Part shown: positions 1-64,000 of the stretch, one piece after another
How the letters are laid out: every line of letters starts with the position of its first letter
Numbering within the stretch: position 1 is the first letter of the stretch
The notes under the pieces: generated by a model
What the model was told of the DNA's origin: nothing
Seen by the model: only the letters and a program-made list of their open reading frames with translations
Databases searched by the model: none
Position numbers and translations under genes: made by a program
DNA from: a virus
Taxonomy: Duplodnaviria; Caudoviricetes
Direction: 5' to 3' (one strand)
Virus record (IMG/VR): IMGVR_UViG_3300031998_000008
Coordinates: 128,001-192,000 of that record
Length of the DNA stretch: 64,000 bases

Positions 1-987
1 TACGACTCTGAATGGGATACCTTCGTATTGTTCGAATGTAGTGTTGCCACTTTCTGATTCGATTGCTTGGTTAGCATAGACTTTCAATGAAGCCAAGAAT
101 GCTTCTGTGTCCATTTCGTTTCCATCAGGACCTGTTAATTTACCAGCGTTGAATGCTGAGAAACCTTTAACTTTAAGCATGATGTTTCTGATTGTACCAT
201 CAGCATATGCTTGTGGTTTAACGTTTGTACCATCAATTTCAACTGGTTCAAAGTCAACCAACATAACAGGAGTTACATCGTTAGAAACTCTGATACGAAT
301 CTTACCTTTTGAGTTGTCATACAAGAAGTCATTGTAGAACAAATCGTAAAGAGTTCTCTTGTTGTATTTTGTTACGTTTGGTGATTTTTGTCTTACGATA
401 GCATTTTCAATTGTCATTGTTGCTTGAACTGCTTCATCGTAGTTAGTTGCATCAGCAACGTCTGTCCATGTAAGACCACCGTCTGTTGTGTATTCAAATG
501 CCATTCCGTTGACTACTTCGTCAGGAAGATAGAAACGGTTGTAAGTGCTACCATTTCTTCTGTCTGTTCTTTCGTAGCCCATAAGACCTTTATGTCTGCC
601 AACTGAACCGTCTTTAACACGGCCATTGTCATCCAAATAATCCCATTCTCTTTCGCTTGTTACAGGAAGCATGAAGAACAACTTACCAACAGGAAGGTTC
701 ATAGCTTGAACTGAAACGATGTCATTAGCAAGAAGTTTACTGAAAACTCTTCTGATGATAGGGAAAACAACAGTTTCGAATGAACCGCTATTGTCTGATG
801 CAGTAGCTTCTGAAAGAAGAGCCTTTGCTTCGTTTTCGTACAATGTAGCGATATTTTCCTTAACTATTCCCTTGAGGCCATCGACCATGCCAAGAGCAGA
901 CCAACGGTCATTGATTTCTTTTCTAATTCTTTTCTGTTCATTGAGTTCGATATTACCCACTTGACCAGATGCTAAAAATTCTCTCAT
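1..987 (-). CDS. Major capsid protein, T4 gp23-like (5' part; runs off window start)
   Basis: Manual translation from ATG at 987: MREFLASGQVGNIELNEQKRIRKEINDRWSALG...FPIIRRVFSKLLANDIVSVQAMNLPVGKLFF, a gp23-family signature; lies downstream of protease and scaffold. Confidence 0.92.
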   Translation of the reverse strand, partial: MREFLASGQVGNIELNEQKRIRKEINDRWSALGMVDGLKGIVKENIATLYENEAKALLSEATASDNSGSFETVVFPIIRRVFSKLLANDIVSVQAMNLPVGKLFFMLPVTSEREWDYLDDNGRVKDGSVGRHKGLMGYERTDRRNGSTYNRFYLPDEVVNGMAFEYTTDGGLTWTDVADATNYDEAVQATMTIENAIVRQKSPNVTKYNKRTLYDLFYNDFLYDNSKGKIRIRVSNDVTPVMLVDFEPVEIDGTNVKPQAYADGTIRNIMLKVKGFSAFNAGKLTGPDGNEMDTEAFLASLKVYANQAIESESGNTTFEQYEGIPFRVV

Positions 988-1026
988 TTTAATTTATTTT
1001 TACTTTTTTTTATTCTTTTTTTGTAA

Positions 1027-1034
1027 ATAAATAG
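1027..1034 (-). promoter_or_regulatory. Phage late-type promoter motif (C/A)TATTTAT, representative copy
   Basis: Copies upstream of minus-strand genes at 2865, 4815, 8516, 11051, 13474, 14104, 21096, 27134, 32372, 38149, 56320 and plus-strand genes at 32426, 34497, 41218, 46023, 51796, 58585. Confidence 0.7.
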
Positions 1035-1036
1035 TA

Positions 1037-2830
1037 TTAACAATTCAAAACTCTGCCCATAAGGTCAATTGTTTTCATTAAATCGTTACTTTTATAGATT
1101 TTTTGTTCATTTAACTCTTTAGTTCCATTAGCAGTTGCTGATGTTTCATTAAGAGATATTTGTTCTTTTCTCTTTAATTGTTTGTCTATTGATTCATAAA
1201 GAGCTTTTGATTGTTCTACAGTTTTTGCCTCATTTGAGAAACGATTAACAATGTCAATCTTTTCTTCTTTTGAAGTTGCGTTTTCAAGGAACAATTTTGT
1301 AATCTTTCCAAGGTTAACGTTTGTGATGTAAGCTTCGTTCAAACTCTTGCGAAGTTCTAAGATAGCCTTTTTAAGTTCTTTGTTTTCGTTCTTAATGGCT
1401 TTCAATTCCTTGCTTTCGTTTGTTGCTGAAGAATAACGTGGGTCAGCACTACCTGTTACCTTAACATCAGTACCTCTTTGGCTTCTTGCTTTTCTACCAT
1501 TGCTGTTAGGAATATTTGAAGCTGTTACTGAATTTTGTTGTACGAAACCGCCAACATTTTTTTGTTCTTCCATTTCACCTGCACCTGCGTTCATAACGTC
1601 AGTTGGGTTAATGTCTTCTTCATTGACGCTGCCTTGTACTTTTTGAGTGTCTTTGAATGGGTCGCCTTTTGATTTTGTTTCACCGGCCCATGGTTTCTTT
1701 GTTCCTGTTGGAACGCCTTTGTGCCAAGATTTGCCACCCTTAGAAGGTTCATTGTTAGAAAGTCCTGCTATCGGGTCCTTATCTTGGTAATTGTCTGTAT
1801 ATCCAAGGTCAACCTCGAATAGTACGTTTTCTTTACTTTCTTTCATTGGCTTTCTTGTGTTTTTATTAGTTTTCATTTTTTTGCCTTCCATTAATTCATT
1901 ATCATTATCTAAAAATTCTGAACCTTGTTCAAAACCGTCTAAATCTTCATTGCTAACATCGTCATATCCAAGTTCTCCTGGAAATGCGTCATCTTCCCAG
2001 CCTTCATAATCTCCGAATTCAACATCATCGAAAGAATTGTCATGTTCATTGTCAGGGAATCCAGCCATTTCTGAATCTTCGAAGGTTTCATCATCTTCAA
2101 AATCTTCAGGTGATGTTTCAACAACACCATCAAAATCTAATGATTCATTCATTTCTTCAGGCATTTCCTCACCATTCATATCGTCAGTTGGTTGTTCATC
2201 GTCACCACCCAAGTCAATGATGTATTCAGTGCCGGCGTTGTTATCTTGAAGTTGAAGTGTGTCACCGTCTTTCTTAACGACAACTTGGTCTTCATCGTTC
2301 AAAAGTTTATAAACCTTTACTACTGTGTCGTAGTCATTCTCACCCGTGAGGTCATATGTATTACTGTCACCTACTTGATAATCTGAGAATTCATCCCAAC
2401 CTGCTTCATTGCCACTACCTTCTGCGCCATCTTGTGACATGTCAGGTTCTGCACCTGCTTGTTCTGCGCCTGGTACTTCCTCGGCTCCTGCTTCTTGTCC
2501 ACCCATTTCAGGTTCTGCGCCTTGTGGTTGATTCATTTCATCATTACCACTTTCGTCACCACCATTCATTTCTGGATTTCCAATTTCATTTTCTGATTTT
2601 TTTGGGCTTTCTTCTTTGTTATCAGAAGTGTTTTCATTTTCGTTTTCGTCATCTCCGTCTTGAACTTCGTAGTCATCATCTTCTTCATTGCAACTTTCTC
2701 TTAAAGCTTTTTTAACTGCTTCAGATAAAAGAGTATTCAATGATTTCTTGCTTTCCTCCTTTATTGCAGAAGTGATGGCATCCATTTCCAATAATGCTTG
2801 AGATGCTATGCTTTTATTTTTAGTGCTCAT
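1037..2830 (-). CDS. Prohead scaffold/core protein
   Basis: Very acidic, low complexity, C-terminal coiled coil, many L/I/V-x-E motifs, located between protease and MCP. Confidence 0.7.
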   Translation of the reverse strand: MSTKNKSIASQALLEMDAITSAIKEESKKSLNTLLSEAVKKALRESCNEEDDDYEVQDGDDENENENTSDNKEESPKKSENEIGNPEMNGGDESGNDEMNQPQGAEPEMGGQEAGAEEVPGAEQAGAEPDMSQDGAEGSGNEAGWDEFSDYQVGDSNTYDLTGENDYDTVVKVYKLLNDEDQVVVKKDGDTLQLQDNNAGTEYIIDLGGDDEQPTDDMNGEEMPEEMNESLDFDGVVETSPEDFEDDETFEDSEMAGFPDNEHDNSFDDVEFGDYEGWEDDAFPGELGYDDVSNEDLDGFEQGSEFLDNDNELMEGKKMKTNKNTRKPMKESKENVLFEVDLGYTDNYQDKDPIAGLSNNEPSKGGKSWHKGVPTGTKKPWAGETKSKGDPFKDTQKVQGSVNEEDINPTDVMNAGAGEMEEQKNVGGFVQQNSVTASNIPNSNGRKARSQRGTDVKVTGSADPRYSSATNESKELKAIKNENKELKKAILELRKSLNEAYITNVNLGKITKLFLENATSKEEKIDIVNRFSNEAKTVEQSKALYESIDKQLKRKEQISLNETSATANGTKELNEQKIYKSNDLMKTIDLMGRVLNC

Positions 2831-2917
2831 TAGTAATCAGCAATTTTAATTGTTATTTTTAATAATAAATATCATTTAATTTCAAAAAAGTACGTCAGTC
2901 TTAGTGTTTTAACAAAA

Positions 2918-3628
2918 TTAATCATTCAACCATGATGAAAATTTTCCTAATTCTTCAAAAATTTGGTTCTTTTCTGTTTCTTTGCTTTCAATATATTGCT
3001 GTGGAATTTGGTCTTCAGGTGTAATCCATGCTTGTGGGGTTGATGGGTCAGAAACAACGTCCCAACATACTATTTCGTAGTCATCGGCAACATATAGAAC
3101 ACCCATTTTATTCGTAACAGTACCAAGACCCCTTGAAGAGACACCAATTTTAATTCCTTGCAATATTAAGTTTGCAACTTGGTCCCCTTGACATGTAATC
3201 ATGCCATATTTTCTAAATCCTGGACTTGTTATTATTTCAAGTTTTCCAACCAATGTGTGGCCTTCCCAATGTAATTCAACAATATTGATTGCTACTCTTG
3301 AAAGGTCAATTACTGATTCGCTTGGGTGATTACATTCACCTATTGCACGTTTTTCGGCAATTTTTTCCATGTATTTTTGGACCTCACGTTTCAACACGTC
3401 TTCAGGATATATTCTTCCATTGGCGTTTTCTATTCCGAACTTTTGGAATACTGCTGAAACAATGAAAGGGTATGGGCAATGGAAATCATCGCTTACTTTT
3501 CCGTTGTTAATATCCTCGAAAAGTTTCTTGTTTTCTCCGATTTCAGGTGAAATATATCCATCGTGTTCAATAAGAAGACCAGTTCCCGTTTCACCACGTT
3601 TTATTTCTACTAAACTTCCTTTTGCCAT
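2918..3628 (-). CDS. Prohead maturation protease, T4 gp21-like
   Basis: Motifs ENANGRIYP, GECNHP, IGVSSRGLG, WDVVSDPS. Confidence 0.9.
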   Translation of the reverse strand: MAKGSLVEIKRGETGTGLLIEHDGYISPEIGENKKLFEDINNGKVSDDFHCPYPFIVSAVFQKFGIENANGRIYPEDVLKREVQKYMEKIAEKRAIGECNHPSESVIDLSRVAINIVELHWEGHTLVGKLEIITSPGFRKYGMITCQGDQVANLILQGIKIGVSSRGLGTVTNKMGVLYVADDYEIVCWDVVSDPSTPQAWITPEDQIPQQYIESKETEKNQIFEELGKFSSWLND

Positions 3629-3630
3629 GA

Positions 3631-4797
3631 TTATAATTCGTTTTCGTTTATAAATTCATCAGTTATTATTGATTTATCAACTTTCATCTTGCTCATTCTG
3701 TCGGTAAATCTTGTATATTCAATGTCATCTTTAGCTTTTGCGCATATTTTTGACATTATTTGTCTTCCTTTTTTTGTTCTTGCAAACACTTCTTTCATCA
3801 AAAAATTGAATTTTTCGACATCAAGTGATGCTATTCTTCTTAATAAATAAGGTAATTCATCCAAAGTTAAGTCATTAAATGATTTTGACATAAGAAGCCA
3901 TAAACTTGGTCCTAATCTCATATCCCAAGGCTCTGCTTTAAGAAAATCTGACTTTCCGATGACTATTTCAGCCATTTTTTTGTTTTTTGGTAATCCGTGT
4001 GAAATGAACAATTCCATGAATCCACGTAATGTTTCACTAAGAAGAACAGGGAATATAACACCTTGTGCTGTTATTCTTACTTGTTCACCTTCATTACCAA
4101 ATTCAACATTAACAGTGCCTAATTGCTTTTTGTTTTCATCATCAATGCCTAAATCATCTGCCATATACATTGAATAATTGTTTAGGGCCAAAATCTTCAA
4201 ATAAAGAGTGCATAACTCAGGTGAAAATTTTGAAATACTATCCGCATATGAATCAATATCAGATGATAGAACTATTGCTTCACCCATGCACAATGCATCC
4301 AATATTCTTCTTTTGTATATTTCTCCACGAATACTTGAGGCCATTTCAACATCATCGAATTGGAAATCATCATCACCGTCAATCGGGTCAACAATTATTG
4401 ATTTTGCTGATAAATCAATTGTGTCTGACAATGAAACATTCAATTCAACAGAATCTTCAGGAACGTTGAAAGTGTCTATAACATAATTAACACAAAGTTT
4501 TTCAAGTTCGTTCCTATATGGCCTTTCTATTTCTTTACATTTGTTAATTAATTTAGCCAACATTGAATTTATTTCTGTATCTTCAAAGTCATCAATTTCT
4601 CCAATATTCAATAACACATTTTTAATGTCATCAAATCTGTTGTTGGCTATTTTCAAAAGAAATGGCATATCGTATATATCAGGAATTGCAGGATTATTAC
4701 CCAATGATGTTGTATTGTTTAGTAATGCCATTTTTACATCCTCAGGTAATGAATCTGACAAAATTCCTTCGTTTATATGTTCTTTGTTATCTATCAT
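3631..4797 (-). CDS. Hypothetical head-module protein
   Basis: 388 aa ORF with upstream TATTTAT motif, adjacent to protease. Confidence 0.6.
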   Translation of the reverse strand: MIDNKEHINEGILSDSLPEDVKMALLNNTTSLGNNPAIPDIYDMPFLLKIANNRFDDIKNVLLNIGEIDDFEDTEINSMLAKLINKCKEIERPYRNELEKLCVNYVIDTFNVPEDSVELNVSLSDTIDLSAKSIIVDPIDGDDDFQFDDVEMASSIRGEIYKRRILDALCMGEAIVLSSDIDSYADSISKFSPELCTLYLKILALNNYSMYMADDLGIDDENKKQLGTVNVEFGNEGEQVRITAQGVIFPVLLSETLRGFMELFISHGLPKNKKMAEIVIGKSDFLKAEPWDMRLGPSLWLLMSKSFNDLTLDELPYLLRRIASLDVEKFNFLMKEVFARTKKGRQIMSKICAKAKDDIEYTRFTDRMSKMKVDKSIITDEFINENEL

Positions 4798-4833
4798 AGC
4801 ATATTATATCATCAATAAATAGTTTGCAGATAA

Positions 4834-4866
4834 TAAAAAAAGTCAGCCGTTTTATGACTGACTTTT
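4834..4866 (-). terminator. Intrinsic terminator
   Basis: A-run + AGTCAG/CTGACT hairpin; related hairpins at 13496-13524 and 62126-62157. Confidence 0.75.
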
Positions 4867-4888
4867 GACTTTTATTCTTTTTATTTTT

Positions 4889-5251
4889 TTATGCGTAAGG
4901 CTGACGTGGCTGACTTTTTGCCTTTTCTATTTCTCTGCAAACCCAATCATATACTTTAGGGTCTTGTCTTAAAAACTCTTTCATGTTTTCATCCCAATTG
5001 AAAAATCTATGCTGTCTTGCACGACTTACAATTTCTTGTGCCCTATCGTTGATAAGTTGTTGTGTTGATTGACTTATTTTAAACCCTCCATTTTGCTGTT
5101 GAGGCTGTTGTGGTTGCTGTTGCTGTGGCTGTTGTTTTCTACCCCAATTAAAAAGTCCTTCGTTTAATGATTTTTTTAATATTCTTTTTACTGACTCAGA
5201 AACAATTTCTTCCAATTGTTGCGGGGTTATTTGTACGGTTTGCTTACTCAT
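4889..5251 (-). CDS. Small putative internal head protein with Q/P-rich linker
   Basis: N-terminal ITPQQLEEIVSESVKRIL...LNE motif shared with other late proteins. Confidence 0.55.
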   Translation of the reverse strand: MSKQTVQITPQQLEEIVSESVKRILKKSLNEGLFNWGRKQQPQQQQPQQPQQQNGGFKISQSTQQLINDRAQEIVSRARQHRFFNWDENMKEFLRQDPKVYDWVCREIEKAKSQPRQPYA

Positions 5252-5265
5252 TGTTTTATGTGTTT

Positions 5266-8200
5266 TTACTTTTTATTCCATTTTTTTGCGTTTTGTGCGA
5301 ATATTGCCCTTTTCCTTGTTAATGGGTTTTTTGAGTGGGTCAATTCTTCGGTTGATTTTCCGGTTTTTTCTTTTGTCGCATTGAATTTACCTTTATTTTC
5401 GGGTTTTATTTCAATTTTACTTTCGTACATTTCAAATCCGTTGTAATCTATTAACTCTGGTAACATATCTTCCCAACCGGCGTTATAATAAATGTCTTTT
5501 AATTGTGAATCACTTAATGTTGGGCTGTCTTGCATATAGAAATGGTCATCGTGCAATCTATTTTCACCTTTTCTTATGTAAGCATATCTTGGGTCATTTT
5601 CTGCTGTTTGTCCCCTAAATATTTCAACATAAAGTGTATCGCCATCTAACAAATAATCACCTCTTCTTAATCCATCCATGAACATTTTTATTTCATGCGC
5701 CCATTGTTCATCAGTATCAAAACTTTCTTTCAATTCTTTCTTTGTCATTTTGTGGCCTTCATGTATTTTTTTAAGACGGGCCTCTTCTATTTGTTTTTTA
5801 GAAAAACATTTGTGTTCTGATATGCCATCACCAGACACTTCAATATCACCGCCATCGCTTAATACAGTAGGATTGACTTGTTGTTGTATCGCTTGGTTTA
5901 TATTTTGCCCACGTTCAACTTCTACATGTTGAGTTGGAACTGTATCATTAGAACCATTTAATTTTTGGTTTGATATGTGAAGATTTACATCACCATATTT
6001 GCTTGCATTATTAATTTCTGGAGTGTTATTTAAAACCGTGTTTGTTACAGCAGGGATTGTGTTGCCTGTTGTGTTCAATTGAACTGTTGTTGTGTTTTCT
6101 TCTTTTAACACCTCATTCAATTGTTGCCTTGTTAAAATAACTCTTTTAACGTTTTTATTTTCGTACATTGTTCTTTCTTTTATTGTAAATTCATTTTCAT
6201 TTTCTGTTAATTTTAATTCGTGCATGTGTAAATTATCATCGTATATGTCAACATGTCCTGTATCTGCATTTATTCCATATAGTATGAAGTTAAGTTGTCC
6301 GTTTAATGGGTTTTTAAGCCAAACTCTTCCTTTTGTTGAGAAAAACATAACTTCTTGTTTTCCTAACGAATTTCTGTATGTGATATTAAATTGTATTAGT
6401 CTATCACCACCTCTTAAAAATGATGGAATTTTTCCGTCTATTTGTGGAACCTCATATGATTGCCCCGTTTCAATATCATAAATAACATCACCTGTTCCAT
6501 GACCAATTGGCCTATAAACAAACAAAGGACCGTTTGCGTGTTTTACTGACAAGAATTCAGATATTCCATTTAGTTCAACTAGTCTTTCTTTCCTAATTAA
6601 AAAGTTTTTATGTGTTCCTGAATCATATGATGTTATCAATGTTAAACCATAAGGAAATGAACTATCTATTTGAATTGATTCATAATTGCCAATTAATTCG
6701 TTAATGTTAAAGAAATGTCTTGTTGGCATGTCATACCAATAATCTTCTCTTGCAGATGAATCATATATTATATGGAGTATATTTTTTGATGGGCTTATGA
6801 ATTCTGTTTGTACACTTCTTCCATATGAATGATGCCCATTTTGAAGGTCTTCCATCCATGAGTGACCGTTTGGTAACACTAATGGCTCGTTTGTGTTTAT
6901 GTCAATTAATGCCAATTGCTTATCAGTCATTTTAACCTCATAGAAGCCGTCTGGGTTATTTTCATCAATTTCCCATGTTGATATTCTTGTAATAAATTTG
7001 AACTTTTTTTGCCCTTCTACTTCAACAAATTTATGGTTTCTTGTGTCATAAATCATATATGAAGAGCCAACAGAACAAAGAATTACGTTTCTGTATCCAC
7101 TTGCTTCTAAGCCATAGTATCCGTTCTTCGACTCAGGAGATGTAAAGTCACCTCTATACCATCCATCTATTTTATGTATTGTTTCAAATAGGATTTTGTT
7201 ACCGTCAATTAAACAAGCCCATGTATTATCGTTTATTGTTACAAGCAAAGACCTTACAGAATTATTTAATGCTTTATCATACATTTTTCCATATTTAGCC
7301 AATACTTCTTCCTCATTACCGTCAGCGCTATTACGTGCTGCTAATGCTTCTTGGCTTATTGCTGAAATCTTTGCTGTATTTGTTAATACAGTGTCTAATC
7401 TTGACTCAAATTCGCCGAATGCTGACTTTATATTACCGCCATTCATTCTCATTTGGGCATACTTGAAAATTCTAAGTACATCAAGTTTTTCCTTGTTTGC
7501 TATTTTTCTTTGGTTTCCTGCATCAGATTCAATCTTTTCACGGTCATGTTGCCATATCTTGAATATTCTTTTCAAATCATCAACATTTACGCCTGTAATT
7601 CTCATAAATTCATCTGTTGTGTAAGCATGGTCTGCTTCACAATATGAATCGTCTTTACTACTACCATGGTTCCATCTTGAAGTAATATATGTTGGTTCCC
7701 ATGAACTATTCTTTTGTAAAACGGCAATTAATGAGTTTCCATATTCGTCTTGTGGCTTATCGTATGACCATCCTTCGGTTTTTCTTCTTGGTATATTTTC
7801 AAATCCATCTTTTCTGAATATTACATAGTGTATTCCTAATCTTCTTATATATCCATTATAGTGTTGTTCACCATACGTAATACACCATGCTCCTGGCTCC
7901 GTAAATGAATTGTATTTTCTTGCTTCATCATATGAATATAATATATCAAATGTGTATCCGTTTCCAACGTGATTATCTCTATTGAGCGTTTCAACCTTTT
8001 CTTTTGGAACTTTAACGGGCTCTATTCCAAGTTCTTTATCAATTGCCTTATTGTATTTTCTTAATAGTTTTTCCAAAGACAATGAACCAAAGTCTTCAGG
8101 CTGTTCAAATTGAGTACCAACACTATCAATATAGGCATTTCTTAAAACAAGAATCAATGCGCTTAGTCTTTCGCATATTTCGGGTATAAATTTATCTTCT

Positions 8201-8499
8201 TTTTGTGGGTAAAGTGCATTGATGTATTTATCAGTTGTTAACTTTCCTTCAAAATAATATCTTGTAACACCTGCTAAATAATAATTTGACTCTAAAGACA
8301 AATTTCTTATGTTTGCTTCGTTTACAAATTTAGACAAAAGGAATTGTTTAAGTTGACTAATGTTTTGTATTGATGGGTTGTATTTTTGTACATACCCAAG
8401 GTATGGCATCAAAAGGTTGTCTCTTGAGCCCTCGTTTAACTTTTCCTTAAACTCTCTTATTACATTTGAAATTATATTATATGTTTTTTTACTATTCAC
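5266..8499 (-). CDS. Large modular putative virion cargo protein (WC-motif/PcfJ-like domain, basic C-terminal module)
   Basis: GAWCITY...ITSRWNH segment homologous to 11078-13453; start placed at GTG 8499 because the track start (8568) lies in a terminator upstream of the TATTTAT motif. Confidence 0.55.
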   Translation of the reverse strand: MNSKKTYNIISNVIREFKEKLNEGSRDNLLMPYLGYVQKYNPSIQNISQLKQFLLSKFVNEANIRNLSLESNYYLAGVTRYYFEGKLTTDKYINALYPQKEDKFIPEICERLSALILVLRNAYIDSVGTQFEQPEDFGSLSLEKLLRKYNKAIDKELGIEPVKVPKEKVETLNRDNHVGNGYTFDILYSYDEARKYNSFTEPGAWCITYGEQHYNGYIRRLGIHYVIFRKDGFENIPRRKTEGWSYDKPQDEYGNSLIAVLQKNSSWEPTYITSRWNHGSSKDDSYCEADHAYTTDEFMRITGVNVDDLKRIFKIWQHDREKIESDAGNQRKIANKEKLDVLRIFKYAQMRMNGGNIKSAFGEFESRLDTVLTNTAKISAISQEALAARNSADGNEEEVLAKYGKMYDKALNNSVRSLLVTINDNTWACLIDGNKILFETIHKIDGWYRGDFTSPESKNGYYGLEASGYRNVILCSVGSSYMIYDTRNHKFVEVEGQKKFKFITRISTWEIDENNPDGFYEVKMTDKQLALIDINTNEPLVLPNGHSWMEDLQNGHHSYGRSVQTEFISPSKNILHIIYDSSAREDYWYDMPTRHFFNINELIGNYESIQIDSSFPYGLTLITSYDSGTHKNFLIRKERLVELNGISEFLSVKHANGPLFVYRPIGHGTGDVIYDIETGQSYEVPQIDGKIPSFLRGGDRLIQFNITYRNSLGKQEVMFFSTKGRVWLKNPLNGQLNFILYGINADTGHVDIYDDNLHMHELKLTENENEFTIKERTMYENKNVKRVILTRQQLNEVLKEENTTTVQLNTTGNTIPAVTNTVLNNTPEINNASKYGDVNLHISNQKLNGSNDTVPTQHVEVERGQNINQAIQQQVNPTVLSDGGDIEVSGDGISEHKCFSKKQIEEARLKKIHEGHKMTKKELKESFDTDEQWAHEIKMFMDGLRRGDYLLDGDTLYVEIFRGQTAENDPRYAYIRKGENRLHDDHFYMQDSPTLSDSQLKDIYYNAGWEDMLPELIDYNGFEMYESKIEIKPENKGKFNATKEKTGKSTEELTHSKNPLTRKRAIFAQNAKKWNKK

Positions 8500-8534
8500 T
8501 AAGAAATATTTTATAATAAATAGTTTTGGGCAAT

Positions 8535-8565
8535 AAAAAAACGAGCGCTTTTTCAAACGCTCGTT
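8535..8565 (-). terminator. Intrinsic terminator
   Basis: AACGAGCG/CGCTCGTT + A-run. Confidence 0.75.
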
Positions 8566-8585
8566 CACGTATAATGTTCTTAGTT

Positions 8586-9098
8586 TTAGTCAAATTTTGG
8601 AGAACTGAAAGGTGAATTGTTTGGCTTTGATTGTTTTTTAGGTAACTCTTTTCTGCTTTTATCCATTAATTCATCTTGTGTTGGTCCCAAGTTTTCTTGT
8701 ATCATGTTTAATTGCTTTTTTGTAAAGATAACTTGTTCCATCATTGGTGGTTGTTCATCACCTTGTGCCATATCATCACCATTTTGTGTCTCATCTCTAC
8801 TTAACATACTTTCAGCATATGACCTAACAGCTTCTCTATCTTCGTCTGATAATTGGTTTATTATTGACATTGTATCATCAGAGCCTTCTCCTGCTGTGTT
8901 CGGGTCTTCTCCCATTGGTCCACCGTCCATTTGTTCATCATCTCCCATTGTTCCACCTGCATTTGGGTCATCCATTGGTGCATCACCCATTGGTCCACCC
9001 GCATTTGGGTCATCCATTGGCGCATCACCCATAGGGCCACCTGCGTTTGGGTCATCCATTGGTGCGCCTCCCATTGCATTAGGGTCGCCACCCATCAT
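8586..9098 (-). CDS. Acidic repeat protein; probably the -1 frameshift extension of 9209-11008
   Basis: Frame stays open upstream to the A9 run at 9218-9226; GDAPMDDPNAGGPM repeats. Confidence 0.6.
   Translation of the reverse strand: MMGGDPNAMGGAPMDDPNAGGPMGDAPMDDPNAGGPMGDAPMDDPNAGGTMGDDEQMDGGPMGEDPNTAGEGSDDTMSIINQLSDEDREAVRSYAESMLSRDETQNGDDMAQGDEQPPMMEQVIFTKKQLNMIQENLGPTQDELMDKSRKELPKKQSKPNNSPFSSPKFD
8945..9090 (-). repeat. ~39-nt coding tandem repeat (GDAPMDDPNAGGPM x3)
   Basis: Direct repeats visible in DNA and protein. Confidence 0.85.
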
Positions 9099-9208
9099 TG
9101 GGTCTTGTGAAAAAGAAGCATCATCTATAGGAGGTTGTTGAGCATTTCCTCCTGTAGACGATGCATTATTTAATTTTAAGAACGTTTTTTCGTCAACTGA
9201 ATTTTCAG

Positions 9209-11008
9209 TTAATCCTCTTTTTTTTTATTTTCGCCTTCAATCGGAATACCTTTCTTTAATTGGTACATAACATCTTTAGTGACTGCATTTACCAATTGTG
9301 TGAATGGGTCGCCATCACCAATTTTGCTACCAAATGGTTCTTCGCTGTGAACACTGTCATCGTTCCAGTCTCTACCCCATTGATTTTGGTCTTCACCTGT
9401 TGTTGGTAATTGCATAGGTTGCTTTCTGTAACCAGGGTGTTTACCGAAAACATGAAGTTCATCTTCTTTTAAGATTCTCTTAACAACTGATTCAACGATT
9501 CTGTCCATTCTTTGTCTCTTTGCTTCCATCATTGGTTCTTCCTCAGTGTCTTCTTCACCGCCAAAATCTTCTTCGCCACCGAAATTTTCTTCACCGCCGA
9601 AGTCTTCTTCACCGCCAAAGTCTTCGCCACCAAAGTCTTCACCACCTTCGAAATCTTCTTCACCACCGAAGTCTTCTTCACCACCGAAGTCTTCTTCGCC
9701 ACCGAAATCTTCTTCACCACCTAAATCGTCAGTTTCATCTCCATTGATTTGTGCTTTCAATGCTTCCAATTCTGCTTTTAATGATTCGATTTCTGCTCTC
9801 AAGTCTTCGTCACCTGTTTCTTCATCACCTAATTCTTCATCACCTTCAAAGTTTTCTTCATCACCGAAGTCTTCACCACCCTCTTCATCTGAAAATTCAT
9901 CATCAAGGCCAGCGTCAAAATCAGTATCTGTTGAAGCGTCACCATCTTCTGAATCAAAATCATCGTTATTCAAGTCGAAGTCTTCACCATCTTCTTCAGA
10001 ACCGTTAGCTTCTAATGATTCATCACCATTACCATCATCGTCTGAATTGAAGTCATCTTCTTCACCTTCGTTTATTGAGTTGTTGAATGGGTCGTTGTTA
10101 TGGTCTGTGTCAGGTTCTCCTATACCTGCTGAACTTGGTAAGCCTTCATCCCATTCAGTTGTTTCTTCGTTTACATTTTTTTGGCCATCCATTTCCCAGC
10201 CTACTTGTTTTGGGTCTCTACCTTTACCTATTCCCTCTGTTCCCCAATTTTCTGTGTTAGGCATCAATGGGTTGTCACCAATATCACCCGCTTCTTCGTT
10301 GCAGTTCTTGCAAGTGCATGGGTTGTTGCCGCATTTTTCACAGCAAGTGTTTTCGTTTACTGATGATGGCTTTTGATTGAATGGTCCACTTGTTTGTTTT
10401 TCATGTGGATTGTTTCCATTGAATCCTTTAACATCGTCTTGTTCAACAACCTTTGCTTCAGTACCATCGTTTATTGAATTTCCATTTTTCTTTGGAGTTT
10501 CTGGATTTGTACCACTGAACTTAACAACACCGTCTTTATTTGAAGCACCGATTTCGTTTGCTTCATTCATAATCATTGAAGCGTTGTACATGATTTGTCT
10601 TTGACGTGCAATTTCATTTCTCATCCTATCAGTACCTTCAACCAAGAATTCTTCTTTCTTGAATGGGTCCAAAGTAGCGATGTTTACATTGCCTTCACAA
10701 GCCTCATTAATTGAAGCAAGTTTAAGTTCAAAGTTCTTCAAAGCATTTGCATAACTCTTGTATTCATAGTTTCCTCTGTTGCAGAAACCGCCAAGATAAT
10801 CATATGCTTCAGCTACCATTTCCTTATCCTTAGGTGCTGATTTGATATAATATTTATTGCATTCTCTAATAATACCATAGCTCTTGCCATCTGCTGCAAT
10901 TGCGTGATATTCTAATGTGTGACTTTTAAAGTCATTGCCTTCGTTTAATTCTTTACCATAAGTGTAAAGTCCTTTCATTCTGGCAATTGTTTCTTCAAAA
11001 TTTGACAT
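9209..11008 (-). CDS. Acidic internal head/core-like protein
   Basis: DE-rich, repeated VNE/INE motifs, late motif at 11051. Confidence 0.6.
   Translation of the reverse strand: MSNFEETIARMKGLYTYGKELNEGNDFKSHTLEYHAIAADGKSYGIIRECNKYYIKSAPKDKEMVAEAYDYLGGFCNRGNYEYKSYANALKNFELKLASINEACEGNVNIATLDPFKKEEFLVEGTDRMRNEIARQRQIMYNASMIMNEANEIGASNKDGVVKFSGTNPETPKKNGNSINDGTEAKVVEQDDVKGFNGNNPHEKQTSGPFNQKPSSVNENTCCEKCGNNPCTCKNCNEEAGDIGDNPLMPNTENWGTEGIGKGRDPKQVGWEMDGQKNVNEETTEWDEGLPSSAGIGEPDTDHNNDPFNNSINEGEEDDFNSDDDGNGDESLEANGSEEDGEDFDLNNDDFDSEDGDASTDTDFDAGLDDEFSDEEGGEDFGDEENFEGDEELGDEETGDEDLRAEIESLKAELEALKAQINGDETDDLGGEEDFGGEEDFGGEEDFGGEEDFEGGEDFGGEDFGGEEDFGGEENFGGEEDFGGEEDTEEEPMMEAKRQRMDRIVESVVKRILKEDELHVFGKHPGYRKQPMQLPTTGEDQNQWGRDWNDDSVHSEEPFGSKIGDGDPFTQLVNAVTKDVMYQLKKGIPIEGENKKKED
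9546..9722 (-). repeat. ~18-nt coding tandem repeat (GGEEDF x ~10)
   Basis: Repeated tcttcttcaccRccRaaR units. Confidence 0.9.
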
Positions 11009-11077
11009 ATTATTTGATTGTTTTTAATCTATTATTTTCCTTTTTTTCATATAAATAGCATTGAAAATGAAAAAAAA

Positions 11078-13453
11078 TTATGGTAAACTGTTTAAATTAT
11101 CATAGGTTTGGGTTTTTAATTTATACAATTTGTCTAAGTATCCAAGTCTGCGAAGTGACTTAAATACAATGTTTCCGTTTGATATTTCTGATTTGCCTTT
11201 ATTAAGTTCACCTTTTCTTTCATTTTTGATGGTGTCCCAAAGTTTGTTTGCTTTGTGTGCTATAATCTCAATTTTATGGTTATCTTTTTTGTATTTTTTG
11301 TATAAATCAATTAATTCATCAACATTGTCCATGTATTTTGCAACTTTTGATTTAATCAAATGTTTGTTTACTTTTGCCTTTGCTAATGTGTCTCTTTTTG
11401 GCTCCGTTAGCCATTCATTTTTATCTAATGAGTAAACTCCTGTTGATGCATGCGCTTCGTTTGTGTCTTGTACATATACTTCAACAGGAAAACCAAATAT
11501 ATTAAGACCCTCATGTTCATCATTCCATAAATTCTTCAAAGAATCGAAATATTTTTTAACAAAGTCTGTTCTTCTATCAACCTTTGAAAAATCCATTAAC
11601 ACATGTAAGTCAATGTCTGAATATTTGTCATTCCAATTGAAATTAGCCAAAGAGCCTGTCATAATGACATCATCGGGCTTTACCCAATCAACGCCTAAGA
11701 ATTCAATGAAATCATCTGCAATATCCATGAGTTTAAGCCTGATTCTTGAATCAAGCAAATTGTTCTTCCAAAATTTTGGATTTAATTCACGTTTTATATT
11801 GAATGATGATAAATCAACATCTTCAGGGTCTGTGTCATCTATGATTCTTGCTTCTTTAAGCATTTCTTTTTCTGAGTTTTCATATTCAGTCCATTTTCTG
11901 AAGTAAATATTACCTTTTAGATATGCTTCTGCTTCAACTTTTTCCAACTCTTTATTGTCTTTCACGTCATCATTTGAGGTGAATGTGAGGTTTATTCCCC
12001 TCAAATTTTGTGAGTGGTGAATCATTTCATGCGCAAAAGTTCTTAAAATATCTTTAGGGTGTCTGTCTTTACAGAAAACAGTAATTTCCTTTTCTTCAGG
12101 TGAATAGAAGCCAGTTTTAATGAATAAACCATCTTGTTCTGACCAATCCAAATGAACTTTTGGGAATGGTGACACTTGTAGCCCGCTTTTTTCCATAAAC
12201 TCAGCGATTTTTTTGAAATTTTCTTCAAATTCGCTGTTTTTTGAAGATTCGTTTACATGGTAATATGGATTTAAGTCCATTGACCTTTCAGGACCAAGCA
12301 TAAATACATCAGGACCACCAGGTTCAGCACCTTCTTCCATTGCTCCACCTGCTGTTACACCATCCATAATTCCTGCGTTTACTTTGTTATGTACTTGGTC
12401 TTGTGCTGTTGGAACTTTTTCTTCATACACTGAAAGTCGGCCAGCATCTTCCTCGCTTCTTGGCTTGAATGTTGCTCTATAATTGATTCCTGTTAATCTT
12501 TGTAAATCAACAGAAGTTTGTAATCCTGGTACATTTTCCCCATCAAAGTCATGGTTCCATCTTGTGGTTATATTATCAGGCTCACCATCCAATCCAACAA
12601 TAACAGATATTAATGATAGGCCATATTCATCAAGTGGACAATTTTCACCTTGTTCTTTGGGAATATCTTCAAAACCACGTTTTTCCAATATATAGAATTT
12701 TCCACCATCACTTGTATATTGACCATATTCAAATTGACCTTTTTGTCCACAAATACACCAATCAGTGTAATTTTTCAACATTGCAAGATGTAACTTGCTT
12801 TCTTCAGTAGGAACAAACATTCTTGTGTTATACCCACCAACTAAATGGTCTTTAACTTCAAATACTGTATAATCATGTGAATCTGAATATTCTGAAGAAT
12901 CCAATTCGCTGTTTGTAACTTCCATGAATTTTTCAATGAATGGCTTTGTGTATTCAATAAGTTCGTCATATGAAAATCCGTTCAAATTTCCGTCCAACTG
13001 CAATCCCATTTCGTGCAATAGGTTTTCTCTATTGCATATTCTATTCATTAACTTTCCAAGGTTCATAATTTTACCGCCTTGCATTTCTGAGCCAAAACTG
13101 TAAAATCCAAGTTCTGTTATTGCTATTCTTGCAATACCTTTAATATACTTTTTAATACCATTGTTATATGTTAATCCAAATTGCTGAAGGAAATTTGCTC
13201 TTAAATAATCGAAAAATGTGTTTTTTCCATCCGGATGGTCTGCAACAGATGTGAACAATCCTGATTCACCCTCATCACCTGGGTTCAAAATCCTTTGTAT
13301 CATATCAGGGAGTTCCCTAAGAGGTGTGTCCATCATTGGTTGGAAATATGGTGCTGTATATTCTCTTATGTAAGTATTTACAGCACGGTCAGCTGCTGAT
13401 TCAGCCAACATTATTTTTCTCTTTTGCTCTTCTGTTATGTATATTGTTTTCAT
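11078..13453 (-). CDS. Modular protein: WC-motif domain + HExxH metallopeptidase + pol-beta-family nucleotidyltransferase
   Basis: TDWCICG..ITTRWNH; DILRTFAHEMIHH; IMTGSLANFNW..SDIDLHVL (GS..DxD). Confidence 0.7.
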   Translation of the reverse strand: MKTIYITEEQKRKIMLAESAADRAVNTYIREYTAPYFQPMMDTPLRELPDMIQRILNPGDEGESGLFTSVADHPDGKNTFFDYLRANFLQQFGLTYNNGIKKYIKGIARIAITELGFYSFGSEMQGGKIMNLGKLMNRICNRENLLHEMGLQLDGNLNGFSYDELIEYTKPFIEKFMEVTNSELDSSEYSDSHDYTVFEVKDHLVGGYNTRMFVPTEESKLHLAMLKNYTDWCICGQKGQFEYGQYTSDGGKFYILEKRGFEDIPKEQGENCPLDEYGLSLISVIVGLDGEPDNITTRWNHDFDGENVPGLQTSVDLQRLTGINYRATFKPRSEEDAGRLSVYEEKVPTAQDQVHNKVNAGIMDGVTAGGAMEEGAEPGGPDVFMLGPERSMDLNPYYHVNESSKNSEFEENFKKIAEFMEKSGLQVSPFPKVHLDWSEQDGLFIKTGFYSPEEKEITVFCKDRHPKDILRTFAHEMIHHSQNLRGINLTFTSNDDVKDNKELEKVEAEAYLKGNIYFRKWTEYENSEKEMLKEARIIDDTDPEDVDLSSFNIKRELNPKFWKNNLLDSRIRLKLMDIADDFIEFLGVDWVKPDDVIMTGSLANFNWNDKYSDIDLHVLMDFSKVDRRTDFVKKYFDSLKNLWNDEHEGLNIFGFPVEVYVQDTNEAHASTGVYSLDKNEWLTEPKRDTLAKAKVNKHLIKSKVAKYMDNVDELIDLYKKYKKDNHKIEIIAHKANKLWDTIKNERKGELNKGKSEISNGNIVFKSLRRLGYLDKLYKLKTQTYDNLNSLP

Positions 13454-13556
13454 TTATAGACAAATTATCATTTATAAATAGTTTAATGAACACATAAAAA
13501 AAGTCAGCCATTTCTGACTGACTTTATATTATTATATATGTAGTTTAATTAAAATA

Positions 13557-14054
13557 TTAGTTTTGTAATTTAACCCATATATCAATTGGTGATTTGTTTG
13601 TGTCGTATAATTGGTAAAGTGTGTCACCAATTTGTGCTGTTGAAATTACATAATAATAATTATTAACAAATTCAGGAACTGTATTTTCTGTTACTTTTAT
13701 TTTTGTGTATTCATCTTGTCCTATTGTTGTTTTATCTTCTGTTGTTTCCGCTCTACCTGTTGCGTATTCTATTGTTCCTGCTGAATCTCCGTAAGAAATA
13801 AACCCATAAACAGTTGGTGTAAATCCTGATTCATCTCCACCATCATCATCTTTATTCATTATAGTGTCAATGTCAACAACTTCCAATGAATCACAGCCCT
13901 TAGCATCAAATCCAAAGTTTTTTACTGAAATTTCGCTTGCACCTGTTGTTTCAATGCCTTCAATTTTCATTATTTCAGGCATAAGACCTTGGAATTCAAT
14001 TCCTTCTGAGTAATCGTATTGATTTAATTCGTGGTTTATTTTATAATTTTCCAT
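13557..14054 (-). CDS. Hypothetical late protein
   Basis: 165 aa ORF with TATTTAT upstream. Confidence 0.55.
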   Translation of the reverse strand: MENYKINHELNQYDYSEGIEFQGLMPEIMKIEGIETTGASEISVKNFGFDAKGCDSLEVVDIDTIMNKDDDGGDESGFTPTVYGFISYGDSAGTIEYATGRAETTEDKTTIGQDEYTKIKVTENTVPEFVNNYYYVISTAQIGDTLYQLYDTNKSPIDIWVKLQN

Positions 14055-14117
14055 GTCAAATATTTGTTTATAGTTTTTATTATTTTCAATTTTTTATTCA
14101 ATTATAAATAGTCTAAA

Positions 14118-14843
14118 TTAATTAAAAGTTTTTAATAAATACCTTCTTAAAATATTTGAGCCTGTTCCTGAAATTTTAGTATGGTCTCTTACAAACGCTA
14201 TATCCTTTGATGAAGCCATTGTCATTGCCGCATCTCTCTCTTCGTCAGTTTGGAATCCACCTTTTGTTTTTGTTATTTTTTCGTTTTTATTTCTTGGTGC
14301 ATCAAACATATGATACACTGTTACACGTTTAGGGTCAATTAGCAAAGCATCCATTAAATAATCTTGAGCCATAATATCAACACCGTAATAATCACCTACA
14401 ACAAATTTTGCATTTGGATTTTCATATAGTGCGTAGTCTATTGCTAATTTATAGTTCATTTCAAACTCTTCTTCTGTAATATTTCTATGCCCTGAAATGA
14501 AATATGTGTTTGCAACATCAAGTTCTTCTTCCATTGCTTTTTGCAATTCTATTGCTAATTCATCCATATCAGCATCACCAATCTTTTCATAGTCGTACTT
14601 GCTCTTAATTACCTTATTAAGAGTTTTTCCTTGTGATGCGTCAGTTCCACCATTGATAAAAACAAGATAATCCTCAAATCTTACATCTTTATAGACGTAT
14701 TTTTGTCCGTTTTTGAACACAACAAAAAGATTTCCACAGTTTTCATTTTCATCCTCAACCATTTCTGTATAGTATATCATGGATGAATCATACCATATTT
14801 TTTGCGTTCTTGTTTCCTCATCATATACTTTCTTTATAATCAT
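14118..14843 (-). CDS. KTSC-like domain fused to YspA/SLOG-like domain
   Basis: SSMI..LFVVFKNGQKYVYKDV..SQGKTLNKVIK (KTSC pattern); YFISGHR..VGDYYGVD..RDAAM..SGT (SLOG pattern); start at MIIKK. Confidence 0.6.
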   Translation of the reverse strand: MIIKKVYDEETRTQKIWYDSSMIYYTEMVEDENENCGNLFVVFKNGQKYVYKDVRFEDYLVFINGGTDASQGKTLNKVIKSKYDYEKIGDADMDELAIELQKAMEEELDVANTYFISGHRNITEEEFEMNYKLAIDYALYENPNAKFVVGDYYGVDIMAQDYLMDALLIDPKRVTVYHMFDAPRNKNEKITKTKGGFQTDEERDAAMTMASSKDIAFVRDHTKISGTGSNILRRYLLKTFN

Positions 14844-14952
14844 AACAAAATGTATTTTATTATAATAATATACGCTTTTTTTGCCAAAAATCAAAACATT
14901 TGTTTTTATTGTTAATTTTTTGTACATTAGCCTTAACAAGAAATTTTTGAAT

Positions 14953-17535
14953 ATGGCAGAGATTGAAAAAAATGCTAACGAACAATCATTTGACAACATT
15001 AATATGTCAAATGAACTTGAAGAACTTTTGGATTTTATTATTAACGATTTATCTAAGGAATTACCGACATTAACTGTTGATTTGAATTATTTCCTTCTTG
15101 GGTCTTTAGTGCAGAAGAATAACAATCTGTATAAGAGGCTTGAGATGTGTATGATGACAACAACAATGAATGCCATATATAATTCTTTCTATCAAGTTGT
15201 TTCTTCAAAGGCTCTTAGTGCTGTAAAAAGCAATAGAAAGACTAATTTTGACAATAAATTTTATGAAATAGTAAACAAGGCAAGTGAAATAGCAAAGGAA
15301 CTTGAAAGTGAAGAGGTGACTTCAGAACACGTATTCCTTGCTATTTTAGGAGATAGTGATGATGGAAACAAAATCAGGAAAGTTTTCAACAAAGCCGGCC
15401 TTACTTATGGTGTTTTCAAAGACAAACTCCAAGACAGCTTGGTAAGTTTCGATGAAAATGGTATTATGAGTGGAAATCTTGGGAACGGAATGGGCGTTAA
15501 GATTATCCAAGCAAAAACTCCTGAGGAAGCAATGCGTAAGATGAAAGAAAGCATTGAAAACGAAATGAATCAGATGACTGGTGGTAAGAAATCAAGCAAG
15601 ACTTCATCAAAAACACCTTATATAGATGAATATTGCACTGATTTGAATGCTTTGGCTGAAAGCGGTAAGATGGAGCCAATCATTGGCCGTGAGAAAGAAA
15701 TTGCACAAATCATTAGAATCCTTGGTAGGAAAAACAAGAACAACACAATTCTTGTTGGCGGCGAGGGCGTTGGTAAAACAGCAATTGGTGAAAGTATTGC
15801 CTATAAGATTGTTAATGGCGAAGTTCCTGAATTTTTACTTAACAAGAGGGTTGTTTCACTTGACATGACTGCTATGATGGCAGGTACTACTCTTAGAGGT
15901 ATGTTTGAGGAACGTGTAAAGGGCGTTATGGATGAAATCAAGAAATATAGGAATTTCATTTTATTCATGGATAATATTGGTGCAATTCTTGCTGATAAAG
16001 GTAAGAATGACTATGAAATCTCTTCAATGCTTTCACGTGGTCTTGAAACCGGTGAAATCCAAGTAATCGGTACTTCAGATTTTGCTTCTTATAGAAAGAC
16101 ATTCGATAAAGACCCAAGTTTGGCAAGACGTTTCCAAAAGATTATTGTTGAATCACCAAGTATTGATGAATCAATTAGAATTTTGGATGGCATTAAGGAA
16201 TCATATGAGACCTACCATAAGGTTAGATATGAAGATGGTGTTATCGAAGCATGTGTAAAACTTGCGGATAAGTACATTTCAGAACGTAATTTGCCTGATT
16301 CAGCAATTGATATTCTTGATGAAATTGGTTCATTGAATGGTACATCAAACGAGCCTACTGCTCTTAAAGAACTGAAGGCCCGTATTACGTTATTTGAGGA
16401 TAAGATGGATGAAGCAAAGAGGGAAAAGGATTATGAAAGTGCTGATGCTATTTCAAAAGAAATTATTTTGTTGAAGAAACAATATAACGAGGAAAAGGAT
16501 AGTTACGAAAAGGACCGTAACGAAAACCATATTCCTGTAACTGTTAATGACATTCTTAACCTTATTTCAGTTAAAACAGGTATTCCTGTAAGCAATCTTA
16601 ATTCAGATGACAAGAAGAAATTGTCAGGAATGAATGATAGGCTTAAAGAAAGTGTTGTTGGTCAAGATGAGGCAATTGACACTGTTTGCAAGGCGTTGAA
16701 ACGTAATAGAGTTGGCCTTAGCAATAATGGTTGCATGTATAGTTACATGGCAATTGGTAAAACAGGTACAGGTAAAACCTTGTTGGCAAAGAAACTTGCT
16801 AAAGAGTTATTCGGTGATGAAAAGGCCCTTGTTAGATTTGATATGTCTGAATATTCAGATAAGGTTTCAGTAAACAAACTTATTGGCTCAAATCCTGGTT
16901 ATGTTGGATATGAAGAGGGTGGACAATTGACTGAAACAATCAAAAATAAGAAACATTGCGTTCTTTTGCTTGATGAAATTGAAAAGGCTGACCCTGAGGT
17001 TTACAACATTTTCTTACAGGTTCTTGATGAAGGATTCTTAACAGATAACTCTGGCCAGCGTGTGGATTTCAAGAATGTAATCGTGGTATTTACATCAAAC
17101 GTTGGTGCAAAGGCTGCAAGTGAATTTGGTAAAGGAATCGGATTTGCTAACGATGAGGAAGAAAATACAAAGAGAATCTTGTTGAAACAACTTAAAAATA
17201 GATTTCCACCTGAATTTCTTAACCGTATCAATGATGTTATATACTTTAACACATTGAATGACGATGACCTTAATTCAATTATTAAGATTGAAATTGGTAA
17301 ACTTGAGAGCAGGTTAAATGGAATGGGATATTCCATGGAATATGACAACGATGTTGTTCAATACATTCTTAAAGAAATACAAGATGAAAAAGACTTCGGT
17401 GCAAGACCTATTATTAGGTGTATTCAAGAAAACATCGAAGACAAACTAACGGACAAACTTCTTGAGAATGATTACGAAAAAGGATATGTGTTCAAAATTT
17501 CTTGTCCTGAATTAAGTGCCGTAACAGTCGCTTAA
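14953..17535 (+). CDS. clpC: ClpC/ClpB-family AAA+ chaperone
   Basis: Clp-N-like region, two AAA modules (GGEGVGKT, GKTGTGKT), RFDMSEY, LIGSNPGYVGYEEGG, LLDEIEKA, FGARP. Confidence 0.93.
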   Translation: MAEIEKNANEQSFDNINMSNELEELLDFIINDLSKELPTLTVDLNYFLLGSLVQKNNNLYKRLEMCMMTTTMNAIYNSFYQVVSSKALSAVKSNRKTNFDNKFYEIVNKASEIAKELESEEVTSEHVFLAILGDSDDGNKIRKVFNKAGLTYGVFKDKLQDSLVSFDENGIMSGNLGNGMGVKIIQAKTPEEAMRKMKESIENEMNQMTGGKKSSKTSSKTPYIDEYCTDLNALAESGKMEPIIGREKEIAQIIRILGRKNKNNTILVGGEGVGKTAIGESIAYKIVNGEVPEFLLNKRVVSLDMTAMMAGTTLRGMFEERVKGVMDEIKKYRNFILFMDNIGAILADKGKNDYEISSMLSRGLETGEIQVIGTSDFASYRKTFDKDPSLARRFQKIIVESPSIDESIRILDGIKESYETYHKVRYEDGVIEACVKLADKYISERNLPDSAIDILDEIGSLNGTSNEPTALKELKARITLFEDKMDEAKREKDYESADAISKEIILLKKQYNEEKDSYEKDRNENHIPVTVNDILNLISVKTGIPVSNLNSDDKKKLSGMNDRLKESVVGQDEAIDTVCKALKRNRVGLSNNGCMYSYMAIGKTGTGKTLLAKKLAKELFGDEKALVRFDMSEYSDKVSVNKLIGSNPGYVGYEEGGQLTETIKNKKHCVLLLDEIEKADPEVYNIFLQVLDEGFLTDNSGQRVDFKNVIVVFTSNVGAKAASEFGKGIGFANDEEENTKRILLKQLKNRFPPEFLNRINDVIYFNTLNDDDLNSIIKIEIGKLESRLNGMGYSMEYDNDVVQYILKEIQDEKDFGARPIIRCIQENIEDKLTDKLLENDYEKGYVFKISCPELSAVTVA

Positions 17536-17536
17536 T

Positions 17537-17568
17537 AAAAAAGCCCGATTTAGTTCGGGCTTTTTTTT
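17537..17568. terminator. Bidirectional terminator between convergent genes
   Basis: A6-GCCCGA/TCGGGC-T8. Confidence 0.85.
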
Positions 17569-20077
17569 ATTTCATTCTTGCTCTTTTTGGAATTTCAAAA
17601 CTAAAATTCTTATTTTGAGGAACAAATAATGTATTAGTTGATAGAACATTTGTTAATTCCTTGAAAGCTGAAGAATTTGCTGAATGTATATAATACATTG
17701 GTATTTGTTCACCATGCTTTTTGCAATAATTCACTAAGAATATAGCACAATCTTTTGAACTTTTCCCATCAGTTGATGCAGCGCCTAAATCCCTATCAAA
17801 TGATATGAATTCAGGAACACCATTTTTCTGTATGTATTCAACAAACTCAGTGTAATTATGCACACAGTCAAACATTATATTATATTTTTTCATTAGTTCA
17901 ACAAACGCAATTTGGTTGTTCATTCCAACTTTACTTGTTTGTTTTCCTTGTGCGGCTAATTCAAATTGTTTGAATGGCTTTCTTGTATCATCAACCCATA
18001 ATATTTTTAGGTTTTGCTTTCTCTTGCTGTATCCATTTACAAACTCTGAGCCGTATTCAATGTTCGTTGACAATTTCTTTATTTCTTGTTCTTCAGGTGA
18101 AACTTCACGTCTTGACGGTGATAAAGATGGGTCGTTTGTAAAATTAAATCCACCTTCAGGTTTAAATAATGGTATTCTTCCAAGAGTCCAACTTTCTGAC
18201 ATTTGTCCAAAAGTTATCGGAAGCATATATCTCTTTTCTATTCCTTTTTGCATAAATTGATAGCAAACATCAGATAATGTTGAACCACCGCTTATGTTAT
18301 CATCAAAAACAATAAATAATGTTCCTTTTATTCTTTCCAATTCTTCTTGTACATGCTTTATTGTCTCAGGACTTGTTGTGTGTGGGTCATCATCAAATCT
18401 GTATATGTTTCTAAGTCCCATTCTTTCACCGTTTGATATTTTTTTGATTTCAAATGGTGATGGCCTCCATTCACATATTTCATATGGGTTTTTCAAATAA
18501 GGTTCACCATCAATTTCACTTCTTTCACCCCATAGGCGTGTTTTAATCATTTCAATAATTTTTCTTGTTCTGTTTTCTATTGATGGGCCTTTTGAATATT
18601 TGATAGGTTTAATTATCTTATATAAAGTAACTTTTGAGTCTTCATCAGTTATTTCGTTGTGATAATGTGCATCACGTATTATTTGCTTTATGTAATCAGC
18701 ATAAAGTTTGTAATGTTCTGCAATTCTGTCTATTGCGGTTTCTTGATTTTTTGCATATTTTAAGTTTTGGATACAATGAAGTATTTTTTTCGTTTGTAAG
18801 TTTACTAAATTAATTGTTTGTTGTGCTTTTTGTATGTTTGTGCTTCTGTTTATATCGTTTTGTAGGAAGTTCATAACAGAAGTTTCTCTCTTTGACCTTG
18901 GTGAATCATAAAATCCTTGATTCATTCTAACAAAATCTGAGTCAATTTGAAGATTGTTCAAGTCTTTTGTGAGTATATTTGTGTCAATTGCTTGAATTGG
19001 CATTCCACATACTTGTAACTTTGATAATTCTTGTGCCATTTTTACATTAAAGTTGCTTGAACTTTTTATTGGATAAATTGATATGGCCCTAAATTCTGTA
19101 TCAGGACGCATTCTTAAATCCTTCATATAATCTTCAACGACAATTTCAATTTTTCTTTTGAATTGATTCATGAAATCATTAAACTCGTTTGCTTCCATGT
19201 CCATTTCATATTCCTTGCCACCAATTTCTGCTTTTGCCTTTTGTGAATCAAAATAGTGTTTGAAATATTGCATTACGTATTCACCTTTAATTGATGTTAT
19301 GTTATATGACATCAATCCGCCTTTTAATTGTACTTTGTATGTGTCGTTGTTTGATTTATCCATTAAGTCGGTTTTAAGTTTTTCACCACTTAAAAGATTT
19401 CCTTTTGCACGGTCAGTTCCGTTATCACCGTTTTTCTCATAATGAATCATTGCTTTTTTACCTTTAATCCTGTCAATATATGCAGATTCATTAAGTTTAC
19501 TTTCTTCTAATTTTTTCTTTTGGATTTCAACGTAGTCAGCGAAAGGTTTTCTTTGCTTATTGCCCCTGTAAAGCCATTTTTTGAATAGTCTTAAAGAAAC
19601 ACCAGTAATAGACCTAAACCCAGTCCAACCTTTATTGTAGTTTGATAAATATGCACTTTTTGCTTCTTCTTTTGACTTGAAGCCAATCATAACTTTACTT
19701 TCGTCAAATTCACCATCTTTGTTGTTTTGGTCAATGACATATACTTTATCAAAGTCATCTGGATATGGGCCAATGAAAACATCAACGGCATCACCGTCTT
19801 TTCCGTTACCACTTGTGTTCCTAAAGTATCCATAGTGATTTTGCATGGTTACTTCACCATATCCTTTATCGTTTTTGTATTTTCTAACTGAGCCTTTGGG
19901 GTTTTCTATTGAAATTGGCATGCCTTTAACTGAAAAATGACCCATTTTATAGTTTCCGGCTTCTTTTTGCGCATCCGTTGGGGTCAAATTAACATTCTTG
20001 CACTCAGCGTCAATTTCTGACGTTGAAACTTCAGATATAAGGTGTTTGAACTGTTCTTCTGTCAATATAATTTTCAT
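17567..20077 (-). CDS. Modular protein: InPase-like domain + PRTase-like domain + cyclic-phosphate-processing receiver-like domain
   Basis: AQKEAGNYKMGH..IENPKGS..HYGY..DGDAVDVFIG..FDESKVMIGF; IVFDDNISGGSTL; ILWVDD..ISFDRDLG..IHSAN. Confidence 0.7.
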   Translation of the reverse strand: MKIILTEEQFKHLISEVSTSEIDAECKNVNLTPTDAQKEAGNYKMGHFSVKGMPISIENPKGSVRKYKNDKGYGEVTMQNHYGYFRNTSGNGKDGDAVDVFIGPYPDDFDKVYVIDQNNKDGEFDESKVMIGFKSKEEAKSAYLSNYNKGWTGFRSITGVSLRLFKKWLYRGNKQRKPFADYVEIQKKKLEESKLNESAYIDRIKGKKAMIHYEKNGDNGTDRAKGNLLSGEKLKTDLMDKSNNDTYKVQLKGGLMSYNITSIKGEYVMQYFKHYFDSQKAKAEIGGKEYEMDMEANEFNDFMNQFKRKIEIVVEDYMKDLRMRPDTEFRAISIYPIKSSSNFNVKMAQELSKLQVCGMPIQAIDTNILTKDLNNLQIDSDFVRMNQGFYDSPRSKRETSVMNFLQNDINRSTNIQKAQQTINLVNLQTKKILHCIQNLKYAKNQETAIDRIAEHYKLYADYIKQIIRDAHYHNEITDEDSKVTLYKIIKPIKYSKGPSIENRTRKIIEMIKTRLWGERSEIDGEPYLKNPYEICEWRPSPFEIKKISNGERMGLRNIYRFDDDPHTTSPETIKHVQEELERIKGTLFIVFDDNISGGSTLSDVCYQFMQKGIEKRYMLPITFGQMSESWTLGRIPLFKPEGGFNFTNDPSLSPSRREVSPEEQEIKKLSTNIEYGSEFVNGYSKRKQNLKILWVDDTRKPFKQFELAAQGKQTSKVGMNNQIAFVELMKKYNIMFDCVHNYTEFVEYIQKNGVPEFISFDRDLGAASTDGKSSKDCAIFLVNYCKKHGEQIPMYYIHSANSSAFKELTNVLSTNTLFVPQNKNFSFEIPKRARMK

Positions 20078-20079
20078 TT

Positions 20080-21069
20080 TTACATCAAAAAATTACTGTC
20101 AAGCGTTCCATGTACGCCAATTTTATTATTCAACCAAGCATCCATGACTTTTGTCAAGAATAACTCACGTTCTGTTTTATCCAAGAACATTTTTTGGAAT
20201 GTATCAATAAGATAATCTTTCAAATCGTCAGTGTACATATATTTTAACACATTATCACCATCCATCATACCGACAATTTTGATTTTCTTTTTCTTACCAC
20301 CTTCCAATGTTGTATAATTGAATTGTCTGAAGTTGTTATCAAGGTGTTTTTTGACTATAAGAACCTTTTCAGGGTCTATACAATACGGCTTGTTCATTTT
20401 TTTATCAACAGGCATTTGCGCTTTTTGTATATCTGATTCTTTTAGAAGTTCTATAAGTCTTTTTTCCTGTTCTTCTGATATTATGAGTTTTTTACATTCG
20501 TTCATTTGTCTTGCTTGTTGTATTTTTGCTAACCTTTCTCTGCATTGTTGTAATTCAGCGAACATTTTTTGTGCTGTTTCATTGAAATCAGAACCATTCA
20601 TTATTTTGTCACCTTGGTTTTCCTTATCATTTAAAATGTCAGGTATTTTTTCACCTTGGATTAATATGTCTGTGTCGCTTTTATCGTTTTTTTCTGATAT
20701 TTGCCAACCGTCTTGGTTAATTTTTTCCGCCAATTGGTTAAACTCTTGTCCATGTTCTGGAACAATTTTCAAAACGAATAAACAATACATGTGAATCATT
20801 TCATGGAGCAATGAGTTTTGTATTGATGATTCGGTCCTGTAATATCTGTTTGTAAATGCCATTTCACCTGATGATGTGACGTTGGTGATTTTGTTTCCAT
20901 TATACTCAGCCGTTTCGTTATTATAACAGGCCCAATTATTAGCAGGACACCTATAACTAAATTTTGGCATTGGTAATTTACCACCAAAATACTTGGTATT
21001 AAATGCCTTGAAATTAGTTACAAGCCACTGTGTATTTGGGACCATTTTATTTTTATCGTATTGCTCCAT
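20080..21069 (-). CDS. SprT-like zinc metalloprotease with C-terminal extra domain
   Basis: FNTKYFGGKLP..LLHEMIH..HGQEF; start at MEQYDK, downstream of late motif. Confidence 0.75.
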   Translation of the reverse strand: MEQYDKNKMVPNTQWLVTNFKAFNTKYFGGKLPMPKFSYRCPANNWACYNNETAEYNGNKITNVTSSGEMAFTNRYYRTESSIQNSLLHEMIHMYCLFVLKIVPEHGQEFNQLAEKINQDGWQISEKNDKSDTDILIQGEKIPDILNDKENQGDKIMNGSDFNETAQKMFAELQQCRERLAKIQQARQMNECKKLIISEEQEKRLIELLKESDIQKAQMPVDKKMNKPYCIDPEKVLIVKKHLDNNFRQFNYTTLEGGKKKKIKIVGMMDGDNVLKYMYTDDLKDYLIDTFQKMFLDKTERELFLTKVMDAWLNNKIGVHGTLDSNFLM

Positions 21070-21275
21070 GCAAATTTTCGGTTTTATCTTTAAGTATAAA
21101 TAGTTTAAGGGCATAAAAAAAGCAGACCGAAGTCTGCTAAAAACTATTCGAGTAAACGGCGCTCGGTAACATACTTTAATATGCGCTCACTATACTAAAT
21201 GTTTTGCTATAATTATCATTTACTTTGTAAAAAGATATTTTTTTTGTATAATTTATATGAAAATTTTTAAAAAGA

Positions 21276-22004
21276 ATGAAATATCAGGGAAATAAGAATA
21301 GAATTGTTGATGATATATTGCCTATCTTGTTGAAAAACAGAAAGGAAGGCCAATGGTATGTTGAGCCTTTTTGTGGAAGTTGTTCTGTGATTCAGCGTGT
21401 TAGTGGAAATAGGCTTGCGTCTGATAAGAACAAGTATTTGGTTGCTATGTGGAAATCTTTAATTGAAGGAAAAGAAATGCCAACAAACATACCAAAGGAA
21501 TATTATGATGATGTTAGAGATTGTTTCCATGGAAGAAATGATAGGTACACTGATGATATAATCGGATGGGTTGGATATATGGCATCATTTAATGGCAGAT
21601 TTTTCGATGGAGGATATTCTGGCCACAATGTTGTTGGTAAAAACGGAAAGGCGAGAGATTATATTGCTGAGAACATTGCAAACACAATGAAGCAGCCTGA
21701 ATATCTTAAAGACGTTGTGTTTACAAGTGGCGATTATGATACAATAGAAATTCCTGATAATTCAATTATATATTGTGACCCACCTTACAGGAACACGAAA
21801 CAATATCAATTTTCAAGAGATTTTGATTTTGATAAATTCTATATATGGTTAGTTGAAATGGCAAAGAAAGGACATGAGGTTTATATATCAGAGTATGCAA
21901 TGCCTGATAATTTTGAATGTATATGGTCAAAGGAAGTGACTAATGCCATGAATCCAACAATCACAAAACAAACAGTTGAAAAATTATTTATACCAAAAAT
22001 ATAA
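21276..22004 (+). CDS. DNA adenine methyltransferase (D12/Dam-like)
   Basis: MKYQGNK, YVEPFCGS, IYCDPPY. Confidence 0.88.
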   Translation: MKYQGNKNRIVDDILPILLKNRKEGQWYVEPFCGSCSVIQRVSGNRLASDKNKYLVAMWKSLIEGKEMPTNIPKEYYDDVRDCFHGRNDRYTDDIIGWVGYMASFNGRFFDGGYSGHNVVGKNGKARDYIAENIANTMKQPEYLKDVVFTSGDYDTIEIPDNSIIYCDPPYRNTKQYQFSRDFDFDKFYIWLVEMAKKGHEVYISEYAMPDNFECIWSKEVTNAMNPTITKQTVEKLFIPKI

Positions 22005-22006
22005 TA

Positions 22007-23596
22007 ATGGGAGAAATAAAGTTTAGTGAAGAGCAAAACGCAATATTTGATTTTGCTGAGCATGGTATATTAAACATGATTATTCAGGCAGTTGCAGGTG
22101 CAGGAAAAACAACAACACTGGTTGAATGCGCAAATAGGATTAAGACTGATAAGCGTGTTATGCTTTTGGCCCACAATAGGTCAACAAGAGATACCTTAGT
22201 TGAAAAGATTGGGGATAGAAAGAATGTGAAGGTATATACAATCCATGGACTTGCATATAGAATGTTTGTTGAACATTTTGAATTCAATCCAAATATTGAT
22301 GATGACAAATACAGGAACTACATAAACAAAAACATGGATGAACTTGCAAGCGAAGAATATTTGGCAATGCCAAGGAATGCAAGGATGATGTATAAGTCCA
22401 ATGTTTTTGATTTGATAAATAAGGCCCGCCATAATCTCAAAAAGTCTGAGCGTGAGTTAAAAAGACTTGCCGAAAAGAAATATGGAATGATATTGCTTGC
22501 AGATGAATGTGCATTTGTCAGCAAGATTCTTGATTGGGGGTATAAAACAACAGACATTGTTGATTTTCAGGATTTGCTTTGGTATCCAAGCCAATATGGA
22601 TATTATACAAAGAAATATACGGCAGACATAATAATGCTTGATGAAGCACAAGATGCTTCTATAGCACAACAAGACGTTATTAGTAGGTGTTTTAAGCGTG
22701 AAACAAGAATGTTCTCTTTTGGCGATAGGGACCAAACAATCAATTCATGGTGCGGAAGTGATACTGCATCATTTGAGCATCTTAAAGATAAGGATTTGTT
22801 CAGGCGTGACTCTAAAGAGTTTCCATTGACAACAAATTATAGGTGTGGAACGAGAATCATAGATTATGCAAAACAATATACAAATAACAATATCCATGCA
22901 AGGGAAGATGCTCCTGAAGGTGAAATAGTGTTTGGGGCCCATGTAAGCGACATTAAGAATGGCGATATGGTGTTGTGTAGAAACATATCTCCATTGATGG
23001 AGTTTTACAGAATGGGCGTTGCAAACGGTAAAAAGATGTATTTCAAAGGTGAAGAACTTGGTAAATCAATTATCACAGCAATAGACTGTTCATATGGTGA
23101 TACACCTGCTGAAATATTGGATAGTTTGAAGCGTAGGCTTATTGCTACATGGGATTTTCTAACTGAGGAAACTGGCCTTGATAAACATGAAACAATGTCA
23201 AATCCAATTATAATTTCACTATTGGATACGATAAAAACTATAGAAAATTTTCCAAAAACAGTTGAAAATAGAGAAGATATTGAGAAATTTATAAATGAGA
23301 TATTTTCAAATGAGGAAAATGGCGGTATTGAATTATCAACCATACACAGGGCAAAGGGACTTGAATCTGAAAATGTATTTATAATATGCCCGTCATTGAT
23401 TCCAAGTAAACTTGCTGAAAGCGATTGGGAAATAGAAGAGGAAAAGCATCTTCAATATGTTATGTGTACAAGGGCCAAGAATAGTCTTAATTTTGTATCC
23501 GAACAAGAAATAAAGCCAAGAACGTTCTTTTCAGAAAAGAACATACTATATAAAGAATTAGAAACAATTAGAACAGAAATATCAAAAAATGAGTAA
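22007..23596 (+). CDS. UvrD/Rep-like SF1 helicase
   Basis: AVAGAGKTT, DEAQD, GDRDQTI, NYRC, STIHRAKGLE, YVMCTRAK. Confidence 0.9.
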   Translation: MGEIKFSEEQNAIFDFAEHGILNMIIQAVAGAGKTTTLVECANRIKTDKRVMLLAHNRSTRDTLVEKIGDRKNVKVYTIHGLAYRMFVEHFEFNPNIDDDKYRNYINKNMDELASEEYLAMPRNARMMYKSNVFDLINKARHNLKKSERELKRLAEKKYGMILLADECAFVSKILDWGYKTTDIVDFQDLLWYPSQYGYYTKKYTADIIMLDEAQDASIAQQDVISRCFKRETRMFSFGDRDQTINSWCGSDTASFEHLKDKDLFRRDSKEFPLTTNYRCGTRIIDYAKQYTNNNIHAREDAPEGEIVFGAHVSDIKNGDMVLCRNISPLMEFYRMGVANGKKMYFKGEELGKSIITAIDCSYGDTPAEILDSLKRRLIATWDFLTEETGLDKHETMSNPIIISLLDTIKTIENFPKTVENREDIEKFINEIFSNEENGGIELSTIHRAKGLESENVFIICPSLIPSKLAESDWEIEEEKHLQYVMCTRAKNSLNFVSEQEIKPRTFFSEKNILYKELETIRTEISKNE

Positions 23597-24433
23597 GTTA
23601 ATAAGACGTGCTAAAAAACTAAATTCTGACACCGAAAACCATTTTATATATGAAGAAGGTGAGGTTGCAAAGATAGGGCCAGTTCCCTATGATGGCGATT
23701 ATGATTTTAGTAAAAATGGCGCATCATATATAACTGAAGGCTTGTATTTTTCTGATAATAACTTTTTCCCAAGAAGAAGCTTCGAGGGAAATGACATAAA
23801 ACATCCATATAAGATATGAAATCAAAAAAAGAGTATGCAATGACCGATAACATGTATTCGGTTTACATGTACGAAGAAAATCATTATCAGTATAAGCATA
23901 TATTTATGCCGAATGCAATATCTGGGAGAAATTCAGCAAGTCATATAATAAATGGAAACGGGTTTAATGGCCCACAAAGAGCACGTAGCCTTTTTGATTT
24001 AACAAGATGGCTTCTTTATGAATCTTGGGAAAAAATTTGATAATATGAAATGCGAAAAACTTATAAAAGATTCTCCATGCTATGTTATTACATATGACTT
24101 TGTAAAGAATAAACTGAAATGGGGCCCGATAAAAAGATTCTCATTTTCAAATGTGAAAAGCTCATTAAAGAATATTCTTGAATATAAGAACTTATATAAG
24201 GTACATGGAATTGGGGATTACAATAAAATCAATAAAAGATTTTGACCATGGGAAAATTTGTTAGGGATAACCTCCATTATTCATATAGATTAGGAAAAAG
24301 AAAACCTGTCGTGTCAAAATATAGCGGGTCGTTTTTTCAAATAAGGGATGAAGTATCTTTTGAAAGAAACGGAAACAGATTCTCAATTGAAGATAATTAC
24401 TACAAAGTGTATAGGATAAGAAAAAGAGTTTAA
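23589..24433 (+). CDS. Four overlapping small hypothetical ORFs (23589-23819, 23816-24040, 24018-24245, 24242-24433)
   Basis: Overlapping, translationally coupled ORFs in the operon. Confidence 0.5.
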
Positions 24434-24491
24434 TTAATTTTGAAAAAATAATTTTTATTTGTATAATATAGTAAATAATTTTGATTAACAC

Positions 24492-25607
24492 ATGATTGAA
24501 GGAATTAAAAAGATTGAAAACATCAAATTACCATTCGAAAGTTCAGGCAGATATGGCGATGTTGATGGAATTTCATTACAAAACTTATTTTACGCTAAGA
24601 ATGGCTATTTTCCTGGATGCTATCTATTCGATTATGAATCAAGAACAAACGGTGACTACAAGTTTGATACCAAGAAAATAGCAAAGTACCTTTTGGAAAA
24701 TACGCCAAAAGATGAAAACATTGAATTTACTCCTTATTTTACAACAGTTCTTGGAAACAAGGAAGATAAGACAAATCTTGGTTTCTGTATTATTTTGAAT
24801 AAAAGTAACATTTATGCAAGATTTGAAACCTCAGTAACGGAATCATATGTTCTTTTTGACAACAAGCACATTGATGAATTGAATTCATTTGTTGAATCAG
24901 TTCTTCAATTCTATATTGCTCCTGAGGGTGAAGAAAACAATATTTGGAGATTGTGCAGTAGTCAATCTGGATATTATCTTGATAAGGGTAAGGTTAAGAT
25001 TTATCAAAACTTTGATATTAATAAACTTTACAACGATGGATTTGAAGTTGAGGATGAAAAAATCCGTAATTTCATTGCTGAAGATGATAAAAGTGGTCTT
25101 GTTATTCTCCATGGAGAAAAGGGTACAGGAAAAACTTCATACATCAAACACCTTGTCAATTTATTCCCGAATAGAAAGTTTGTGTATGTTCCTGCAAGTA
25201 TGATTAGCCTTTTGGGTGAACCATCATTCGGCTCATTCCTTATCACATTGAACAACCATGTTATTGTTCTTGAAGACTGTGAGAATGCAATTAGGGATAG
25301 AAGAGAAAATGGTAGTGCATCTGCCGTTTCATTGCTTCTTAACATGACCGATGGATTGCTTTCAGATGACCTTGGAATGAAATTCATCTGCACATTCAAC
25401 GAAGACATGAAGAATATTGACCCTGCTCTTTTGAGAAAAGGTAGATTGATGTCAAAATATGAGTTTAAGGAGTTGGCAACAGATAAGGCTGAGGCAATTC
25501 TTAGTGAACGTGGAATTGAAACAACACTTACAAAACCAATTACTCTTGCAGAAATTTTCCACTATGGAGAAGCTGGCTATGAGACTGTTAAAAAATCAAT
25601 TATTTAA
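24492..25607 (+). CDS. AAA+ ATPase
   Basis: [30 protein letters not shown]. Confidence 0.85.
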
Positions 25608-25825
25608 TGGGTAAGAAAGATTTAATAGTACAGGAAGGATTAGTAATACAAGCATTACCAAATGCCATGTTCAAGGTTGAACTTGATGATAGTGGTATAG
25701 TGTTGTTATGTGTTATAAGTGGGAAGATTAGGCAAAACTATATAAAGATACTTGAAGGTGATAGGGTGAGGGTTGAAATTTCACCCTATGACCTAACAAG
25801 AGGTCGTATTGTAACAAGATTATAA
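25607..25825 (+). CDS. infA: Translation initiation factor IF-1
   Basis: [49 protein letters not shown]. Confidence 0.97.
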
Positions 25826-25846
25826 ACTTTTTTAAATATTAGTACT

Positions 25847-26212
25847 ATGTTAGAAAGATTATTTAATTTACTTCAAAGTAAGTCATTTGAAGATGAAATG
25901 GCTTCAATGTTTGACAATGTAAAACTTATTGCTCCATTTTGGGGCGTATCAACGTTTAACAATGTTTCAAACTTTGCATTAAAAGATGGCGTTTATGAAC
26001 TTTCAATGGATGTTGATGACAACGCCACAGCAGACAATGTTGAAATCAATCTTGACAAGAAAAATGTGTTGAGCATTAAGTATTCAGTTAAGACTGTTTC
26101 ATCAGAACGCATGGTAAGCGTAAGAGAATCACTTCCTGAAGATTGTGATTCAGACACACTTGATGCATCAATTAAAAATGGTAAACTTGTTGTTACTGTA
26201 AACCAAAAGTAA
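25847..26212 (+). CDS. Small heat-shock protein (Hsp20/alpha-crystallin)
   Basis: LPEDCDSDTLDASIKNGKLVVTV C-terminal pattern. Confidence 0.75.
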   Translation: MLERLFNLLQSKSFEDEMASMFDNVKLIAPFWGVSTFNNVSNFALKDGVYELSMDVDDNATADNVEINLDKKNVLSIKYSVKTVSSERMVSVRESLPEDCDSDTLDASIKNGKLVVTVNQK

Positions 26213-26230
26213 TACAGGAATACTTAAAAT

Positions 26231-26263
26231 AAAAAAGGAGAGCTTAACAGCCCTCCTTTTTTT
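26231..26263. terminator. Bidirectional terminator
   Basis: A6-GGAG..CTCC-T7. Confidence 0.75.
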
Positions 26264-26279
26264 ATTTAATATAATTATT

Positions 26280-27116
26280 TTATTTCTTTATTGAATCCAA
26301 ATATTTTATGATTCCATCAACGTGCGTTTTGATAACGGCTTCTCTACCTTCATCAGATAAAATGTATTTAACATCATCAACATTGTCATAGAAGAAGTTT
26401 TCTGTCAAAACAGCAGGACAATATGTCTTATATATGATATAGAAGTTTGATTCCCAATCACTATCTCCATCTGTCTTGTCAGTTCTTATTTGATGACCAA
26501 CGAAGTTCTTTTTTGCCTCATCATATAGGCATTCAGCAAAAGCATCACTTTTTGTTGTTCCTTTTGTTGTGAATGCACACCAGCCTCTTGCTGATTTCCA
26601 TTCTCTTCCGTTTCCTGCGGCATTTGCGTGAATTGAAATTAGTATTACATTTGATGTACCGACTTCATTACATATTGCATTTGCCCTGTTTGCACGTTCC
26701 TTTAATGAAATATCAATTTCCTCAGGTACAAGTATTCTTGCGTCATATCCAAGGTCTTTTAGCCTTTTATGGACTTCATTTGATATTTCTCTATTCCATT
26801 TGTATTCGTAAAATTCTATTTCAGGTTTAACACCGTAGCAAGAATATGGGCTTTTCTTCCCTGGCGTGTTATACCCGTGTCCGTTGTCAATTAAAATAAC
26901 CATCTTACAATCGTTAGATGTTGGTTCTCCTGATTGGCCTAAATTTGGTTCATCATTTGGCTCATCATTGGGGTCATCAATGGGCTCATAATTAGGCTCA
27001 TCATCGTTTACAATCGTGTCATTCTCATTACTGATAATCTCAGTGTCTTTAGGCTCTTCCTTTTTACCGAATAGAGACTTAAAAAAATTAATAATAGCCA
27101 TAAAAATTTTTTTCAT
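26280..27116 (-). CDS. N-acetylmuramoyl-L-alanine amidase (Amidase_3), probable endolysin
   Basis: ILIDNGHG, EYKWN, ISIHANA, PAVLTENFF; N-terminal DEPN linker. Confidence 0.9.
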   Translation of the reverse strand: MKKIFMAIINFFKSLFGKKEEPKDTEIISNENDTIVNDDEPNYEPIDDPNDEPNDEPNLGQSGEPTSNDCKMVILIDNGHGYNTPGKKSPYSCYGVKPEIEFYEYKWNREISNEVHKRLKDLGYDARILVPEEIDISLKERANRANAICNEVGTSNVILISIHANAAGNGREWKSARGWCAFTTKGTTKSDAFAECLYDEAKKNFVGHQIRTDKTDGDSDWESNFYIIYKTYCPAVLTENFFYDNVDDVKYILSDEGREAVIKTHVDGIIKYLDSIKK

Positions 27117-27143
27117 TTTTTTTACGTTTTTTAATAAATAGTG

Positions 27144-29687
27144 TTAAAACTTCACATCGTTTATTCTTTTTAACATTGAGTTGAAACTTTCACGTATTTG
27201 ATTGATTGGTTGAAATTGTTTAAGCCAATTTATATCTTGTTCTTGATTATTTCCACTGTATGAGTTTACTGTAAAAACACCATTTTCGTCAACGCTAAAG
27301 TTCATTTTGCTACCTGAAGCAAGTACTATTACAAATTGATTCTCATACCTGCATTTAAACGATGCAACAGAGGCCCTATCAATACCATTAATAACTATTT
27401 TTGGGTCATAACTTGACCAATAATAAGTGTATATTTTGTTTCCTTTTATAAAGGTAGTGAAATATCTTGAAGAGCCACCATCAACTAATTCATCATATGC
27501 TATTTTATGCGTGAAGTCTGGGCCTTCATAATCTGCCAATATCATAATCTTCTCGCCATTTACTAATTCAAATTTTGCAATATTTGAATAATCCATTGAA
27601 GACATTTCTTTAATACCTGACAATACAACTTTTCTTTGTGGTATGTCATATATGAACTTTGTAGTATCAGGCTTTGTCAATAGCAAGTATTTATAAAAGT
27701 TTTTCACTGATAATTTTCTTGGAGCAAAATAATGTTCGCTCACCTCTTCTATATTCAAAAACTCTTCATCGAATAATGGCGTAAAATCAAAATTAAGAAT
27801 AATATAATAACCATTTTTTGATGTTGTCACAAAGAATTTTCCTTCTTTACTTACAGAGATAACCATGTCAAAATTTTTCATAAAGTCGCCATTCATGTTT
27901 AAAACATCAACCTGAGTTCCTTTGTAACAAAAATACATGTTAAATCCGTTTTCTTTTTGTGCAGGAATAATGTTTTCATACATTGACGAAACAATTTTGT
28001 CATATCTAAAGTTAAATAGGGCCTTTTCAGAATCATTGAATTTAAGAACCCATGTTTCATCTGTTTTTTCAACGACATCTACTTGTTTGAATGGTTTTTT
28101 TAGAATCATTTTTTCTTTTTTACCATTGTAGATGTTATAAAAATCTTCCCATTCACCACTTGTATATTTTACTATTGCGTGAATACCATCTCCATAACTG
28201 TAACTGAAAATGTAGTCAGTTGCATTGCTCTCTATATTTTCTAATTTATGGGTAAAATATGTTCCACGGATTATTTCTTCACCGTTTTTAACAGTTACGA
28301 CAAATCCACGTTTTTCATCAATTGGGACATCAGACTTTACTATTACTTTAAATTCCATTGCCGTTTCATCAAAAGCCAATAATCCATATGCGCTATCTTG
28401 CCTTACTGTTAAGAATGGTGTGTCGGTATGTAGTATAGCGCCATTTTCTGAAGGTATCCCCATGGTTATATCTATTCCCTCGTTTGAGTTTTTAGCTGTT
28501 ACTATTTTGGCACAGTCGTTTGTTTTCAAGTTAAACGCATAAATACTATTTGGGCCGTTTTGTACAAACAATATGTCACCGATTTGCTCTTGATAATACA
28601 CACTTTCAAGTGTTTGCCAATTACTGCTATATCCGTTTTGTTTTTCAACGTATGCTATGACTTTATCAACATCGTTTCCTGCTACATTTAATTCTATAAG
28701 AGAACAACTTTCATAATTCTTGCTTATTGGCTCGTTAATATTGATGTCAACATATGATATTGGGTCTGTTGAATCCATTCCTGTATCATATAGGTAATAA
28801 TTGTCATTTACATCGAATACATAATCATTATTCCATTCAGGCATAAGTTCCAAGTAGCAACCATCATATTCTTTTAGTAGATATGAATGGTTACTTCTTT
28901 CTTCGTCATAGCGTTCATACCTTTCTTCATCGCTGATTAATGTATTTTCTAATTTATCTTTATAATTCTCGTTTTGTTCTCCGTAAAATTCAAGAACATC
29001 GTCAGGCATTTCAATGTCTTCAATTGAATTAATGGATTCATCATTAGAATCTCTAAAATCTCCTGATTCAAAACAGAATTGATACCTTGTATATGGATAT
29101 TCTTTGTTATTTGTTGGCGATGTTTCTCCTTTTCTCATGTCAAAGTTAATCCATAGCGGGCCTTGCCTTGTATATTGATTATAATAACTAAGCCCGTTTC
29201 TATATGCACCTGCTGTACACCATCTACATCCTTGTCCTAATTTTTCAGACGCTTCATATGTGTGTGGTACTGCCACTTTCCAATCAGGCGTATCATAAAC
29301 AATATCATAATCATCTTCAGGTCCACCGTTTCCGTTTTTTTCTAAAACGGGGTCAAAATCAGGCATCATTTCTATCGCTTCTTTAACACTTCCAATGTTA
29401 ACCAAATTCAATCCATTATTTTGTCTTGATTGAAAGTATTGGAAAAGCCTTGCAACTTCTTGTTTTTGTACCAAATCAACTATTAACTTTTTCTCACTTT
29501 CCCAATGGCTGAGTAGCCACCTTGTGTATGATTTTTTCTTTGTAGGGTCAGCACCTAATATATAATAAAATATGCTTTCAGGTACGTTTTTACCTTGAAC
29601 GAATTGATAGTGTAATATCTTTTGAATTTCTTCTGGAGATTTTGCCTCAAGAATCAGATTATCATAAAATTCATCTAAACCTAACAT
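27144..29687 (-). CDS. Large WC-motif (PcfJ-like) protein, paralog of 29691-32351
   Basis: ADPTKKKSYT.W; ASEKLGQGCRWCTAG; RYQF; C-terminal ESFNSMLKRINDVKF. Confidence 0.6.
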   Translation of the reverse strand: MLGLDEFYDNLILEAKSPEEIQKILHYQFVQGKNVPESIFYYILGADPTKKKSYTRWLLSHWESEKKLIVDLVQKQEVARLFQYFQSRQNNGLNLVNIGSVKEAIEMMPDFDPVLEKNGNGGPEDDYDIVYDTPDWKVAVPHTYEASEKLGQGCRWCTAGAYRNGLSYYNQYTRQGPLWINFDMRKGETSPTNNKEYPYTRYQFCFESGDFRDSNDESINSIEDIEMPDDVLEFYGEQNENYKDKLENTLISDEERYERYDEERSNHSYLLKEYDGCYLELMPEWNNDYVFDVNDNYYLYDTGMDSTDPISYVDININEPISKNYESCSLIELNVAGNDVDKVIAYVEKQNGYSSNWQTLESVYYQEQIGDILFVQNGPNSIYAFNLKTNDCAKIVTAKNSNEGIDITMGIPSENGAILHTDTPFLTVRQDSAYGLLAFDETAMEFKVIVKSDVPIDEKRGFVVTVKNGEEIIRGTYFTHKLENIESNATDYIFSYSYGDGIHAIVKYTSGEWEDFYNIYNGKKEKMILKKPFKQVDVVEKTDETWVLKFNDSEKALFNFRYDKIVSSMYENIIPAQKENGFNMYFCYKGTQVDVLNMNGDFMKNFDMVISVSKEGKFFVTTSKNGYYIILNFDFTPLFDEEFLNIEEVSEHYFAPRKLSVKNFYKYLLLTKPDTTKFIYDIPQRKVVLSGIKEMSSMDYSNIAKFELVNGEKIMILADYEGPDFTHKIAYDELVDGGSSRYFTTFIKGNKIYTYYWSSYDPKIVINGIDRASVASFKCRYENQFVIVLASGSKMNFSVDENGVFTVNSYSGNNQEQDINWLKQFQPINQIRESFNSMLKRINDVKF

Positions 29688-29690
29688 ACA

Positions 29691-32351
29691 TTAAAATTTT
29701 GTTTTACTTATTTTGTTGTATATTTTGTTAAAGTTTTCGGCCATTTGTGTTATCTGACTGTTTACTATGGCATCAACTTTTTGTTGGTTTGCTTGTGTAT
29801 TTGGTGCGGCAGGTGTTGTTATTGCTGTCAATCTGTTTTTATCTGCATAGAATCTACATTCAATATCATTACCTGTTTCATCGTCTTGTAAGTTCATTGT
29901 TACAAGCATTATACCTGCACCCACATGTACATCCTTTATATATTCTTTGTTTATACCGTTTGTTGACGGGAATATTATATTTTTGCTTCCAATTAAAAAT
30001 AGCCTTGTGTTGAAGAACATAACCTTATTGTCTGTTGTTGTGAATGCAAATGAGTGGTCTGGAAGTTCTGCTATTATTTTATTTGCTGTCTCAGGTATTA
30101 AAAGAGCGCCTTTATAGAAAACGTTCACTTTTTCATCTTTATATATCTTATATGCATATCCATCAGATATTATGTTACAACCATTCATTCTTTTTATGCC
30201 TGTCATTATAATTTTTTGGTATTTTGAATCATATATGCACATTTGAAGTTCCTCATTCCAAAATACAATGTATTCACCATAATCACCGATAACGCCATAT
30301 TTTTCAAAATTATATTCAGATGCATATAGTTTTGCATCATTGGCATCAAATAGACCGAGGTAAGGTTCTTGTTCGTTAATTTTAACCACGAATCTTCCAT
30401 TGTGTAATGTTTTTTCTATATTAGCAAAACTTCCTATTATTTTACCATTTTCCAAGAATATTGATACCCCATTTTGTATATCGCCATTGTTAAGCATCAT
30501 ATTATACCCAACATAAAAGTCAGTTCCGTTAACAAAGTCAATTTTTTGAAATCTTTCTTTTCTTAATGTTTTGATGTTTAAGAAATCAACGAAACCTTCT
30601 CTAAAATAAACCAAAGCAGAATATGCATTCTTAGATGGTCTTATTTTACTTGGTAGTTTTTCTATATCGCTTGAATCGTATAAGAATTCATTTTTATCTT
30701 TTAGATATATGTTATAATATTTACCGTCACCCGAATGTCTGTACCTTACGATATAGGCATTGTCTTGTAATTCTTCTTCAAGGTCATATGAATAATTAAC
30801 AGGTGTTCCCCAGTGATTTGCACTAAGATAATGCACACCAAATCTACCTCTAATATAACACATATCTTTTTCTTCGTCATATTCTATTTTATATCCCTCA
30901 TCATAGAATGGGGCATCTTTTGAAATGACTGTTTCAAAATCGTCTTTTTCAATATAGAACAATGCACTATAGCCATTTGAATAATTTACTTGAATGAATG
31001 AGCCATCTGAGTAATAATCAAGGTATCCGTCACCTCTTGATATTTCGCTATATAAAAATTCGGGATTTACAATGACATCATAATCAGACATTGTATTAAG
31101 GTCCCCAACCGGTATCATGTAATCACATTCACTTTTTTCATCACACACAAACAATGTGTTTCTGTCGGTGATAAACCAAGCAAGACTGCCTGTTCCATAT
31201 GACTGTTCATTTTTAAGTGGTGATGCTGTCCAATATGACGAATTTCTGCTTCCATTATTTTCTTTATAGCAAGCAAAAAACTCGTTTGCTGTTGTTCTTA
31301 ATATAATACATGGATAAGCATCTTCTCCATAATATTCATTGTAGAATGGCTCAACAACACAGTCTTCTGGATTGTTTGGCACTGGTTTAAGGCAAATTGG
31401 GTCTGATTCATCATCACCATCATAAACAAACCATTCACCGTCAGGACTATAAACAGGAACTTCATCGTTTGATTTTACCAATAACAATAATTCATGGTAA
31501 CTATCTTCACTTCCTTTCAATGTATATCCGTTTTCACGTCTTATTACATAGTAATCATTCCAATCATCTTCTGTGTATTCTCTTTCTCTTTCATATTCAC
31601 CGTTGATTACTTGTGCGTATCTTTCATCCTGTTCACCATAGAAATCAACAACCTCTTGCGGCATGTGAATATTTTCAAATTCAACTCTATTATCTCTTGA
31701 ATCCATTAACTCGCCATAGAAATTTCTATACTCGAAAAGGAATTGATACCTTTTATATGGATATTCTTTTTTATCAACGGGGCATATTTCGCCTCTTCTC
31801 ATGTCGAAGTTAATCCATAATGGTCCATATTCGGTATATCTTCTATAATATCCTGGCCCATCACCAAATGCACCTGCCGTACACCATTTACACCCTTGTC
31901 CTAATTTTACTGATGCTTGATATGAATGAGGTACTGCTATCTTCCAATCTGGGGTGTCATACACAATTTCATAATTATCCTCAGGACCGCCATTTCCAAC
32001 TTTTGTTAAAACGGGGTCATTTGTTGGGAGCATTCTTACGGCTTCCTCTATTGAGCCAACACTTGATAGGTTTAATCCACTGTTTTGTCTTGATTGGAAA
32101 TACTCAAAAATCTCTCTGAATTTATCTTCTTTAACTAATTTTACAATTAATTTACTTTCAGAATCCCAATGTATTAAAGCCCATTTTGTATATGATTTTT
32201 TCTTTGTTGGGTCAGCGTTTAGTATATTTTCAAATATTTCCTCAGGAACGCCCTTTCCCTCAACAAATTGATAATGTAATATCCTTTTTATTTCTTCGGG
32301 TGATTTTGCTTCGTTCAATAAATCATTATAATATTCTTCTAATCCAAACAT
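29691..32351 (-). CDS. Large WC-motif (PcfJ-like) protein, paralog of 27144-29687
   Basis: First ~240 aa highly similar to the neighbour; divergent beta-rich C-terminus. Confidence 0.6.
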   Translation of the reverse strand: MFGLEEYYNDLLNEAKSPEEIKRILHYQFVEGKGVPEEIFENILNADPTKKKSYTKWALIHWDSESKLIVKLVKEDKFREIFEYFQSRQNSGLNLSSVGSIEEAVRMLPTNDPVLTKVGNGGPEDNYEIVYDTPDWKIAVPHSYQASVKLGQGCKWCTAGAFGDGPGYYRRYTEYGPLWINFDMRRGEICPVDKKEYPYKRYQFLFEYRNFYGELMDSRDNRVEFENIHMPQEVVDFYGEQDERYAQVINGEYEREREYTEDDWNDYYVIRRENGYTLKGSEDSYHELLLLVKSNDEVPVYSPDGEWFVYDGDDESDPICLKPVPNNPEDCVVEPFYNEYYGEDAYPCIILRTTANEFFACYKENNGSRNSSYWTASPLKNEQSYGTGSLAWFITDRNTLFVCDEKSECDYMIPVGDLNTMSDYDVIVNPEFLYSEISRGDGYLDYYSDGSFIQVNYSNGYSALFYIEKDDFETVISKDAPFYDEGYKIEYDEEKDMCYIRGRFGVHYLSANHWGTPVNYSYDLEEELQDNAYIVRYRHSGDGKYYNIYLKDKNEFLYDSSDIEKLPSKIRPSKNAYSALVYFREGFVDFLNIKTLRKERFQKIDFVNGTDFYVGYNMMLNNGDIQNGVSIFLENGKIIGSFANIEKTLHNGRFVVKINEQEPYLGLFDANDAKLYASEYNFEKYGVIGDYGEYIVFWNEELQMCIYDSKYQKIIMTGIKRMNGCNIISDGYAYKIYKDEKVNVFYKGALLIPETANKIIAELPDHSFAFTTTDNKVMFFNTRLFLIGSKNIIFPSTNGINKEYIKDVHVGAGIMLVTMNLQDDETGNDIECRFYADKNRLTAITTPAAPNTQANQQKVDAIVNSQITQMAENFNKIYNKISKTKF

Positions 32352-32449
32352 TCCAAATGCTATATTTAATGATAAATAGTTTTGACAAATGAATTGTTTT
32401 TTTTTATGTATTTTATTAAAATAAACTATTTATAAAAAAATAAAAAAAT

Positions 32450-32821
32450 ATGAAAAAATACTATATAGATTTTATATGCGCATTACATGGATATTCAATA
32501 AGAGTTAAAGAAATCCATTGGAATACAACAAGTAATGCGGAACATCTTATATGTGATGAAATAAATAATTGTATTTCTGATTTTGAAGACAATTTCACTG
32601 AGTGTTGTATGGGTATTGAAGGTAAACATTTTCAAATTGGAAAATTACTACCAATGTTACCAAATTCAGAAAGTCTTATTCCATTGTTAAAGGAGTTAGA
32701 AAAAGATATTTTAAAAATGAAAAAATTATGTAATGATACAACTGAAAGTGGATTGGTAAATATATTAGATGATGCAATGCAAAATATAAGCAAATATAAG
32801 TATAGAGCAAGCCAAAAATAA
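32450..32821 (+). CDS. Ferritin/Dps-like four-helix protein
   Basis: KEIHWNT..EHL.CDE..D.F.E pattern. Confidence 0.6.
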   Translation: MKKYYIDFICALHGYSIRVKEIHWNTTSNAEHLICDEINNCISDFEDNFTECCMGIEGKHFQIGKLLPMLPNSESLIPLLKELEKDILKMKKLCNDTTESGLVNILDDAMQNISKYKYRASQK

Positions 32822-32839
32822 AAAAAAAACAATAATAAA

Positions 32840-33340
32840 ATGTCTAAATATATAAATGACCCAAGAGAAATTGCCATAAGGCCGGAAAGTGGTGTTACTC
32901 TTGAAGAAGACAATAGAATTGAAACCATGTATCATTGGGGTGCTAAAGTTCTTGATTTGTGTGATTTACCTATTGAAGAATATATGAAACCCATGACTGT
33001 AAATATAAATGGTATTAATCCAGAAAGCTGATAGACTGGTTCAACATTGTTTATTTATTATTCATTTTATCCAAAATCATAAAAGTATTTTTATTCAAAA
33101 ATATTAAATTTTACATTTGAAAATGCTAAAGATGAAGAAGGCGTTGAAATTTTATTAAATACAAACATATCAAATGAATATGTTTCTGAAGCAGAAAAAT
33201 TTGATAATGAAATAGCCCATTATAATGGAGATAACGCACAAGAATTATTGTATAAATGGATTTATGACTACAAACTTTTAGATAAATATATTTTAAAGAC
33301 ATATATTCCGTATCAAATTGAAGAAAATAGAGAATTTTAA
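32840..33340 (+). pseudogene. Interrupted ORF (63 aa ORF that continues in frame through TGA, TAG and TAA)
   Basis: Stops at 33029, 33032 and 33080; the same frame is then open to TAA 33338-33340. Confidence 0.55.
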
Positions 33341-33361
33341 TCATAGTTAATTATTAAAAAG

Positions 33362-33392
33362 AAATCCCATGACTTTTAGTTGTGGGATTTTT
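33362..33392 (+). terminator. Intrinsic terminator
   Basis: AAATCCCA/TGGGATTT + T-run. Confidence 0.7.
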
Positions 33393-33439
33393 TGTTTTTT
33401 AAGGATTTTATTTGTATTATTAAACAAAATGTACATTTA

Positions 33440-34486
33440 ATGCAACGAATTTACAAAATGATAACGAATTTGCTTGGTGAAAGCAAACAAGGTTCTTATG
33501 ATAACGGCATAACTCAATATCAGTTCAATTGTCCTAATTGTGCTGAGGAAAAGGGCTATGTTGATAATAAGTACAATTTGGAAATTTCGTTCTCAATTGG
33601 AAAGTATCACTGTTGGTCATGCGGAATCTCAGGTAATTTATCATCTTTGATAAAATCGTTAGGTGGAAAAGAAATGTACAATGAATATTTTAGGATTATT
33701 ACTGATATTAAAGAAAGTAAGTATTATAATCTTGATTTATTCAAAGATAACGGTGATATTTTTGATGAAAGATTCTTAAAATTACCGCCAACATTCACAA
33801 AGATTGACTTGAATACCAATATAAATAAAAATCTTAGAGCATATCTTGAAAAGAGAAAGATAACTCAGGACATAATTGACTTTTATAATATTGGAATAAC
33901 AAGATGGGATGGAGAAGAATATAAATGGAGAAACAGAATTGTAATACCTTCATATAACTCAGCAGGTGACTTGAATTACTTTATTGGTAGAACGTATGCT
34001 GAAAACGATAAAAGGCGTAAATACATGAACTGTGATGCAAATAAAAACGATATAGTTCTCCATGAAGACAAAATTCAATGGGATTGCGACATTTATCTTG
34101 TTGAAGGTGCTATTGACTGTATATATTATCCTAATTCAATTGGAATGATGGGTAAATTTATAGATGATGATAGTGAGTTATATAAAAAATTAGTACAAAA
34201 GGCTAATGCAAATGTAATAATTTGCCTTGATAGTGATACTGATATTAATGATACGAAGAGAATTTATTTAACTCTTAATAAAGGCAGATTATATAATAAG
34301 ATAAGATATATAAGATTGGGAACAGATGAATTGCCATGGAAAGACTTTGGTGAAATATATGAAGAATGTGGCAAGGATGGAATAATAAAAGCCATGAGAA
34401 CAGCCAAACAATTTAGTACAATAGAATTAACAGTTAATTATGATAACAAAAATAAAAAATATAGCAAGTATTTTATGAAAAATTAA
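33440..34486 (+). CDS. DNA primase (Zn finger + TOPRIM)
   Basis: CPNC..HCWSCG, YLEKRKI, RIVIP, LVEGAIDC, CLDSD, KDFGE. Confidence 0.85.
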   Translation: MQRIYKMITNLLGESKQGSYDNGITQYQFNCPNCAEEKGYVDNKYNLEISFSIGKYHCWSCGISGNLSSLIKSLGGKEMYNEYFRIITDIKESKYYNLDLFKDNGDIFDERFLKLPPTFTKIDLNTNINKNLRAYLEKRKITQDIIDFYNIGITRWDGEEYKWRNRIVIPSYNSAGDLNYFIGRTYAENDKRRKYMNCDANKNDIVLHEDKIQWDCDIYLVEGAIDCIYYPNSIGMMGKFIDDDSELYKKLVQKANANVIICLDSDTDINDTKRIYLTLNKGRLYNKIRYIRLGTDELPWKDFGEIYEECGKDGIIKAMRTAKQFSTIELTVNYDNKNKKYSKYFMKN

Positions 34487-34520
34487 AATTACATAACTAT
34501 TTATAATAAAATACTTATAT

Positions 34521-35438
34521 ATGAAAAAGCTTTCTAATATTGAATTTATTGAACGTTCAAAAAAAATACATGGTGATAAATATGACTATTCAAAAGTTGA
34601 ATATGTAAATAATAAAACGAAAGTATGTATAATTTGTCCTGAACATGGAGAATTTTGGCAAAAGCCTGAAATTCATTTAATGGGCTGCGGATGTCATGAA
34701 TGTAAATCAGAAAATATAAAGAAAAGTAAAACGACTTCATTTTATGAATTTGTTGAAAAAGCAAATAAAGTGCATAAAGGAAAATATGCTTACCATGAAG
34801 ATTCGTATAGTAAAATCGCTAATAAAACAAAAATAACATGTCCAATACATGGAGATTTTTGGCAAGAAGCAAGGAGTCATTTAAATGGGTTTGGCTGTAA
34901 AAAATGTTCACATTTATATATGGATAAAGAAATTTTTATTACAAAAGCAAATATAATACATAATAATAAGTATGATTATTCAAAAGTTGAATATGTTAAT
35001 GCAAAAACAAAAGTATGTATAATTTGTCCTGAACATGGCGTGTTTTGGCAATCGCCAGATAAACATATCTCAAGAAAACAAGGATGCCCAATGTGTTATC
35101 AGAGTCATTTGGAAGAGGAAACAATGCGTTTTTTAATTGAAAACAATATAAAATATGAATTTCAAAAAAAATTTGAATGGCTTGGTAAACAAAGTTTAGA
35201 TTTTTATTTACCTGATTATAATTTAGGTATTGAATGCCAAGGAATTCAACATTTTGAGCCTATTGACTTTGCAAATAAAGGGATTGAATGGAGTAAAAAT
35301 AATTTTGAAAAAATAAAAAATTTTGATAAATTAAAAAAAGAAAAATTAAAAGAAAATAATATTAATTTAGAATATATTGATTATAGAGATAATGTTCAAA
35401 ATAAATTATTAAACATAATAAAAAAATATGATAACTAA
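34521..35438 (+). CDS. Free-standing homing-endonuclease-like protein (DUF723-type Zn repeats + Vsr/DUF559-like nuclease)
   Basis: Three HG.KYDYSKVEY..KTKVCIICPEHG.FWQ repeats; LDFYLPDYNLGIECQGIQH. Confidence 0.75.
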   Translation: MKKLSNIEFIERSKKIHGDKYDYSKVEYVNNKTKVCIICPEHGEFWQKPEIHLMGCGCHECKSENIKKSKTTSFYEFVEKANKVHKGKYAYHEDSYSKIANKTKITCPIHGDFWQEARSHLNGFGCKKCSHLYMDKEIFITKANIIHNNKYDYSKVEYVNAKTKVCIICPEHGVFWQSPDKHISRKQGCPMCYQSHLEEETMRFLIENNIKYEFQKKFEWLGKQSLDFYLPDYNLGIECQGIQHFEPIDFANKGIEWSKNNFEKIKNFDKLKKEKLKENNINLEYIDYRDNVQNKLLNIIKKYDN

Positions 35439-36285
35439 AATAATTGCTTGTGCTGATATTCATATTCCTGCTGTTAAGGGAATTGATGAATTAAAGGAAA
35501 TTTTATCAAATTTCATTGAACAATGTAGAAAAATTGTTAATGAGGAAGGAAGTAATTGTGTTAGGATTGTTATAGCTGGCGATATACTTCATAATAAAAT
35601 TTCTATTACAAACGAATCAATTCTTGCGGCACATTGGTTTTTTTCACAATTGGACCAAATATGTAAAACATATGTTATAATTGGAAATCACGATTTTTTG
35701 ATGAATAATATGGATAGGGTTGATTCTTTAAGTCCTCTTTTTAGTATTGCTGGATATAAACAGGTAGTTTTCTTGGATAAAGAATTGGGCTGTCAATCAG
35801 GAATCTATGACGATGAAAATGTGTCATGGTGTCTCTATTCATCATTTAATGGTTTTAATAGGCCCGATATAGACGCACACAAGGTACTTAATGCTGAAAC
35901 TGATAAAAAGGATAACTTTTATGTCGGAATCATCCACGGTGAAGTAAATGGGGCTATAACGGTAACTAATTACGTTTCCGAAACAGGAGTTTCACAGGAT
36001 ATGTTCGATGGATGCGATTTTGTTATTGCCGGCCATATACACAAGAGACAGGAACTAAAGAAAAACGATGTGAAAATAGTTTATTGTTCAAGCATTAATC
36101 AAAAAGAATATGGTGAATCAATTACTGGCCATGGATTTGTTCTTTGGGATATTGATGTTGATGATAAACTTGATATATCATATAAATATGTTGATGTGCC
36201 AAATCCAAATGGTGGGTTCTATAAATTTGAAATTAACGACATTTCCGATTTGGAAAAAGACGAAGAAGAATTAATAAATTATTAA
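35428..36285 (+). CDS. Metallophosphoesterase, SbcD/Mre11/gp47-like nuclease subunit
   Basis: ADIH, AGDILH, IGNHD, AGHIHK. Confidence 0.8.
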   Translation: MITKIIACADIHIPAVKGIDELKEILSNFIEQCRKIVNEEGSNCVRIVIAGDILHNKISITNESILAAHWFFSQLDQICKTYVIIGNHDFLMNNMDRVDSLSPLFSIAGYKQVVFLDKELGCQSGIYDDENVSWCLYSSFNGFNRPDIDAHKVLNAETDKKDNFYVGIIHGEVNGAITVTNYVSETGVSQDMFDGCDFVIAGHIHKRQELKKNDVKIVYCSSINQKEYGESITGHGFVLWDIDVDDKLDISYKYVDVPNPNGGFYKFEINDISDLEKDEEELINY

Positions 36286-36295
36286 AATTTACAAT

Positions 36296-36961
36296 ATGAA
36301 CGAAGATTTTAGAAAATTTGCAGTTAGCCAAGGTATTAACGGAAATACCTTTGATGCCTATAAAAAGGCTACAAACGGAATTATAAGTCCAACAATTCTT
36401 GAGGAAAGACATCTCAATGTTGCAACAATGGACATCTTTTCAAGATTAATGTTCGATAGAATTATTGTTCTTGGTACTGAAATTAATGAAGATGTTGCTA
36501 ACATTGTAACTTCTCAATTAATGTATTTGAATTCAGTTGATTCTGATTCAGATATTAAGTTGTTCATCAATTCTCCTGGCGGAAGTGTTATTGATGGCCT
36601 TGCAATCTATGACATTATGAACTGGGTTGAGCCTGATGTTGCAACATACACAATGGGTATGGCTGCTTCTATGGGTTCTATTTTGCTTTCTTCAGGTGCA
36701 AAAGGTAAAAGATATTCCTTACCGCACAGCAAAATTATGATTCACCAAGTAAGCGGTTACGCAGGTGGTCAATATTCAGACATTAAGATTTGGGCTGAAG
36801 AAATTAAGAAGCACCAAAGCGAACTTTACAACATCCTTGCTGAAAACACAGGAAAATCATTTGAGCAAATTGAAAAGGATGCTGACCGTGACCATTGGTT
36901 CACAGCAAAAGAGGCTCTTGAATATGGCCTTATTGACGAAATAATTGAGAAAAAGAAATGA
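36296..36961 (+). CDS. clpP: ATP-dependent Clp protease proteolytic subunit
   Basis: DIFSRLMFDRII, INSPGGSV, GMAASMGS, IMIHQ, DRDHWFTAKEALEYGLID. Confidence 0.96.
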   Translation: MNEDFRKFAVSQGINGNTFDAYKKATNGIISPTILEERHLNVATMDIFSRLMFDRIIVLGTEINEDVANIVTSQLMYLNSVDSDSDIKLFINSPGGSVIDGLAIYDIMNWVEPDVATYTMGMAASMGSILLSSGAKGKRYSLPHSKIMIHQVSGYAGGQYSDIKIWAEEIKKHQSELYNILAENTGKSFEQIEKDADRDHWFTAKEALEYGLIDEIIEKKK

Positions 36962-36965
36962 TTGA

Positions 36966-37979
36966 ATGAATTTAATTGAACCAAAGGCTGAATATATTTC
37001 ACAAGGATATAGCCTTGAAGACATTTATAAAAAAATAGAATTTTGCGGAAGAACTTGTTATAAATCAGAAGATAAAATAACAGACACATCATCAACTGAT
37101 TTTGTCAATAGAATGATTAAATCAGGACATGGAGCAATGCTTGAACATGGAACAATTTACTTGAAGTGTGATGACATGGGTCCTGATGAATATGGTCATG
37201 TTAATTGTATAATACCGTTAAAGGGAAATTATTCAAAGAATCCATATTCAAAAGTTAATTTTGTTAATTGGGAACAAGAGCCTGATGAATTACAAAAAGA
37301 GTTCTGTAAGGTAATTCCAAGAACAACATTATATATTACTACAAACTTCCGTGTTATTGTTGAAAACGGATGGGAAGAAGACTTGAAATACATTTGTGAG
37401 CCAACGGAATTCCATGAAAAGAGATACACAGTAAAATTAACTACCGACATTGGCGTAACAAGAGAAGGAAACAGGCATAGAAAAAATTCAATTGCTGAAG
37501 AATCAACAAGGTATTGTAATTATACTAAGGAAAAATTCGGCGGAGAAATAAAAGTTGCAAAACACGCTTGGTTTACTGATGAAGATGTTGATTTCTTGAC
37601 ATCAGAAGATAGAGACTCTATAAAAGATTTGGAAAATTATTTCAGAATTGTTCTTGAAGAAATTAGAACAGAGAAAACTTTAATGCACCCAATAGATTAT
37701 TGGTATTTCTCAATGCTTGTTTCAAATTACAATTACAACAAACTCATTGAAACCGGGTGGATTGCACAACAAGCACGTACCGTATTAACATTATCAACTA
37801 AGTCTGATATTGTTTATACAGCATTTGCATCAGATTGGAAGCATTTCTTTAATTTAAGATTGTATGGTACGACTGGAAAACCGCATCCTGATATGTTAGC
37901 ATTGGCTGAAAAAATGAAGGATGAGTTTGAAAAGAATGGTGTGTTTGATGACATTATCAATGGCTTCAAATGCCAATGA
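36966..37979 (+). CDS. thyX: Flavin-dependent thymidylate synthase
   Basis: GRTCYKS, GHGAMLEH, REGNRHR..SIAEESTRYCNY, HFFNLR. Confidence 0.9.
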   Translation: MNLIEPKAEYISQGYSLEDIYKKIEFCGRTCYKSEDKITDTSSTDFVNRMIKSGHGAMLEHGTIYLKCDDMGPDEYGHVNCIIPLKGNYSKNPYSKVNFVNWEQEPDELQKEFCKVIPRTTLYITTNFRVIVENGWEEDLKYICEPTEFHEKRYTVKLTTDIGVTREGNRHRKNSIAEESTRYCNYTKEKFGGEIKVAKHAWFTDEDVDFLTSEDRDSIKDLENYFRIVLEEIRTEKTLMHPIDYWYFSMLVSNYNYNKLIETGWIAQQARTVLTLSTKSDIVYTAFASDWKHFFNLRLYGTTGKPHPDMLALAEKMKDEFEKNGVFDDIINGFKCQ

Positions 37980-37980
37980 A

Positions 37981-38130
37981 TTACATGTGAGACTTAAAAA
38001 CTATTTGTCTCTTTTGTGTTCTTGAACCTCTTCTTGTACCATTTGAATAGGTTTGTGCAGGTTTCTTTACAATCTGTTTAACAGATGTAACCTGTCTTGA
38101 TGATGAAGTATTTCCTTTACATGCGCACAT
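37981..38130 (-). CDS. 49-aa basic late peptide (not in ORF track)
   Basis: MCACKGNTSSSRQVTSVKQIVKKPAQTYSNGTRRGSRTQKRQIVFKSHM*, with TATTTAT motif at 38149-38156. Confidence 0.6.
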   Translation of the reverse strand: MCACKGNTSSSRQVTSVKQIVKKPAQTYSNGTRRGSRTQKRQIVFKSHM

Positions 38131-38276
38131 AATTTAATAATTTTAATTATAAATAGTGTATGTGCTTGATTTTTTGGAAGAAAATTTGTATATTATGATA
38201 AAATCAAGGTAATTCCTTGCGTTGCTTTGGTTTTTGACATTAGCAAGGTAATAATAATTTAATAATTTTTAAAGTT

Positions 38277-38306
38277 ATGAGATACTAGGTTTTGTGGCCC
38301 CCTTAA
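38277..38306 (+). promoter_or_regulatory. Putative leader uORF MRY(TAG)VLWPP*
   Basis: ATG AGA TAC TAG GTT TTG TGG CCC CCT TAA after an A/T-rich initiation region. Confidence 0.4.
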
Positions 38307-38381
38307 TCGTTAATTCTTATTATGTTGGGTTAAAAAATATGTGAAAACAAAAAATAATAATTACAAATAAAAAGATTAACG

Positions 38382-38786
38382 ATGAAAGAAGAAGTAAAAC
38401 AATTAAGAGAAGAAATTGCAGCCTTGGAAAAAGAACAAATCAACATGAAGGCTCAAAGAAAGACCGTCAATTTGAAAGTTGAAAGAACGGTCAACCCATT
38501 TGAAGCAGCAGATAACGTAAGATACAATAGAGGTAAATTAAGAGTTATGTATGCTGCATACGGACTGATGAGAGGTAAACGATTCGAGCAAATCGAAAAC
38601 CACTATGACAAAGAAAATAACGAGATTCACCCATTATACGGGCTTGCATCTAACATAAACGACATATTGAAGAAGTATGGCTACACGATGGAGTACGAAG
38701 AAGTACAGACATGGTACGGTAAGAGGAAAGAATTTAAAAAAGATTGCGATGAAAAGATTGTACGTATTGGTGAACAGGAGGCTTAA
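38382..38786 (+). CDS. Hypothetical protein
   Basis: 134 aa ORF, coiled-coil N-terminus. Confidence 0.6.
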   Translation: MKEEVKQLREEIAALEKEQINMKAQRKTVNLKVERTVNPFEAADNVRYNRGKLRVMYAAYGLMRGKRFEQIENHYDKENNEIHPLYGLASNINDILKKYGYTMEYEEVQTWYGKRKEFKKDCDEKIVRIGEQEA

Positions 38787-39036
38787 TCCTGTTTATGGAT
38801 GTGTACAAGGCGGTCATGCAGTCGCTCAGTTTATGATAGACAACCCTAATCAGGATTGGGGAAACGAGTTTTTGATTTATTTGTACGCAGACGTTGATAG
38901 GTGGGCTGATAAATTGAAGAATATGGGTGTTAAACATTCAATCTTCAAAGAGCCTGATTTGAACAATTCCATAACAGCAATCGCTTGTCAAGATGATTCT
39001 GGGGAGTTATTCAAAAATTTAAGCGTAGTTAAATAA
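38749..39036 (+). CDS. Peptidyl-tRNA hydrolase PTH2-like protein
   Basis: KRLYVLVNRRL..VQGGHAV..FKEPDLNNSITAIA. Confidence 0.65.
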   Translation: MKRLYVLVNRRLNPVYGCVQGGHAVAQFMIDNPNQDWGNEFLIYLYADVDRWADKLKNMGVKHSIFKEPDLNNSITAIACQDDSGELFKNLSVVK

Positions 39037-39075
39037 CTTAAAAAAGGTATATGGGGAACCTATAATCCCCATAAT

Positions 39076-39146
39076 GGTTCATTGGGCCATCGGTTGGCCA
39101 GGCGTCTCTAAAACGCTAAAGAAGGGTTCGACTCCCTTATGAGCCG
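39076..39146 (+). tRNA. Amber suppressor tRNA (anticodon CTA)
   Basis: Cloverleaf GGTTCAT/ATGAGCC; anticodon arm GGCGT-CTCTAAA-ACGCT; T loop TTCGACT. Confidence 0.85.
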
Positions 39147-39176
39147 CTACCAATAAGATTAAACAAATACTATGAA

Positions 39177-39584
39177 ATGGGTAGAGCGTGTAAGAAAACT
39201 GCTTCAAAAAAGCAAGTTGTAGATGATGATTATGAAGATTATGATGACTATGAAGATGATGACAAATTAAAGGATTATAGTTGTTATAATGAAGAAGATG
39301 CAAAGAACAAACATGGTATTGAATTCAATATTTCTGTAAATTCTAAAGACGCTGACGCTGTTCGTAATGCGCTTATTAAGGCTGGCCATGTTAAAATAGC
39401 AGACAAACTCGAAATAAAACGTGAACTTTCAATAATGCATGAAGTTATGGCTTGTGAAGGTAGTAATATCTTGCAAAAGGCCGATAATTGCATTGAAAAG
39501 TGGAGAAAAGCAAACGATTATAACGTTTCAACAGACACAAGAGAGCCAAAATATAAAATGGTACATAAGGTTCTTGCAAAATAA
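39177..39584 (+). CDS. Hypothetical protein
   Basis: ORF track; acidic DDY repeats. Confidence 0.55.
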   Translation: MGRACKKTASKKQVVDDDYEDYDDYEDDDKLKDYSCYNEEDAKNKHGIEFNISVNSKDADAVRNALIKAGHVKIADKLEIKRELSIMHEVMACEGSNILQKADNCIEKWRKANDYNVSTDTREPKYKMVHKVLAK

Positions 39585-40171
39585 TGAAACATCAAGGGAC
39601 TACATCAAATGACTATTGGTATGCGCCCGATGGAGATAGATATAATTTTGTTAGAATGAAAACCTTACCAGGATACGAATCAAATGATTGTTTTGGCGAT
39701 TTTGATTTATACAGAGCAAATCCTTATGTCGGGCCTGTTATTGTAAGTGATATAACATGCGATTATGCTGCACATTCACCTTATGTTGCATCACTTGACT
39801 ATGATGACTATTTCTATACAAGAGAACATTATGGTCCATGTTATAATATGACATTGACTTGCAACAATCCACTTATATTAAGACGAATTCTTGAATTGAT
39901 AAGAGAATATGATTTTTCAGATTGTGGAATTGATTATAAAAAATGTCTAAATACAACTTTAACATATGTTGGTAAAGTTGATAAAGAAGAAGATTTGCCA
40001 AAAATTGCAAAACTCGGAGAGGTTTGTATTGCAGACAATAAAATGTTTGTTTACGGAGGTGATGGATGGGAAATGATAACTGATATGGTCCAAGAGGAAG
40101 AAGAAACTGAATGTAAAATGGAAATCTGTAAATATAAGAGAAGACATAGAGTTTTGTATGGAGCAATGTAA
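39584..40171 (+). CDS. Hypothetical protein
   Basis: ORF coupled to the previous one (TAATG). Confidence 0.55.
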   Translation: MKHQGTTSNDYWYAPDGDRYNFVRMKTLPGYESNDCFGDFDLYRANPYVGPVIVSDITCDYAAHSPYVASLDYDDYFYTREHYGPCYNMTLTCNNPLILRRILELIREYDFSDCGIDYKKCLNTTLTYVGKVDKEEDLPKIAKLGEVCIADNKMFVYGGDGWEMITDMVQEEEETECKMEICKYKRRHRVLYGAM

Positions 40172-40314
40172 ATATTCAATTGGAAAGCCTGAAATAAAAA
40201 AGGAAGAAAAAGAAGCATATGACAAAATAGTATCAGACCTTTCACATTACGTTGATGGCGAGATATTAAAAGAAATAAAAGAATACTATAATAATTATTA
40301 AAACACAATTAACT

Positions 40315-40635
40315 ATGAGTAAATTTAACAAAATGTTGACCACAACTGGTTCTGACCTTATCGAAAAAAGAGCGCAAAACAGAACCAAGGATGCACAAGA
40401 GGCATTTAACGCTGAAAAGCAAGAAACTGAAAGAAGAATCAGAGAAATCGAAACTGAAGTTTCAGAAATGGAAGACATGGCAGTCCGTTCAACAGATGCA
40501 CTTGTCGTTGGTGAAAACATCAATATGGTAGAGTGGACAAGAAAAAGAATCAACCATGAACTTGAATTGAATGACTTGAGAGTTGAACTTGAAATCATCA
40601 ACAAACTCATCAAGGAATATTTTGAAGAGGATTAA
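40315..40635 (+). CDS. Hypothetical coiled-coil protein
   Basis: ORF track; phage-typical codon usage. Confidence 0.6.
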   Translation: MSKFNKMLTTTGSDLIEKRAQNRTKDAQEAFNAEKQETERRIREIETEVSEMEDMAVRSTDALVVGENINMVEWTRKRINHELELNDLRVELEIINKLIKEYFEED

Positions 40636-40639
40636 TTTG

Positions 40640-40897
40640 ATGGATTCAGAGAAAGAAATAAAGGAAAATGTGAGCCTCACGTATTTATTCCATGAGGCTC
40701 CTGAAATCCTACCACACTTGGCTTGTCATCCAGATTACGATGGGACAATTCCATGCTTAGTGCAAAGAGAAGGTTGCAAATTCTACGAAATATTGTACTA
40801 TGATTGCCATTATAAATGTTGGAATGATGCTGAAGATGATGACTATGCATATGGCAATGATATAAAATTGAAATATATACAACTTATCGAAGATTAA
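40640..40897 (+). CDS. Hypothetical protein
   Basis: ORF track, start trimmed to MDSEKE. Confidence 0.5.
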   Translation: MDSEKEIKENVSLTYLFHEAPEILPHLACHPDYDGTIPCLVQREGCKFYEILYYDCHYKCWNDAEDDDYAYGNDIKLKYIQLIED

Positions 40898-40912
40898 AAT
40901 TTTTGAAAAATA

Positions 40913-40944
40913 TTTGCTTTTTTGAAATAAAGTTTGTATATTAG
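40913..40944 (+). promoter_or_regulatory. Bacteroidota sigmaA-like promoter
   Basis: TTTG-N20-TATATTAG; similar sites at 38165-38196, 42166-42197, 49914-49945 and 56337-56367. Confidence 0.6.
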
Positions 40945-40966
40945 AATGTGAAACAAAGGTTTCTGA

Positions 40967-41068
40967 TGCCCGCACGATGCGAAGGCGGCAGGTAAAACTG
41001 CTAACCCTACGGAGTACAACATGCCACGTTGAAGTGGAGGTTCTCAGGTTCGAATCCTGATACGGGCA
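40967..41068 (+). ncRNA. tRNA-like RNA (acceptor + T arm, non-canonical middle)
   Basis: TGCCCG/CGGGCA ends, TCAGG-TTCGAAT-CCTGA. Confidence 0.5.
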
Positions 41069-41258
41069 CAAGGGAAATGCGGTCCATGAAGCAAGCCGTA
41101 TTCGTGTGTTAATGAACGAGACAACTCATAGGTGAACACGAATTAGTTTAATAGCGAAGAAAAAACGCCCTTTTTTAAAATTTTTTTATTGGTTTTTGAA
41201 TTTTTTTAAAAAAAAGTATATTTATAAGTGTAAAATATCGAAAAATTAAAAAGGATTT

Positions 41259-41491
41259 ATGCAAATGATGAGTAAACATATTAATTTGACAGAAAATACA
41301 TGCGGTAATCTCAAAGGCTACGGCAAGGGCTCATCATATGCATGCTCACCAAGAGAAGATTGGCACTTTAGGAGTAAAGGGAAACGAGCGATAGGAAGTT
41401 GAAAATAAAAAGCACATAGGTTTCTAACCACAACATATTCCCGACCTCTGAAAAGTTTCCCAATCAACAAAAACTACTCAGAGGTTTTTTT
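41259..41491 (+). promoter_or_regulatory. Putative attenuator: 47-aa leader ORF (41259-41402) + terminator (41444-41491)
   Basis: ORF followed by ACCTCTGA/TCAGAGGT hairpin + U-run; ORF segments complementary to the hairpin loop. Confidence 0.5.
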
Positions 41492-41527
41492 ATTGCTCAA
41501 AATAATAAAAAAATAATCCGAAAATCA

Positions 41528-41773
41528 ATGAAAGACACATTAAAACAAATCGTAACAGGTAGCGCAAAACTTGACTGCATGAGAAGTGGCGGAATCGCAG
41601 AGTATATAATTACTTCAAGCACAGGCAACAGATACCTATTGGAGATTGACTTGTCAGACAAATTTGATTGTGGAGAAACGGCAACTTTTAGTCCATACTA
41701 CGAAAAGGCTATTATATTAATGAGGTGGATTAGAAGGGCCATGGAAAAAGAAAATTTGATAGAATTATCATAA
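41528..41773 (+). CDS. Hypothetical protein
   Basis: ORF track; A-rich initiation region. Confidence 0.6.
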   Translation: MKDTLKQIVTGSAKLDCMRSGGIAEYIITSSTGNRYLLEIDLSDKFDCGETATFSPYYEKAIILMRWIRRAMEKENLIELS

Positions 41774-41784
41774 TTTTGAAAGTT

Positions 41785-41799
41785 TGGCACGATATTTGA
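41785..41799 (+). promoter_or_regulatory. sigma54-type -24/-12 promoter
   Basis: TGGCACG-ATAT-TTGA. Confidence 0.7.
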
Positions 41800-41816
41800 T
41801 AAGTTTCATCACAAAT

Positions 41817-41888
41817 GGGTTTGTAGCTCAAAGGCAGAGCAACGGTCTGTTAAACCGTAGGTTGAGATTTCGAAATTCTCCATTCCCT
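41817..41888 (+). tRNA. tRNA-Asn(GTT)
   Basis: ACGGT-CTGTTAA-ACCGT. Confidence 0.8.
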
Positions 41889-41913
41889 CAATGTTAAACT
41901 AAAAATTAAAAAA

Positions 41914-42147
41914 ATGGGAGTGAGAAACAGAACATATCGGTCACACTACAAAATAGGAATAAATGGTGAATACGAAGAAAAGAAATCGTATGAGACCGAA
42001 AAAGAGGCCCTGAAAGTGGCAAGATTCTTGAATACAAGAGAAAACATAATCCACAAGATGGTAGCCTACAAATGCGTAAAATGCGGCAAGTGGCACGTTG
42101 GAAGCAACAACACCGTGCTTGATGAAGAGGAAAGAAAAAAAATATAA
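41914..42147 (+). CDS. Small Zn-ribbon protein
   Basis: AYKCVKCGKWHVG. Confidence 0.6.
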   Translation: MGVRNRTYRSHYKIGINGEYEEKKSYETEKEALKVARFLNTRENIIHKMVAYKCVKCGKWHVGSNNTVLDEEERKKI

Positions 42148-42201
42148 AAAAAAGTTGCAGAAAAATTTGTGATATTCAAAAATAGTTTGTATATTCACAA
42201 T

Positions 42202-42212
42202 GTTCTTTGAAA
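42202..42212 (+). promoter_or_regulatory. boxA-like antitermination site (also 42801, 42990, 43929, 44624, 44804)
   Basis: GTTCTTTGAAA repeated, several copies just downstream of promoters. Confidence 0.65.
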
Positions 42213-42218
42213 ACAAAT

Positions 42219-42329
42219 GGGCTGTAAATCCGAACAAAATAGCGGAGTGACCTGCTGGTCGAAGTATTATGCATAAGAAGACCATACGGTGGCAATGCGG
42301 CCACTGGGGTTCGAGTCCCCAACAGTCCA
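42219..42329 (+). ncRNA. Aberrant tRNA-like RNA with enlarged anticodon-position loop
   Basis: GGGCTGT/ACAGTCC, GGGG-TTCGAGT-CCCC. Confidence 0.5.
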
Positions 42330-42334
42330 CATAT

Positions 42335-42405
42335 AGGTGGTTGGTGTAACGGTAACATAGCGGTCTCCAAAACCGTTGTTGAGGGTTCGAATCCTTCACC
42401 ACCTG
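42335..42405 (+). tRNA. tRNA-Trp(CCA)
   Basis: GCGGT-CTCCAAA-ACCGT. Confidence 0.92.
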
Positions 42406-42433
42406 CAAATACTGAAGAGTGCTCTTCGGTACA

Positions 42434-42515
42434 GAGTGGATAGTTTAAAAGAAGCACTTGGAAAAACATATGGAGTCCAATCCGTAAGATACAAGTTCGA
42501 GTCTTGTTCTGCTTG
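42434..42515 (+). ncRNA. Aberrant tRNA-like RNA (6-nt anticodon loop)
   Basis: GAGTGGA/TCTGCTT, TATGGA-GTCCAA-TCCGTA, ACAAG-TTCGAGT-CTTGT. Confidence 0.45.
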
Positions 42516-42609
42516 CAAATAACGCTCGTTAGGTCGTATAGGGGATTAGTACACTATAAGCGGGACGCTAAGAAACACTGGTTCGAAACCAGTCCAAACG
42601 AGCAAAAAT

Positions 42610-42684
42610 GCACCTGTGGTCGAGTGGTCAAAGGCAATGGTCTGCAAAACCATACAATCGTTGGTTCGAATCCAACCAGGTGCT
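42610..42684 (+). tRNA. tRNA-Cys(GCA)
   Basis: ATGGT-CTGCAAA-ACCAT. Confidence 0.92.
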
Positions 42685-42693
42685 CAAGAATAT

Positions 42694-42793
42694 GGAGGAT
42701 GTGATGTAATGGTAGGCATAGCAGGGTAGACCTGTCGGGTGTAATAAATTGGCCATGAATAAGCCCGTGAAAGTTCGAATCTTTCCGCCTCCG
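42694..42793 (+). ncRNA. tRNA-like RNA with 5-nt anticodon loop (GTAGA) and long variable arm
   Basis: GCAGG-GTAGA-CCTGT; GAAAG-TTCGAAT-CTTTC. Confidence 0.55.
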
Positions 42794-42816
42794 CAAAGAA
42801 GTTCTTTGAAAAACAT

Positions 42817-42952
42817 TGAAGCGTGGTGAAATGGTAGACACGGCGGTAGTAAACAAAACGCTTACAGTGTATGTAAGTTAACAGCAGTTGGTATTACGTT
42901 TCAGGTAGAACCGCTGCCAGTGGCGTTGGAGGTTCGAATCCTTCCGCTTCAA
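42817..42952 (+). tRNA. Type II tRNA interrupted by an ACAGCA mini-intron (~42848-42902); predicted anticodon GTA
   Basis: Removing 55 nt gives GCGGT-AGGTAGA-ACCGC; Leu-like D arm; identity uncertain. Confidence 0.6.
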
Positions 42953-42962
42953 CAAAAAAGTT

Positions 42963-42977
42963 TGGCACGATTTTTGA
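42963..42977 (+). promoter_or_regulatory. sigma54-type -24/-12 promoter
   Basis: TGGCACG-ATTT-TTGA, followed by boxA. Confidence 0.7.
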
Positions 42978-43004
42978 TATAGTGCTTATGTTCTTTGAAA
43001 TTAT

Positions 43005-43077
43005 CGGGATGTAGTTCAGTTGGTAGAACGCATGGTTTGGGACCACGAGGTCGCAGGTTCGAGTCCTGTCATCCCGA
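43005..43077 (+). tRNA. tRNA-Pro(TGG)
   Basis: CATGG-TTTGGGA-CCACG. Confidence 0.92.
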
Positions 43078-43191
43078 CAGAAAGATGAAGGCAACTGCAT
43101 GGACATAATCAATGCCACTATGTTGAGCACTAGAAAATATGGCAGATAAAGGTCCTTGGACAAACTCAACTACGGTTAAACTTCATCAAAT

Positions 43192-43361
43192 GGTGCTCTG
43201 GCAGATATGGTATATGCACCGGACTGAATACAGAATAAACTGTAAATTAAACTTCGTGTTGGCGAAGAGGAAAACGCAAGACGCTAATCGTCTAACTCAT
43301 CGGTTCAAATCCGATACACGGAGCAAATCCGGCTAAGGTGGTTCGAGTCCACTGGGCACCA
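43192..43361 (+). tRNA. tRNA-Phe(GAA) with a 97-nt insertion (43229-43325) containing a nested tRNA-like RNA
   Basis: CCGGA-CTGAA[insert]AA-TCCGG; acceptor GGTGCTC/GGGCACC. Confidence 0.75.
43253..43323 (+). ncRNA. Nested tRNA-like cloverleaf with 5-nt anticodon loop
   Basis: TTCGTGT/ACACGGA, AGACG-CTAAT-CGTCT, ATCGG-TTCAAAT-CCGAT. Confidence 0.7.
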
Positions 43362-43412
43362 CAGAAAATTTGATAATAAAATAGAAATTAAAATAAAAAA
43401 ATAGGTAATACG

Positions 43413-43448
43413 ATGACACGATTTAAGAAACACATAAAACGACTGTAA
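43413..43448 (+). promoter_or_regulatory. Putative leader peptide MTRFKKHIKRL* followed by a 10-bp hairpin
   Basis: A-rich initiation region; AATGATGGTA/TACCATCATT hairpin immediately after the stop. Confidence 0.45.
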
Positions 43449-43495
43449 GTAATGATGGTACACCTTGTAGTTTTACCATCATTCGGGAAGACTAT

Positions 43496-43568
43496 GGGGA
43501 TGTAGCAGACACGGTTGTTGCGTGTGACTGAAAATCACAAGAAGTTGGGTCAGCACCAACCATCCCCA
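43496..43568 (+). tRNA. tRNA-Phe(GAA)
   Basis: TGTGA-CTGAAAA-TCACA; atypical T loop GTCAGCA. Confidence 0.8.
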
Positions 43569-43574
43569 CAATAG

Positions 43575-43648
43575 GGGCTCATAGCATAATTGGTAGTTGC
43601 ACCTGACTTTTAATCAGGGGGTTCTGGGTTCGAGTCCCAGTGGGCCCA
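43575..43648 (+). tRNA. tRNA-Lys(TTT)
   Basis: CCTGA-CTTTTAA-TCAGG. Confidence 0.92.
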
Positions 43649-43657
43649 CAAGCAAAT

Positions 43658-43733
43658 GCGCTTGTAACTCAGTGGTTTTCAGAGTACTTGACTTTTAATC
43701 AAGGAGTCGTGGGTTCGAGTCCCACCAGGCGCA
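43658..43733 (+). tRNA. tRNA-Lys(TTT)
   Basis: CTTGA-CTTTTAA-TCAAG. Confidence 0.92.
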
Positions 43734-43739
43734 CTAAAT

Positions 43740-43811
43740 GCCCCAATGGTGTAATGGATAGCACTAAAGTCCACGGAACTTTCAGTGAGGGTTCGAATCC
43801 TTCTTGGGGTA
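43740..43811 (+). tRNA. tRNA-Arg(ACG)
   Basis: AAAGT-CCACGGA-ACTTT (C33). Confidence 0.85.
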
Positions 43812-43823
43812 CTTTTGACAAAC

Positions 43824-43894
43824 GTCCCTGTAGGTCAACGGTAGACTAGGTGACTCTTAATCATCGGATTTGGGTTCGAATCCCAGCGGGGGCA
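43824..43894 (+). tRNA. tRNA-Lys(CTT)
   Basis: GGTGA-CTCTTAA-TCATC. Confidence 0.88.
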
Positions 43895-43901
43895 CAAAAC
43901 T

Positions 43902-43916
43902 TGGCACGGTTTTTGA
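43902..43916 (+). promoter_or_regulatory. sigma54-type -24/-12 promoter
   Basis: TGGCACG-GTTT-TTGA, followed by boxA. Confidence 0.7.
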
Positions 43917-43944
43917 TAATGTGCAAACGTTCTTTGAAAAACAT

Positions 43945-44016
43945 GGCTCCATAGTTCAAGGGATAGAACGAGTGCCTTCTAAGCACCAAATCTAGGTTCG
44001 AGTCCTAGTGGGGCTA
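43945..44016 (+). tRNA. tRNA-Arg(TCT)
   Basis: AGTGC-CTTCTAA-GCACC. Confidence 0.9.
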
Positions 44017-44024
44017 CAAAACAT

Positions 44025-44096
44025 GCTCCTATAGTTCAAGGGAGAGAATAGAAGTTTCCTAAACTTTTGATTTAGGTTCGAGTCCTAATAGGAGTA
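44025..44096 (+). tRNA. tRNA-Arg(CCT)
   Basis: GAAGT-TTCCTAA-ACTTT. Confidence 0.9.
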
Positions 44097-44117
44097 CAAA
44101 CTTAAATTAAATAGAAT

Positions 44118-44288
44118 ATGGGACTTACATATGGCGAAGAGCCTGAACCTTGGATGAATAGCGATGCCCATAACAGGCATTGTTCACGTAAAAAAATTAA
44201 ACGTGAGAGACATAAAAAACTCAGAAGAATACCTCTTGACAAAGATGTCAGGTCAATGTTAAAAAGGTACTCAGGCTGGGAATGGTAA
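44118..44288 (+). CDS. 56-aa basic peptide (not in ORF track)
   Basis: MGLTYGEEPEPWMNSDAHNRHCSRKKIKRERHKKLRRIPLDKDVRSMLKRYSGWEW*. Confidence 0.5.
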   Translation: MGLTYGEEPEPWMNSDAHNRHCSRKKIKRERHKKLRRIPLDKDVRSMLKRYSGWEW

Positions 44289-44292
44289 ATAT

Positions 44293-44364
44293 GCGGCGTT
44301 AGTACAACGGTTAGTATATCAGCTTGCCATGCTGAAGATGTCGGTTCGATTCCGATACGCCGCT
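44293..44364 (+). tRNA. tRNA-Gly(GCC)
   Basis: TCAGC-TTGCCAT-GCTGA. Confidence 0.92.
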
Positions 44365-44486
44365 CTAAGGTAACTTTAGATTACCTGAAGGTGATATGTG
44401 GCATCCTCAAGTACAAGGGACACACCATACTTTAGATGGTTATCGCTTTCCCTAGGGCGATTTTAAAATAGCACAGTAGGGGTGTA

Positions 44487-44557
44487 GGCGATGTAGTCTA
44501 ACGGTAGAACGGGGCTCTCATAAGGCCCATACGGAAGTTCAACTCTTCCCATCGCCA
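44487..44557 (+). tRNA. tRNA-Met/Ile2(CAT)
   Basis: GGGCT-CTCATAA-GGCCC. Confidence 0.85.
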
Positions 44558-44580
44558 CAAAAAAAAATAAAAAAAAAAGA

Positions 44581-44612
44581 TTTGCTTTTTACAAATTCAA
44601 TTTGTATATTTG
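44581..44612 (+). promoter_or_regulatory. Consensus Bacteroidota sigmaA promoter (-33/-7)
   Basis: TTTG-N20-TATATTTG, followed by boxA at 44624. Confidence 0.75.
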
Positions 44613-44880
44613 CAATATCAAAAGTTCTTTGAAAGAATATATCAAGCCGCCCAGTCGGTAGTCGCAGATTACGGTTTGCGATAAAAGTGGTACTTGGAAG
44701 CTAATCCGCTCAGTCGGTAAAAGGTAAGGTGAGAGAGGTCATCTTTAAAACGTCAATTCGTAAGCCTGAAAAGTGATACTTAGCGTTTTCTCAAAAGGAC
44801 AGAGTTCTTTGACATATTGTGAAATCTGAATAAATACAACTTCTAAAGGTTGTCTGTAGTGATACACGCAACCTTCTTAC

Positions 44881-44967
44881 GGAGGCGTGGCTGAGTGGTT
44901 TAAGGCGGCGGTCTTGAAAACCGTTGGCCTCGTAAGGGGCCCGCAGGTTCGAATCCTGCCGCCTCCG
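44881..44967 (+). tRNA. tRNA-Ser(TGA)
   Basis: GCGGT-CTTGAAA-ACCGT, long variable arm. Confidence 0.93.
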
Positions 44968-45034
44968 CAAAAAAAATCTATAACGAGAATACGACATCCT
45001 GTAGTAGAGCACTTAGTATTTAAGTTATAGTAAT

Positions 45035-45162
45035 GCTGGAATCGTCTAATGGATTAGGACACGTAGCAAACAAAATGATTTCAGTCGGAAATGAAATTTA
45101 ACAGCAGAATTTAGCAATGAAATTCCAATTCCGAAATGGGGGTTCGAATCCCTCTTCCAGCT
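45035..45162 (+). tRNA. tRNA(TCC, Gly anticodon) with ACAGCA mini-intron 45064-45118
   Basis: Spliced arm CGGAA-ATTCCAA-TTCCG. Confidence 0.75.
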
Positions 45163-45164
45163 CT

Positions 45165-45290
45165 TGCAAGTTGGTGTAGTGGCAGCACACGTAGCGACTA
45201 ATTAGATTTCAGACATGGAATTAGACAGCAATATTTAAAATGCGATGAAACCATAATTCCGTGACAGAGGTTCGATTCCTCTACTTGCAA
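45165..45290 (+). tRNA. tRNA(CAT) with ACAGCA mini-intron 45192-45246
   Basis: Spliced arm ACGGAA-ACCATAA-TTCCGT. Confidence 0.75.
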
Positions 45291-45302
45291 CTATTTAAGA
45301 TT

Positions 45303-45424
45303 TGGGATGTGGTGTAACGGTAGCACACGTAGCACTTTATGATTTCAGACACGGAATTTTACAGCAATTATTTTAGCGATGAATTTGGGTTTCCGTGGTT
45401 TTGGTTCGACTCCAGACGTCCCGA
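45303..45424 (+). tRNA. tRNA-Pro(TGG) with ACAGCA mini-intron 45330-45380
   Basis: Spliced arm ACGGAA-TTTGGGT-TTCCGT; Pro-type acceptor. Confidence 0.8.
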
Positions 45425-45446
45425 CATGTTTTTCAGGTTAAGGTAA

Positions 45447-45958
45447 TGAAATCCCAAGTGGGGCCCAATATATAACAGTCCTTGCTATATGGCGTGAGGA
45501 TAAAGTTGGGAAAATATAGGTAAAAAATGCATTCTTACGCCCTAATGGTTGATATATTGTGGTATCAATGGTGTGTTTTTATGTGTGTGACTACGCAAAT
45601 CACACAGATTTCAATCTAATGAAATACCAAGTGGGTCCTGATATAGCATATTCACAAAAAATGGTTTGTGAAGAAGTCAGGAAAATAGTGGTGAAGATGA
45701 TTATTCAGTTAATCCTTAACGTTGGCATATCGTGGAGCCAACTGTTCGTCTTTGTGTGCGTGACTACGCAAGTCGCACATATTTCGTCATAATGAAACCC
45801 CAAGTGGGACCCAATATACAATAGCCTTTGCTATATGGCGTAAAGGTAAAGTTGGGGTAATATAGGTAAAAATGCTTGGTTGCGCCCTAATGGTTGATAT
45901 ATCGTGGTATCAACAGTGTGTTTTTATGTGTGTGACTCCGCAAATCACACAGGTTTCA
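45447..45958 (+). ncRNA. Three tandem ~167-nt structured RNAs (45447-45613, 45620-45786, 45793-45958)
   Basis: 173-nt period; compensatory changes in terminal and internal stems; U-run follows. Confidence 0.75.
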
Positions 45959-46045
45959 TTTTTTTTTGGTACACGTTAAAATGTTTTTTTTTATTCGCCT
46001 TTACTAATTTTTAAATTTCATTATATTTATATAAAAATATTTATA

Positions 46046-46615
46046 ATGAAAAAGAATTTTAGAACAAAAGAAGAATATATTGAGGCTGCAAAGATGGCTC
46101 ATAGTGTTGCTGAAATGTGCAGATTACTTGGTAGAAATCCATGTGGCGCTGGATATTATATTATGAAAAAGAAAATCAAAGAATATGATATAGATATAAG
46201 TCATTTTCTTGGGCAAGGATGGAATAAGGGTTTAAAGATGAACCCTAATGAGGGAAAAATTAAAAAATTAGAAGAAATATTAGTAGAAAATTCCACATAT
46301 GCTAATTGTAATTGTTTAAAAAAAAGGTTATTAAAAGAAGGTGTTAAAGAATATAGGTGTGAGTGTTGTGGGTTGACTGAGTGGAACGGTAAAGAAATTC
46401 CTTTAGAAATACATCACATAAATGGTGTTAGAAATGATAACAGGATTGAAAATCTTCAATTATTATGCCCAAATTGCCATGCTCAAACAGATAATTATTG
46501 TTCTAAAAATATGAAGAATGGCGGAGTGGTGGAATTGGTAGACACGACTGTCCCAAAAGCAGTTGCCGAGAGGCGTGTGGGTCCGACTCCCACCTCCGCT
46601 ACAGAACTTAAATAA
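46046..46615 (+). CDS. HNH endonuclease (tRNA-array associated)
   Basis: CECCG..LEIHHING..DNRIENLQLLCPNCH. Confidence 0.88.
   Translation: MKKNFRTKEEYIEAAKMAHSVAEMCRLLGRNPCGAGYYIMKKKIKEYDIDISHFLGQGWNKGLKMNPNEGKIKKLEEILVENSTYANCNCLKKRLLKEGVKEYRCECCGLTEWNGKEIPLEIHHINGVRNDNRIENLQLLCPNCHAQTDNYCSKNMKNGGVVELVDTTVPKAVAERRVGPTPTSATELK
46520..46601 (+). tRNA. tRNA-Leu(CAA), overlapped by the HNH ORF 3' end
   Basis: ACTGT-CCCAAAA-GCAGT, variable arm. Confidence 0.85.
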
Positions 46616-46633
46616 TAATTAAAAATTAACAAA

Positions 46634-47269
46634 ATGAAGAAAGTATTTATTTTATTGATGGCAATTTCTTTGATGTTTTCATTCAATTCTTGCGATTGGT
46701 TTAACAAGAACAAGGATAATGAGAAAAAAGAAATTATCGTGGAAAACGTAGTTAAAGCAGACAGAGACTACATGACAGAAAATTATGGTAATACCTACGT
46801 ATGGTATGAAACACAAATTTCTTTGAATGACTATCTTGATGAAGAATGCGATGGCTCATTCTCAGAGATTGTAGATGTGTTCCAAGTTATCACTACAACT
46901 GACAGTGTAACATTTGATACCAAAGTAATTAAGATGTACCATGTTGCTGATTCTTCATACATTGAAGAAATTGAAGGTTTCTGGGTTGAAGACATGAATA
47001 TGAACGATGAAATCATTTCAGTCACTTACAAACAAGCATTCCAACTTATTAATGAAGTAAACTTCCCAAAACCACATTCAAAGAATTGTGTTTTGAGAAA
47101 AGAAGTTGGCCCAATTGAAGCTAATCCTCAGTATATCTTTGGCAACATTGAATCACAATTGTATGTTGATGCATTGACAGGTGATGTAACTGATGAAAGC
47201 CCAAGTTTCTGTGACGAAGTTATTGAAAACGACAGCATCGAAGATGTAAACACTCAATTTGGTGAGTAG
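46634..47269 (+). CDS. Putative lipoprotein
   Basis: Signal peptide ending FNSC; C-terminal YVDALTGDV (PepSY-like). Confidence 0.6.
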   Translation: MKKVFILLMAISLMFSFNSCDWFNKNKDNEKKEIIVENVVKADRDYMTENYGNTYVWYETQISLNDYLDEECDGSFSEIVDVFQVITTTDSVTFDTKVIKMYHVADSSYIEEIEGFWVEDMNMNDEIISVTYKQAFQLINEVNFPKPHSKNCVLRKEVGPIEANPQYIFGNIESQLYVDALTGDVTDESPSFCDEVIENDSIEDVNTQFGE

Positions 47270-47300
47270 CCGTAATTAAATAAAAAAAGATATAAAAATT

Positions 47301-47369
47301 AGAAAACCTAACAGCAACTTTTAGTAATAATCAGGACTTTCATTCCCGACAATAAACTAATGGTTTTCG
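47301..47369 (+). ncRNA. Split ACAGCA element enclosing an isolated anticodon stem-loop TTC (Glu)
   Basis: GAAAACC-TAACAGCAA...TCAGGA-CTTTCAT-TCCCGA...GGTTTTC-G. Confidence 0.7.
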
Positions 47370-47387
47370 TTTTTTAGAACCCATATA

Positions 47388-47459
47388 AGTAATCCTACAG
47401 CAACATTTCAACAAAACCTTTGATTGCAATTCAAAACCATGTTAACAAACGGATTACTG
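47388..47459 (+). ncRNA. Split ACAGCA element enclosing an isolated anticodon stem-loop GCA (Cys)
   Basis: AGTAATCC-TACAGCAA...TTTGA-TTGCAAT-TCAAA...GGATTACT-G. Confidence 0.7.
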
Positions 47460-47464
47460 TAAAT

Positions 47465-47536
47465 GCCTCCTTAGTATAACGGTTATTATATCGGCTTTGT
47501 AACCCGAAGATGGCAGTCCGATTCTGCCAGGGGGCT
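47465..47536 (+). tRNA. tRNA-Thr(TGT)
   Basis: TCGGC-TTTGTAA-CCCGA. Confidence 0.85.
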
Positions 47537-47658
47537 CAAAACATTCGAGGGATTGAGGCTTGGTTTCCTATTCTGACCTTTTGACGAATTGTGTTGGAAT
47601 ACGAATAAGGAGCAAGAGGCTTGCATGCACCTGGCTTGCTGTGTAGAGTGTTTTTAAT

Positions 47659-47742
47659 GGGAGCGTAACCGGTAATTGGTAGCCGCACGGACTGTAAATC
47701 CGTTCCCTTTTGGGACTGGTGGTTCGAGTCCACCCGCTCCCA
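47659..47742 (+). tRNA. tRNA-Tyr(GTA)
   Basis: ACGGA-CTGTAAA-TCCGT. Confidence 0.9.
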
Positions 47743-47834
47743 CAACAAGCACAAGTCTTTAGGCCCCCACACACATGGCAGCATAAGACTATATAAGTGG
47801 GAATACAAGCAAGAATTCTAAAGTGTTTGTTAAT

Positions 47835-47905
47835 GCGTTGTTAGTACAACGGCAGTATATTGGCTTCCCAAGCCGAAGATGTCAGTTCGATTCTGATACA
47901 GCGCT
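47835..47905 (+). tRNA. tRNA-Gly(CCC)
   Basis: TTGGC-TTCCCAA-GCCGA. Confidence 0.9.
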
Positions 47906-47913
47906 CATGTTTT

Positions 47914-47995
47914 CGGCTTGTGGTGGAACTGGTAGACACGCATGTCTTAGGAACATGTGCCGAAAGGCGTGTGGGTTCGACTCCCACCTTGCCGA
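47914..47995 (+). tRNA. tRNA-Leu(TAG)
   Basis: CATGT-CTTAGGA-ACATG. Confidence 0.9.
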
Positions 47996-48078
47996 CTGAA
48001 AATATATCAACGAAGCTTTGACTAATGAAGCCATGGATTTTACTGTGAGAAGTCCTATTGTGGACCGTTGATTTTTTA

Positions 48079-48112
48079 GATTATACTTTTTAGTTGATTA
48101 TACTTTTTAGTT
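48079..48112 (+). repeat. 17-nt tandem duplication GATTATACTTTTTAGTT x2
   Basis: Direct inspection. Confidence 0.8.
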
Positions 48113-48121
48113 GAAAATATA

Positions 48122-48213
48122 AGGAAACTTGCAGCAAATTTAATTAGGTTCAATAAATTTAACTTCCAATTAGATTTTAGATGGTTCGAGTCCATTACAA
48201 ACAAGGTTTCCTG
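48122..48213 (+). ncRNA. Split element enclosing an anticodon arm TCC (Gly) + T arm
   Basis: AGGAAACT-TGCAGCAA...ATTTAA-CTTCCAA-TTAGAT..GATGG-TTCGAGT-CCATT...GGTTTCCT-G. Confidence 0.7.
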
Positions 48214-48218
48214 AGTTT

Positions 48219-48292
48219 GGGAGAGTAGCGTAGCTGGTTAGCGCAACGGACTGTTAATCCGTGGGTCGTGGGTTCGATTCCCACCTCTCCCG
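48219..48292 (+). tRNA. tRNA-Asn(GTT)
   Basis: ACGGA-CTGTTAA-TCCGT. Confidence 0.92.
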
Positions 48293-48297
48293 CACAA

Positions 48298-48441
48298 AGT
48301 AAGCTTGCAGCAATAATTCAGTTTATTTTCGCAGATACCGAAGAGATGTCGGTTCGATTCCGGCCCCCCATACAAATTTAACTTTCTTATCATATGGGGG
48401 TAGTTTAATGGTAGAATATTACAAACAACAAAGGCTTACTG
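48298..48441 (+). tRNA. Circularly permuted tRNA (GAT, Ile anticodon) inside a split element
   Basis: 3' half (48326-48372) precedes 5' half (48394-48417); acceptor ATGGGGG/CCCCCAT. Confidence 0.72.
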
Positions 48442-48456
48442 TCAATACAAAGCAAA

Positions 48457-48550
48457 AGAAATCTTACAGCAAATATCAACTTGATTAGTTCGATTCTAAT
48501 ATTAGCCGCCATAAACAGGCTGATTGCAAAGGTGCAGTTAATGATTTCTG
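48457..48550 (+). ncRNA. Split element enclosing a permuted tRNA body lacking an anticodon arm
   Basis: T arm + ATTAGCC-GCCA, then GGCTGAT + D-like hairpin; flanks AGAAATC-TTACAGCAA / GATTTCT-G. Confidence 0.65.
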
Positions 48551-48564
48551 AATGCTTTTTTTAT

Positions 48565-48638
48565 AGGGGTATGGTTGAATTGGTTACAAGTACCGGCCTG
48601 TCACGCCGGTGGTGCGGGTTCGAGTCCCGTTATCCCTG
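48565..48638 (+). tRNA. tRNA-Asp(GTC)
   Basis: CCGGC-CTGTCAC-GCCGG. Confidence 0.9.
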
Positions 48639-48648
48639 CAATAGATAA

Positions 48649-48779
48649 AGGAATTCAACAGCAACTTTTAATTTCGTTTGACTGTAAATCAAAAGGTTAT
48701 TGGTTCGAATCCAGTTGTTGCATTAGAGAAATCGAAGGCGACATAGCTCAATTGGTAGAGTAAGAAAAAGTGATTCCTG
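48649..48779 (+). tRNA. Circularly permuted tRNA-Tyr(GTA) inside a split element
   Basis: TTTGA-CTGTAAA-TCAAA..T arm..TGTTGC, then GGCGACA-TAGCTCAATTGGTAGAG. Confidence 0.78.
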
Positions 48780-48795
48780 TGCATCTATTTTTTAT

Positions 48796-48869
48796 GGGCC
48801 TGTGGTTGAATGGTTTACAATGCCGCCCTGTCACGGCGTGTGGTGCGGGTTCGAATCCCGTCAGGCCCG
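48796..48869 (+). tRNA. tRNA-Asp(GTC)
   Basis: CCGCC-CTGTCAC-GGCGT. Confidence 0.88.
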
Positions 48870-48880
48870 CATAGATTGAA

Positions 48881-49036
48881 AGAAATTTAACAGCAAGAGA
48901 CTTTATGGTAAACACATTTCTCTGCAAAAGAAAGATTGTTGGTTCGAGTCCAACTGTAGCATTGAAGACGGAGCCCTCATTTAGCGAGGTGCGAGTTTTT
49001 GGCTGCATAGTGAAATTGGAAAAAGAATGATTTCTG
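48881..49036 (+). tRNA. Circularly permuted tRNA-Cys(GCA) inside a split element (break in D loop)
   Basis: TGGTAAACAC-A-TTTCT-CTGCAAA-AGAAA..T arm..TGTAGC, then GGCTGCA-TAGTGAAATTGG. Confidence 0.78.
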
Positions 49037-49163
49037 TAAATCTATAACATAGGAAACAAAGGACACACGTACCTTAAACAAGTACGAAAAGTTAGTGCAA
49101 GCCGAATAAAGTCGCCAAGCGTCTCAGGTCGGTAGCATGATAGTGAAATGTAAATTTCTTAAT

Positions 49164-49236
49164 GGGGAGTTCATTTAGCGGTTTAGGATGCAGGTTCGAC
49201 AGACCTGTCACTATGGTTCGATTCCATAACACCCCA
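49164..49236 (+). tRNA. tRNA-Val(GAC), atypical loop
   Basis: CAGGT-TCGACAG-ACCTG. Confidence 0.7.
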
Positions 49237-49240
49237 CAAT

Positions 49241-49592
49241 CGGATGTTGTTGATATTCAAAGAAAAGTCCGTAAGACGAGGGTTCGACTCCCTCCGGGTC
49301 CACCATATTGGGTGCGCCATGTTGAGTACCAACCATACTAGTTATACGGTTCTTATGATTCATGGTACAATACCAAGTAATTTGAAAAACTTGGTTCGGG
49401 TTTAAAATTGGGGTTCAACTCCCTGGCATCCAACAACTTTCAAACATGGGCCCGCTTGGATTTGATTGCGAATGAATACAATGGAAGGAGATATTCGAGA
49501 AGCCAATAAATGGCAATGAAAATTATGCATATGCAGTTGCAGCCTAAGCTAGGTTAGCAAATGCAGGTTGGCAGCGAACCAAATCGCTGCAA
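49241..49592 (+). ncRNA. ssrA: Permuted two-piece tmRNA: acceptor piece ~49241-49305, coding piece 49448-~49592, tag GNENYAYAVAA*
   Basis: GGGCCCG/CGGGTCC-ACCA with G3.U70; T arm GAGGG-TTCGACT-CCCTC; P2 pairing between the pieces; ATAAAT|GGC resume site, tag 49512-49547. Confidence 0.88.
49308..49433 (+). ncRNA. tRNA-like RNA occupying the tmRNA intervening segment
   Basis: TTGGGTGC/GCATCCAA, ACCAAGT/ACTTGGT arm, GGGG-TTCAACT-CCCT. Confidence 0.5.
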
Positions 49593-49594
49593 AT

Positions 49595-49667
49595 GGCGGG
49601 TTCGTATAATAGGTTAGTACGCCACCCTCTCAAGGTGGAAATAGAGGTTCGAACCCACTACTCGCTA
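49595..49667 (+). tRNA. tRNA-Glu(CTC)
   Basis: CCACC-CTCTCAA-GGTGG. Confidence 0.85.
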
Positions 49668-49677
49668 CAAAATACAT

Positions 49678-49749
49678 CGTGCCATCGAATAATGGTTAGT
49701 TCGCTGCCCTTTCACGGCAGTAATACGGGTTCGAGTCCCGTTGGCACGA
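49678..49749 (+). tRNA. tRNA-Glu(TTC)
   Basis: CTGCC-CTTTCAC-GGCAG. Confidence 0.9.
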
Positions 49750-49823
49750 CTCTCGCCGAGTTAGTTTCTAATCCGGAGCGCTTAACGTACACACGTTAGT
49801 AAGTAGGAAACAAGGCGAGTTTT

Positions 49824-49898
49824 CGGCTAGTGGTGTAATTGGTTAGCACGTCACCCTGATAAGGTGAAAGTTTGGTGGTTCGAGTCCACCCTAGCCGA
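49824..49898 (+). tRNA. tRNA-Ile(GAT)
   Basis: TCACC-CTGATAA-GGTGA. Confidence 0.9.
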
Positions 49899-50096
49899 CA
49901 AAATATGCAAAAATTTGTGAAATAATTTATTTTTTTGTATATTTATAAAACAAGAAAGTAGTATTCCTGTCAAGGGCGAAACAATTGATGGGTTAGAGCC
50001 ATACCGTTAGAAACACGGTCATAATGTTAGGGTACAAGTCGGGTAAAACTGACACCAGTCGGAATGACAAGTTAAATTATGGTTCACTTTCTAAAT

Positions 50097-50171
50097 GGGG
50101 CGTTAGCTCAGTCTGGCTAGAGCGGTAGCTTTGCAAGCTTCAGGTCGTGGGTTCGAATCCCACACGCTCCA
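50097..50171 (+). tRNA. tRNA-Ala(TGC)
   Basis: GTAGC-TTTGCAA-GCTTC; G3.U70. Confidence 0.92.
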
Positions 50172-50537
50172 CAAAACATATTCAGGTATAGAAGACGCAA
50201 ATTCTAAGAGACTGCTCTGTGTTTTGGACGATATATGTGTACCAAACCAATGTTCAAGTTGCGTATTGAACTGAGGGCATGTATAATCGAAAAAAAGTGT
50301 CTATGGTGTAAGTGGTGAGCACACCCAATGGAGGGAGGTACGGTTCGAGTCCGTGGATTACTTCAATTTTTTTCTTATTATTTAAAAGGATGAAGTTGGT
50401 AGCGCCACAACGTAATGTAACAAGTCCCTGAAATGGTCATTTCAAACTGTGTTCCTTATCGTAGTTAAGGGAAAGTCTTTTACGGTTTCTATAATGCGAA
50501 AGCCAAAATGTATCAAAGGAAGCAAACCGTTTTATTT

Positions 50538-50664
50538 GGAGGTATAGTTTAGTGGTAGAATGACGTAAAATGAAAATAGCATTTTGGTCATTTAAAAATG
50601 TTAACAGCATATGAGTTCAATGCCTTTCCCGCCGTTGATGTAGGTTCGATTCCTGCTGCCTCCG
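50538..50664 (+). tRNA. tRNA(TTC) with ACAGCA mini-intron 50566-50621
   Basis: Spliced arm GACGGC-CTTTCCC-GCCGTT. Confidence 0.72.
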
Positions 50665-50818
50665 CTATGAGATACCAATAGGTTTACTTAATCATATGTC
50701 AGAAGTACAATGACGTTAGAGTATGGGATTGCCGGAAGCTAACGGTGTGATACATAACTTCGCACAATTGGTAACAATTCATGTTAGTTGCAAATGACAT
50801 GATGCTCATTTTTTTTAT

Positions 50819-50950
50819 TGGCCAGTAGCTCAGTTGGCAGAGCAACGGAATGAAAAGAAAACGCATTTTGGCCTAAAGATGTTAACAGCAATGAAAAATT
50901 TTCGACTGTTAATCCGTGGGCCGCAGGTTCGAGTCCTGCCTGACCAGCCA
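50819..50950 (+). tRNA. tRNA-Asn(GTT) with ACAGCA mini-intron ~50848-50903
   Basis: Spliced arm ACGGA-CTGTTAA-TCCGT, identical to the intact Asn gene at 48219; encoded CCA. Confidence 0.85.
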
Positions 50951-51060
50951 ATATGTCTTGTGTTGGTGCGTAACCATCGGGCACTAAATGTTGAAACAAA
51001 CAGGATTAAGTTCCTCGAAAGCCATTAATCAGTTCAACTCTGATGGGACATATTTTTTAT

Positions 51061-51136
51061 GCATGTATGAAGCAGATTGGATGTGCTACCAGCGTGATAA
51101 GGCTGGGCTATGTTGGTTCGAATCCAACTGCATGCG
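51061..51136 (+). ncRNA. tRNA-Ile-like gene with 8-nt anticodon loop
   Basis: CCAGC-GTGATAAG-GCTGG. Confidence 0.55.
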
Positions 51137-51177
51137 CAAATTACCTGAACACATAGGGTGATTTATCTGTACAGATT

Positions 51178-51331
51178 GGGTGTGTAGACTGAATGGGAAA
51201 ATTGGTATCAAAAGTACATTCGGATATGACTGAAATGCAGATAGGTCATATTGACGGGATGCAACTTGAGAAGATTTGAAGATGCGCCCGGTAAGCTCCG
51301 GGAGATACGGGTTCGAATCCCGTCACACTTA
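51178..51331 (+). ncRNA. Expanded tRNA-like RNA
   Basis: GGGTGTG/CACACTT, CCCGG-TAAGCT-CCGGG, ACGGG-TTCGAAT-CCCGT. Confidence 0.5.
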
Positions 51332-51336
51332 CAATA

Positions 51337-51404
51337 GGAAAACATACAGCAACTTTAATTCAGTTACAATCTTTTAAATTGTGGGACTAAAATTTCGTTT
51401 TCCG
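51337..51404 (+). ncRNA. Split ACAGCA element enclosing an isolated anticodon stem-loop TTT (Lys)
   Basis: GGAAAAC-ATACAGCAA...ACAAT-CTTTTAA-ATTGT...GTTTTCC-G. Confidence 0.72.
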
Positions 51405-51490
51405 TTTAATATATGGTTGGCAAAGATGAGTTAGCTAGCAAACATTACCCCAAAAGTTATTCATACTTAGGTTATAACGCCAATCATTAT

Positions 51491-51572
51491 GGGGAAGTGG
51501 TGGAACTGGTAGACACGTATGCCCAAGGAGCATATGCCGAAAGGCGTGTGGGTTCGACTCCCACCTTCCCTA
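51491..51572 (+). tRNA. tRNA-Leu(AAG)
   Basis: TATGC-CCAAGGA-GCATA; body nearly identical to Leu(TAG) at 47914. Confidence 0.82.
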
Positions 51573-51722
51573 CTTAATATGCCCTGTAGTCAAAGTTGTA
51601 GAACAACTATTACGTATGTCGTTGTTTCTGTAATTTCTGGTGATTTATTTGACCGTACTTTGTTAATACATGTTAATACGAAGTATGAAGGTTCGATTCC
51701 TTTACTGAGGCGCAAGGAGAAA

Positions 51723-51793
51723 GCCTTGTTAGTTTAGTGGTAGAATGATACCCTCGTAAAGTATAGACGATGGTTCGATTCCATCACTTGGCT
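51723..51793 (+). tRNA. tRNA-Thr(CGT)
   Basis: ATACC-CTCGTAA-AGTAT. Confidence 0.75.
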
Positions 51794-51825
51794 CAATATT
51801 TATTAAAGAACAAAAAAGATTATTT

Positions 51826-52086
51826 ATGAAAAAGTTATTTTTAACAATTACTATTGTTTTTGCATTGCTTACAAGTTGCATTGCACAAAATGGAGGAGGA
51901 TTATTCCAAAGGGGTGAAAATCCTGAAAGTGAAAAAACCCAAGTTATTTATAACAGAGAAGGGGGATTTCCTGGTCTTCCGCCACACGGAGAAGAAGGCG
52001 ACCAACCTGCACCTGTAGGCGCAGGAACTGTTTTACTTATTGGCTTTGGTGCTGCTTATGCAATGTACAAGAAAAACAAAAAGTAA
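51826..52086 (+). CDS. Small exported protein with PID/PEP-CTERM-like sorting tail
   Basis: Signal peptide; C-terminal APVGAGTVLLIGFGAAYAMYKKNKK. Confidence 0.6.
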   Translation: MKKLFLTITIVFALLTSCIAQNGGGLFQRGENPESEKTQVIYNREGGFPGLPPHGEEGDQPAPVGAGTVLLIGFGAAYAMYKKNKK

Positions 52087-52384
52087 AGAAAACTCAACGC
52101 TGATGAGTATAAATAAGACAGCCGTACAGCCATCGTGAACGGTAGCAGTACTGGACTAAACTGTTAAAATAAAGGCCCTAAGGGAGAGGTAACGTTACTC
52201 CTTAAAACTAGCGAATTTCAAGTAGATTCATGGGTTATCGAAAGGCTTTAGAAATGTTAAGTAAAAAGACCTTATGCCAGCGATTGACACTCTACACGGG
52301 GAGTGTAGGCCACGAAAAATGTGGTGGTTGAAAAAGTACCAGGGTTCGACTCCTATATCAATCAAGGAAATCCATTTTTCAGAT

Positions 52385-52462
52385 GGTGTCTATAGTGTTA
52401 GTGGTCGAGCACGCAAGTTTGTGGCACTTGTAGCCTCAGTTCGAATCTGAGTAGACACCCCA
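52385..52462 (+). tRNA. tRNA-His(GTG)
   Basis: CAAGT-TTGTGGC-ACTTG; G-1, C73, CCA. Confidence 0.92.
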
Positions 52463-52768
52463 ATAGCAAGTACGGACCACATAGTAGTGTTCAGGGTAAG
52501 CCGTAAAGGTATCAGCTGTAGGGTTACGGTGTAGTCAGGGACCCATGTCCCCCAGCCTGATGAAGGAGTGTTGGTAATTTGCGAATCTCGTAAATTAAAG
52601 GTGAACTGCAACCGATTCCGTGAGGGGCCATAAGATGACAAGCAACAGGAGCGTAAAAGTAGAGAAAAATGTGCAATCTGCATCAAGGTCTAGGTTAGCC
52701 CTCTCCCCATTGCACACTTACCACATAGTGGTTGTTCTCGCCTTGTCTCGTGAATTTACCTTGCTATT
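52462..52768 (+). ncRNA. Unknown ~305-nt structured RNA
   Basis: GC-rich intergenic block closed by AATAGCAAG/CTTGCTATT. Confidence 0.45.
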
Positions 52769-52772
52769 TTAT

Positions 52773-52858
52773 GGAGATGTGGCCGAGTGGTTTAAGGCGG
52801 CTCTCTGCTAAGGAGTTGGGCCCATAAAGCCCCGCAGGTTCGAATCCTGCCATCTCCG
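52773..52858 (+). tRNA. tRNA-Ser(GCT)
   Basis: GCTCT-CTGCTAA-GGAGT. Confidence 0.92.
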
Positions 52859-52988
52859 CAGAACGTGGCCAAAGCACGTTTTTAACACAAAAATTAAAGT
52901 GTTGGAGTATAATAAAGTGAAAATGTGGTCTGCAAGCCCATCGGTAAGCCAACGTGCTTTGAAAGTTCTTTGCCTTTGCAGGGGCAAT

Positions 52989-53061
52989 TTGTTTATGGTG
53001 TAACAGGGAGCATGCCTGTCGTGAAGACAGGAGGAGTCGGGTTCGAGACCCACTGAGCAGC
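52989..53061 (+). ncRNA. tRNA-like gene, identity undetermined
   Basis: CCTGT-CGTGAAG-ACAGG; bulged T stem. Confidence 0.5.
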
Positions 53062-53242
53062 TAAATAATTGAGAGGGAGTTGTCTGTTGAGAATCAAGCT
53101 TACTCAGTGGAAACGGATAGCGGGAAAATGGTTACTACCGAAACTTCATTACGGGGTGTGTGACAAAGGAGTATTAGGTGTATGAAGGAAACTAATACGT
53201 GTATCAATTATTTTTTATTTCAGATTTCACGATGTCAAAAAT

Positions 53243-53273
53243 AAAGGTCGCTGAGTTTTCAACGACCTTTTTT
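53243..53273. terminator. Bidirectional terminator ending the RNA island
   Basis: AAAGGTCG/CGACCTTT + T-run. Confidence 0.75.
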
Positions 53274-53274
53274 G

Positions 53275-55335
53275 TTATTCTATTGTGTTAAGTATCCGAG
53301 CAAGTTCACATGAATACATTCCCGTTGCTTCAGGAAACATATATTCGCCAAATTCTTCACAAAGTTCTTCCTCGTTTATTTCTCCATCATTATAATCGTG
53401 TATAAATTCTTCTATTTCTCCATTATCTTCATCGAAATAGTCAATCAGATAATCAACTAATCCATGGGCTATCTCATGGCCTATAGAAATCCTCGCCTGA
53501 GCCTTTATATTGAAATCATCGGTATCTATACCATTTTTAACCATTAATGCGTGTATGAGCCCCAAATTGACCCCTATTGGGATAATTTTCTCACCTATTA
53601 AGTTTCTTGAACGCTCGTAAACGGCAAGCCAATTTTTATCACCAAAATTATAATTGTAATCAAGTTCAACCGAAATACCCAATCTTCTCAAAAATTCATT
53701 CTCCAAATCATTAACACACTCATAGGCATGTTCCATGAATTTACGTTTCCAAATGTCAAATGAATTAACTGATTCGTTCAATTCTTCTTTACCTTCAAGT
53801 CTATCTGCCAAAGTTTGTATGCTGACACAATTTTTGTCTTGAAGTGTAAAGTGGCTTCTTTCTATATAGAAATAAATCGGCACTCTTTGGGCAAATTCAC
53901 TCTTTGATATTTTCAATAATGCCTTTTTGTCTGCATCAAATTGTTTGAAACCCATCATCAAAGAATCATAATCAGGATAGTATATATCAACACGGTTCAA
54001 ATAAGCGCTGACGTGAGTAAGGTTATCTCTATATGGTAGTTGTAATCCTTCTTCTGCTTGGTTTTGGTATTCATGTCTTTGAAGTGAACCAAGATTAAGT
54101 TCTTTTGGTAGCCCCAACTTAACAGGTGCTAAACCCATTCTTCTTTGCTTTTCGTAATAATATTCTTTGTCTTGGTATCTTGACTTGCTTGATTCGTTAC
54201 CAGGAATTTGTCTGTTGAATGCGGCATCGTATCTATCTCTCTTTGGAGAATAGTATTCCATTGGCTTAACATTCAATACATCGTGATTTGAATTGAGTTT
54301 ATCTGTGTTAAATTCAAGCCTTACAAATGGATGCATTCTATAATATGATGCATTGGCAAATCCCTCAAAGTCACTTCTATGTCTTGTCAATGATATGTGT
54401 GAATTACCATCCCAATATTTAGTGTTATAAAATGCCGAATACAGTTCATCAGATTCAGCAATAAGACTAAATCTGTATAAGGTTGTGAAATGATACAAAG
54501 ATTTCATGTTTGTGTGCTCGTTCAATGTACACTCTTCCAAATCATTTATGTTTCCTAAAAATTTTTCAAACCTCTTTCCATGGATGTCTTTTATGCTTCC
54601 ATAAGTGTTATTTAGGAATTCAAGCATATCTTTTAGTTTTACACAATGCTTGTCCTGCAAAGCAAAATTCCTTGCATTGGTGTAAACAAATATAGGCACG
54701 TAATTTGCAAATACGCTATCACCTATTTCTTGATATTCGGATAATAAGTTATTCCATCCATCGTAATCTTTAAGTACTTCGTTAAATTCTTTAAACAAAA
54801 TATCTATTCTGTCAATATACTTGTGTATATTTTTTAACTTTGGCCTGTATTTATCATTCTTAATTTGCAACCCTTCTTCAGCCTGATTGTGAAACTCAAT
54901 CCTGTCGCCATTTTCTTCCCTATAAAACGGGTTCTGATAATGGGCCTTTGACGTTGTGTAATGAGAAAACATATAAGCGCCATGTCTTTTTGGAGAATAA
55001 AACTCCATTGGCTTTATGTTCAAAACATCATGCTTTGAATTTAATTTTTCTATGTTAAATTGTATCCTTACATTGTTGTTTCTTTCGTTGGCAAAAGCAA
55101 ACCCCTCAAAATTGCTTTTATGCCTTGTCAATGATATGTGGCTATTGTTATCCCAATAATCCTTCAGGTAGTTTGCACCCAACAATTCATCAGTGTTAAC
55201 AATTTCACGTAAACTGTATATTGACGTGAAATGATACAAAGATTTCATGTTAGTGTGCTCATCAATTATATTCTTAACACACTCGCTTACTATCTTTTCA
55301 ATGTCTTCTATTGTGTATTCAATCAATTTTTCCAT
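53275..55335 (-). CDS. Tandem ADP-ribosyltransferase-like domains + HExxH domain
   Basis: Two copies of EHTNMKSLYHFT..SHISLTRH..QAEE; C-terminal IGHEIAH. Confidence 0.55.
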   Translation of the reverse strand: MEKLIEYTIEDIEKIVSECVKNIIDEHTNMKSLYHFTSIYSLREIVNTDELLGANYLKDYWDNNSHISLTRHKSNFEGFAFANERNNNVRIQFNIEKLNSKHDVLNIKPMEFYSPKRHGAYMFSHYTTSKAHYQNPFYREENGDRIEFHNQAEEGLQIKNDKYRPKLKNIHKYIDRIDILFKEFNEVLKDYDGWNNLLSEYQEIGDSVFANYVPIFVYTNARNFALQDKHCVKLKDMLEFLNNTYGSIKDIHGKRFEKFLGNINDLEECTLNEHTNMKSLYHFTTLYRFSLIAESDELYSAFYNTKYWDGNSHISLTRHRSDFEGFANASYYRMHPFVRLEFNTDKLNSNHDVLNVKPMEYYSPKRDRYDAAFNRQIPGNESSKSRYQDKEYYYEKQRRMGLAPVKLGLPKELNLGSLQRHEYQNQAEEGLQLPYRDNLTHVSAYLNRVDIYYPDYDSLMMGFKQFDADKKALLKISKSEFAQRVPIYFYIERSHFTLQDKNCVSIQTLADRLEGKEELNESVNSFDIWKRKFMEHAYECVNDLENEFLRRLGISVELDYNYNFGDKNWLAVYERSRNLIGEKIIPIGVNLGLIHALMVKNGIDTDDFNIKAQARISIGHEIAHGLVDYLIDYFDEDNGEIEEFIHDYNDGEINEEELCEEFGEYMFPEATGMYSCELARILNTIE

Positions 55336-55336
55336 A

Positions 55337-56299
55337 TTAAACCTTCAATGGGTCATAATCTACTATTTCATCAAATGAGTTTGATAATTCTTTTTTTGCA
55401 ATTTCAACCAAGTCGTTTGAACTTACAAACAATCCAGAATCTTTCTTGACTTCAACTTTTGCCATGTCGTTTATATAGTAATATGGTTTTCCGTTAACTG
55501 TTGCAACAATTGACAATATCTTGTCCAAATTGAATGCTTTTCCTTGGAATGTCTTATCCAATTCTGCCTTTTCTTTCATGTATAGTTCAAGTGCTTCACC
55601 TGACAACACATCGGTAACGGCTTTTTCAGGCTTTGGCGCTTGGAAAGGTGTGCTCATTGCATTTACAACGCTTGATGGTATTTCACCAATTACTTGTCCA
55701 TTTGTTCCGATTACATAGAATTTTGATTTTGATGCTGGACTACCTGCTGCATTGAAACGCTTTTCAACATCACCTCTTGTGTTTGTTACAACATTTGATG
55801 ATGCATCGTTCTTTTCTACTTGATGCATTGGGTCCCCTAAAATACCTGCTGTTTGAATACCAACTCCGTTTCTCATTCTCAAATCACGTAATTTGTCGGC
55901 ATATGCTCCATATGCTTTTCCATAGTTCTTTTCTGTTGTCCAATGCAAAACATATCTTGTAACCATGATAATACCTGCAATTCCTTGAAGTTTCTTAATT
56001 TTGCCTTCAGCATCGTCATTGAATTGCTTTATTTGTGGATACCAATGCTCGTTGCCTTCTTCACCATATCCATTAAGTGCTTTTGTCATATCGTCAGTTC
56101 TCCAACTTCTCTTTGTTCCATAGAATGACTTACCTGTTACATATGTTAATGAAACATAACATCCTGCATTTGTTTCATCTTGTGCATCCAAAATATCTAT
56201 AATATCGTTCCTGCCGACTTGCTTTCTTTCAATTTTAACCCCCTCATATAAGTTCATTCTATTCATGAGACTTAGGGCTTCATTCAACTGTTTATCCAT
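55337..56299 (-). CDS. Hypothetical late/virion protein
   Basis: N-terminal LNEALSLMNRM motif; late motif at 56320. Confidence 0.55.
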   Translation of the reverse strand: MDKQLNEALSLMNRMNLYEGVKIERKQVGRNDIIDILDAQDETNAGCYVSLTYVTGKSFYGTKRSWRTDDMTKALNGYGEEGNEHWYPQIKQFNDDAEGKIKKLQGIAGIIMVTRYVLHWTTEKNYGKAYGAYADKLRDLRMRNGVGIQTAGILGDPMHQVEKNDASSNVVTNTRGDVEKRFNAAGSPASKSKFYVIGTNGQVIGEIPSSVVNAMSTPFQAPKPEKAVTDVLSGEALELYMKEKAELDKTFQGKAFNLDKILSIVATVNGKPYYYINDMAKVEVKKDSGLFVSSNDLVEIAKKELSNSFDEIVDYDPLKV

Positions 56300-56394
56300 A
56301 ATCTACTCTATATTTTAAAATAAATAGTTTGAAAGTTTTGTTATTACATTTTTTATTTGTATATTCAACATGTTAAATGATAAAATTTTAATAA

Positions 56395-56640
56395 ATGATT
56401 ACATTCCATTTTGTGTTCATGTCAACAATTCAATTGTTCTTCTTATTCATTGTATTCGTTGCCATAGTCTATATAACGAAATGTATTGACTTATGGCTTG
56501 ATTCAAGGAAGAAAGAACATTTTACCATTAGGTTTATTAACTTATTGATTTGTGACATGGCATCAAACCTTGCAATCATTATGCCTTTCTTAATAGTTGC
56601 GTATATTTTGATAATGACAGTAGTATTAATTTGTTTGTAA
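56395..56640 (+). CDS. Small two-TM membrane protein
   Basis: Two hydrophobic stretches; follows promoter. Confidence 0.5.
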   Translation: MITFHFVFMSTIQLFFLFIVFVAIVYITKCIDLWLDSRKKEHFTIRFINLLICDMASNLAIIMPFLIVAYILIMTVVLICL

Positions 56641-56641
56641 T

Positions 56642-57163
56642 ATGTGTTTATACAGTAAAACGGGAAAACTTGAAGTAGCAGAAAAAGACCTTGACTGCTA
56701 CAAAGTAGTATGTAAATCAAAGTTTGTTGAATTCGATGAATTTGGCTTAGGAATTATTCCATGGATTAGCCCAATAAAAAAGTTCTTTAAAAGGCTAAGA
56801 AGGTCAAGGTACTTTACACCGTATCAACAAAAGAGAATAACAAATTCAGTTATTAAAGGTAATGAAAATCTAATTGCAGAAGGTAACGAGGTAATTGAAG
56901 ACCCAAGATATAGTTGGAACAACACTTACAGCGTATCAGAAGGCTTTATCCACTCATTTAGGGGCCTTTCAGTAATACTAAAACACTTTGAAAACGCAAG
57001 TTTATTCATGTCAAGAGACGATAAGTCATATGAACTGTATAAATGTGTAATTCCTAAAGGAACAACATATATTTCAGGCGTTGATAATGATGGAGTTACT
57101 TGTTATGCATCCAAAGAAATTAAGTTTGTTGAAAAAATTGCAGAAAGATTAATCGAAAAATAA
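56642..57163 (+). CDS. MCL..GFIH..CxIPKGT family paralog 1
   Basis: Shared motifs with the next three ORFs. Confidence 0.7.
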   Translation: MCLYSKTGKLEVAEKDLDCYKVVCKSKFVEFDEFGLGIIPWISPIKKFFKRLRRSRYFTPYQQKRITNSVIKGNENLIAEGNEVIEDPRYSWNNTYSVSEGFIHSFRGLSVILKHFENASLFMSRDDKSYELYKCVIPKGTTYISGVDNDGVTCYASKEIKFVEKIAERLIEK

Positions 57164-57169
57164 AATACC

Positions 57170-57607
57170 ATGTGTACAATTGTTAAAAGCAGAATTTCAA
57201 AACGTAGTGAAGGAGATTTAGTATGCTACAAAATTCTTGAAATTGAGTTTGGAAATAGAGTTTATCAAACTCCTTTCACTTATTTTCCTGTTTCAACGGA
57301 TATTATTAATGGTAAAGAGCCTTTAATTGCCAAAAATAAGAAGCCATTAAGAAAGTGTCAGTTTGAAAATGGAGCATATTGGAGTGTTAATAGCGGATAT
57401 ATCCACACATATATGGATTTGGAATGTGCTAAAAACAAAATCTTATCATTAAGAGAAACATATGACACCTCAATATTCACTTTGTTCAAATGTGTCATTC
57501 CAAAAGGAACAAAATACTATGTTGGATTTAATGATGGATTCCTGCTTGAAGAAGCGGAAACATATGCATCTGAGAAAATTTCATTTGTTGAGCAAGTAGA
57601 TTTTTAA
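57170..57607 (+). CDS. Same family, paralog 2
   Basis: CYK, YQTPF, GYIHT, KCVIPKGT, YAS. Confidence 0.7.
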   Translation: MCTIVKSRISKRSEGDLVCYKILEIEFGNRVYQTPFTYFPVSTDIINGKEPLIAKNKKPLRKCQFENGAYWSVNSGYIHTYMDLECAKNKILSLRETYDTSIFTLFKCVIPKGTKYYVGFNDGFLLEEAETYASEKISFVEQVDF

Positions 57608-57609
57608 TT

Positions 57610-58041
57610 ATGTGCTTATTTTCAAGAATTAAAACAAACGCAAAAAAAGATTTGATTTGCTATAAAATTATTGAACGTTACAAGAATTTTTATGGCGAAT
57701 ATTGCTATAAAACGCCATTCCAAGGCACTCCTGTTTCCATTAAAGTGATAGAGGGTCAAGAATTTAAGCCTGACCCATTTATATCTATAGGTGCTGATAG
57801 AAAATCAGATGGTCATTATGAGGTTTATGATGGATTTATCCACTCATATAAAACAAGATGGAAAGCAAGAAAAATGGCAAAATACATACGAGAAACCCTT
57901 TTTAAAGGTGAAGATAGATGGTATGACGTGTATAAATGCATTATTCCAAAAGGAACTGAATATTTTGATGGCGTTGATGAAAACGGGTTCGGTGCTTATG
58001 CTTCAAAATCAATTAAAATTATCAAAAAGACATGTGCTTAA
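57610..58041 (+). CDS. Same family, paralog 3
   Basis: CYK, YKTPF, GFIHS, KCIIPKGT, YAS. Confidence 0.7.
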   Translation: MCLFSRIKTNAKKDLICYKIIERYKNFYGEYCYKTPFQGTPVSIKVIEGQEFKPDPFISIGADRKSDGHYEVYDGFIHSYKTRWKARKMAKYIRETLFKGEDRWYDVYKCIIPKGTEYFDGVDENGFGAYASKSIKIIKKTCA

Positions 58042-58520
58042 TTTGTACTGATTCAATAAGAAGAGAAGCGTTTGAAGACATTATGTGCTTCAAAGTGCTT
58101 AAACTGTCATCAATTGGCTACATGACACCTTGTGTAGAGGCTGTAATTTATGATGAAGACAATGTTTTGCACCATAAAAAGCCATTTGTCGCATCTGACG
58201 AAGTTGAAATAGTACACACACAAAATGGCCTTGAAATAAATAACGGATATATCCATGTATTCCGAAAATTGGAAGATGCTGCCGTATATTCAAAGTATCT
58301 TGAAAGTATTGATGACACCAATTCGCCAATGAGAGTGTTCAGGTGTATGATTCCGAAAGGAACTGTATATTTCCAAGGATATTATGAACACTATGGACCA
58401 AGAGATTCATTTGCAGCAAAGCAGATTGTATTTATTGAGCAAATGCAATTGAATTTTTTAAACTGTGATGAATTTGGGTATAACCTAAATATGCCACGAA
58501 GAGATTTCTATTATAACTAA
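58032..58520 (+). CDS. Same family, paralog 4
   Basis: CFK, YMTP, GYIHV, RCMIPKGT. Confidence 0.7.
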   Translation: MCLICTDSIRREAFEDIMCFKVLKLSSIGYMTPCVEAVIYDEDNVLHHKKPFVASDEVEIVHTQNGLEINNGYIHVFRKLEDAAVYSKYLESIDDTNSPMRVFRCMIPKGTVYFQGYYEHYGPRDSFAAKQIVFIEQMQLNFLNCDEFGYNLNMPRRDFYYN

Positions 58521-58550
58521 AAAGGCAACTAACAATTGCCTTTCTTTTTT
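58519..58550 (+). terminator. Intrinsic terminator
   Basis: AAAGGCAA/TTGCCTTT + T-run. Confidence 0.7.
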
Positions 58551-58624
58551 TTAAATAAGGTGCTATTTAATTGCGCTTAATTAGATATTTATATAAAAAA
58601 TAAGATTAAAACAAAAAGATAAAT

Positions 58625-60106
58625 ATGCCAGGATTTGTAAGAAGAGGATGGGGACAAGGCGCTCAACAAAAGCCAGCCGGTGCTCCACAAGATGACAGAT
58701 GGTCTTTAAACGCAAAATTTGCACAATATACAGATAAAGGAAACCTTGTATTCAAATTATCAGGTTTCAAATACGAAGACATTGAAAAAGTAAACAAAAT
58801 CAAGCCTGATGTTTTCAAGGTTTTGAAGAACGAAAAGACAGGTTCAATTTGCTTAATTGTAAAACCAACGGCACTTGAAGATTTCAAGAACGTATTGCCT
58901 ACATTGGTTGATGAATTGAGAAAGTTCAATCACTATAACGACAAGTCTCTTGATGAGTTTGAAGAAAAGATTCTTTCAATTATTGAAAAAACTCCTACAC
59001 AAGAAGAACTTGCAGCAAACGAAAAGACAGTTATTTCCAACTGGAAACAATTGCTTGAAACATTGAATGACCCTGAAACTAAAAAGAAATTCTTGGCATT
59101 CCAAACAACTTATATTTGCCAAAACTCATTCAGTGATGCTGCTTTGTCACCATCAAACGTTGTTGAAGTTAGATTGGCAGACCCACAAGCATCATTCGTT
59201 ACAGATGCTGCTACATGGAAAAACAGATTTAACCGTGTAATCACACCAGGTTCACCTTTTGTTATTATTACAAAGCCTGAGCAATCAATCCCGCCAATTA
59301 AGTTATTGGAAGCAGACCCTGTTGTAAGAGGTAAAGGTGGATGGAACAAATTGTGTAAAGATTCAGGTGGTCCATGGTACGGTGAAGCATGGGCAGCAAT
59401 CAAGCGTGTTAGAATCAAGAACAACTTGAGAACAACTTACTATAAATCAAAAGTTTATGACGTTAGATTCACACAGCCTATTGACCCTAATAATGACCCG
59501 TTCTTGAAAGTTGCTAACTTGGTCAATAACTTGACAGGTGAACTTAACCAAGTTGCTAAGGAAATGATGATGAAGAACGCTGCACTTACTGGTCAAGAAA
59601 AGCCTGACTTTGAAGCAAAGAAAGAAGGTCTTCAAACAAGTGATGAATTGATGAAATATAAACAATATATTTTGGCAAAATGTAAGTCAAAGAAAATTGA
59701 TATTCCTGAAGTCGGTTCAGACAATGAAATCATTGCAAGCGCAATTTATGCATACGCATACAAGATTGCTGAGGAATACAATGTTTTGTCACCAAAGGCT
59801 AAAGGTGCTTTCGCATCAGCAGTTCTTTACAGTGTCGCTTACAGCATCGGCCTTGAATCATCAAAGGTTTCACAAGCAGCTGACATCTTCGGAAAGATTA
59901 GTCCTGAAGAAGGTGAGGAATTAATTCAAAAGACTTTTGAAATATACAAACAATTGGCAACACACCAAGTAAATGAATCAATGGGTAATGGCATCATGTC
60001 ATTTGAACAATACCATGAACTTATGTCTAAGTTATTGCCAAGCAGAGAAACCATCAAACAAAGATTTGATGAAATGAATGACAGATTAAACAACGTTGAA
60101 TTTTAA
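58625..60106 (+). CDS. Late protein with ArdC-N-like ssDNA-binding domain
   Basis: LSPSN..L.DPQASFV....WK..FNRVI.PG..IITKP...VYDVRFT resembles the ArdC N-domain pattern. Confidence 0.5.
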   Translation: MPGFVRRGWGQGAQQKPAGAPQDDRWSLNAKFAQYTDKGNLVFKLSGFKYEDIEKVNKIKPDVFKVLKNEKTGSICLIVKPTALEDFKNVLPTLVDELRKFNHYNDKSLDEFEEKILSIIEKTPTQEELAANEKTVISNWKQLLETLNDPETKKKFLAFQTTYICQNSFSDAALSPSNVVEVRLADPQASFVTDAATWKNRFNRVITPGSPFVIITKPEQSIPPIKLLEADPVVRGKGGWNKLCKDSGGPWYGEAWAAIKRVRIKNNLRTTYYKSKVYDVRFTQPIDPNNDPFLKVANLVNNLTGELNQVAKEMMMKNAALTGQEKPDFEAKKEGLQTSDELMKYKQYILAKCKSKKIDIPEVGSDNEIIASAIYAYAYKIAEEYNVLSPKAKGAFASAVLYSVAYSIGLESSKVSQAADIFGKISPEEGEELIQKTFEIYKQLATHQVNESMGNGIMSFEQYHELMSKLLPSRETIKQRFDEMNDRLNNVEF

Positions 60107-62106
60107 TGTACACATATACAGTAGGTAAGAAAAGTCAAATAGATAGCGTATTCACTAATGGTTATAGCAGACAATTCGCAGGTGAGGCTGAAGGAGTTGA
60201 CTATGGCATTGGTGTATATTGCAATATTTCCTACAATGACAAAGAAACGCCTGTTGAATCTTTAGCAAGGTACAGAAGAGACCCACAAAACAACTGCATA
60301 TTCAGAAATGAATTGAAAGGTGGTCTTGACAGATTCTTGATTTTCGATGAAAGATTTGCAAGAAAAGTATATGGAGAACATTATCTTATAAAGGACCAAG
60401 TATTTGCTTTGTTCCCTGAGAATGTGGCTAAAAATTTATGGAATGACATGAAATATTACATGTCTCTTGATACGTCACCTGAAGGTAATGGAAACCATAT
60501 GAAAGGCAGAACAGCAGGATTGCTTCAATTCATGATGTCAAAACACCTTAGAGGAAATGTTGCAAACCCAAAGAAATACGAAAGCATCTTTGGACAATAC
60601 AATGTAAGAGGCGCTATCTATAGAGGTAGGGGTGATGGTTTCTGCATGGTTGTTTATAACTATGATGAAATCGTTCCTGTTGGATATTCTCTTGACGGTG
60701 GTAGAACCTACAAAATGAAAACCGTTCAATATACATATCCTGATGTCGTAAGGAAATTAAGGCATAAATACAGAAAAGTAGATTATCCAATTGCATTGCA
60801 AGGCGATGATAGGGTATATTATTTTGCAAAAGTCCAAAAAGAAAACGGCAAATGGAATTACATTGACGCATCAACTGGCCAGGAAATATCAGTTGTTGAT
60901 TTTGATTCTTGTACGTCAATAAATCCAAATGATGGAATGTTCCAAGTTGAATATAAAGGAAAATTCTACCAAGCATGCCCTGATGGTTTTTTCGATGAGA
61001 ACGATGAGGGCCATACATGGGATGAGTTACCAATGTTCGATGAAGAATTTTTAGGTGATATTGATGAAGAGACAAAACAATATGATAAGATGCTAACAGA
61101 AAGCATTAAAAATGTTCTTGGAGAATTTTCCATGTATTATAATATGTTAAATGAAGATATTGACGAAAATATGGAAGATGAAATAGCATATTATCATTAT
61201 GACGTTCCGGATAAGTCATATTTCGATTCGCCAAAAATTCCATCTATCTACCATGTAACAGAATCAAACGTAGTGAATGACATCTTCAGAAATGGACTTG
61301 ACAGAGAGTTTTTGAGAACATTCGTATATGGTAAAGGCGTTTATGCCGCATACAGTGTCGAAGATTCTAAGAACCAATTAGGGCCTTACGGAAATGTAAT
61401 TCTTCAATTGAAATTAATCGGTGGCTATGACAGATTCATAATATTCCCAAATAGCGAACAGACAAAGAGAATTGCTATGAAATATTATGGCCATAACATT
61501 GATATATTCGACCAACTCAAATCATTCTTGCCATATAAAGAAGCAAAGGATTTGTACGAAAGATGTGGTAATAGAATTGAAGCATATTCACACTATGCAT
61601 CAAAATACCATCTAAGAGGCGCAATATATCAATGGGGACCAACCGTTGCTGTATTGCCTTATGACTTTTCTTCAGTTGTCCCATATGCGGTATCAATGGA
61701 TAGAGGAATGACTTTCAAAAAGAAATTCGATGAAAGAACTTGGGAAAGATTCCTTACAAACGTTGATGTTGAATGGAGATACGGAAGAAAGTACAAGAAA
61801 GTGGAAAAGCCAATTCTTGGATATAACGCTGATGGACAAAAGACAGGCTATTCAAGAGCCCAAAAACATAACGGAAAATGGAATATCATAGACATACAGA
61901 CAGGAAATGAAGAATTGCCATTTGACTTCGATTCATTAACAACCATGAATCCAAACAACGGTGAATTCCAAGCAGAATACAACGGAGAAATATTCAATGC
62001 ATGCCTTGACGGTTTCTATGACAATAACGGTGATGGACACCCATGGGATGAACTTGAAGAATACTTGGCGAACAACAAAGAAGATTTTAGCGACATAGAT
62101 TTCTAA
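60106..62106 (+). CDS. Duplicated PARP-like ART domain protein
   Basis: Two repeats: (Y/H)xT..F.NG..R.F..YGxGVY..GGxDRFxIF..RGAIY. Confidence 0.55.
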   Translation: MYTYTVGKKSQIDSVFTNGYSRQFAGEAEGVDYGIGVYCNISYNDKETPVESLARYRRDPQNNCIFRNELKGGLDRFLIFDERFARKVYGEHYLIKDQVFALFPENVAKNLWNDMKYYMSLDTSPEGNGNHMKGRTAGLLQFMMSKHLRGNVANPKKYESIFGQYNVRGAIYRGRGDGFCMVVYNYDEIVPVGYSLDGGRTYKMKTVQYTYPDVVRKLRHKYRKVDYPIALQGDDRVYYFAKVQKENGKWNYIDASTGQEISVVDFDSCTSINPNDGMFQVEYKGKFYQACPDGFFDENDEGHTWDELPMFDEEFLGDIDEETKQYDKMLTESIKNVLGEFSMYYNMLNEDIDENMEDEIAYYHYDVPDKSYFDSPKIPSIYHVTESNVVNDIFRNGLDREFLRTFVYGKGVYAAYSVEDSKNQLGPYGNVILQLKLIGGYDRFIIFPNSEQTKRIAMKYYGHNIDIFDQLKSFLPYKEAKDLYERCGNRIEAYSHYASKYHLRGAIYQWGPTVAVLPYDFSSVVPYAVSMDRGMTFKKKFDERTWERFLTNVDVEWRYGRKYKKVEKPILGYNADGQKTGYSRAQKHNGKWNIIDIQTGNEELPFDFDSLTTMNPNNGEFQAEYNGEIFNACLDGFYDNNGDGHPWDELEEYLANNKEDFSDIDF

Positions 62107-62203
62107 CATGTATATTATAAATGTAAGGTCAGTCTTGTAAAAGGCTGACTTTTTTTTGTTTTATTCAAATTTGTTTTGTATATTAAAAGCAAATATGTGA
62201 ATT

Positions 62204-62407
62204 ATGACAATAGAATTCAGGAATAGAGACGATGATTATATCAAGCAGTGGCCAAATTGGACAGGAGCAATTCCGCTTAAAGGCGATACAGTTGTCATTC
62301 ACTTTGGAGATTATGCTGAGGCATCATATTCATACGAGGTAGAAGAACGAATCATTGACGGAACAAATCCTGATAAGGTAGTTCTTATTATTAATTATGA
62401 AATTTAA
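62204..62407 (+). CDS. Hypothetical protein
   Basis: ORF after terminator and promoter. Confidence 0.5.
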   Translation: MTIEFRNRDDDYIKQWPNWTGAIPLKGDTVVIHFGDYAEASYSYEVEERIIDGTNPDKVVLIINYEI

Positions 62408-63002
62408 TAAATTATTTTTTAATATTAAAAATTTTAATAGAATGAAAAATGTTTTAGATTCAAAATTTGAAGAACTTCATCGCCTTATTATTAAAGAAGG
62501 CAAAAAAGACAGCAAAATTGAAAAAAAGCAAATTGAGATTTTATCTACTATTCTTGGTAAACTAAAATCTTATTATGGAAGAAAAGTTGAAATTGATTAC
62601 ACTAGATTCAACACTAAACTTAAAGAAAATTGGTATAGAATTGACCAAAATGGAGTTATTAAGCAAGGTGACTACAAAGATTGTGGAAACAAATGGTATG
62701 ATTCAAAAACATTTGATGCAATTATTGATTTAATAATTGGAAACAAAGAATATTCATTATTTTTTGTTTTAAAAAGCGCACAAGAAGCAGGTGGCACACA
62801 AGATTATGCAATTAAAGAAATTGGACAATATTCAAAATCAATGCAAAAAAACACAGATGAAAACTTACATTTTGTTTTTGTACTTGATGGCGAGTACATA
62901 AATTCAGAAATAGACAAACTGGATAAAAGCAATAAATACGAAACTTGTACTTCTGAAACATTAGAGAATTCACTTAAATCATTCATCAACTCAAAACTTT
63001 AA
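62397..63002 (+). CDS. Putative PD-(D/E)xK restriction-endonuclease-like protein
   Basis: SKTFDAII..LK..GGTQD..E..FVFVLDG pattern. Confidence 0.4.
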   Translation: MKFNKLFFNIKNFNRMKNVLDSKFEELHRLIIKEGKKDSKIEKKQIEILSTILGKLKSYYGRKVEIDYTRFNTKLKENWYRIDQNGVIKQGDYKDCGNKWYDSKTFDAIIDLIIGNKEYSLFFVLKSAQEAGGTQDYAIKEIGQYSKSMQKNTDENLHFVFVLDGEYINSEIDKLDKSNKYETCTSETLENSLKSFINSKL

Positions 63003-63007
63003 TCACA

Positions 63008-64000
63008 ATGGCAAAAATTAAAAATAAGCTTGAAAACGATAATAGCCATTATTTTACACAATGGGGCTCTAGAAATGTAAAACTTACATTTAACGAAGAA
63101 ATGGACAATATACTTGGCGCAAAGCCTACCATTGCAGGTGTGTCATTTAAAGAAGAAATTGTTGGAAATACGAATACAATGGAAACATTTAATGACGGGA
63201 TGATTCCAAGCCATACTAGAGTTAGAGATATGTACAAAATTGGACGAACCATGTCTGATAATCATGGCGTTTCAATTTGCGGTGTTGGACAAATTGAGTC
63301 AATTGTGGCCGGTAGAAAATCGGCAAAGGCAATTGGAACTTTAACAGTAAAAGTTGTGTATAATGGCGAATATAGCGTTTTTACTTGCATAGCAAATGGA
63401 AAAGATTTTTCAATTAACTGTGAATATGATGAGCCAAAACCATGTGACGAACCGAATTGCATAAAGAAAACATTCGAAGGCCAAAAAAAACTTACAAAAA
63501 AAGAATTGGAAGAATTAAAAATAATTGCTGCGATAAAAATTTATCCATATTCTTTAGAAAATCCAAATTTTAAATTTTATTTTAATAACGAACTACTTGA
63601 CCCATTTGATGTTATGTATGGTGATGTTGTTGATGACAGATTGAAAAGGTTCAAAAAGGATTATAATCTTAAATTTCATAACAAAACAATATCTTGTAAA
63701 CTACATATGATTGATTGTGCAAGATATGTAAAACCAAACGGGTTTGAAATTGACGAAGATAACGCAAACGATTTTGACAAATTTTATAGAATGTCAAGTG
63801 ATTGCACCGGCGCTTTTGTTAACTATGACAATAATCTTGTTATGTATGGCGGTGAATCTTCGTGGGGGTTCTTTGGAGATAAATACCATTCAACACACAA
63901 CGGGCAAAAAGTAATGCTTACTTTTGGATGTAATAATGACTTAAAATCTGAAATATTTTCAGAAAGTCCCGACAAGAAAAATGTAAAATTCGGAATTCAA
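63008..64000 (+). CDS. GHKL/HATPase_c-like ATPase (partial, runs off window)
   Basis: Manual translation MAKIKNKLEND..FNEEMDN..FNDGMI..GVSICGVG. Confidence 0.5.
   Translation, partial: MAKIKNKLENDNSHYFTQWGSRNVKLTFNEEMDNILGAKPTIAGVSFKEEIVGNTNTMETFNDGMIPSHTRVRDMYKIGRTMSDNHGVSICGVGQIESIVAGRKSAKAIGTLTVKVVYNGEYSVFTCIANGKDFSINCEYDEPKPCDEPNCIKKTFEGQKKLTKKELEELKIIAAIKIYPYSLENPNFKFYFNNELLDPFDVMYGDVVDDRLKRFKKDYNLKFHNKTISCKLHMIDCARYVKPNGFEIDEDNANDFDKFYRMSSDCTGAFVNYDNNLVMYGGESSWGFFGDKYHSTHNGQKVMLTFGCNNDLKSEIFSESPDKKNVKFGIQ

What the first reader, a model, noticed from the sequence alone, without database searches (positions are those of the whole stretch)
48298..49036. Circularly permuted tRNA genes (GAT, GTA, GCA) in a bacteriophage
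Seen: at 48298-48441, 48649-48779 and 48881-49036 the anticodon arm, T arm and acceptor 3' strand come first. After a 14-39 nt spacer the acceptor 5' strand and D arm follow. Acceptor strands are complementary (ATGGGGG/CCCCCAT; GCGACA/TGTTGC; GCTGCA/TGTAGC). Breakpoints differ (D/anticodon junction twice, D loop once), but each gene is bracketed by the split ACAGCA element. Established: permuted tRNAs in red algae and archaea mature through a circular intermediate that RNase P and tRNase Z then open. Inference: the same route operates here with a different splicing signal. Standard tRNA finders would miss these genes.
Basis: partly seen in the sequence, partly recalled or inferred. Interest (0 to 1): 0.9.

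Follow-up and report, generated by a model that had tools for sequence, protein, structure and literature searches.

The report
Permuted tRNA look-alikes on RNA handle
Three small RNA genes in a giant rumen phage really are tRNAs written back to front, but they are most likely not spare tRNAs waiting to be spliced: they belong to a widespread, unpublished family of phage RNAs that hang tRNA look-alikes on a constant "handle" that travels with a Ro60-like ring protein.

Summary
Observation confirmed. At 48299-48439, 48649-48778 and 48881-49035 the order is anticodon arm, T arm, acceptor 3' strand, spacer (22, 14, 39 nt), acceptor 5' strand, D arm. Each is clamped by a 6-8 bp helix followed by (A/G)CAGCAA. 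ARAGORN calls tRNA-Ile/Tyr/Cys on the re-ordered halves and never on 900 shuffles.

At least 64 distinct elements in IMG/VR phage contigs share this design, with 52 different helix sequences, all paired. Related phages keep the helix, anticodon stem and acceptor pairing through compensatory changes.

The proposed circle-and-splice maturation is not supported. The handle co-occurs with, and lies beside, a DUF2828+vWA gene (14/14 complete element-bearing records) whose model folds like Ro60. No tRNA-splicing endonuclease was found (0/48) and RtcB is rare (2/48). The same array carries the handle on cargo that cannot become a tRNA. "Anticodons" switch between orthologues. All 8 anticodons duplicate ordinary tRNAs of this phage.

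Best reading (about 0.55): Y-RNA-like tRNA mimics, comparable to YrlA. True spliced tRNAs remain possible (about 0.18). No Ro60-like gene lies in the 41% of this genome that is held.

This scan noted the same handle family earlier on other DNA. I re-tested those leads here. I found no paper describing it.

The parts
48299..48439 (+). E2: whole handle-clamped permuted tRNA-like gene (anticodon GAT, A33)
   Evidence: Sequence. The MFE fold gives an outer helix closing four hairpins. ARAGORN calls a tRNA on the doubled sequence, 0/300 on shuffles.
48299..48313 (+). E2 handle 5' strand GTAAGCTT (48299-48306) plus motif GCAGCAA (48307-48313)
   Evidence: Pairs with 48432-48439.
48327..48372 (+). 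E2 tRNA 3' half: anticodon arm 48327-48343, variable 48344-48347, T arm 48348-48364, acceptor 3' strand 48365-48371, discriminator A 48372
   Evidence: Cloverleaf parse.
48373..48393 (+). E2 spacer closing the acceptor helix (22 nt counting the discriminator)
48394..48418 (+). E2 tRNA 5' half: acceptor 5' strand ATGGGGG, TA, D arm GTTT-AATGGTA-GAAT, A26
   Evidence: The same D arm occurs in the insert-bearing gene at 50538.
48432..48439 (+). E2 handle 3' strand AGGCTTAC, followed by TGTC
48649..48778 (+). E4: whole handle-clamped permuted tRNA-like gene (loop CTGTAAA, anticodon GTA, short variable arm)
   Evidence: The orthologue in L103 has a compensatory change in the handle.
48649..48664 (+). 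E4 handle 5' strand AGGAAT (48649-48654), TCA, motif ACAGCAA (48658-48664)
48675..48723 (+). E4 tRNA 3' part: CG (probably positions 25-26), anticodon arm 48677-48693, T arm 48699-48715, acceptor 3' strand 48716-48722
48723..48736 (+). E4 spacer (14 nt)
48737..48762 (+). E4 tRNA 5' part: GGCGACA, TA, GCTC-AATTGGTA-GAG(TA)
48773..48778 (+). E4 handle 3' strand ATTCCT, followed by GTG
48881..49035 (+). E5: whole handle-clamped permuted tRNA-like gene (loop CTGCAAA, anticodon GCA)
   Evidence: (269 of 291 junction combinations called Cys-GCA). Orthologue in L034.
48881..48896 (+). E5 handle 5' strand AGAAAT (48881-48886), TTA, motif ACAGCAA (48890-48896)
48904..48962 (+). E5 tRNA 3' part: D-arm 3' portion (T)ATGGTAA-ACAC-A, anticodon arm 48917-48933, T arm 48938-48954, acceptor 3' strand 48955-48961
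48962..49000 (+). E5 spacer (39 nt). It is replaced by a 14-nt spacer in relative L034.
   Evidence: Contigs in runs X20 and X21 also differ here.
49001..49019 (+). E5 tRNA 5' part: GGCTGCA, TA, GTG(A AATTGG)
49030..49035 (+). E5 handle 3' strand ATTTCT, followed by GTA
48457..48549 (+). E3: same handle (AGAAATC/GATTTCT, ACAGCAA 48466-48472). Cargo is T arm, 7-bp acceptor-like hairpin ATTAGCC/GGCTGAT and a D-like hairpin, with no anticodon arm. It lies inside the finding's span and has the most YrlA-like layout.
48122..48212 (+). E0: same handle (AGGAAACTT/AAGGTTTCCT, GCAGCAA 48131-48137). Cargo is one hairpin plus a T arm only. Its L103 orthologue carries a Tyr-type anticodon stem-loop.
51337..51403 (+). 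Mini-module: handle GGAAAAC/GTTTTCC, ACAGCAA 51346-51352. Cargo is only an anticodon-type stem-loop ACAAT-CTTTTAA-ATTGT (Lys loop).
   Evidence: The G010 orthologue has ACAAA-CTGTTAA-TTTGT (Asn loop) with a compensatory stem change.
47388..47458 (+). Mini-module: handle AGTAATCC/GGATTACT, ACAGCAA 47397-47403. Cargo includes TTGA-TTGCAAT-TCAA (Cys-like loop).
47302..47368 (+). Mini-module: handle AGAAAAC/GGTTTTC, ACAGCAA 47311-47317, short non-tRNA cargo.
50538..50664 (+). Unpermuted tRNA-like gene (TTC) with the closed module (hairpin + TAACAGCA) inserted after ACG of the anticodon stem (insert about 50566-50621).
   Evidence: Rfam tRNA 43.7 bits with an insert. Parse.
50819..50947 (+). Unpermuted tRNA-like gene (GTT, encoded CCA) with the closed module inserted in the anticodon stem/loop (about 50848-50903).
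   Evidence: Rfam 49.3 bits. Parse. Homologues in G038 and G010 carry GTA loops instead.
45035..45417 (+). Three adjacent module-bearing tRNA-like genes (TCC about 45035-45162, CAT about 45165-45288, TGG about 45303-45417). The helix before ACAGCA pairs with the anticodon-stem 3' strand.

Best explanation
E2, E4 and E5 are genes for stable small RNAs of a widespread, so far undescribed phage family. Each RNA has a constant handle. The handle is a 6-10 bp helix joining the RNA's 5' and 3' ends, with single-stranded (A/G)CAGCAA right after the 5' strand and G/UGU after the 3' strand. The handle clamps a variable cargo.

In these three genes the cargo is a complete tRNA body. Because the RNA ends sit in the D/anticodon region and the acceptor helix is closed by a spacer loop, the gene reads as a circularly permuted tRNA.

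Inferred mechanism:
- The RNAs are cut out of the array transcript by processing of the flanking ordinary tRNAs.
- The handle is kept in the mature RNA and is the docking site of a Ro60-like ring protein (DUF2828 + vWA).
- The tRNA-shaped cargo acts as a tRNA mimic, as in the Y RNA YrlA. The spacer may be opened by RNase P and given CCA, as shown for M. smegmatis YrlA.

What the mimic does is open. It could be a decoy or bait for tRNA- or anticodon-directed enzymes, or an adaptor for a host nuclease.

Shown here: the anatomy, conservation and covariation, the gene linkage to DUF2828, and the Ro60-like fold of that protein. Inferred: protein binding to the handle, retention of the handle in the mature RNA, and the absence of splicing.
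For: 1. Same architecture elsewhere. 64 distinct elements in IMG/VR contigs show it, with 52 different helix sequences, all fully paired.

2. Compensatory changes in orthologues. The E4 handle is AGGAAT/ATTCCT here and AGAAAT/ATTTCT in L103. E5 shows the reverse change in L034. The E5 anticodon stem changes TTTCT/AGAAA to TTTGT/ACAAA.

3. Linkage to DUF2828 (PF11443).
- It is present in 35/48 element-bearing records and in 14/14 of those at least 90% complete.
- In a control set of records that matched only the loose DNA pattern it is present in 5/26, and in 0/9 complete ones.
- In 9 of the 12 fetched DUF2828 loci, modules lie directly beside the gene or in its leader on the same strand. Some of these carry permuted tRNA cargo.

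4. Ro60-like fold. The AlphaFold model of a DUF2828 protein (pLDDT 75.6) matches Ro60/TROVE structures over its full length: 9kop, 9l5y (Thermus phage Ro60), 2nvo, 1yvr, 1yvp, with E 1e-8 to 1e-5.

5. Cargo continuum in this same array. There are anticodon-stem-loop-only modules (51337-51403, 47388-47458), a hairpin + T arm module (E0), and a T arm + acceptor hairpin + D-like hairpin module without an anticodon arm (E3). None of these can give a tRNA.

6. Anticodon switching between close orthologues.
- The ASL-only module has a Lys loop here and in G038 and an Asn loop in G010, with stem covariation.
- The CTCTGTG family has TGA, GCA and GAA on one scaffold, with a 2-nt acceptor loop.
- Homologues of the gene at 50819 carry Asn versus Tyr loops.

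7. Mismatched body. E4 and L103 put a Tyr anticodon on a short-variable-arm body. The phage's ordinary tRNA-Tyr is 85 nt, long enough for a long variable arm.

8. Redundancy. All 8 parsed anticodons of module-bearing genes duplicate ordinary tRNAs of this genome.

9. Closed acceptors. Some families have spacers of only 1-3 nt, so the acceptor is a closed hairpin.

10. Precedents in the literature.
- YrlA has the order T arm, closed acceptor stem-loop, D arm inside a terminal helix. It is encoded beside Ro60, also in phages. In M. smegmatis it is cut by RNase P and gets CCA while staying bound (PMC4201824).
- A weak YrlA hit covers the E4 T-acceptor-D segment (23 bits).
- Dictyostelium Class I RNAs keep a terminal stem plus an 11-nt motif in the mature RNA. 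The conserved positions of that motif fit NNTNNCNNCAA (PMC7919456).
Against: - No DUF2828 or TROVE gene was found in this genome (148 kb held, 41% complete), nor in its relatives G010 (29% complete) and G038 (82% complete).
- Two complete control records carry a permuted element without DUF2828 (L013/G070 and L039/G073).
- Handle-protein binding has not been shown.
- The Ro60-binding motif of known Y RNAs (GNCGAA) is absent.
- Unlike YrlA, E2, E4 and E5 keep a full anticodon arm, so a retained handle implies an unusual five-way junction.
- Removing the module rebuilds near-perfect cloverleaves in many phages.
- Some elements keep features that matter for charging. Tyr anticodons sit with a long variable arm, A73 and encoded CCA in L081, L091 and L114. 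An Asp anticodon sits with G73 and CCA in L089. N-CCA is present in 6/55 spacers against about 1 expected by chance.
- An RNA-ligase domain (PF09414) occurs in 11/14 complete element-bearing records and lies next to DUF2828 in G002.
Confidence: 0.55

Rival explanations
1. True permuted (and interrupted) tRNA genes. The helix + ACAGCAA element is a new kind of splicing signal. Leader and trailer (or the closed insert) are cut away and the D-arm end is ligated to the anticodon-arm start, through a circle in the permuted genes. RNase P and 3' processing then open the spacer and CCA is added. The product is a working tRNA-Ile, -Tyr or -Cys.
For: - In-silico removal of the module gives canonical cloverleaves with a 7-nt loop, U33 and R37. 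My scoring rewards U33 and R37, so those counts are biased.
- Both topologies occur: split around a permuted tRNA and closed inside a normal tRNA. This is the pattern seen for BHB introns and permuted tRNA genes in Cyanidioschyzon (from memory).
- Some elements are coherent for charging: Tyr anticodon with a long variable arm, A73 and CCA; Asp anticodon with G73 and CCA.
- Spacers such as ACCA-TTATATG look like tRNA 3' end + intergenic spacer + tRNA 5' end. That fits an origin by tandem duplication.
- An RNA ligase domain occurs in 21/48 records.
- Junctions recur after ACG or C of the anticodon stem.
Against: - No endonuclease candidate: EndA 0/48, RtcB 2/48, and two complete records (G004, G009) have neither RtcB nor PF09414.
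- There is no BHB.
- Linker lengths between the motif and the exon vary from 3 to 18 nt, and from 6 to 15 nt on the other side, so no ruler from the conserved element is evident.
- The same handle carries cargo that cannot be a tRNA.
- Anticodons switch on constant scaffolds.
- An 8-nt loop occurs in L010, A33 in E2 and in L034's E5, and a Tyr anticodon sits on a short-variable-arm body.
- All 8 anticodons are redundant with ordinary tRNAs of the genome.
- Encoded CCA occurs in 11% of spacers, against 60% of ordinary tRNA genes in the same loci.
Confidence: 0.18
2. Handle-tethered tRNAs as part of an RNA repair or tRNA-supply platform. The RNAs stay bound to the Ro60-like protein. They are opened by RNase P, given CCA and perhaps charged. 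They then serve as substrates, templates or spare parts for phage RNA ligases that counter host anticodon nucleases. This is a hybrid of the two readings above.
For: [quoted passage not shown]
- Bacterial rsr-yrlA lies in the RtcB repair operon, and TROVE proteins in jumbo phages have been called an RNA repair platform with a tRNA-like partner (PMC7824862).
- PF09414 ligase lies next to DUF2828 in G002 and within about 2.4 kb in G022.
- 7-bp acceptor helices with long spacers occur in E2, E4 and E5.
Against: The ligase linkage is loose and such ligases are common in large phages. There is no evidence of charging. Modules carrying only an anticodon stem-loop do not fit a charged-tRNA role.
Confidence: 0.12
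3. Decaying debris. These are rearranged tRNA pseudogenes produced by recombination between copies of a small mobile insertion element, with no function of their own.
For: - Element content differs between close relatives. E2 and E3 are absent in L103, and E4 and E2 in L034.
- A DNA-run contig replaces the E2 cargo.
- E4 has a G1.A72 mismatch that its L103 orthologue lacks.
Against: Compensatory substitutions maintain the handle helix, the anticodon stem, the T stem and acceptor pairing between orthologues. The architecture recurs in very different phages with 52 helix variants. It is linked to a specific protein gene.
Confidence: 0.06

Closest known systems
YrlA-type Y RNAs with Ro60/Rsr in bacteria and phages (Rfam RF02553; Chen et al. 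2014, PMC4201824; Thermus phage phiLo Ro60 with Yrl1/2, PMC12135203)
   Same: A terminal helix joins the 5' and 3' ends. The internal tRNA-like domain runs T arm, acceptor-like stem closed by a loop, then D arm. The genes are often next to tRNAs, and in relatives they lie beside a Ro60-fold protein gene on the same strand. A 7-bp acceptor makes RNase P opening and CCA addition plausible.
   Different: The handle motif is ACAGCAA, not GNCGAA/CGAA. The partner is DUF2828, which the TROVE Pfam model does not detect (0/47). The cargo here keeps a complete anticodon arm with a real anticodon loop. The family also has closed-hairpin versions inserted inside normal tRNA genes and versions carrying only an anticodon stem-loop. 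The Rfam score is 23 bits against a gathering threshold of 69. No partner gene was found in this genome fragment.
Circularly permuted tRNA genes of Cyanidioschyzon merolae, other algae and some archaea (Soma et al. 2007; Chan et al. 2011; recalled from memory)
   Same: The 3' half is encoded upstream of the 5' half. Leader and trailer pair with each other. The same element also occurs as an insert in unpermuted tRNA genes. An origin by tandem duplication is plausible.
   Different: Those precursors form a bulge-helix-bulge cut by the tRNA-splicing endonuclease and are ligated into a circle. Here there is no BHB and no endonuclease gene. The conserved element is a long helix plus a single-stranded heptamer linked to an RNA-binding ring protein. 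No circular or ligated form has been seen.
Class I RNAs of dictyostelid amoebae (PMC7919456)
   Same: A short stem joins the 5' and 3' ends. A conserved 11-nt motif follows the 5' strand directly, and its invariant positions (T3, C6, C9, A10, A11) fit the phage consensus N-N-T-A-A-C-A-G-C-A-A. The tail is UGU-like. The interior is variable. The handle is retained in the abundant mature RNA.
   Different: Class I RNAs are eukaryotic, 42-65 nt, have no tRNA cargo and were reported as unique to Dictyostelia. I tested neither homology nor a shared protein partner.
Two-piece (permuted) tmRNA (Rfam RF04321)
   Same: It is a permuted tRNA-like RNA whose acceptor region is opened by processing and which needs no ligation. 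One is encoded 200 nt downstream in this same array (49243-49547).
   Different: It is a different RNA family with an mRNA-like tag reading frame and has no handle motif.
Enigmatic tRNA introns of Lak megaphages (PMC6784885)
   Same: These are phage tRNA genes interrupted by short non-group-I inserts, identical across cohorts, with insert-free alleles.
   Different: ACAGCA does not occur in the file holding their intron table (Table S6). They may therefore be a different element.

Membership tests
Permuted tRNA genes matured through a BHB and a circular intermediate (C. merolae / archaeal type) | The 3' half (anticodon/T arm/acceptor 3' strand) is encoded upstream of the 5' half | tested here: met
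   with the shuffle control.
Permuted tRNA genes matured through a BHB and a circular intermediate (C. merolae / archaeal type) | Leader and trailer form a bulge-helix-bulge (3-4-3) at the splice sites | tested here: not met
   They form a 6-10 bp helix followed by single-stranded ACAGCAA and A/U-rich linkers of variable length.
Permuted tRNA genes matured through a BHB and a circular intermediate (C. merolae / archaeal type) | A tRNA-splicing endonuclease (EndA/Sen) and an RtcB-type ligase are available | tested here: not met
   PF01974 in 0/48 and PF01139 in 2/48 element-bearing phage records. Host enzymes could not be tested.
Permuted tRNA genes matured through a BHB and a circular intermediate (C. 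merolae / archaeal type) | A circular intermediate and a ligated mature junction exist | not testable with these tools
   Only assembled contigs of RNA runs could be laid. These cannot show absence.
YrlA (Rfam RF02553) | A tRNA-like domain in the order T arm, closed acceptor stem-loop, D arm, inside a terminal helix | tested here: met
   Weak YrlA alignment over 48695-48761.
YrlA (Rfam RF02553) | A GNCGAAN0-1G motif near the 5' end (Ro60 contact) | tested here: not met
   The leaders read GTAAGCTTGCAGCAA, AGGAATTCAACAGCAA and AGAAATTTAACAGCAA. Motif definition from PMC4201824.
YrlA (Rfam RF02553) | Encoded within about 4 kb of a TROVE/Ro60 gene on the same strand | tested here: not met
   No TROVE or DUF2828 gene lies in the 148 kb held. 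Other members of this RNA family do lie beside a Ro60-fold DUF2828 gene.
YrlA (Rfam RF02553) | Reaches the Rfam gathering score (69 bits) | tested here: not met
   23.1 bits, E = 0.19.
Helix + ACAGCAA handle RNAs linked to DUF2828 (undescribed; noted earlier in this scan) | A terminal 6-10 bp helix with (A/G)CAGCAA 0-3 nt after its 5' strand and G/TGT after its 3' strand | tested here: met
   E2, E4 and E5. Covariation across 52 helix variants and in orthologues.
Helix + ACAGCAA handle RNAs linked to DUF2828 (undescribed; noted earlier in this scan) | Co-occurrence with a DUF2828 + vWA (Ro60-fold) gene in the same genome | tested here: inconclusive
   14/14 complete element-bearing records have the gene. 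It was not found in this 41%-complete genome or in relatives G010 and G038.
Ordinary elongator tRNA (Rfam RF00005) | A contiguous cloverleaf with open acceptor ends | tested here: not met
   ARAGORN makes no call. Rfam gives only partial matches of 31.6 and 28.6 bits that use a false acceptor.

The most novel reading that the evidence does not exclude
Phages carry a BHB-independent tRNA splicing and assembly system. The helix + ACAGCAA element, held by a Ro60-like ring protein, brings the ends of permuted or interrupted tRNA genes together for cutting and ligation. E2, E4 and E5 would then become working tRNAs through a circular intermediate. This would be the first tRNA circular-permutation pathway outside eukaryotes and archaea, and a new enzymatic role for the Ro60 fold.
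Probability: 0.15. Interest if true: 0.95.

Novelty: new variant of a known kind. Interest (0 to 1): 0.78.

Why it matters
If the best reading holds, large phages of gut and other habitats carry a second, unrecognised branch of the Ro60/Y-RNA system. It has a different handle and a partner protein family of unknown function (DUF2828). Its cargo ranges from a bare anticodon stem-loop to a whole tRNA. That would give DUF2828 a testable role. It would explain many "odd" or "intron-bearing" phage tRNA calls and unannotated gaps in phage tRNA arrays. It would also suggest that phages display interchangeable anticodon-loop mimics, which could bear on the arms race with tRNA-cleaving defence systems. 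The motif shared with Dictyostelium Class I RNAs could link two unexplained RNA classes. If the rival holds instead, it would be a new tRNA splicing pathway. Either way, tRNA finders and Rfam currently miss these genes.

Tried and rejected
- RNA evidence. Six rumen metatranscriptome runs hold parts of the array, but only as assembled contigs.
  - Among the joints shown, none joins a D-arm end to an anticodon-arm start, and none removes the inserts at 50566-50621 or 50848-50903.
  - Contigs of RNA runs cover 50400-50657 and the E5 region in gene order.
  - Contigs cannot show absence, ends or strand, and DNA may be present in these libraries. This neither supports nor refutes splicing.
  - The joints at 48957->49005 (RNA runs) and 48326->48443 (a DNA run) are strain differences, not processing.
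- Codon-usage argument. GGA and ATA looked uncovered by ordinary phage tRNAs, which would have favoured functional insert-bearing Gly-TCC and CAT genes. Whole-genome ARAGORN then found ordinary Gly-TCC, two more CAT and Val-TAC genes outside the window. The argument was dropped.
- Anticodon complementarity test in 7 other complete genomes. About 5 of the anticodons were duplicates and 8 were new, but only the array regions were fetched, so the result is inconclusive.
- U33/R37 deviation. It affects 3/8 module-bearing genes against 6/40 ordinary tRNAs, which is not significant (p = 0.16). Several ordinary tRNAs here also have C33.
- Candidate partner proteins in the window.
  - The 686-aa (53275-55335) and 320-aa ORFs and others have no Pfam, PHROG or PDB match.
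  - Atlas look-alikes of the 686-aa and 211-aa ORFs are not Ro60-like.
  - A profile of phage DUF2828 proteins finds nothing in the genome under code 11 or with TAG or TGA read through.
- Similar DNA in GenBank phages. Only ordinary tRNA matches were found.
- Lak megaphage "enigmatic introns". ACAGCA does not occur in the file holding their Table S6.
- Literature. Searches for permuted tRNA in phages, phage tRNA introns, DUF2828 and phage Ro60/Y RNA found no description of this element.
Full report
**Setting**

The window is part of a 148-kb IMG/VR virus record, estimated 41% complete. It comes from a low-GC (about 33%) giant phage found in cattle, sheep and goat gut metagenomes. Between 39.0 and 53.1 kb the + strand carries a tRNA array. 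It holds 34 ARAGORN tRNAs, including a CTA suppressor, and a permuted two-piece tmRNA at 49243-49547. Six more ordinary tRNAs lie elsewhere in the genome.

At 48299-48439 (E2), 48649-48778 (E4) and 48881-49035 (E5) the gene order is: anticodon arm, variable region, T arm, acceptor 3' strand, spacer, acceptor 5' strand, U8-N9, D arm.
- The acceptor strands pair 7/7 (E2) and 6/7 (E4 and E5, each with a G1.A72 mismatch).
- The T loops are TTCGATT, TTCGAAT and TTCGAGT.
- The anticodon loops of E4 (CTGTAAA) and E5 (CTGCAAA) are identical to those of the phage's ordinary tRNA-Tyr and tRNA-Cys.
- E2 has CAGATAC, with A at position 33.

ARAGORN sees nothing in the native order. It calls a tRNA across the junction when each element is doubled. 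It makes no call on 900 shuffles or on 9 other array spacers treated alike.

Each element is clamped by a helix whose 5' strand is followed by GCAGCAA or ACAGCAA.

**The clamp is a conserved module, not a peculiarity of three genes**

In the window the motif with its helix occurs 14 times, only in the array and only on the + strand.

It comes in two topologies.
- Open: helix 5' strand, motif, cargo, helix 3' strand. These are E0, E2, E3, E4, E5 and three mini-modules.
- Closed: a hairpin followed by TAACAGCA, sitting as a roughly 56-nt insert in otherwise normal tRNA genes (50538-50664, 50819-50947, and others near 42.85 and 45.0-45.4 kb).

After filtering, 64 distinct elements show the same permuted layout. 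Their helices have 52 different sequences and are always fully paired, 6-10 bp. The outer end has the consensus (T/A)AGRA...TYCT(A/T), the linker is most often TA, and a G follows the 3' strand.

In the two relatives that share synteny with this array, the handle helix, the anticodon stem and the T stem change by compensatory substitutions, and acceptor pairing is kept.

**What the module travels with**

Earlier notes of this scan, made on other genomes, pointed to a DUF2828 protein shaped like Ro60. I tested this myself.
- The TROVE Pfam model finds nothing in 47 element-bearing records.
- DUF2828 (PF11443) is found in 35 of 48 records and in all 14 that are at least 90% complete.
- Among 26 records that matched only the loose DNA pattern it is found in 5, and in none of 9 complete ones.
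- Two of those complete controls do carry a permuted element on inspection, so the link is strong but not absolute.
- In 9 of the 12 fetched DUF2828 loci, modules lie immediately up- or downstream of the gene, or in its leader, on the same strand. Some of them carry permuted tRNA cargo.
- An AlphaFold model built on eight of these proteins (pLDDT 75.6) matches Ro60/TROVE structures over the whole length. The matches include the Thermus phage Ro60, Deinococcus Rsr and Xenopus Ro, with E 1e-8 to 1e-5. The vWA domain is recovered as well.

By contrast:
- The archaeal/eukaryal tRNA-splicing endonuclease is absent from all 48 records.
- RtcB is present in 2.
- An Rnl2-type RNA-ligase domain is present in 21 records (11 of 14 complete). 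It is adjacent to DUF2828 in one genome.

**Does the cargo become a tRNA?**

Several observations argue against it as the general rule.
1. The same handle, in this same array, carries cargo that cannot be a tRNA.
   - A bare anticodon-type stem-loop with the Lys loop CTTTTAA (51337-51403).
   - A bare stem-loop with a Cys-like loop (47388-47458).
   - A hairpin plus T arm (E0).
   - A T arm plus 7-bp acceptor hairpin plus D-like hairpin without an anticodon arm (E3, which lies inside the finding's span).
2. Orthologues swap anticodons.
   - The bare stem-loop is a Lys loop here and in G038 and an Asn loop in G010, with a compensatory stem change.
   - One family with a 2-nt acceptor loop carries TGA, GCA or GAA on a constant scaffold.
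   - The homologues of the insert-bearing Asn-like gene carry Tyr loops.
3. E4 and its orthologue put a Tyr anticodon on a short-variable-arm body. The phage's ordinary tRNA-Tyr is 85 nt, long enough for a long variable arm.
4. All eight anticodons that I could parse from module-bearing genes duplicate ordinary tRNAs of this genome.
5. Linkers between the conserved element and the tRNA parts vary from 3 to 18 nt, and the break position varies from the D stem to the anticodon loop. No fixed ruler or BHB-like local structure defines cut sites.
6. Only 11% of spacers encode N-CCA, against 60% of ordinary tRNA genes in the same loci.

**In favour of real tRNAs**

- Removing the module rebuilds very good cloverleaves.
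- Some elements are coherent for charging: Tyr anticodon with a long variable arm, A73 and CCA; Asp anticodon with G73 and CCA.
- N-CCA is still enriched over chance (6 of 55 against about 1 expected).
- The closed inserts sit in genes with normal ends.

These facts are equally expected if the cargo was captured from real tRNA genes and is kept tRNA-shaped. Spacers such as ACCA-TTATATG look like a junction between tandem tRNA genes, which fits such an origin.

**How it most likely works**

The published Y RNA YrlA gives the closest working model. It has a terminal helix bound by Ro60 and an internal tRNA-like domain in the order T arm, closed acceptor stem-loop, D arm. It is encoded beside Ro60 in bacteria and phages. 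In M. smegmatis it is opened by RNase P and given CCA while it stays in the particle.

E2, E4 and E5 fit that scheme with a different handle and with an extra, complete anticodon arm. I therefore read them as handle-tethered tRNA mimics. What is shown and what is inferred is set out under the best explanation. The function of the mimic is unknown. Possible roles are decoys for anticodon- or tRNA-directed enzymes, or adaptors to a host nuclease. The interchangeable anticodon loops hint at the former.

**Main weaknesses**

- No Ro60-like gene lies in the held 41% of this genome, nor in relatives G010 and G038.
- There is no direct RNA evidence. Only assembled contigs of RNA runs could be examined, and they show gene-order copies and no junctions, which proves little.

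**Known or new**

I found no paper on this handle, on DUF2828 as an RNA-binding protein, or on permuted tRNA-like genes in phages. Phage Ro60 with CGAA-type Y RNAs and tRNA-like YrlA are known (PMC4201824, PMC12135203, PMC7824862).

The invariant positions of the Dictyostelium Class I RNA motif fit the phage motif. The letter sequence CCUUACAGCAA is from my memory.

I class the finding as a new variant of a known kind (a Ro60/Y-RNA-type tRNA mimic). There is a 15-18% chance that it is instead a categorically new tRNA splicing route. This scan has flagged the same family on many other genomes. The present window adds three complete permuted tRNAs, the full cargo series in one array, and orthologue comparisons.

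Noticed in passing
window 49243-49547 (ARAGORN 49213-49638): Permuted (two-piece) tmRNA gene in the phage tRNA array. Rfam tmRNA_permuted scores 63.4 bits. The tag peptide is GNENYAYAVAA.
   Followed up: no
window 39076-39147: tRNA with anticodon CTA (ARAGORN labels it 'Pyl'), a candidate amber suppressor. The phage may read TAG as sense in some genes.
   Followed up: no
window 46046-46615 and 46634-47269: An HNH endonuclease gene (Pfam HNH_3/HNH) and a 211-aa phage-only protein of unknown family sit inside the tRNA array.
   Followed up: partly
window 43740 (Arg-ACG), 46520 (Leu-CAA), 49164 (Val-GAC), 51491 (Leu-AAG) and others: Six of 40 ordinary phage tRNAs depart from U33/R37, several with C33. 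This is unusual for decoding tRNAs and reminiscent of anticodon-loop variants proposed to evade tRNA-targeting defences.
   Followed up: partly
window 51061-51137 and 51272-51331: Two tRNA-like stretches that ARAGORN does not call. Rfam gives weak tRNA/tRNA-Sec hits of about 21 bits. The first is conserved in relative G038 (83% identity).
   Followed up: no
window 48326->48443 and 45424->45616: Strain variants in public runs. A DNA-run contig replaces or lacks the tRNA cargo of E2. Contigs of two RNA runs lack 191 bp after the third module-bearing gene.
   Followed up: no
G002:C1:100766-102681 (locus L132); G022:C1:82267-86009: An RNA-ligase-domain gene (PF09414) lies directly upstream of the DUF2828 Ro60-like gene in one 354-kb phage and about 2.4 kb downstream of it in another.
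   Followed up: partly
L013 (G070, 332 kb, 99% complete) and L039 (G073, 59 kb, complete): Complete viral records that carry a permuted tRNA-like element after AACAGCAA but have no DUF2828 hit. They are exceptions to the RNA-protein linkage.
   Followed up: partly
window 53275-55335 (- strand): A 686-aa ORF flanks the array with no Pfam, PHROG or PDB match. Its nearest Atlas clusters by language-model features are polyvalent ART/LPD-type proteins (scores 0.78-0.89, a lead only).
   Followed up: partly

Follow-up and report, generated by a model that had tools for sequence, protein, structure and literature searches.

Does the tRNA island of a huge rumen phage encode a genuine two-piece tmRNA, and if it does, where did the permuted gene order come from and what is the tRNA-shaped unit that lies between the two pieces? 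Two-piece tmRNA is the standard example of a non-coding RNA whose gene has undergone circular permutation. We analysed the locus within a window of 64,000 nucleotides, this being the whole stretch of DNA under study, which belongs to a 148,072-base IMG/VR virus record with a CheckV completeness of 41%; the G+C content is 34.6%. A preliminary description had proposed a permuted two-piece tmRNA in a probable Bacteroidota phage, with a tRNA-like RNA as its intervening segment, and had ascribed the gene to an independent permutation event.

A permuted tmRNA gene within the tRNA island

Genes for a T4-type portal, the large terminase and the major head protein (PHROG family matches) are located just upstream, and ARAGORN predicts 34 tRNA genes between 39076 and 53061, with the permuted tmRNA among them. 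ARAGORN places this tmRNA at 49213-49638, with the tag GNENYAYAVAA* encoded at 49512-49547, while the Rfam model RF04321 (tmRNA_permuted) matches 49243-49547 with 63.4 bits against a gathering score of 47. The two detectors are independent and agree on the permuted form, which ARAGORN reports as tmRNA*. The presence of a permuted two-piece tmRNA at this locus, with the tag and the position proposed in the preliminary description, is confirmed.

The gene lies on the plus strand between two tRNA genes, tRNA-Val(GAC) at 49164-49237 (ARAGORN; Rfam tRNA 41 bits) and tRNA-Glu(CTC) at 49595-49668 (ARAGORN; Rfam tRNA 53.2 bits), and all its parts have the same orientation. The acceptor piece comes first (49240-49305) and was delimited by the RF04321 alignment, the ARAGORN 3' tRNA domain and covariation among 7 phage sequences, its 5' end being the probable one. 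Within it are the 3' strands of helix P2 (about 49243-49274), and, as read from the sequence, the T arm (49278-49294), the 3' acceptor strand (49295-49301), the discriminator A (49302) and an encoded CCA (49303-49305). An intervening segment, or spacer, of 142 nt (49306-49447) extends from the CCA to G1 of the coding piece and is presumably removed during maturation. The coding piece (49448-49594) was defined by ARAGORN, RF04321 and family alignments, with its likely 3' end taken from the start of tRNA-Glu. It begins with the 5' acceptor strand (49448-49454), and also contains the D-loop analogue, the 5' strands of P2 (about 49466-49499), the resume codon GGC (49512-49514), the tag reading frame GNENYAYAVAA with its stop codon TAA (49512-49547; ARAGORN) and a 3' hairpin (49571-49590).

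The first 7 bases of the coding piece pair perfectly with the 3' acceptor strand, including G3.U70. The tRNA-like domain therefore comprises a 7-bp acceptor stem with G3.U70, a T arm, a discriminator A and a CCA end, and the tag frame, which has no start codon, closes with a hydrophobic Ala-rich C-terminus followed by a stop codon and is conserved in relatives. Besides this phage, only G072 among the family members described below encodes the CCA, the others having CTA, CAA or CGA. CCA is likewise unencoded in most tmRNA genes of the clade (loci L093, L122, L118, L163 and L110-L114), and nearly all the tRNA genes checked in the window are also without it, with the discriminator then followed by CAA, CTA or CGA.

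A family of permuted tmRNA genes in related rumen huge phages

Close relatives of the large terminase are numerous in rumen-type metagenomes, where they are encoded on contigs of 300-410 kb. We used RF04321 to scan 26 related IMG/VR records, of which 19 were also scanned with RF00023. The closest relative, G005, whose terminase is 93% identical, carries a permuted tmRNA (65 bits) with the tag GNENYAYAYAAA*. One-piece tmRNAs, scoring 53-110 bits, were found in G002 and G007 (terminase identity of 71% and 78%, respectively) and in G009-G012 (about 49%), and L119, L156, L161 and L166 also belong to clade relatives with the one-piece form. Three complete related genomes had neither form in the RF04321 and RF00023 scans. 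A second set, comprising 57 loci retrieved through a protein encoded in the tRNA island, contributed further permuted genes, in G030 (56.4 bits), G063 and G064 (50 bits), G072 (63 bits) and G027 (ARAGORN only), as well as one-piece tmRNAs in four further records. Two more permuted genes came from a metagenome scan (L106) and from a pattern scan (L334; 37 bits, with a long spacer). Homologous permuted genes are thereby present in 7 related records, and the family comprises at least 8 rumen huge-phage records. Since the permuted gene is shared by the family and is not peculiar to this phage, the permutation event is placed in an ancestor. The neighbouring tRNA-Val is also present in G005, L106 and L334, with the L334 copy being 100% identical. 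Within this subclade the permuted gene has tRNA neighbours on either side.

Some other searches returned no relatives: exact-pattern scans with the acceptor end yielded tRNAs only, a pattern scan with the 5' end of the coding piece had zero matches, and a single-protein search with the helicase found zero relatives.

The motifs common to the permuted genes are the 5' half of the acceptor piece, P2, the surroundings of the resume codon and the 3' hairpin. The hairpin, which is present in the coding pieces of G005, G030, G027, G063 and G072 too, has CCAAA in its loop and a stem that varies in sequence with its pairing kept. An AGGTT motif is conserved just upstream of the hairpin and might pair with the loop, which would give a pseudoknot. 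In G072, a stretch of about 42 nt just before the acceptor piece (L174:1757-1800, minus strand) resembles a one-piece tRNA-like domain without its coding part, with a 6-bp terminal stem, a tmRNA-like D-loop analogue and a T arm.

Pairing between the two pieces and conservation of the tag

Covariation was counted on a curated alignment of 7 sequences. Its consensus fold comprises 31 pairs, which belong to the acceptor stem, three inter-piece segments of P2 and the T stem. Of all the cells in these pairs, 93.1% hold standard pairs, and in 19 of the 31 both sides have changed. As a control, the 3' partners were slid by -3 to +1 columns, whereupon the corresponding values dropped to 42-54% of cells paired and 3-7 double-change pairs. 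Even between this phage and its closest relative G005, acceptor pairs 6 and 7, one T-stem pair and three P2a pairs are changed on both sides and are still paired. G3.U70 is present in 7/7 aligned members. These data bear out the G3.U70 pair and the cross-piece P2 pairing of the preliminary description, which had been read from the sequence.

The same applies to the tag. G005, L106 and L334 all retain the frame, whose loss had been named as a ground for refuting the gene; synonymous third-base substitutions (AAT/AAC, GCA/GCT) and one additional Ala codon occur within it. The resume codon lies about 13 nt from P2 and, as judged by eye, is covered by a 4-bp hairpin. No PK1 between P2 and the resume codon was found in the consensus fold, the method being one that cannot predict pseudoknots. 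PK1 is replaceable in E. coli, and two-piece tmRNAs have fewer pseudoknots (PMC3968760).

The spacer and its tRNA look-alike

The spacers of the family are 17, 18, 24, 24, 69, 104, 142 and 238 nt long, and their contents are unrelated. Because both length and content vary in this manner, the spacer seems to be a tolerant slot in which the long inserts are probably secondary. In the present phage it contains a tRNA-like unit of 125 nt (49309-49433, plus strand). The unit can be drawn as a cloverleaf, in which the terminal stem is 7 bp long, the D-like stem of 4 bp closes a loop of 37 nt, and the anticodon-like stem of 7 bp carries a 10-nt loop with GAA in it. The T arm (49409-49425) has a canonical T loop, and the discriminator A is at 49433. 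In the alternative offered by the minimum-energy fold, the T loop is paired instead with a segment of the D-like insert (two copies known). The 3' 27 nt of the unit match the tRNA-Phe(GAA) genes of two related phages at 25/27 positions (E = 6e-5 in about 1 Mb of loci), and its T arm is identical to the tRNA-Phe T arm in L164 and L172.

The unit is missing from L106 and from the 24-nt spacer of G005. Since these closest relatives do without it, the unit is unneeded for tmRNA maturation, and from the comparison of the genes it is optional spacer cargo and not defining content. The tRNA-like RNA that the preliminary description saw as the intervening segment is thus present, but as an optional occupant of the segment, as the short spacer of G005 demonstrates. 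A copy of the same unit resides in the 238-nt spacer of L334 (L334:1211-1335, minus strand; 119/125 identical). Cloverleaf-like arms, a canonical T loop and compensatory change are all found for the unit, and the tRNA-like unit proposed for the 142-nt spacer stands on this conserved copy. The fold itself is genuine but weak when taken alone, its support being the copy in the second phage.

Two other explanations for the unit were considered and rejected. In G009-G012, the one-piece tmRNA is immediately preceded by tRNA-Ile(GAT), whose T arm agrees with that of the spacer unit at 15/15 positions, which would allow the unit to be a tRNA-Ile relic of a duplication of tRNA-Ile and tmRNA; this was rejected because most spacers are short and tRNA-Phe matches better (25/27). 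The other possibility was that the unit provides a site for RNase P, located 3 nt downstream of the encoded CCA, but this is not general, as the L334 unit is located 98 nt further downstream and the CCA there is unencoded. The spacer of L334 also holds a second structured stretch of 98 nt before the tRNA look-alike (L334:1336-1433, minus strand), with an 8-bp closing stem, a separate 5-bp hairpin and a folding z-score of -2.25.

Origin of the permutation

The three older lineage models do not claim the gene. RF01849 (alpha) gave 14.4 bits against a cut-off of 50, RF01850 (beta) 32.2 bits against a cut-off of 84, and RF01851 (cyanobacteria) had no match at the locus (cut-off of 70). True alpha-type genes from the Pseudomonadota sample scored 113-162 bits on RF04321 and 55-81 bits on the beta model, and since they thus exceed the phage gene on the beta model, the 32 bits of the latter do not indicate a special beta tie. 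No beta-type gene over threshold was found in the sample of 151 Pseudomonadota, and beta and cyanobacterial genes were compared through Rfam models only. The 18 alpha-type genes differ from the phage gene in having another D-loop analogue, a non-canonical T loop and ANDN tags, and their tRNA-like domain is 47% identical to the phage domain.

Where, then, does the resemblance of the phage gene lie? The 5' motif of the G005 coding piece (GGG, six bases, and a 13-nt D-loop/P2a motif) was searched in one genome per species across 185,579 species, and at least 120 stretches matched. Among the 80 matches listed, nearly all are from Bacteroidota, and at least 62 of the 80 are located exactly at the 5' end of a one-piece tmRNA called by ARAGORN. 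The tags of these motif-matched one-piece tmRNAs include GENNYALAA, GETSYAFAA, GNNYAFAA and GNYNYSYAC, and rumen Bacteroidales MAGs account for several of them. As the Bacteroidota reference set was picked by the G005 motif, the 5' comparison is biased. Judged by the 3' tRNA-like domain alone, Bacteroidota (0.77) and other one-piece tmRNAs (0.74) are not told apart. Significant similarity of the permuted family to any of the one-piece tmRNAs compared does not extend past the tRNA-like domain and the resume region, and for that reason no particular one-piece gene can be singled out as the ancestor. A 15-nt motif that the G007 one-piece tmRNA seemed by eye to share with the permuted acceptor pieces was discarded, as its alignment scores did not exceed those of shuffled controls. 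Together, the 5' motif, the G-initial tag and the G027 SmpB (see below) indicate that the Bacteroidota affinity suggested at the outset is probably correct.

Comparison with known systems places these features in context. Like the alpha-proteobacterial two-piece tmRNA of the Caulobacter type (RF01849, RF04321; Keiler et al. 2000, as cited in PMC3968760), the phage gene has the order of acceptor piece, spacer and coding piece, joining by acceptor stem and P2, apparently reduced pseudoknots and a precursor presumably cut by tRNA-processing enzymes. It departs from that type in its canonical T loop and G-initial tags, in the fact that PK1 was not found, in a mature length of only about 213 nt and in its low score on RF01849. 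With the Bacteroidota one-piece tmRNA (RF00023; tags such as GENNYALAA, GETSYAFAA and GNNYAFAA) it shares the 5' acceptor/D-loop/P2a motif, the canonical T arm, G3.U70 and the G-x-N...Y-A-x-A-A style of tag, but it differs in its permuted order, in showing no evident PK1-PK4 and in its length, which is below 60% of that of the one-piece RNA, and significant similarity is restricted to the tRNA-like domain and the resume region. Bacteroidota cells almost all have the one-piece form: one survey counted 24,380 standard versus 48 permuted instances in this phylum, the 48 being undiscussed there (PMC11915505 Table S2).

Permuted tmRNAs are likewise known on large T4-like phages, namely the marine myophages (OM43 phage Melnitz, pelagimyophages and cyanophages; PMC9004378), whose genes group with the alpha-, beta- or cyanobacterial permuted lineages of their hosts, in contrast to the Bacteroidota affinities found here. 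[quoted passage not shown] The occurrence in alpha-proteobacteria, some beta-proteobacteria and some cyanobacteria, which the preliminary description gave as established, corresponds to the three bacterial lineages usually cited (PMC3968760) and omits both the phage two-piece tmRNAs (PMC9004378) and the spacer tRNA (PMC11915505). These two being known already, what is new here is probably a phage-borne origin of a known gene rearrangement, and not a new kind of system.

The failure of the lineage models, the Bacteroidota-type tRNA-like domain and tag, and the one-piece genes in clade relatives indicate independence. The best reading, which we infer from these comparisons, is that of an independent permutation, as had been proposed, with the qualification that it would be ancestral to the family of at least 8 records, probably in a phage ancestor, and not an event of this phage alone. 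The permuted order would have arisen once, from a Bacteroidota-type one-piece tmRNA, in the ancestor of the phage group and apart from the alpha-, beta- and cyanobacterial events.

Alternative explanations

The locus might not be a tmRNA at all, the call being due either to a chance tRNA 3' half with a short open frame or to a model artefact caused by a tRNA before a one-piece tmRNA. RF04321 does respond to such arrangements: on junctions between a tRNA-like 3' end and a one-piece tmRNA at L326-L330 (Pseudomonadota) it gave 50-65 bits, above its gathering score, and on the tRNA-Ile and tmRNA junctions at L094-L097 (G009-G012) it gave sub-threshold scores of the same kind (31-45 bits). Junctions of a tRNA with a one-piece tmRNA are, more generally, a source of false permuted calls. 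Here, however, there is perfect pairing between the upstream strand and the 5' end of the coding piece, these two vary in concert among relatives, P2 shows covariation, the frame of the tag is conserved, and a 3' tRNA-like domain is absent after the tag. The covariation of the upstream strand with the coding piece and the absence of that domain exclude the junction artefact at this locus, and with the covariation already contradicting it, the view that this is not a tmRNA is extremely improbable. A different objection concerns the origin, as the gene could have been acquired in permuted form, either from a source of alpha-, beta- or cyanobacterial type or from aquatic T4-like phages, with the tag and tRNA-like domain later converging on the Bacteroidota pattern; such convergence would fit the host's AlaRS, SmpB and proteases. 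This agrees with the grouping of the published phage two-piece tmRNAs with their hosts' permuted lineages (PMC9004378), with the T4-like portal, terminase and major head protein (PHROG) of this phage, with the beta model being the best of the three older ones (32.2 bits), and with the confinement of the Bacteroidota similarity to parts under host-fit selection. But the alpha, beta and cyanobacterial models all remain far under their cut-offs, unrelated alpha-type genes outscore the phage gene on the beta model, and the alpha-type tRNA-like domain and tags are clearly different. Moreover, blastn against 50,697 deposited phage records gave no match, and the same phage clade has one-piece tmRNAs with related G-initial tags. 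Capture of an already permuted gene is thus judged unlikely, and a separate permutation in a phage ancestor is retained.

The spacer unit, for its part, could be a decaying tRNA-Phe pseudogene or debris of recombination within the tRNA island, without a function. The Rfam tRNA model (RF00005) has no match on it at E<=1, ARAGORN makes no call under default settings and only a poor tRNA-Phe call at the 80% threshold, its D and anticodon loops are oversized, and its folding z-score is only -1.5; it is also missing in the closest relatives, and only two copies were found. The comparison of these two copies points in the other direction. They are 95.2% identical, versus 77-78% for the flanking tmRNA pieces, and all six differences are in stems, where one terminal-stem pair and one anticodon-like-stem pair are changed on both sides, one G-C pair becomes G.U and one loop-proximal pair is lost. 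Against the tRNA-Phe of related phages, two terminal-stem pairs are changed on both sides with pairing kept (by eye). This pattern of differences favours a structured RNA under selection over a pseudogene in decay, and an inert remnant is the less likely explanation.

Taken together, we consider it reasonably probable that the locus encodes a working two-piece tmRNA of a huge (about 360 kb) T4-like rumen phage, likely with Bacteroidota hosts, which goes back to a separate permutation that arose once and whose tolerant spacer slot holds a conserved tRNA-Phe-related look-alike. A bolder combined reading is put forward as tentative. It would see here a viral, fourth bacterial-type permutation, in which a captured Bacteroidota one-piece tmRNA became a minimal, pseudoknot-free two-piece form and spread in the phage family, with the spacer as a launch pad for small RNAs, in this phage a selected, self-acting tRNA-Phe mimic freed by tmRNA processing. 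As part of the same tentative reading, the mimic might, for example, lure a defence enzyme that targets tRNAs or be the partner of a tRNA-binding protein.

Predicted maturation and partner proteins

The tmRNA gene is inside the tRNA island and is probably co-transcribed with the neighbouring tRNAs, whose processing signals would also serve to mature it. Processing of the 3' end of tRNA-Val would free the 5' end of the acceptor piece of about 66 nt. RNase P would cut before G1 of the coding piece of about 147 nt and before tRNA-Glu, whereby the spacer would drop out, and the cut at the 5' end of tRNA-Glu would free the 3' end of the coding piece. The two pieces, whose pairing is seen in the covariation, would then associate through the 7-bp acceptor stem and the three-part P2 and rebuild the tRNA-like domain. 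By analogy with established tmRNA biology, G3.U70 and the discriminator A would direct charging by the host AlaRS. With SmpB, either the host's or a phage copy as in three relatives, the charged tmRNA would enter stalled ribosomes, and the addition of Ala and the tag would mark the proteins for Clp-type proteolysis. The spacer look-alike RNA would be released by the same tRNA-processing enzymes.

SmpB was found neither in this 41%-complete fragment nor in G005, and host SmpB is presumed to be available to the tmRNA of this phage. SmpB is encoded by G027 (L331:1477-1929), G072 (L332) and G063 (L333), all of which have a permuted tmRNA, with scores of 174-179 bits. The G027 SmpB is nearest to Bacteroidota (53% identity, 155 bits; 50% to a rumen Bacteroidales genome), its best match in Pseudomonadota being at 44% and 126 bits. 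On the degradation side, the window encodes a cellular-type ClpP (36296-36961, plus strand; PF00574 245.8 bits), which scores above the cut-offs of the NCBIfam ClpP subfamilies and above the phage head-protease model, and a ClpA/ClpB-type two-ring ATPase of 884 aa (14881-17535, plus strand), which is below all equivalog cut-offs. It is a matter of speculation that the phage ClpP, the Clp ATPase and the tmRNA form a phage-borne set for tagging and degradation.

If there was indeed a further origin of the two-piece form in a phage family, starting from a phylum with one-piece genes, this rearrangement would recur readily where tRNA-processing signals are dense. It would also mean that selection can maintain a tmRNA of about 213 nt that apparently lacks the customary ring of pseudoknots. 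The SmpB of some group members, together with the ClpP and Clp ATPase here, offers a concrete system for asking why huge phages bring ribosome rescue and tagging along, and the conserved look-alike in the spacer is a further sign that these tRNA islands encode many tRNA-shaped RNAs that do not decode.

Other features of the tRNA island

The island displays some further features. The tRNA at 39076-39147 (plus strand) has the anticodon CTA, which ARAGORN labels tRNA-Pyl and which is of the amber-suppressor type; the long ORFs obtained with the standard code speak against a general recoding of TAG in the window. Two Rfam tRNA matches, at 50538-50664 and 50819-50947 (plus strand; 43.7 and 49.3 bits), are 127-129 nt long, contain inserts of about 55 nt and are uncalled by ARAGORN. 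An HNH endonuclease ORF (46046-46615, plus strand; PF13392, PF01844) is also located within the tRNA island. The next ORF, at 46634-47269, lacks a Pfam match, hundreds of its homologues occur in rumen huge phages, and a protein identical to its product is encoded on a 367-kb contig.
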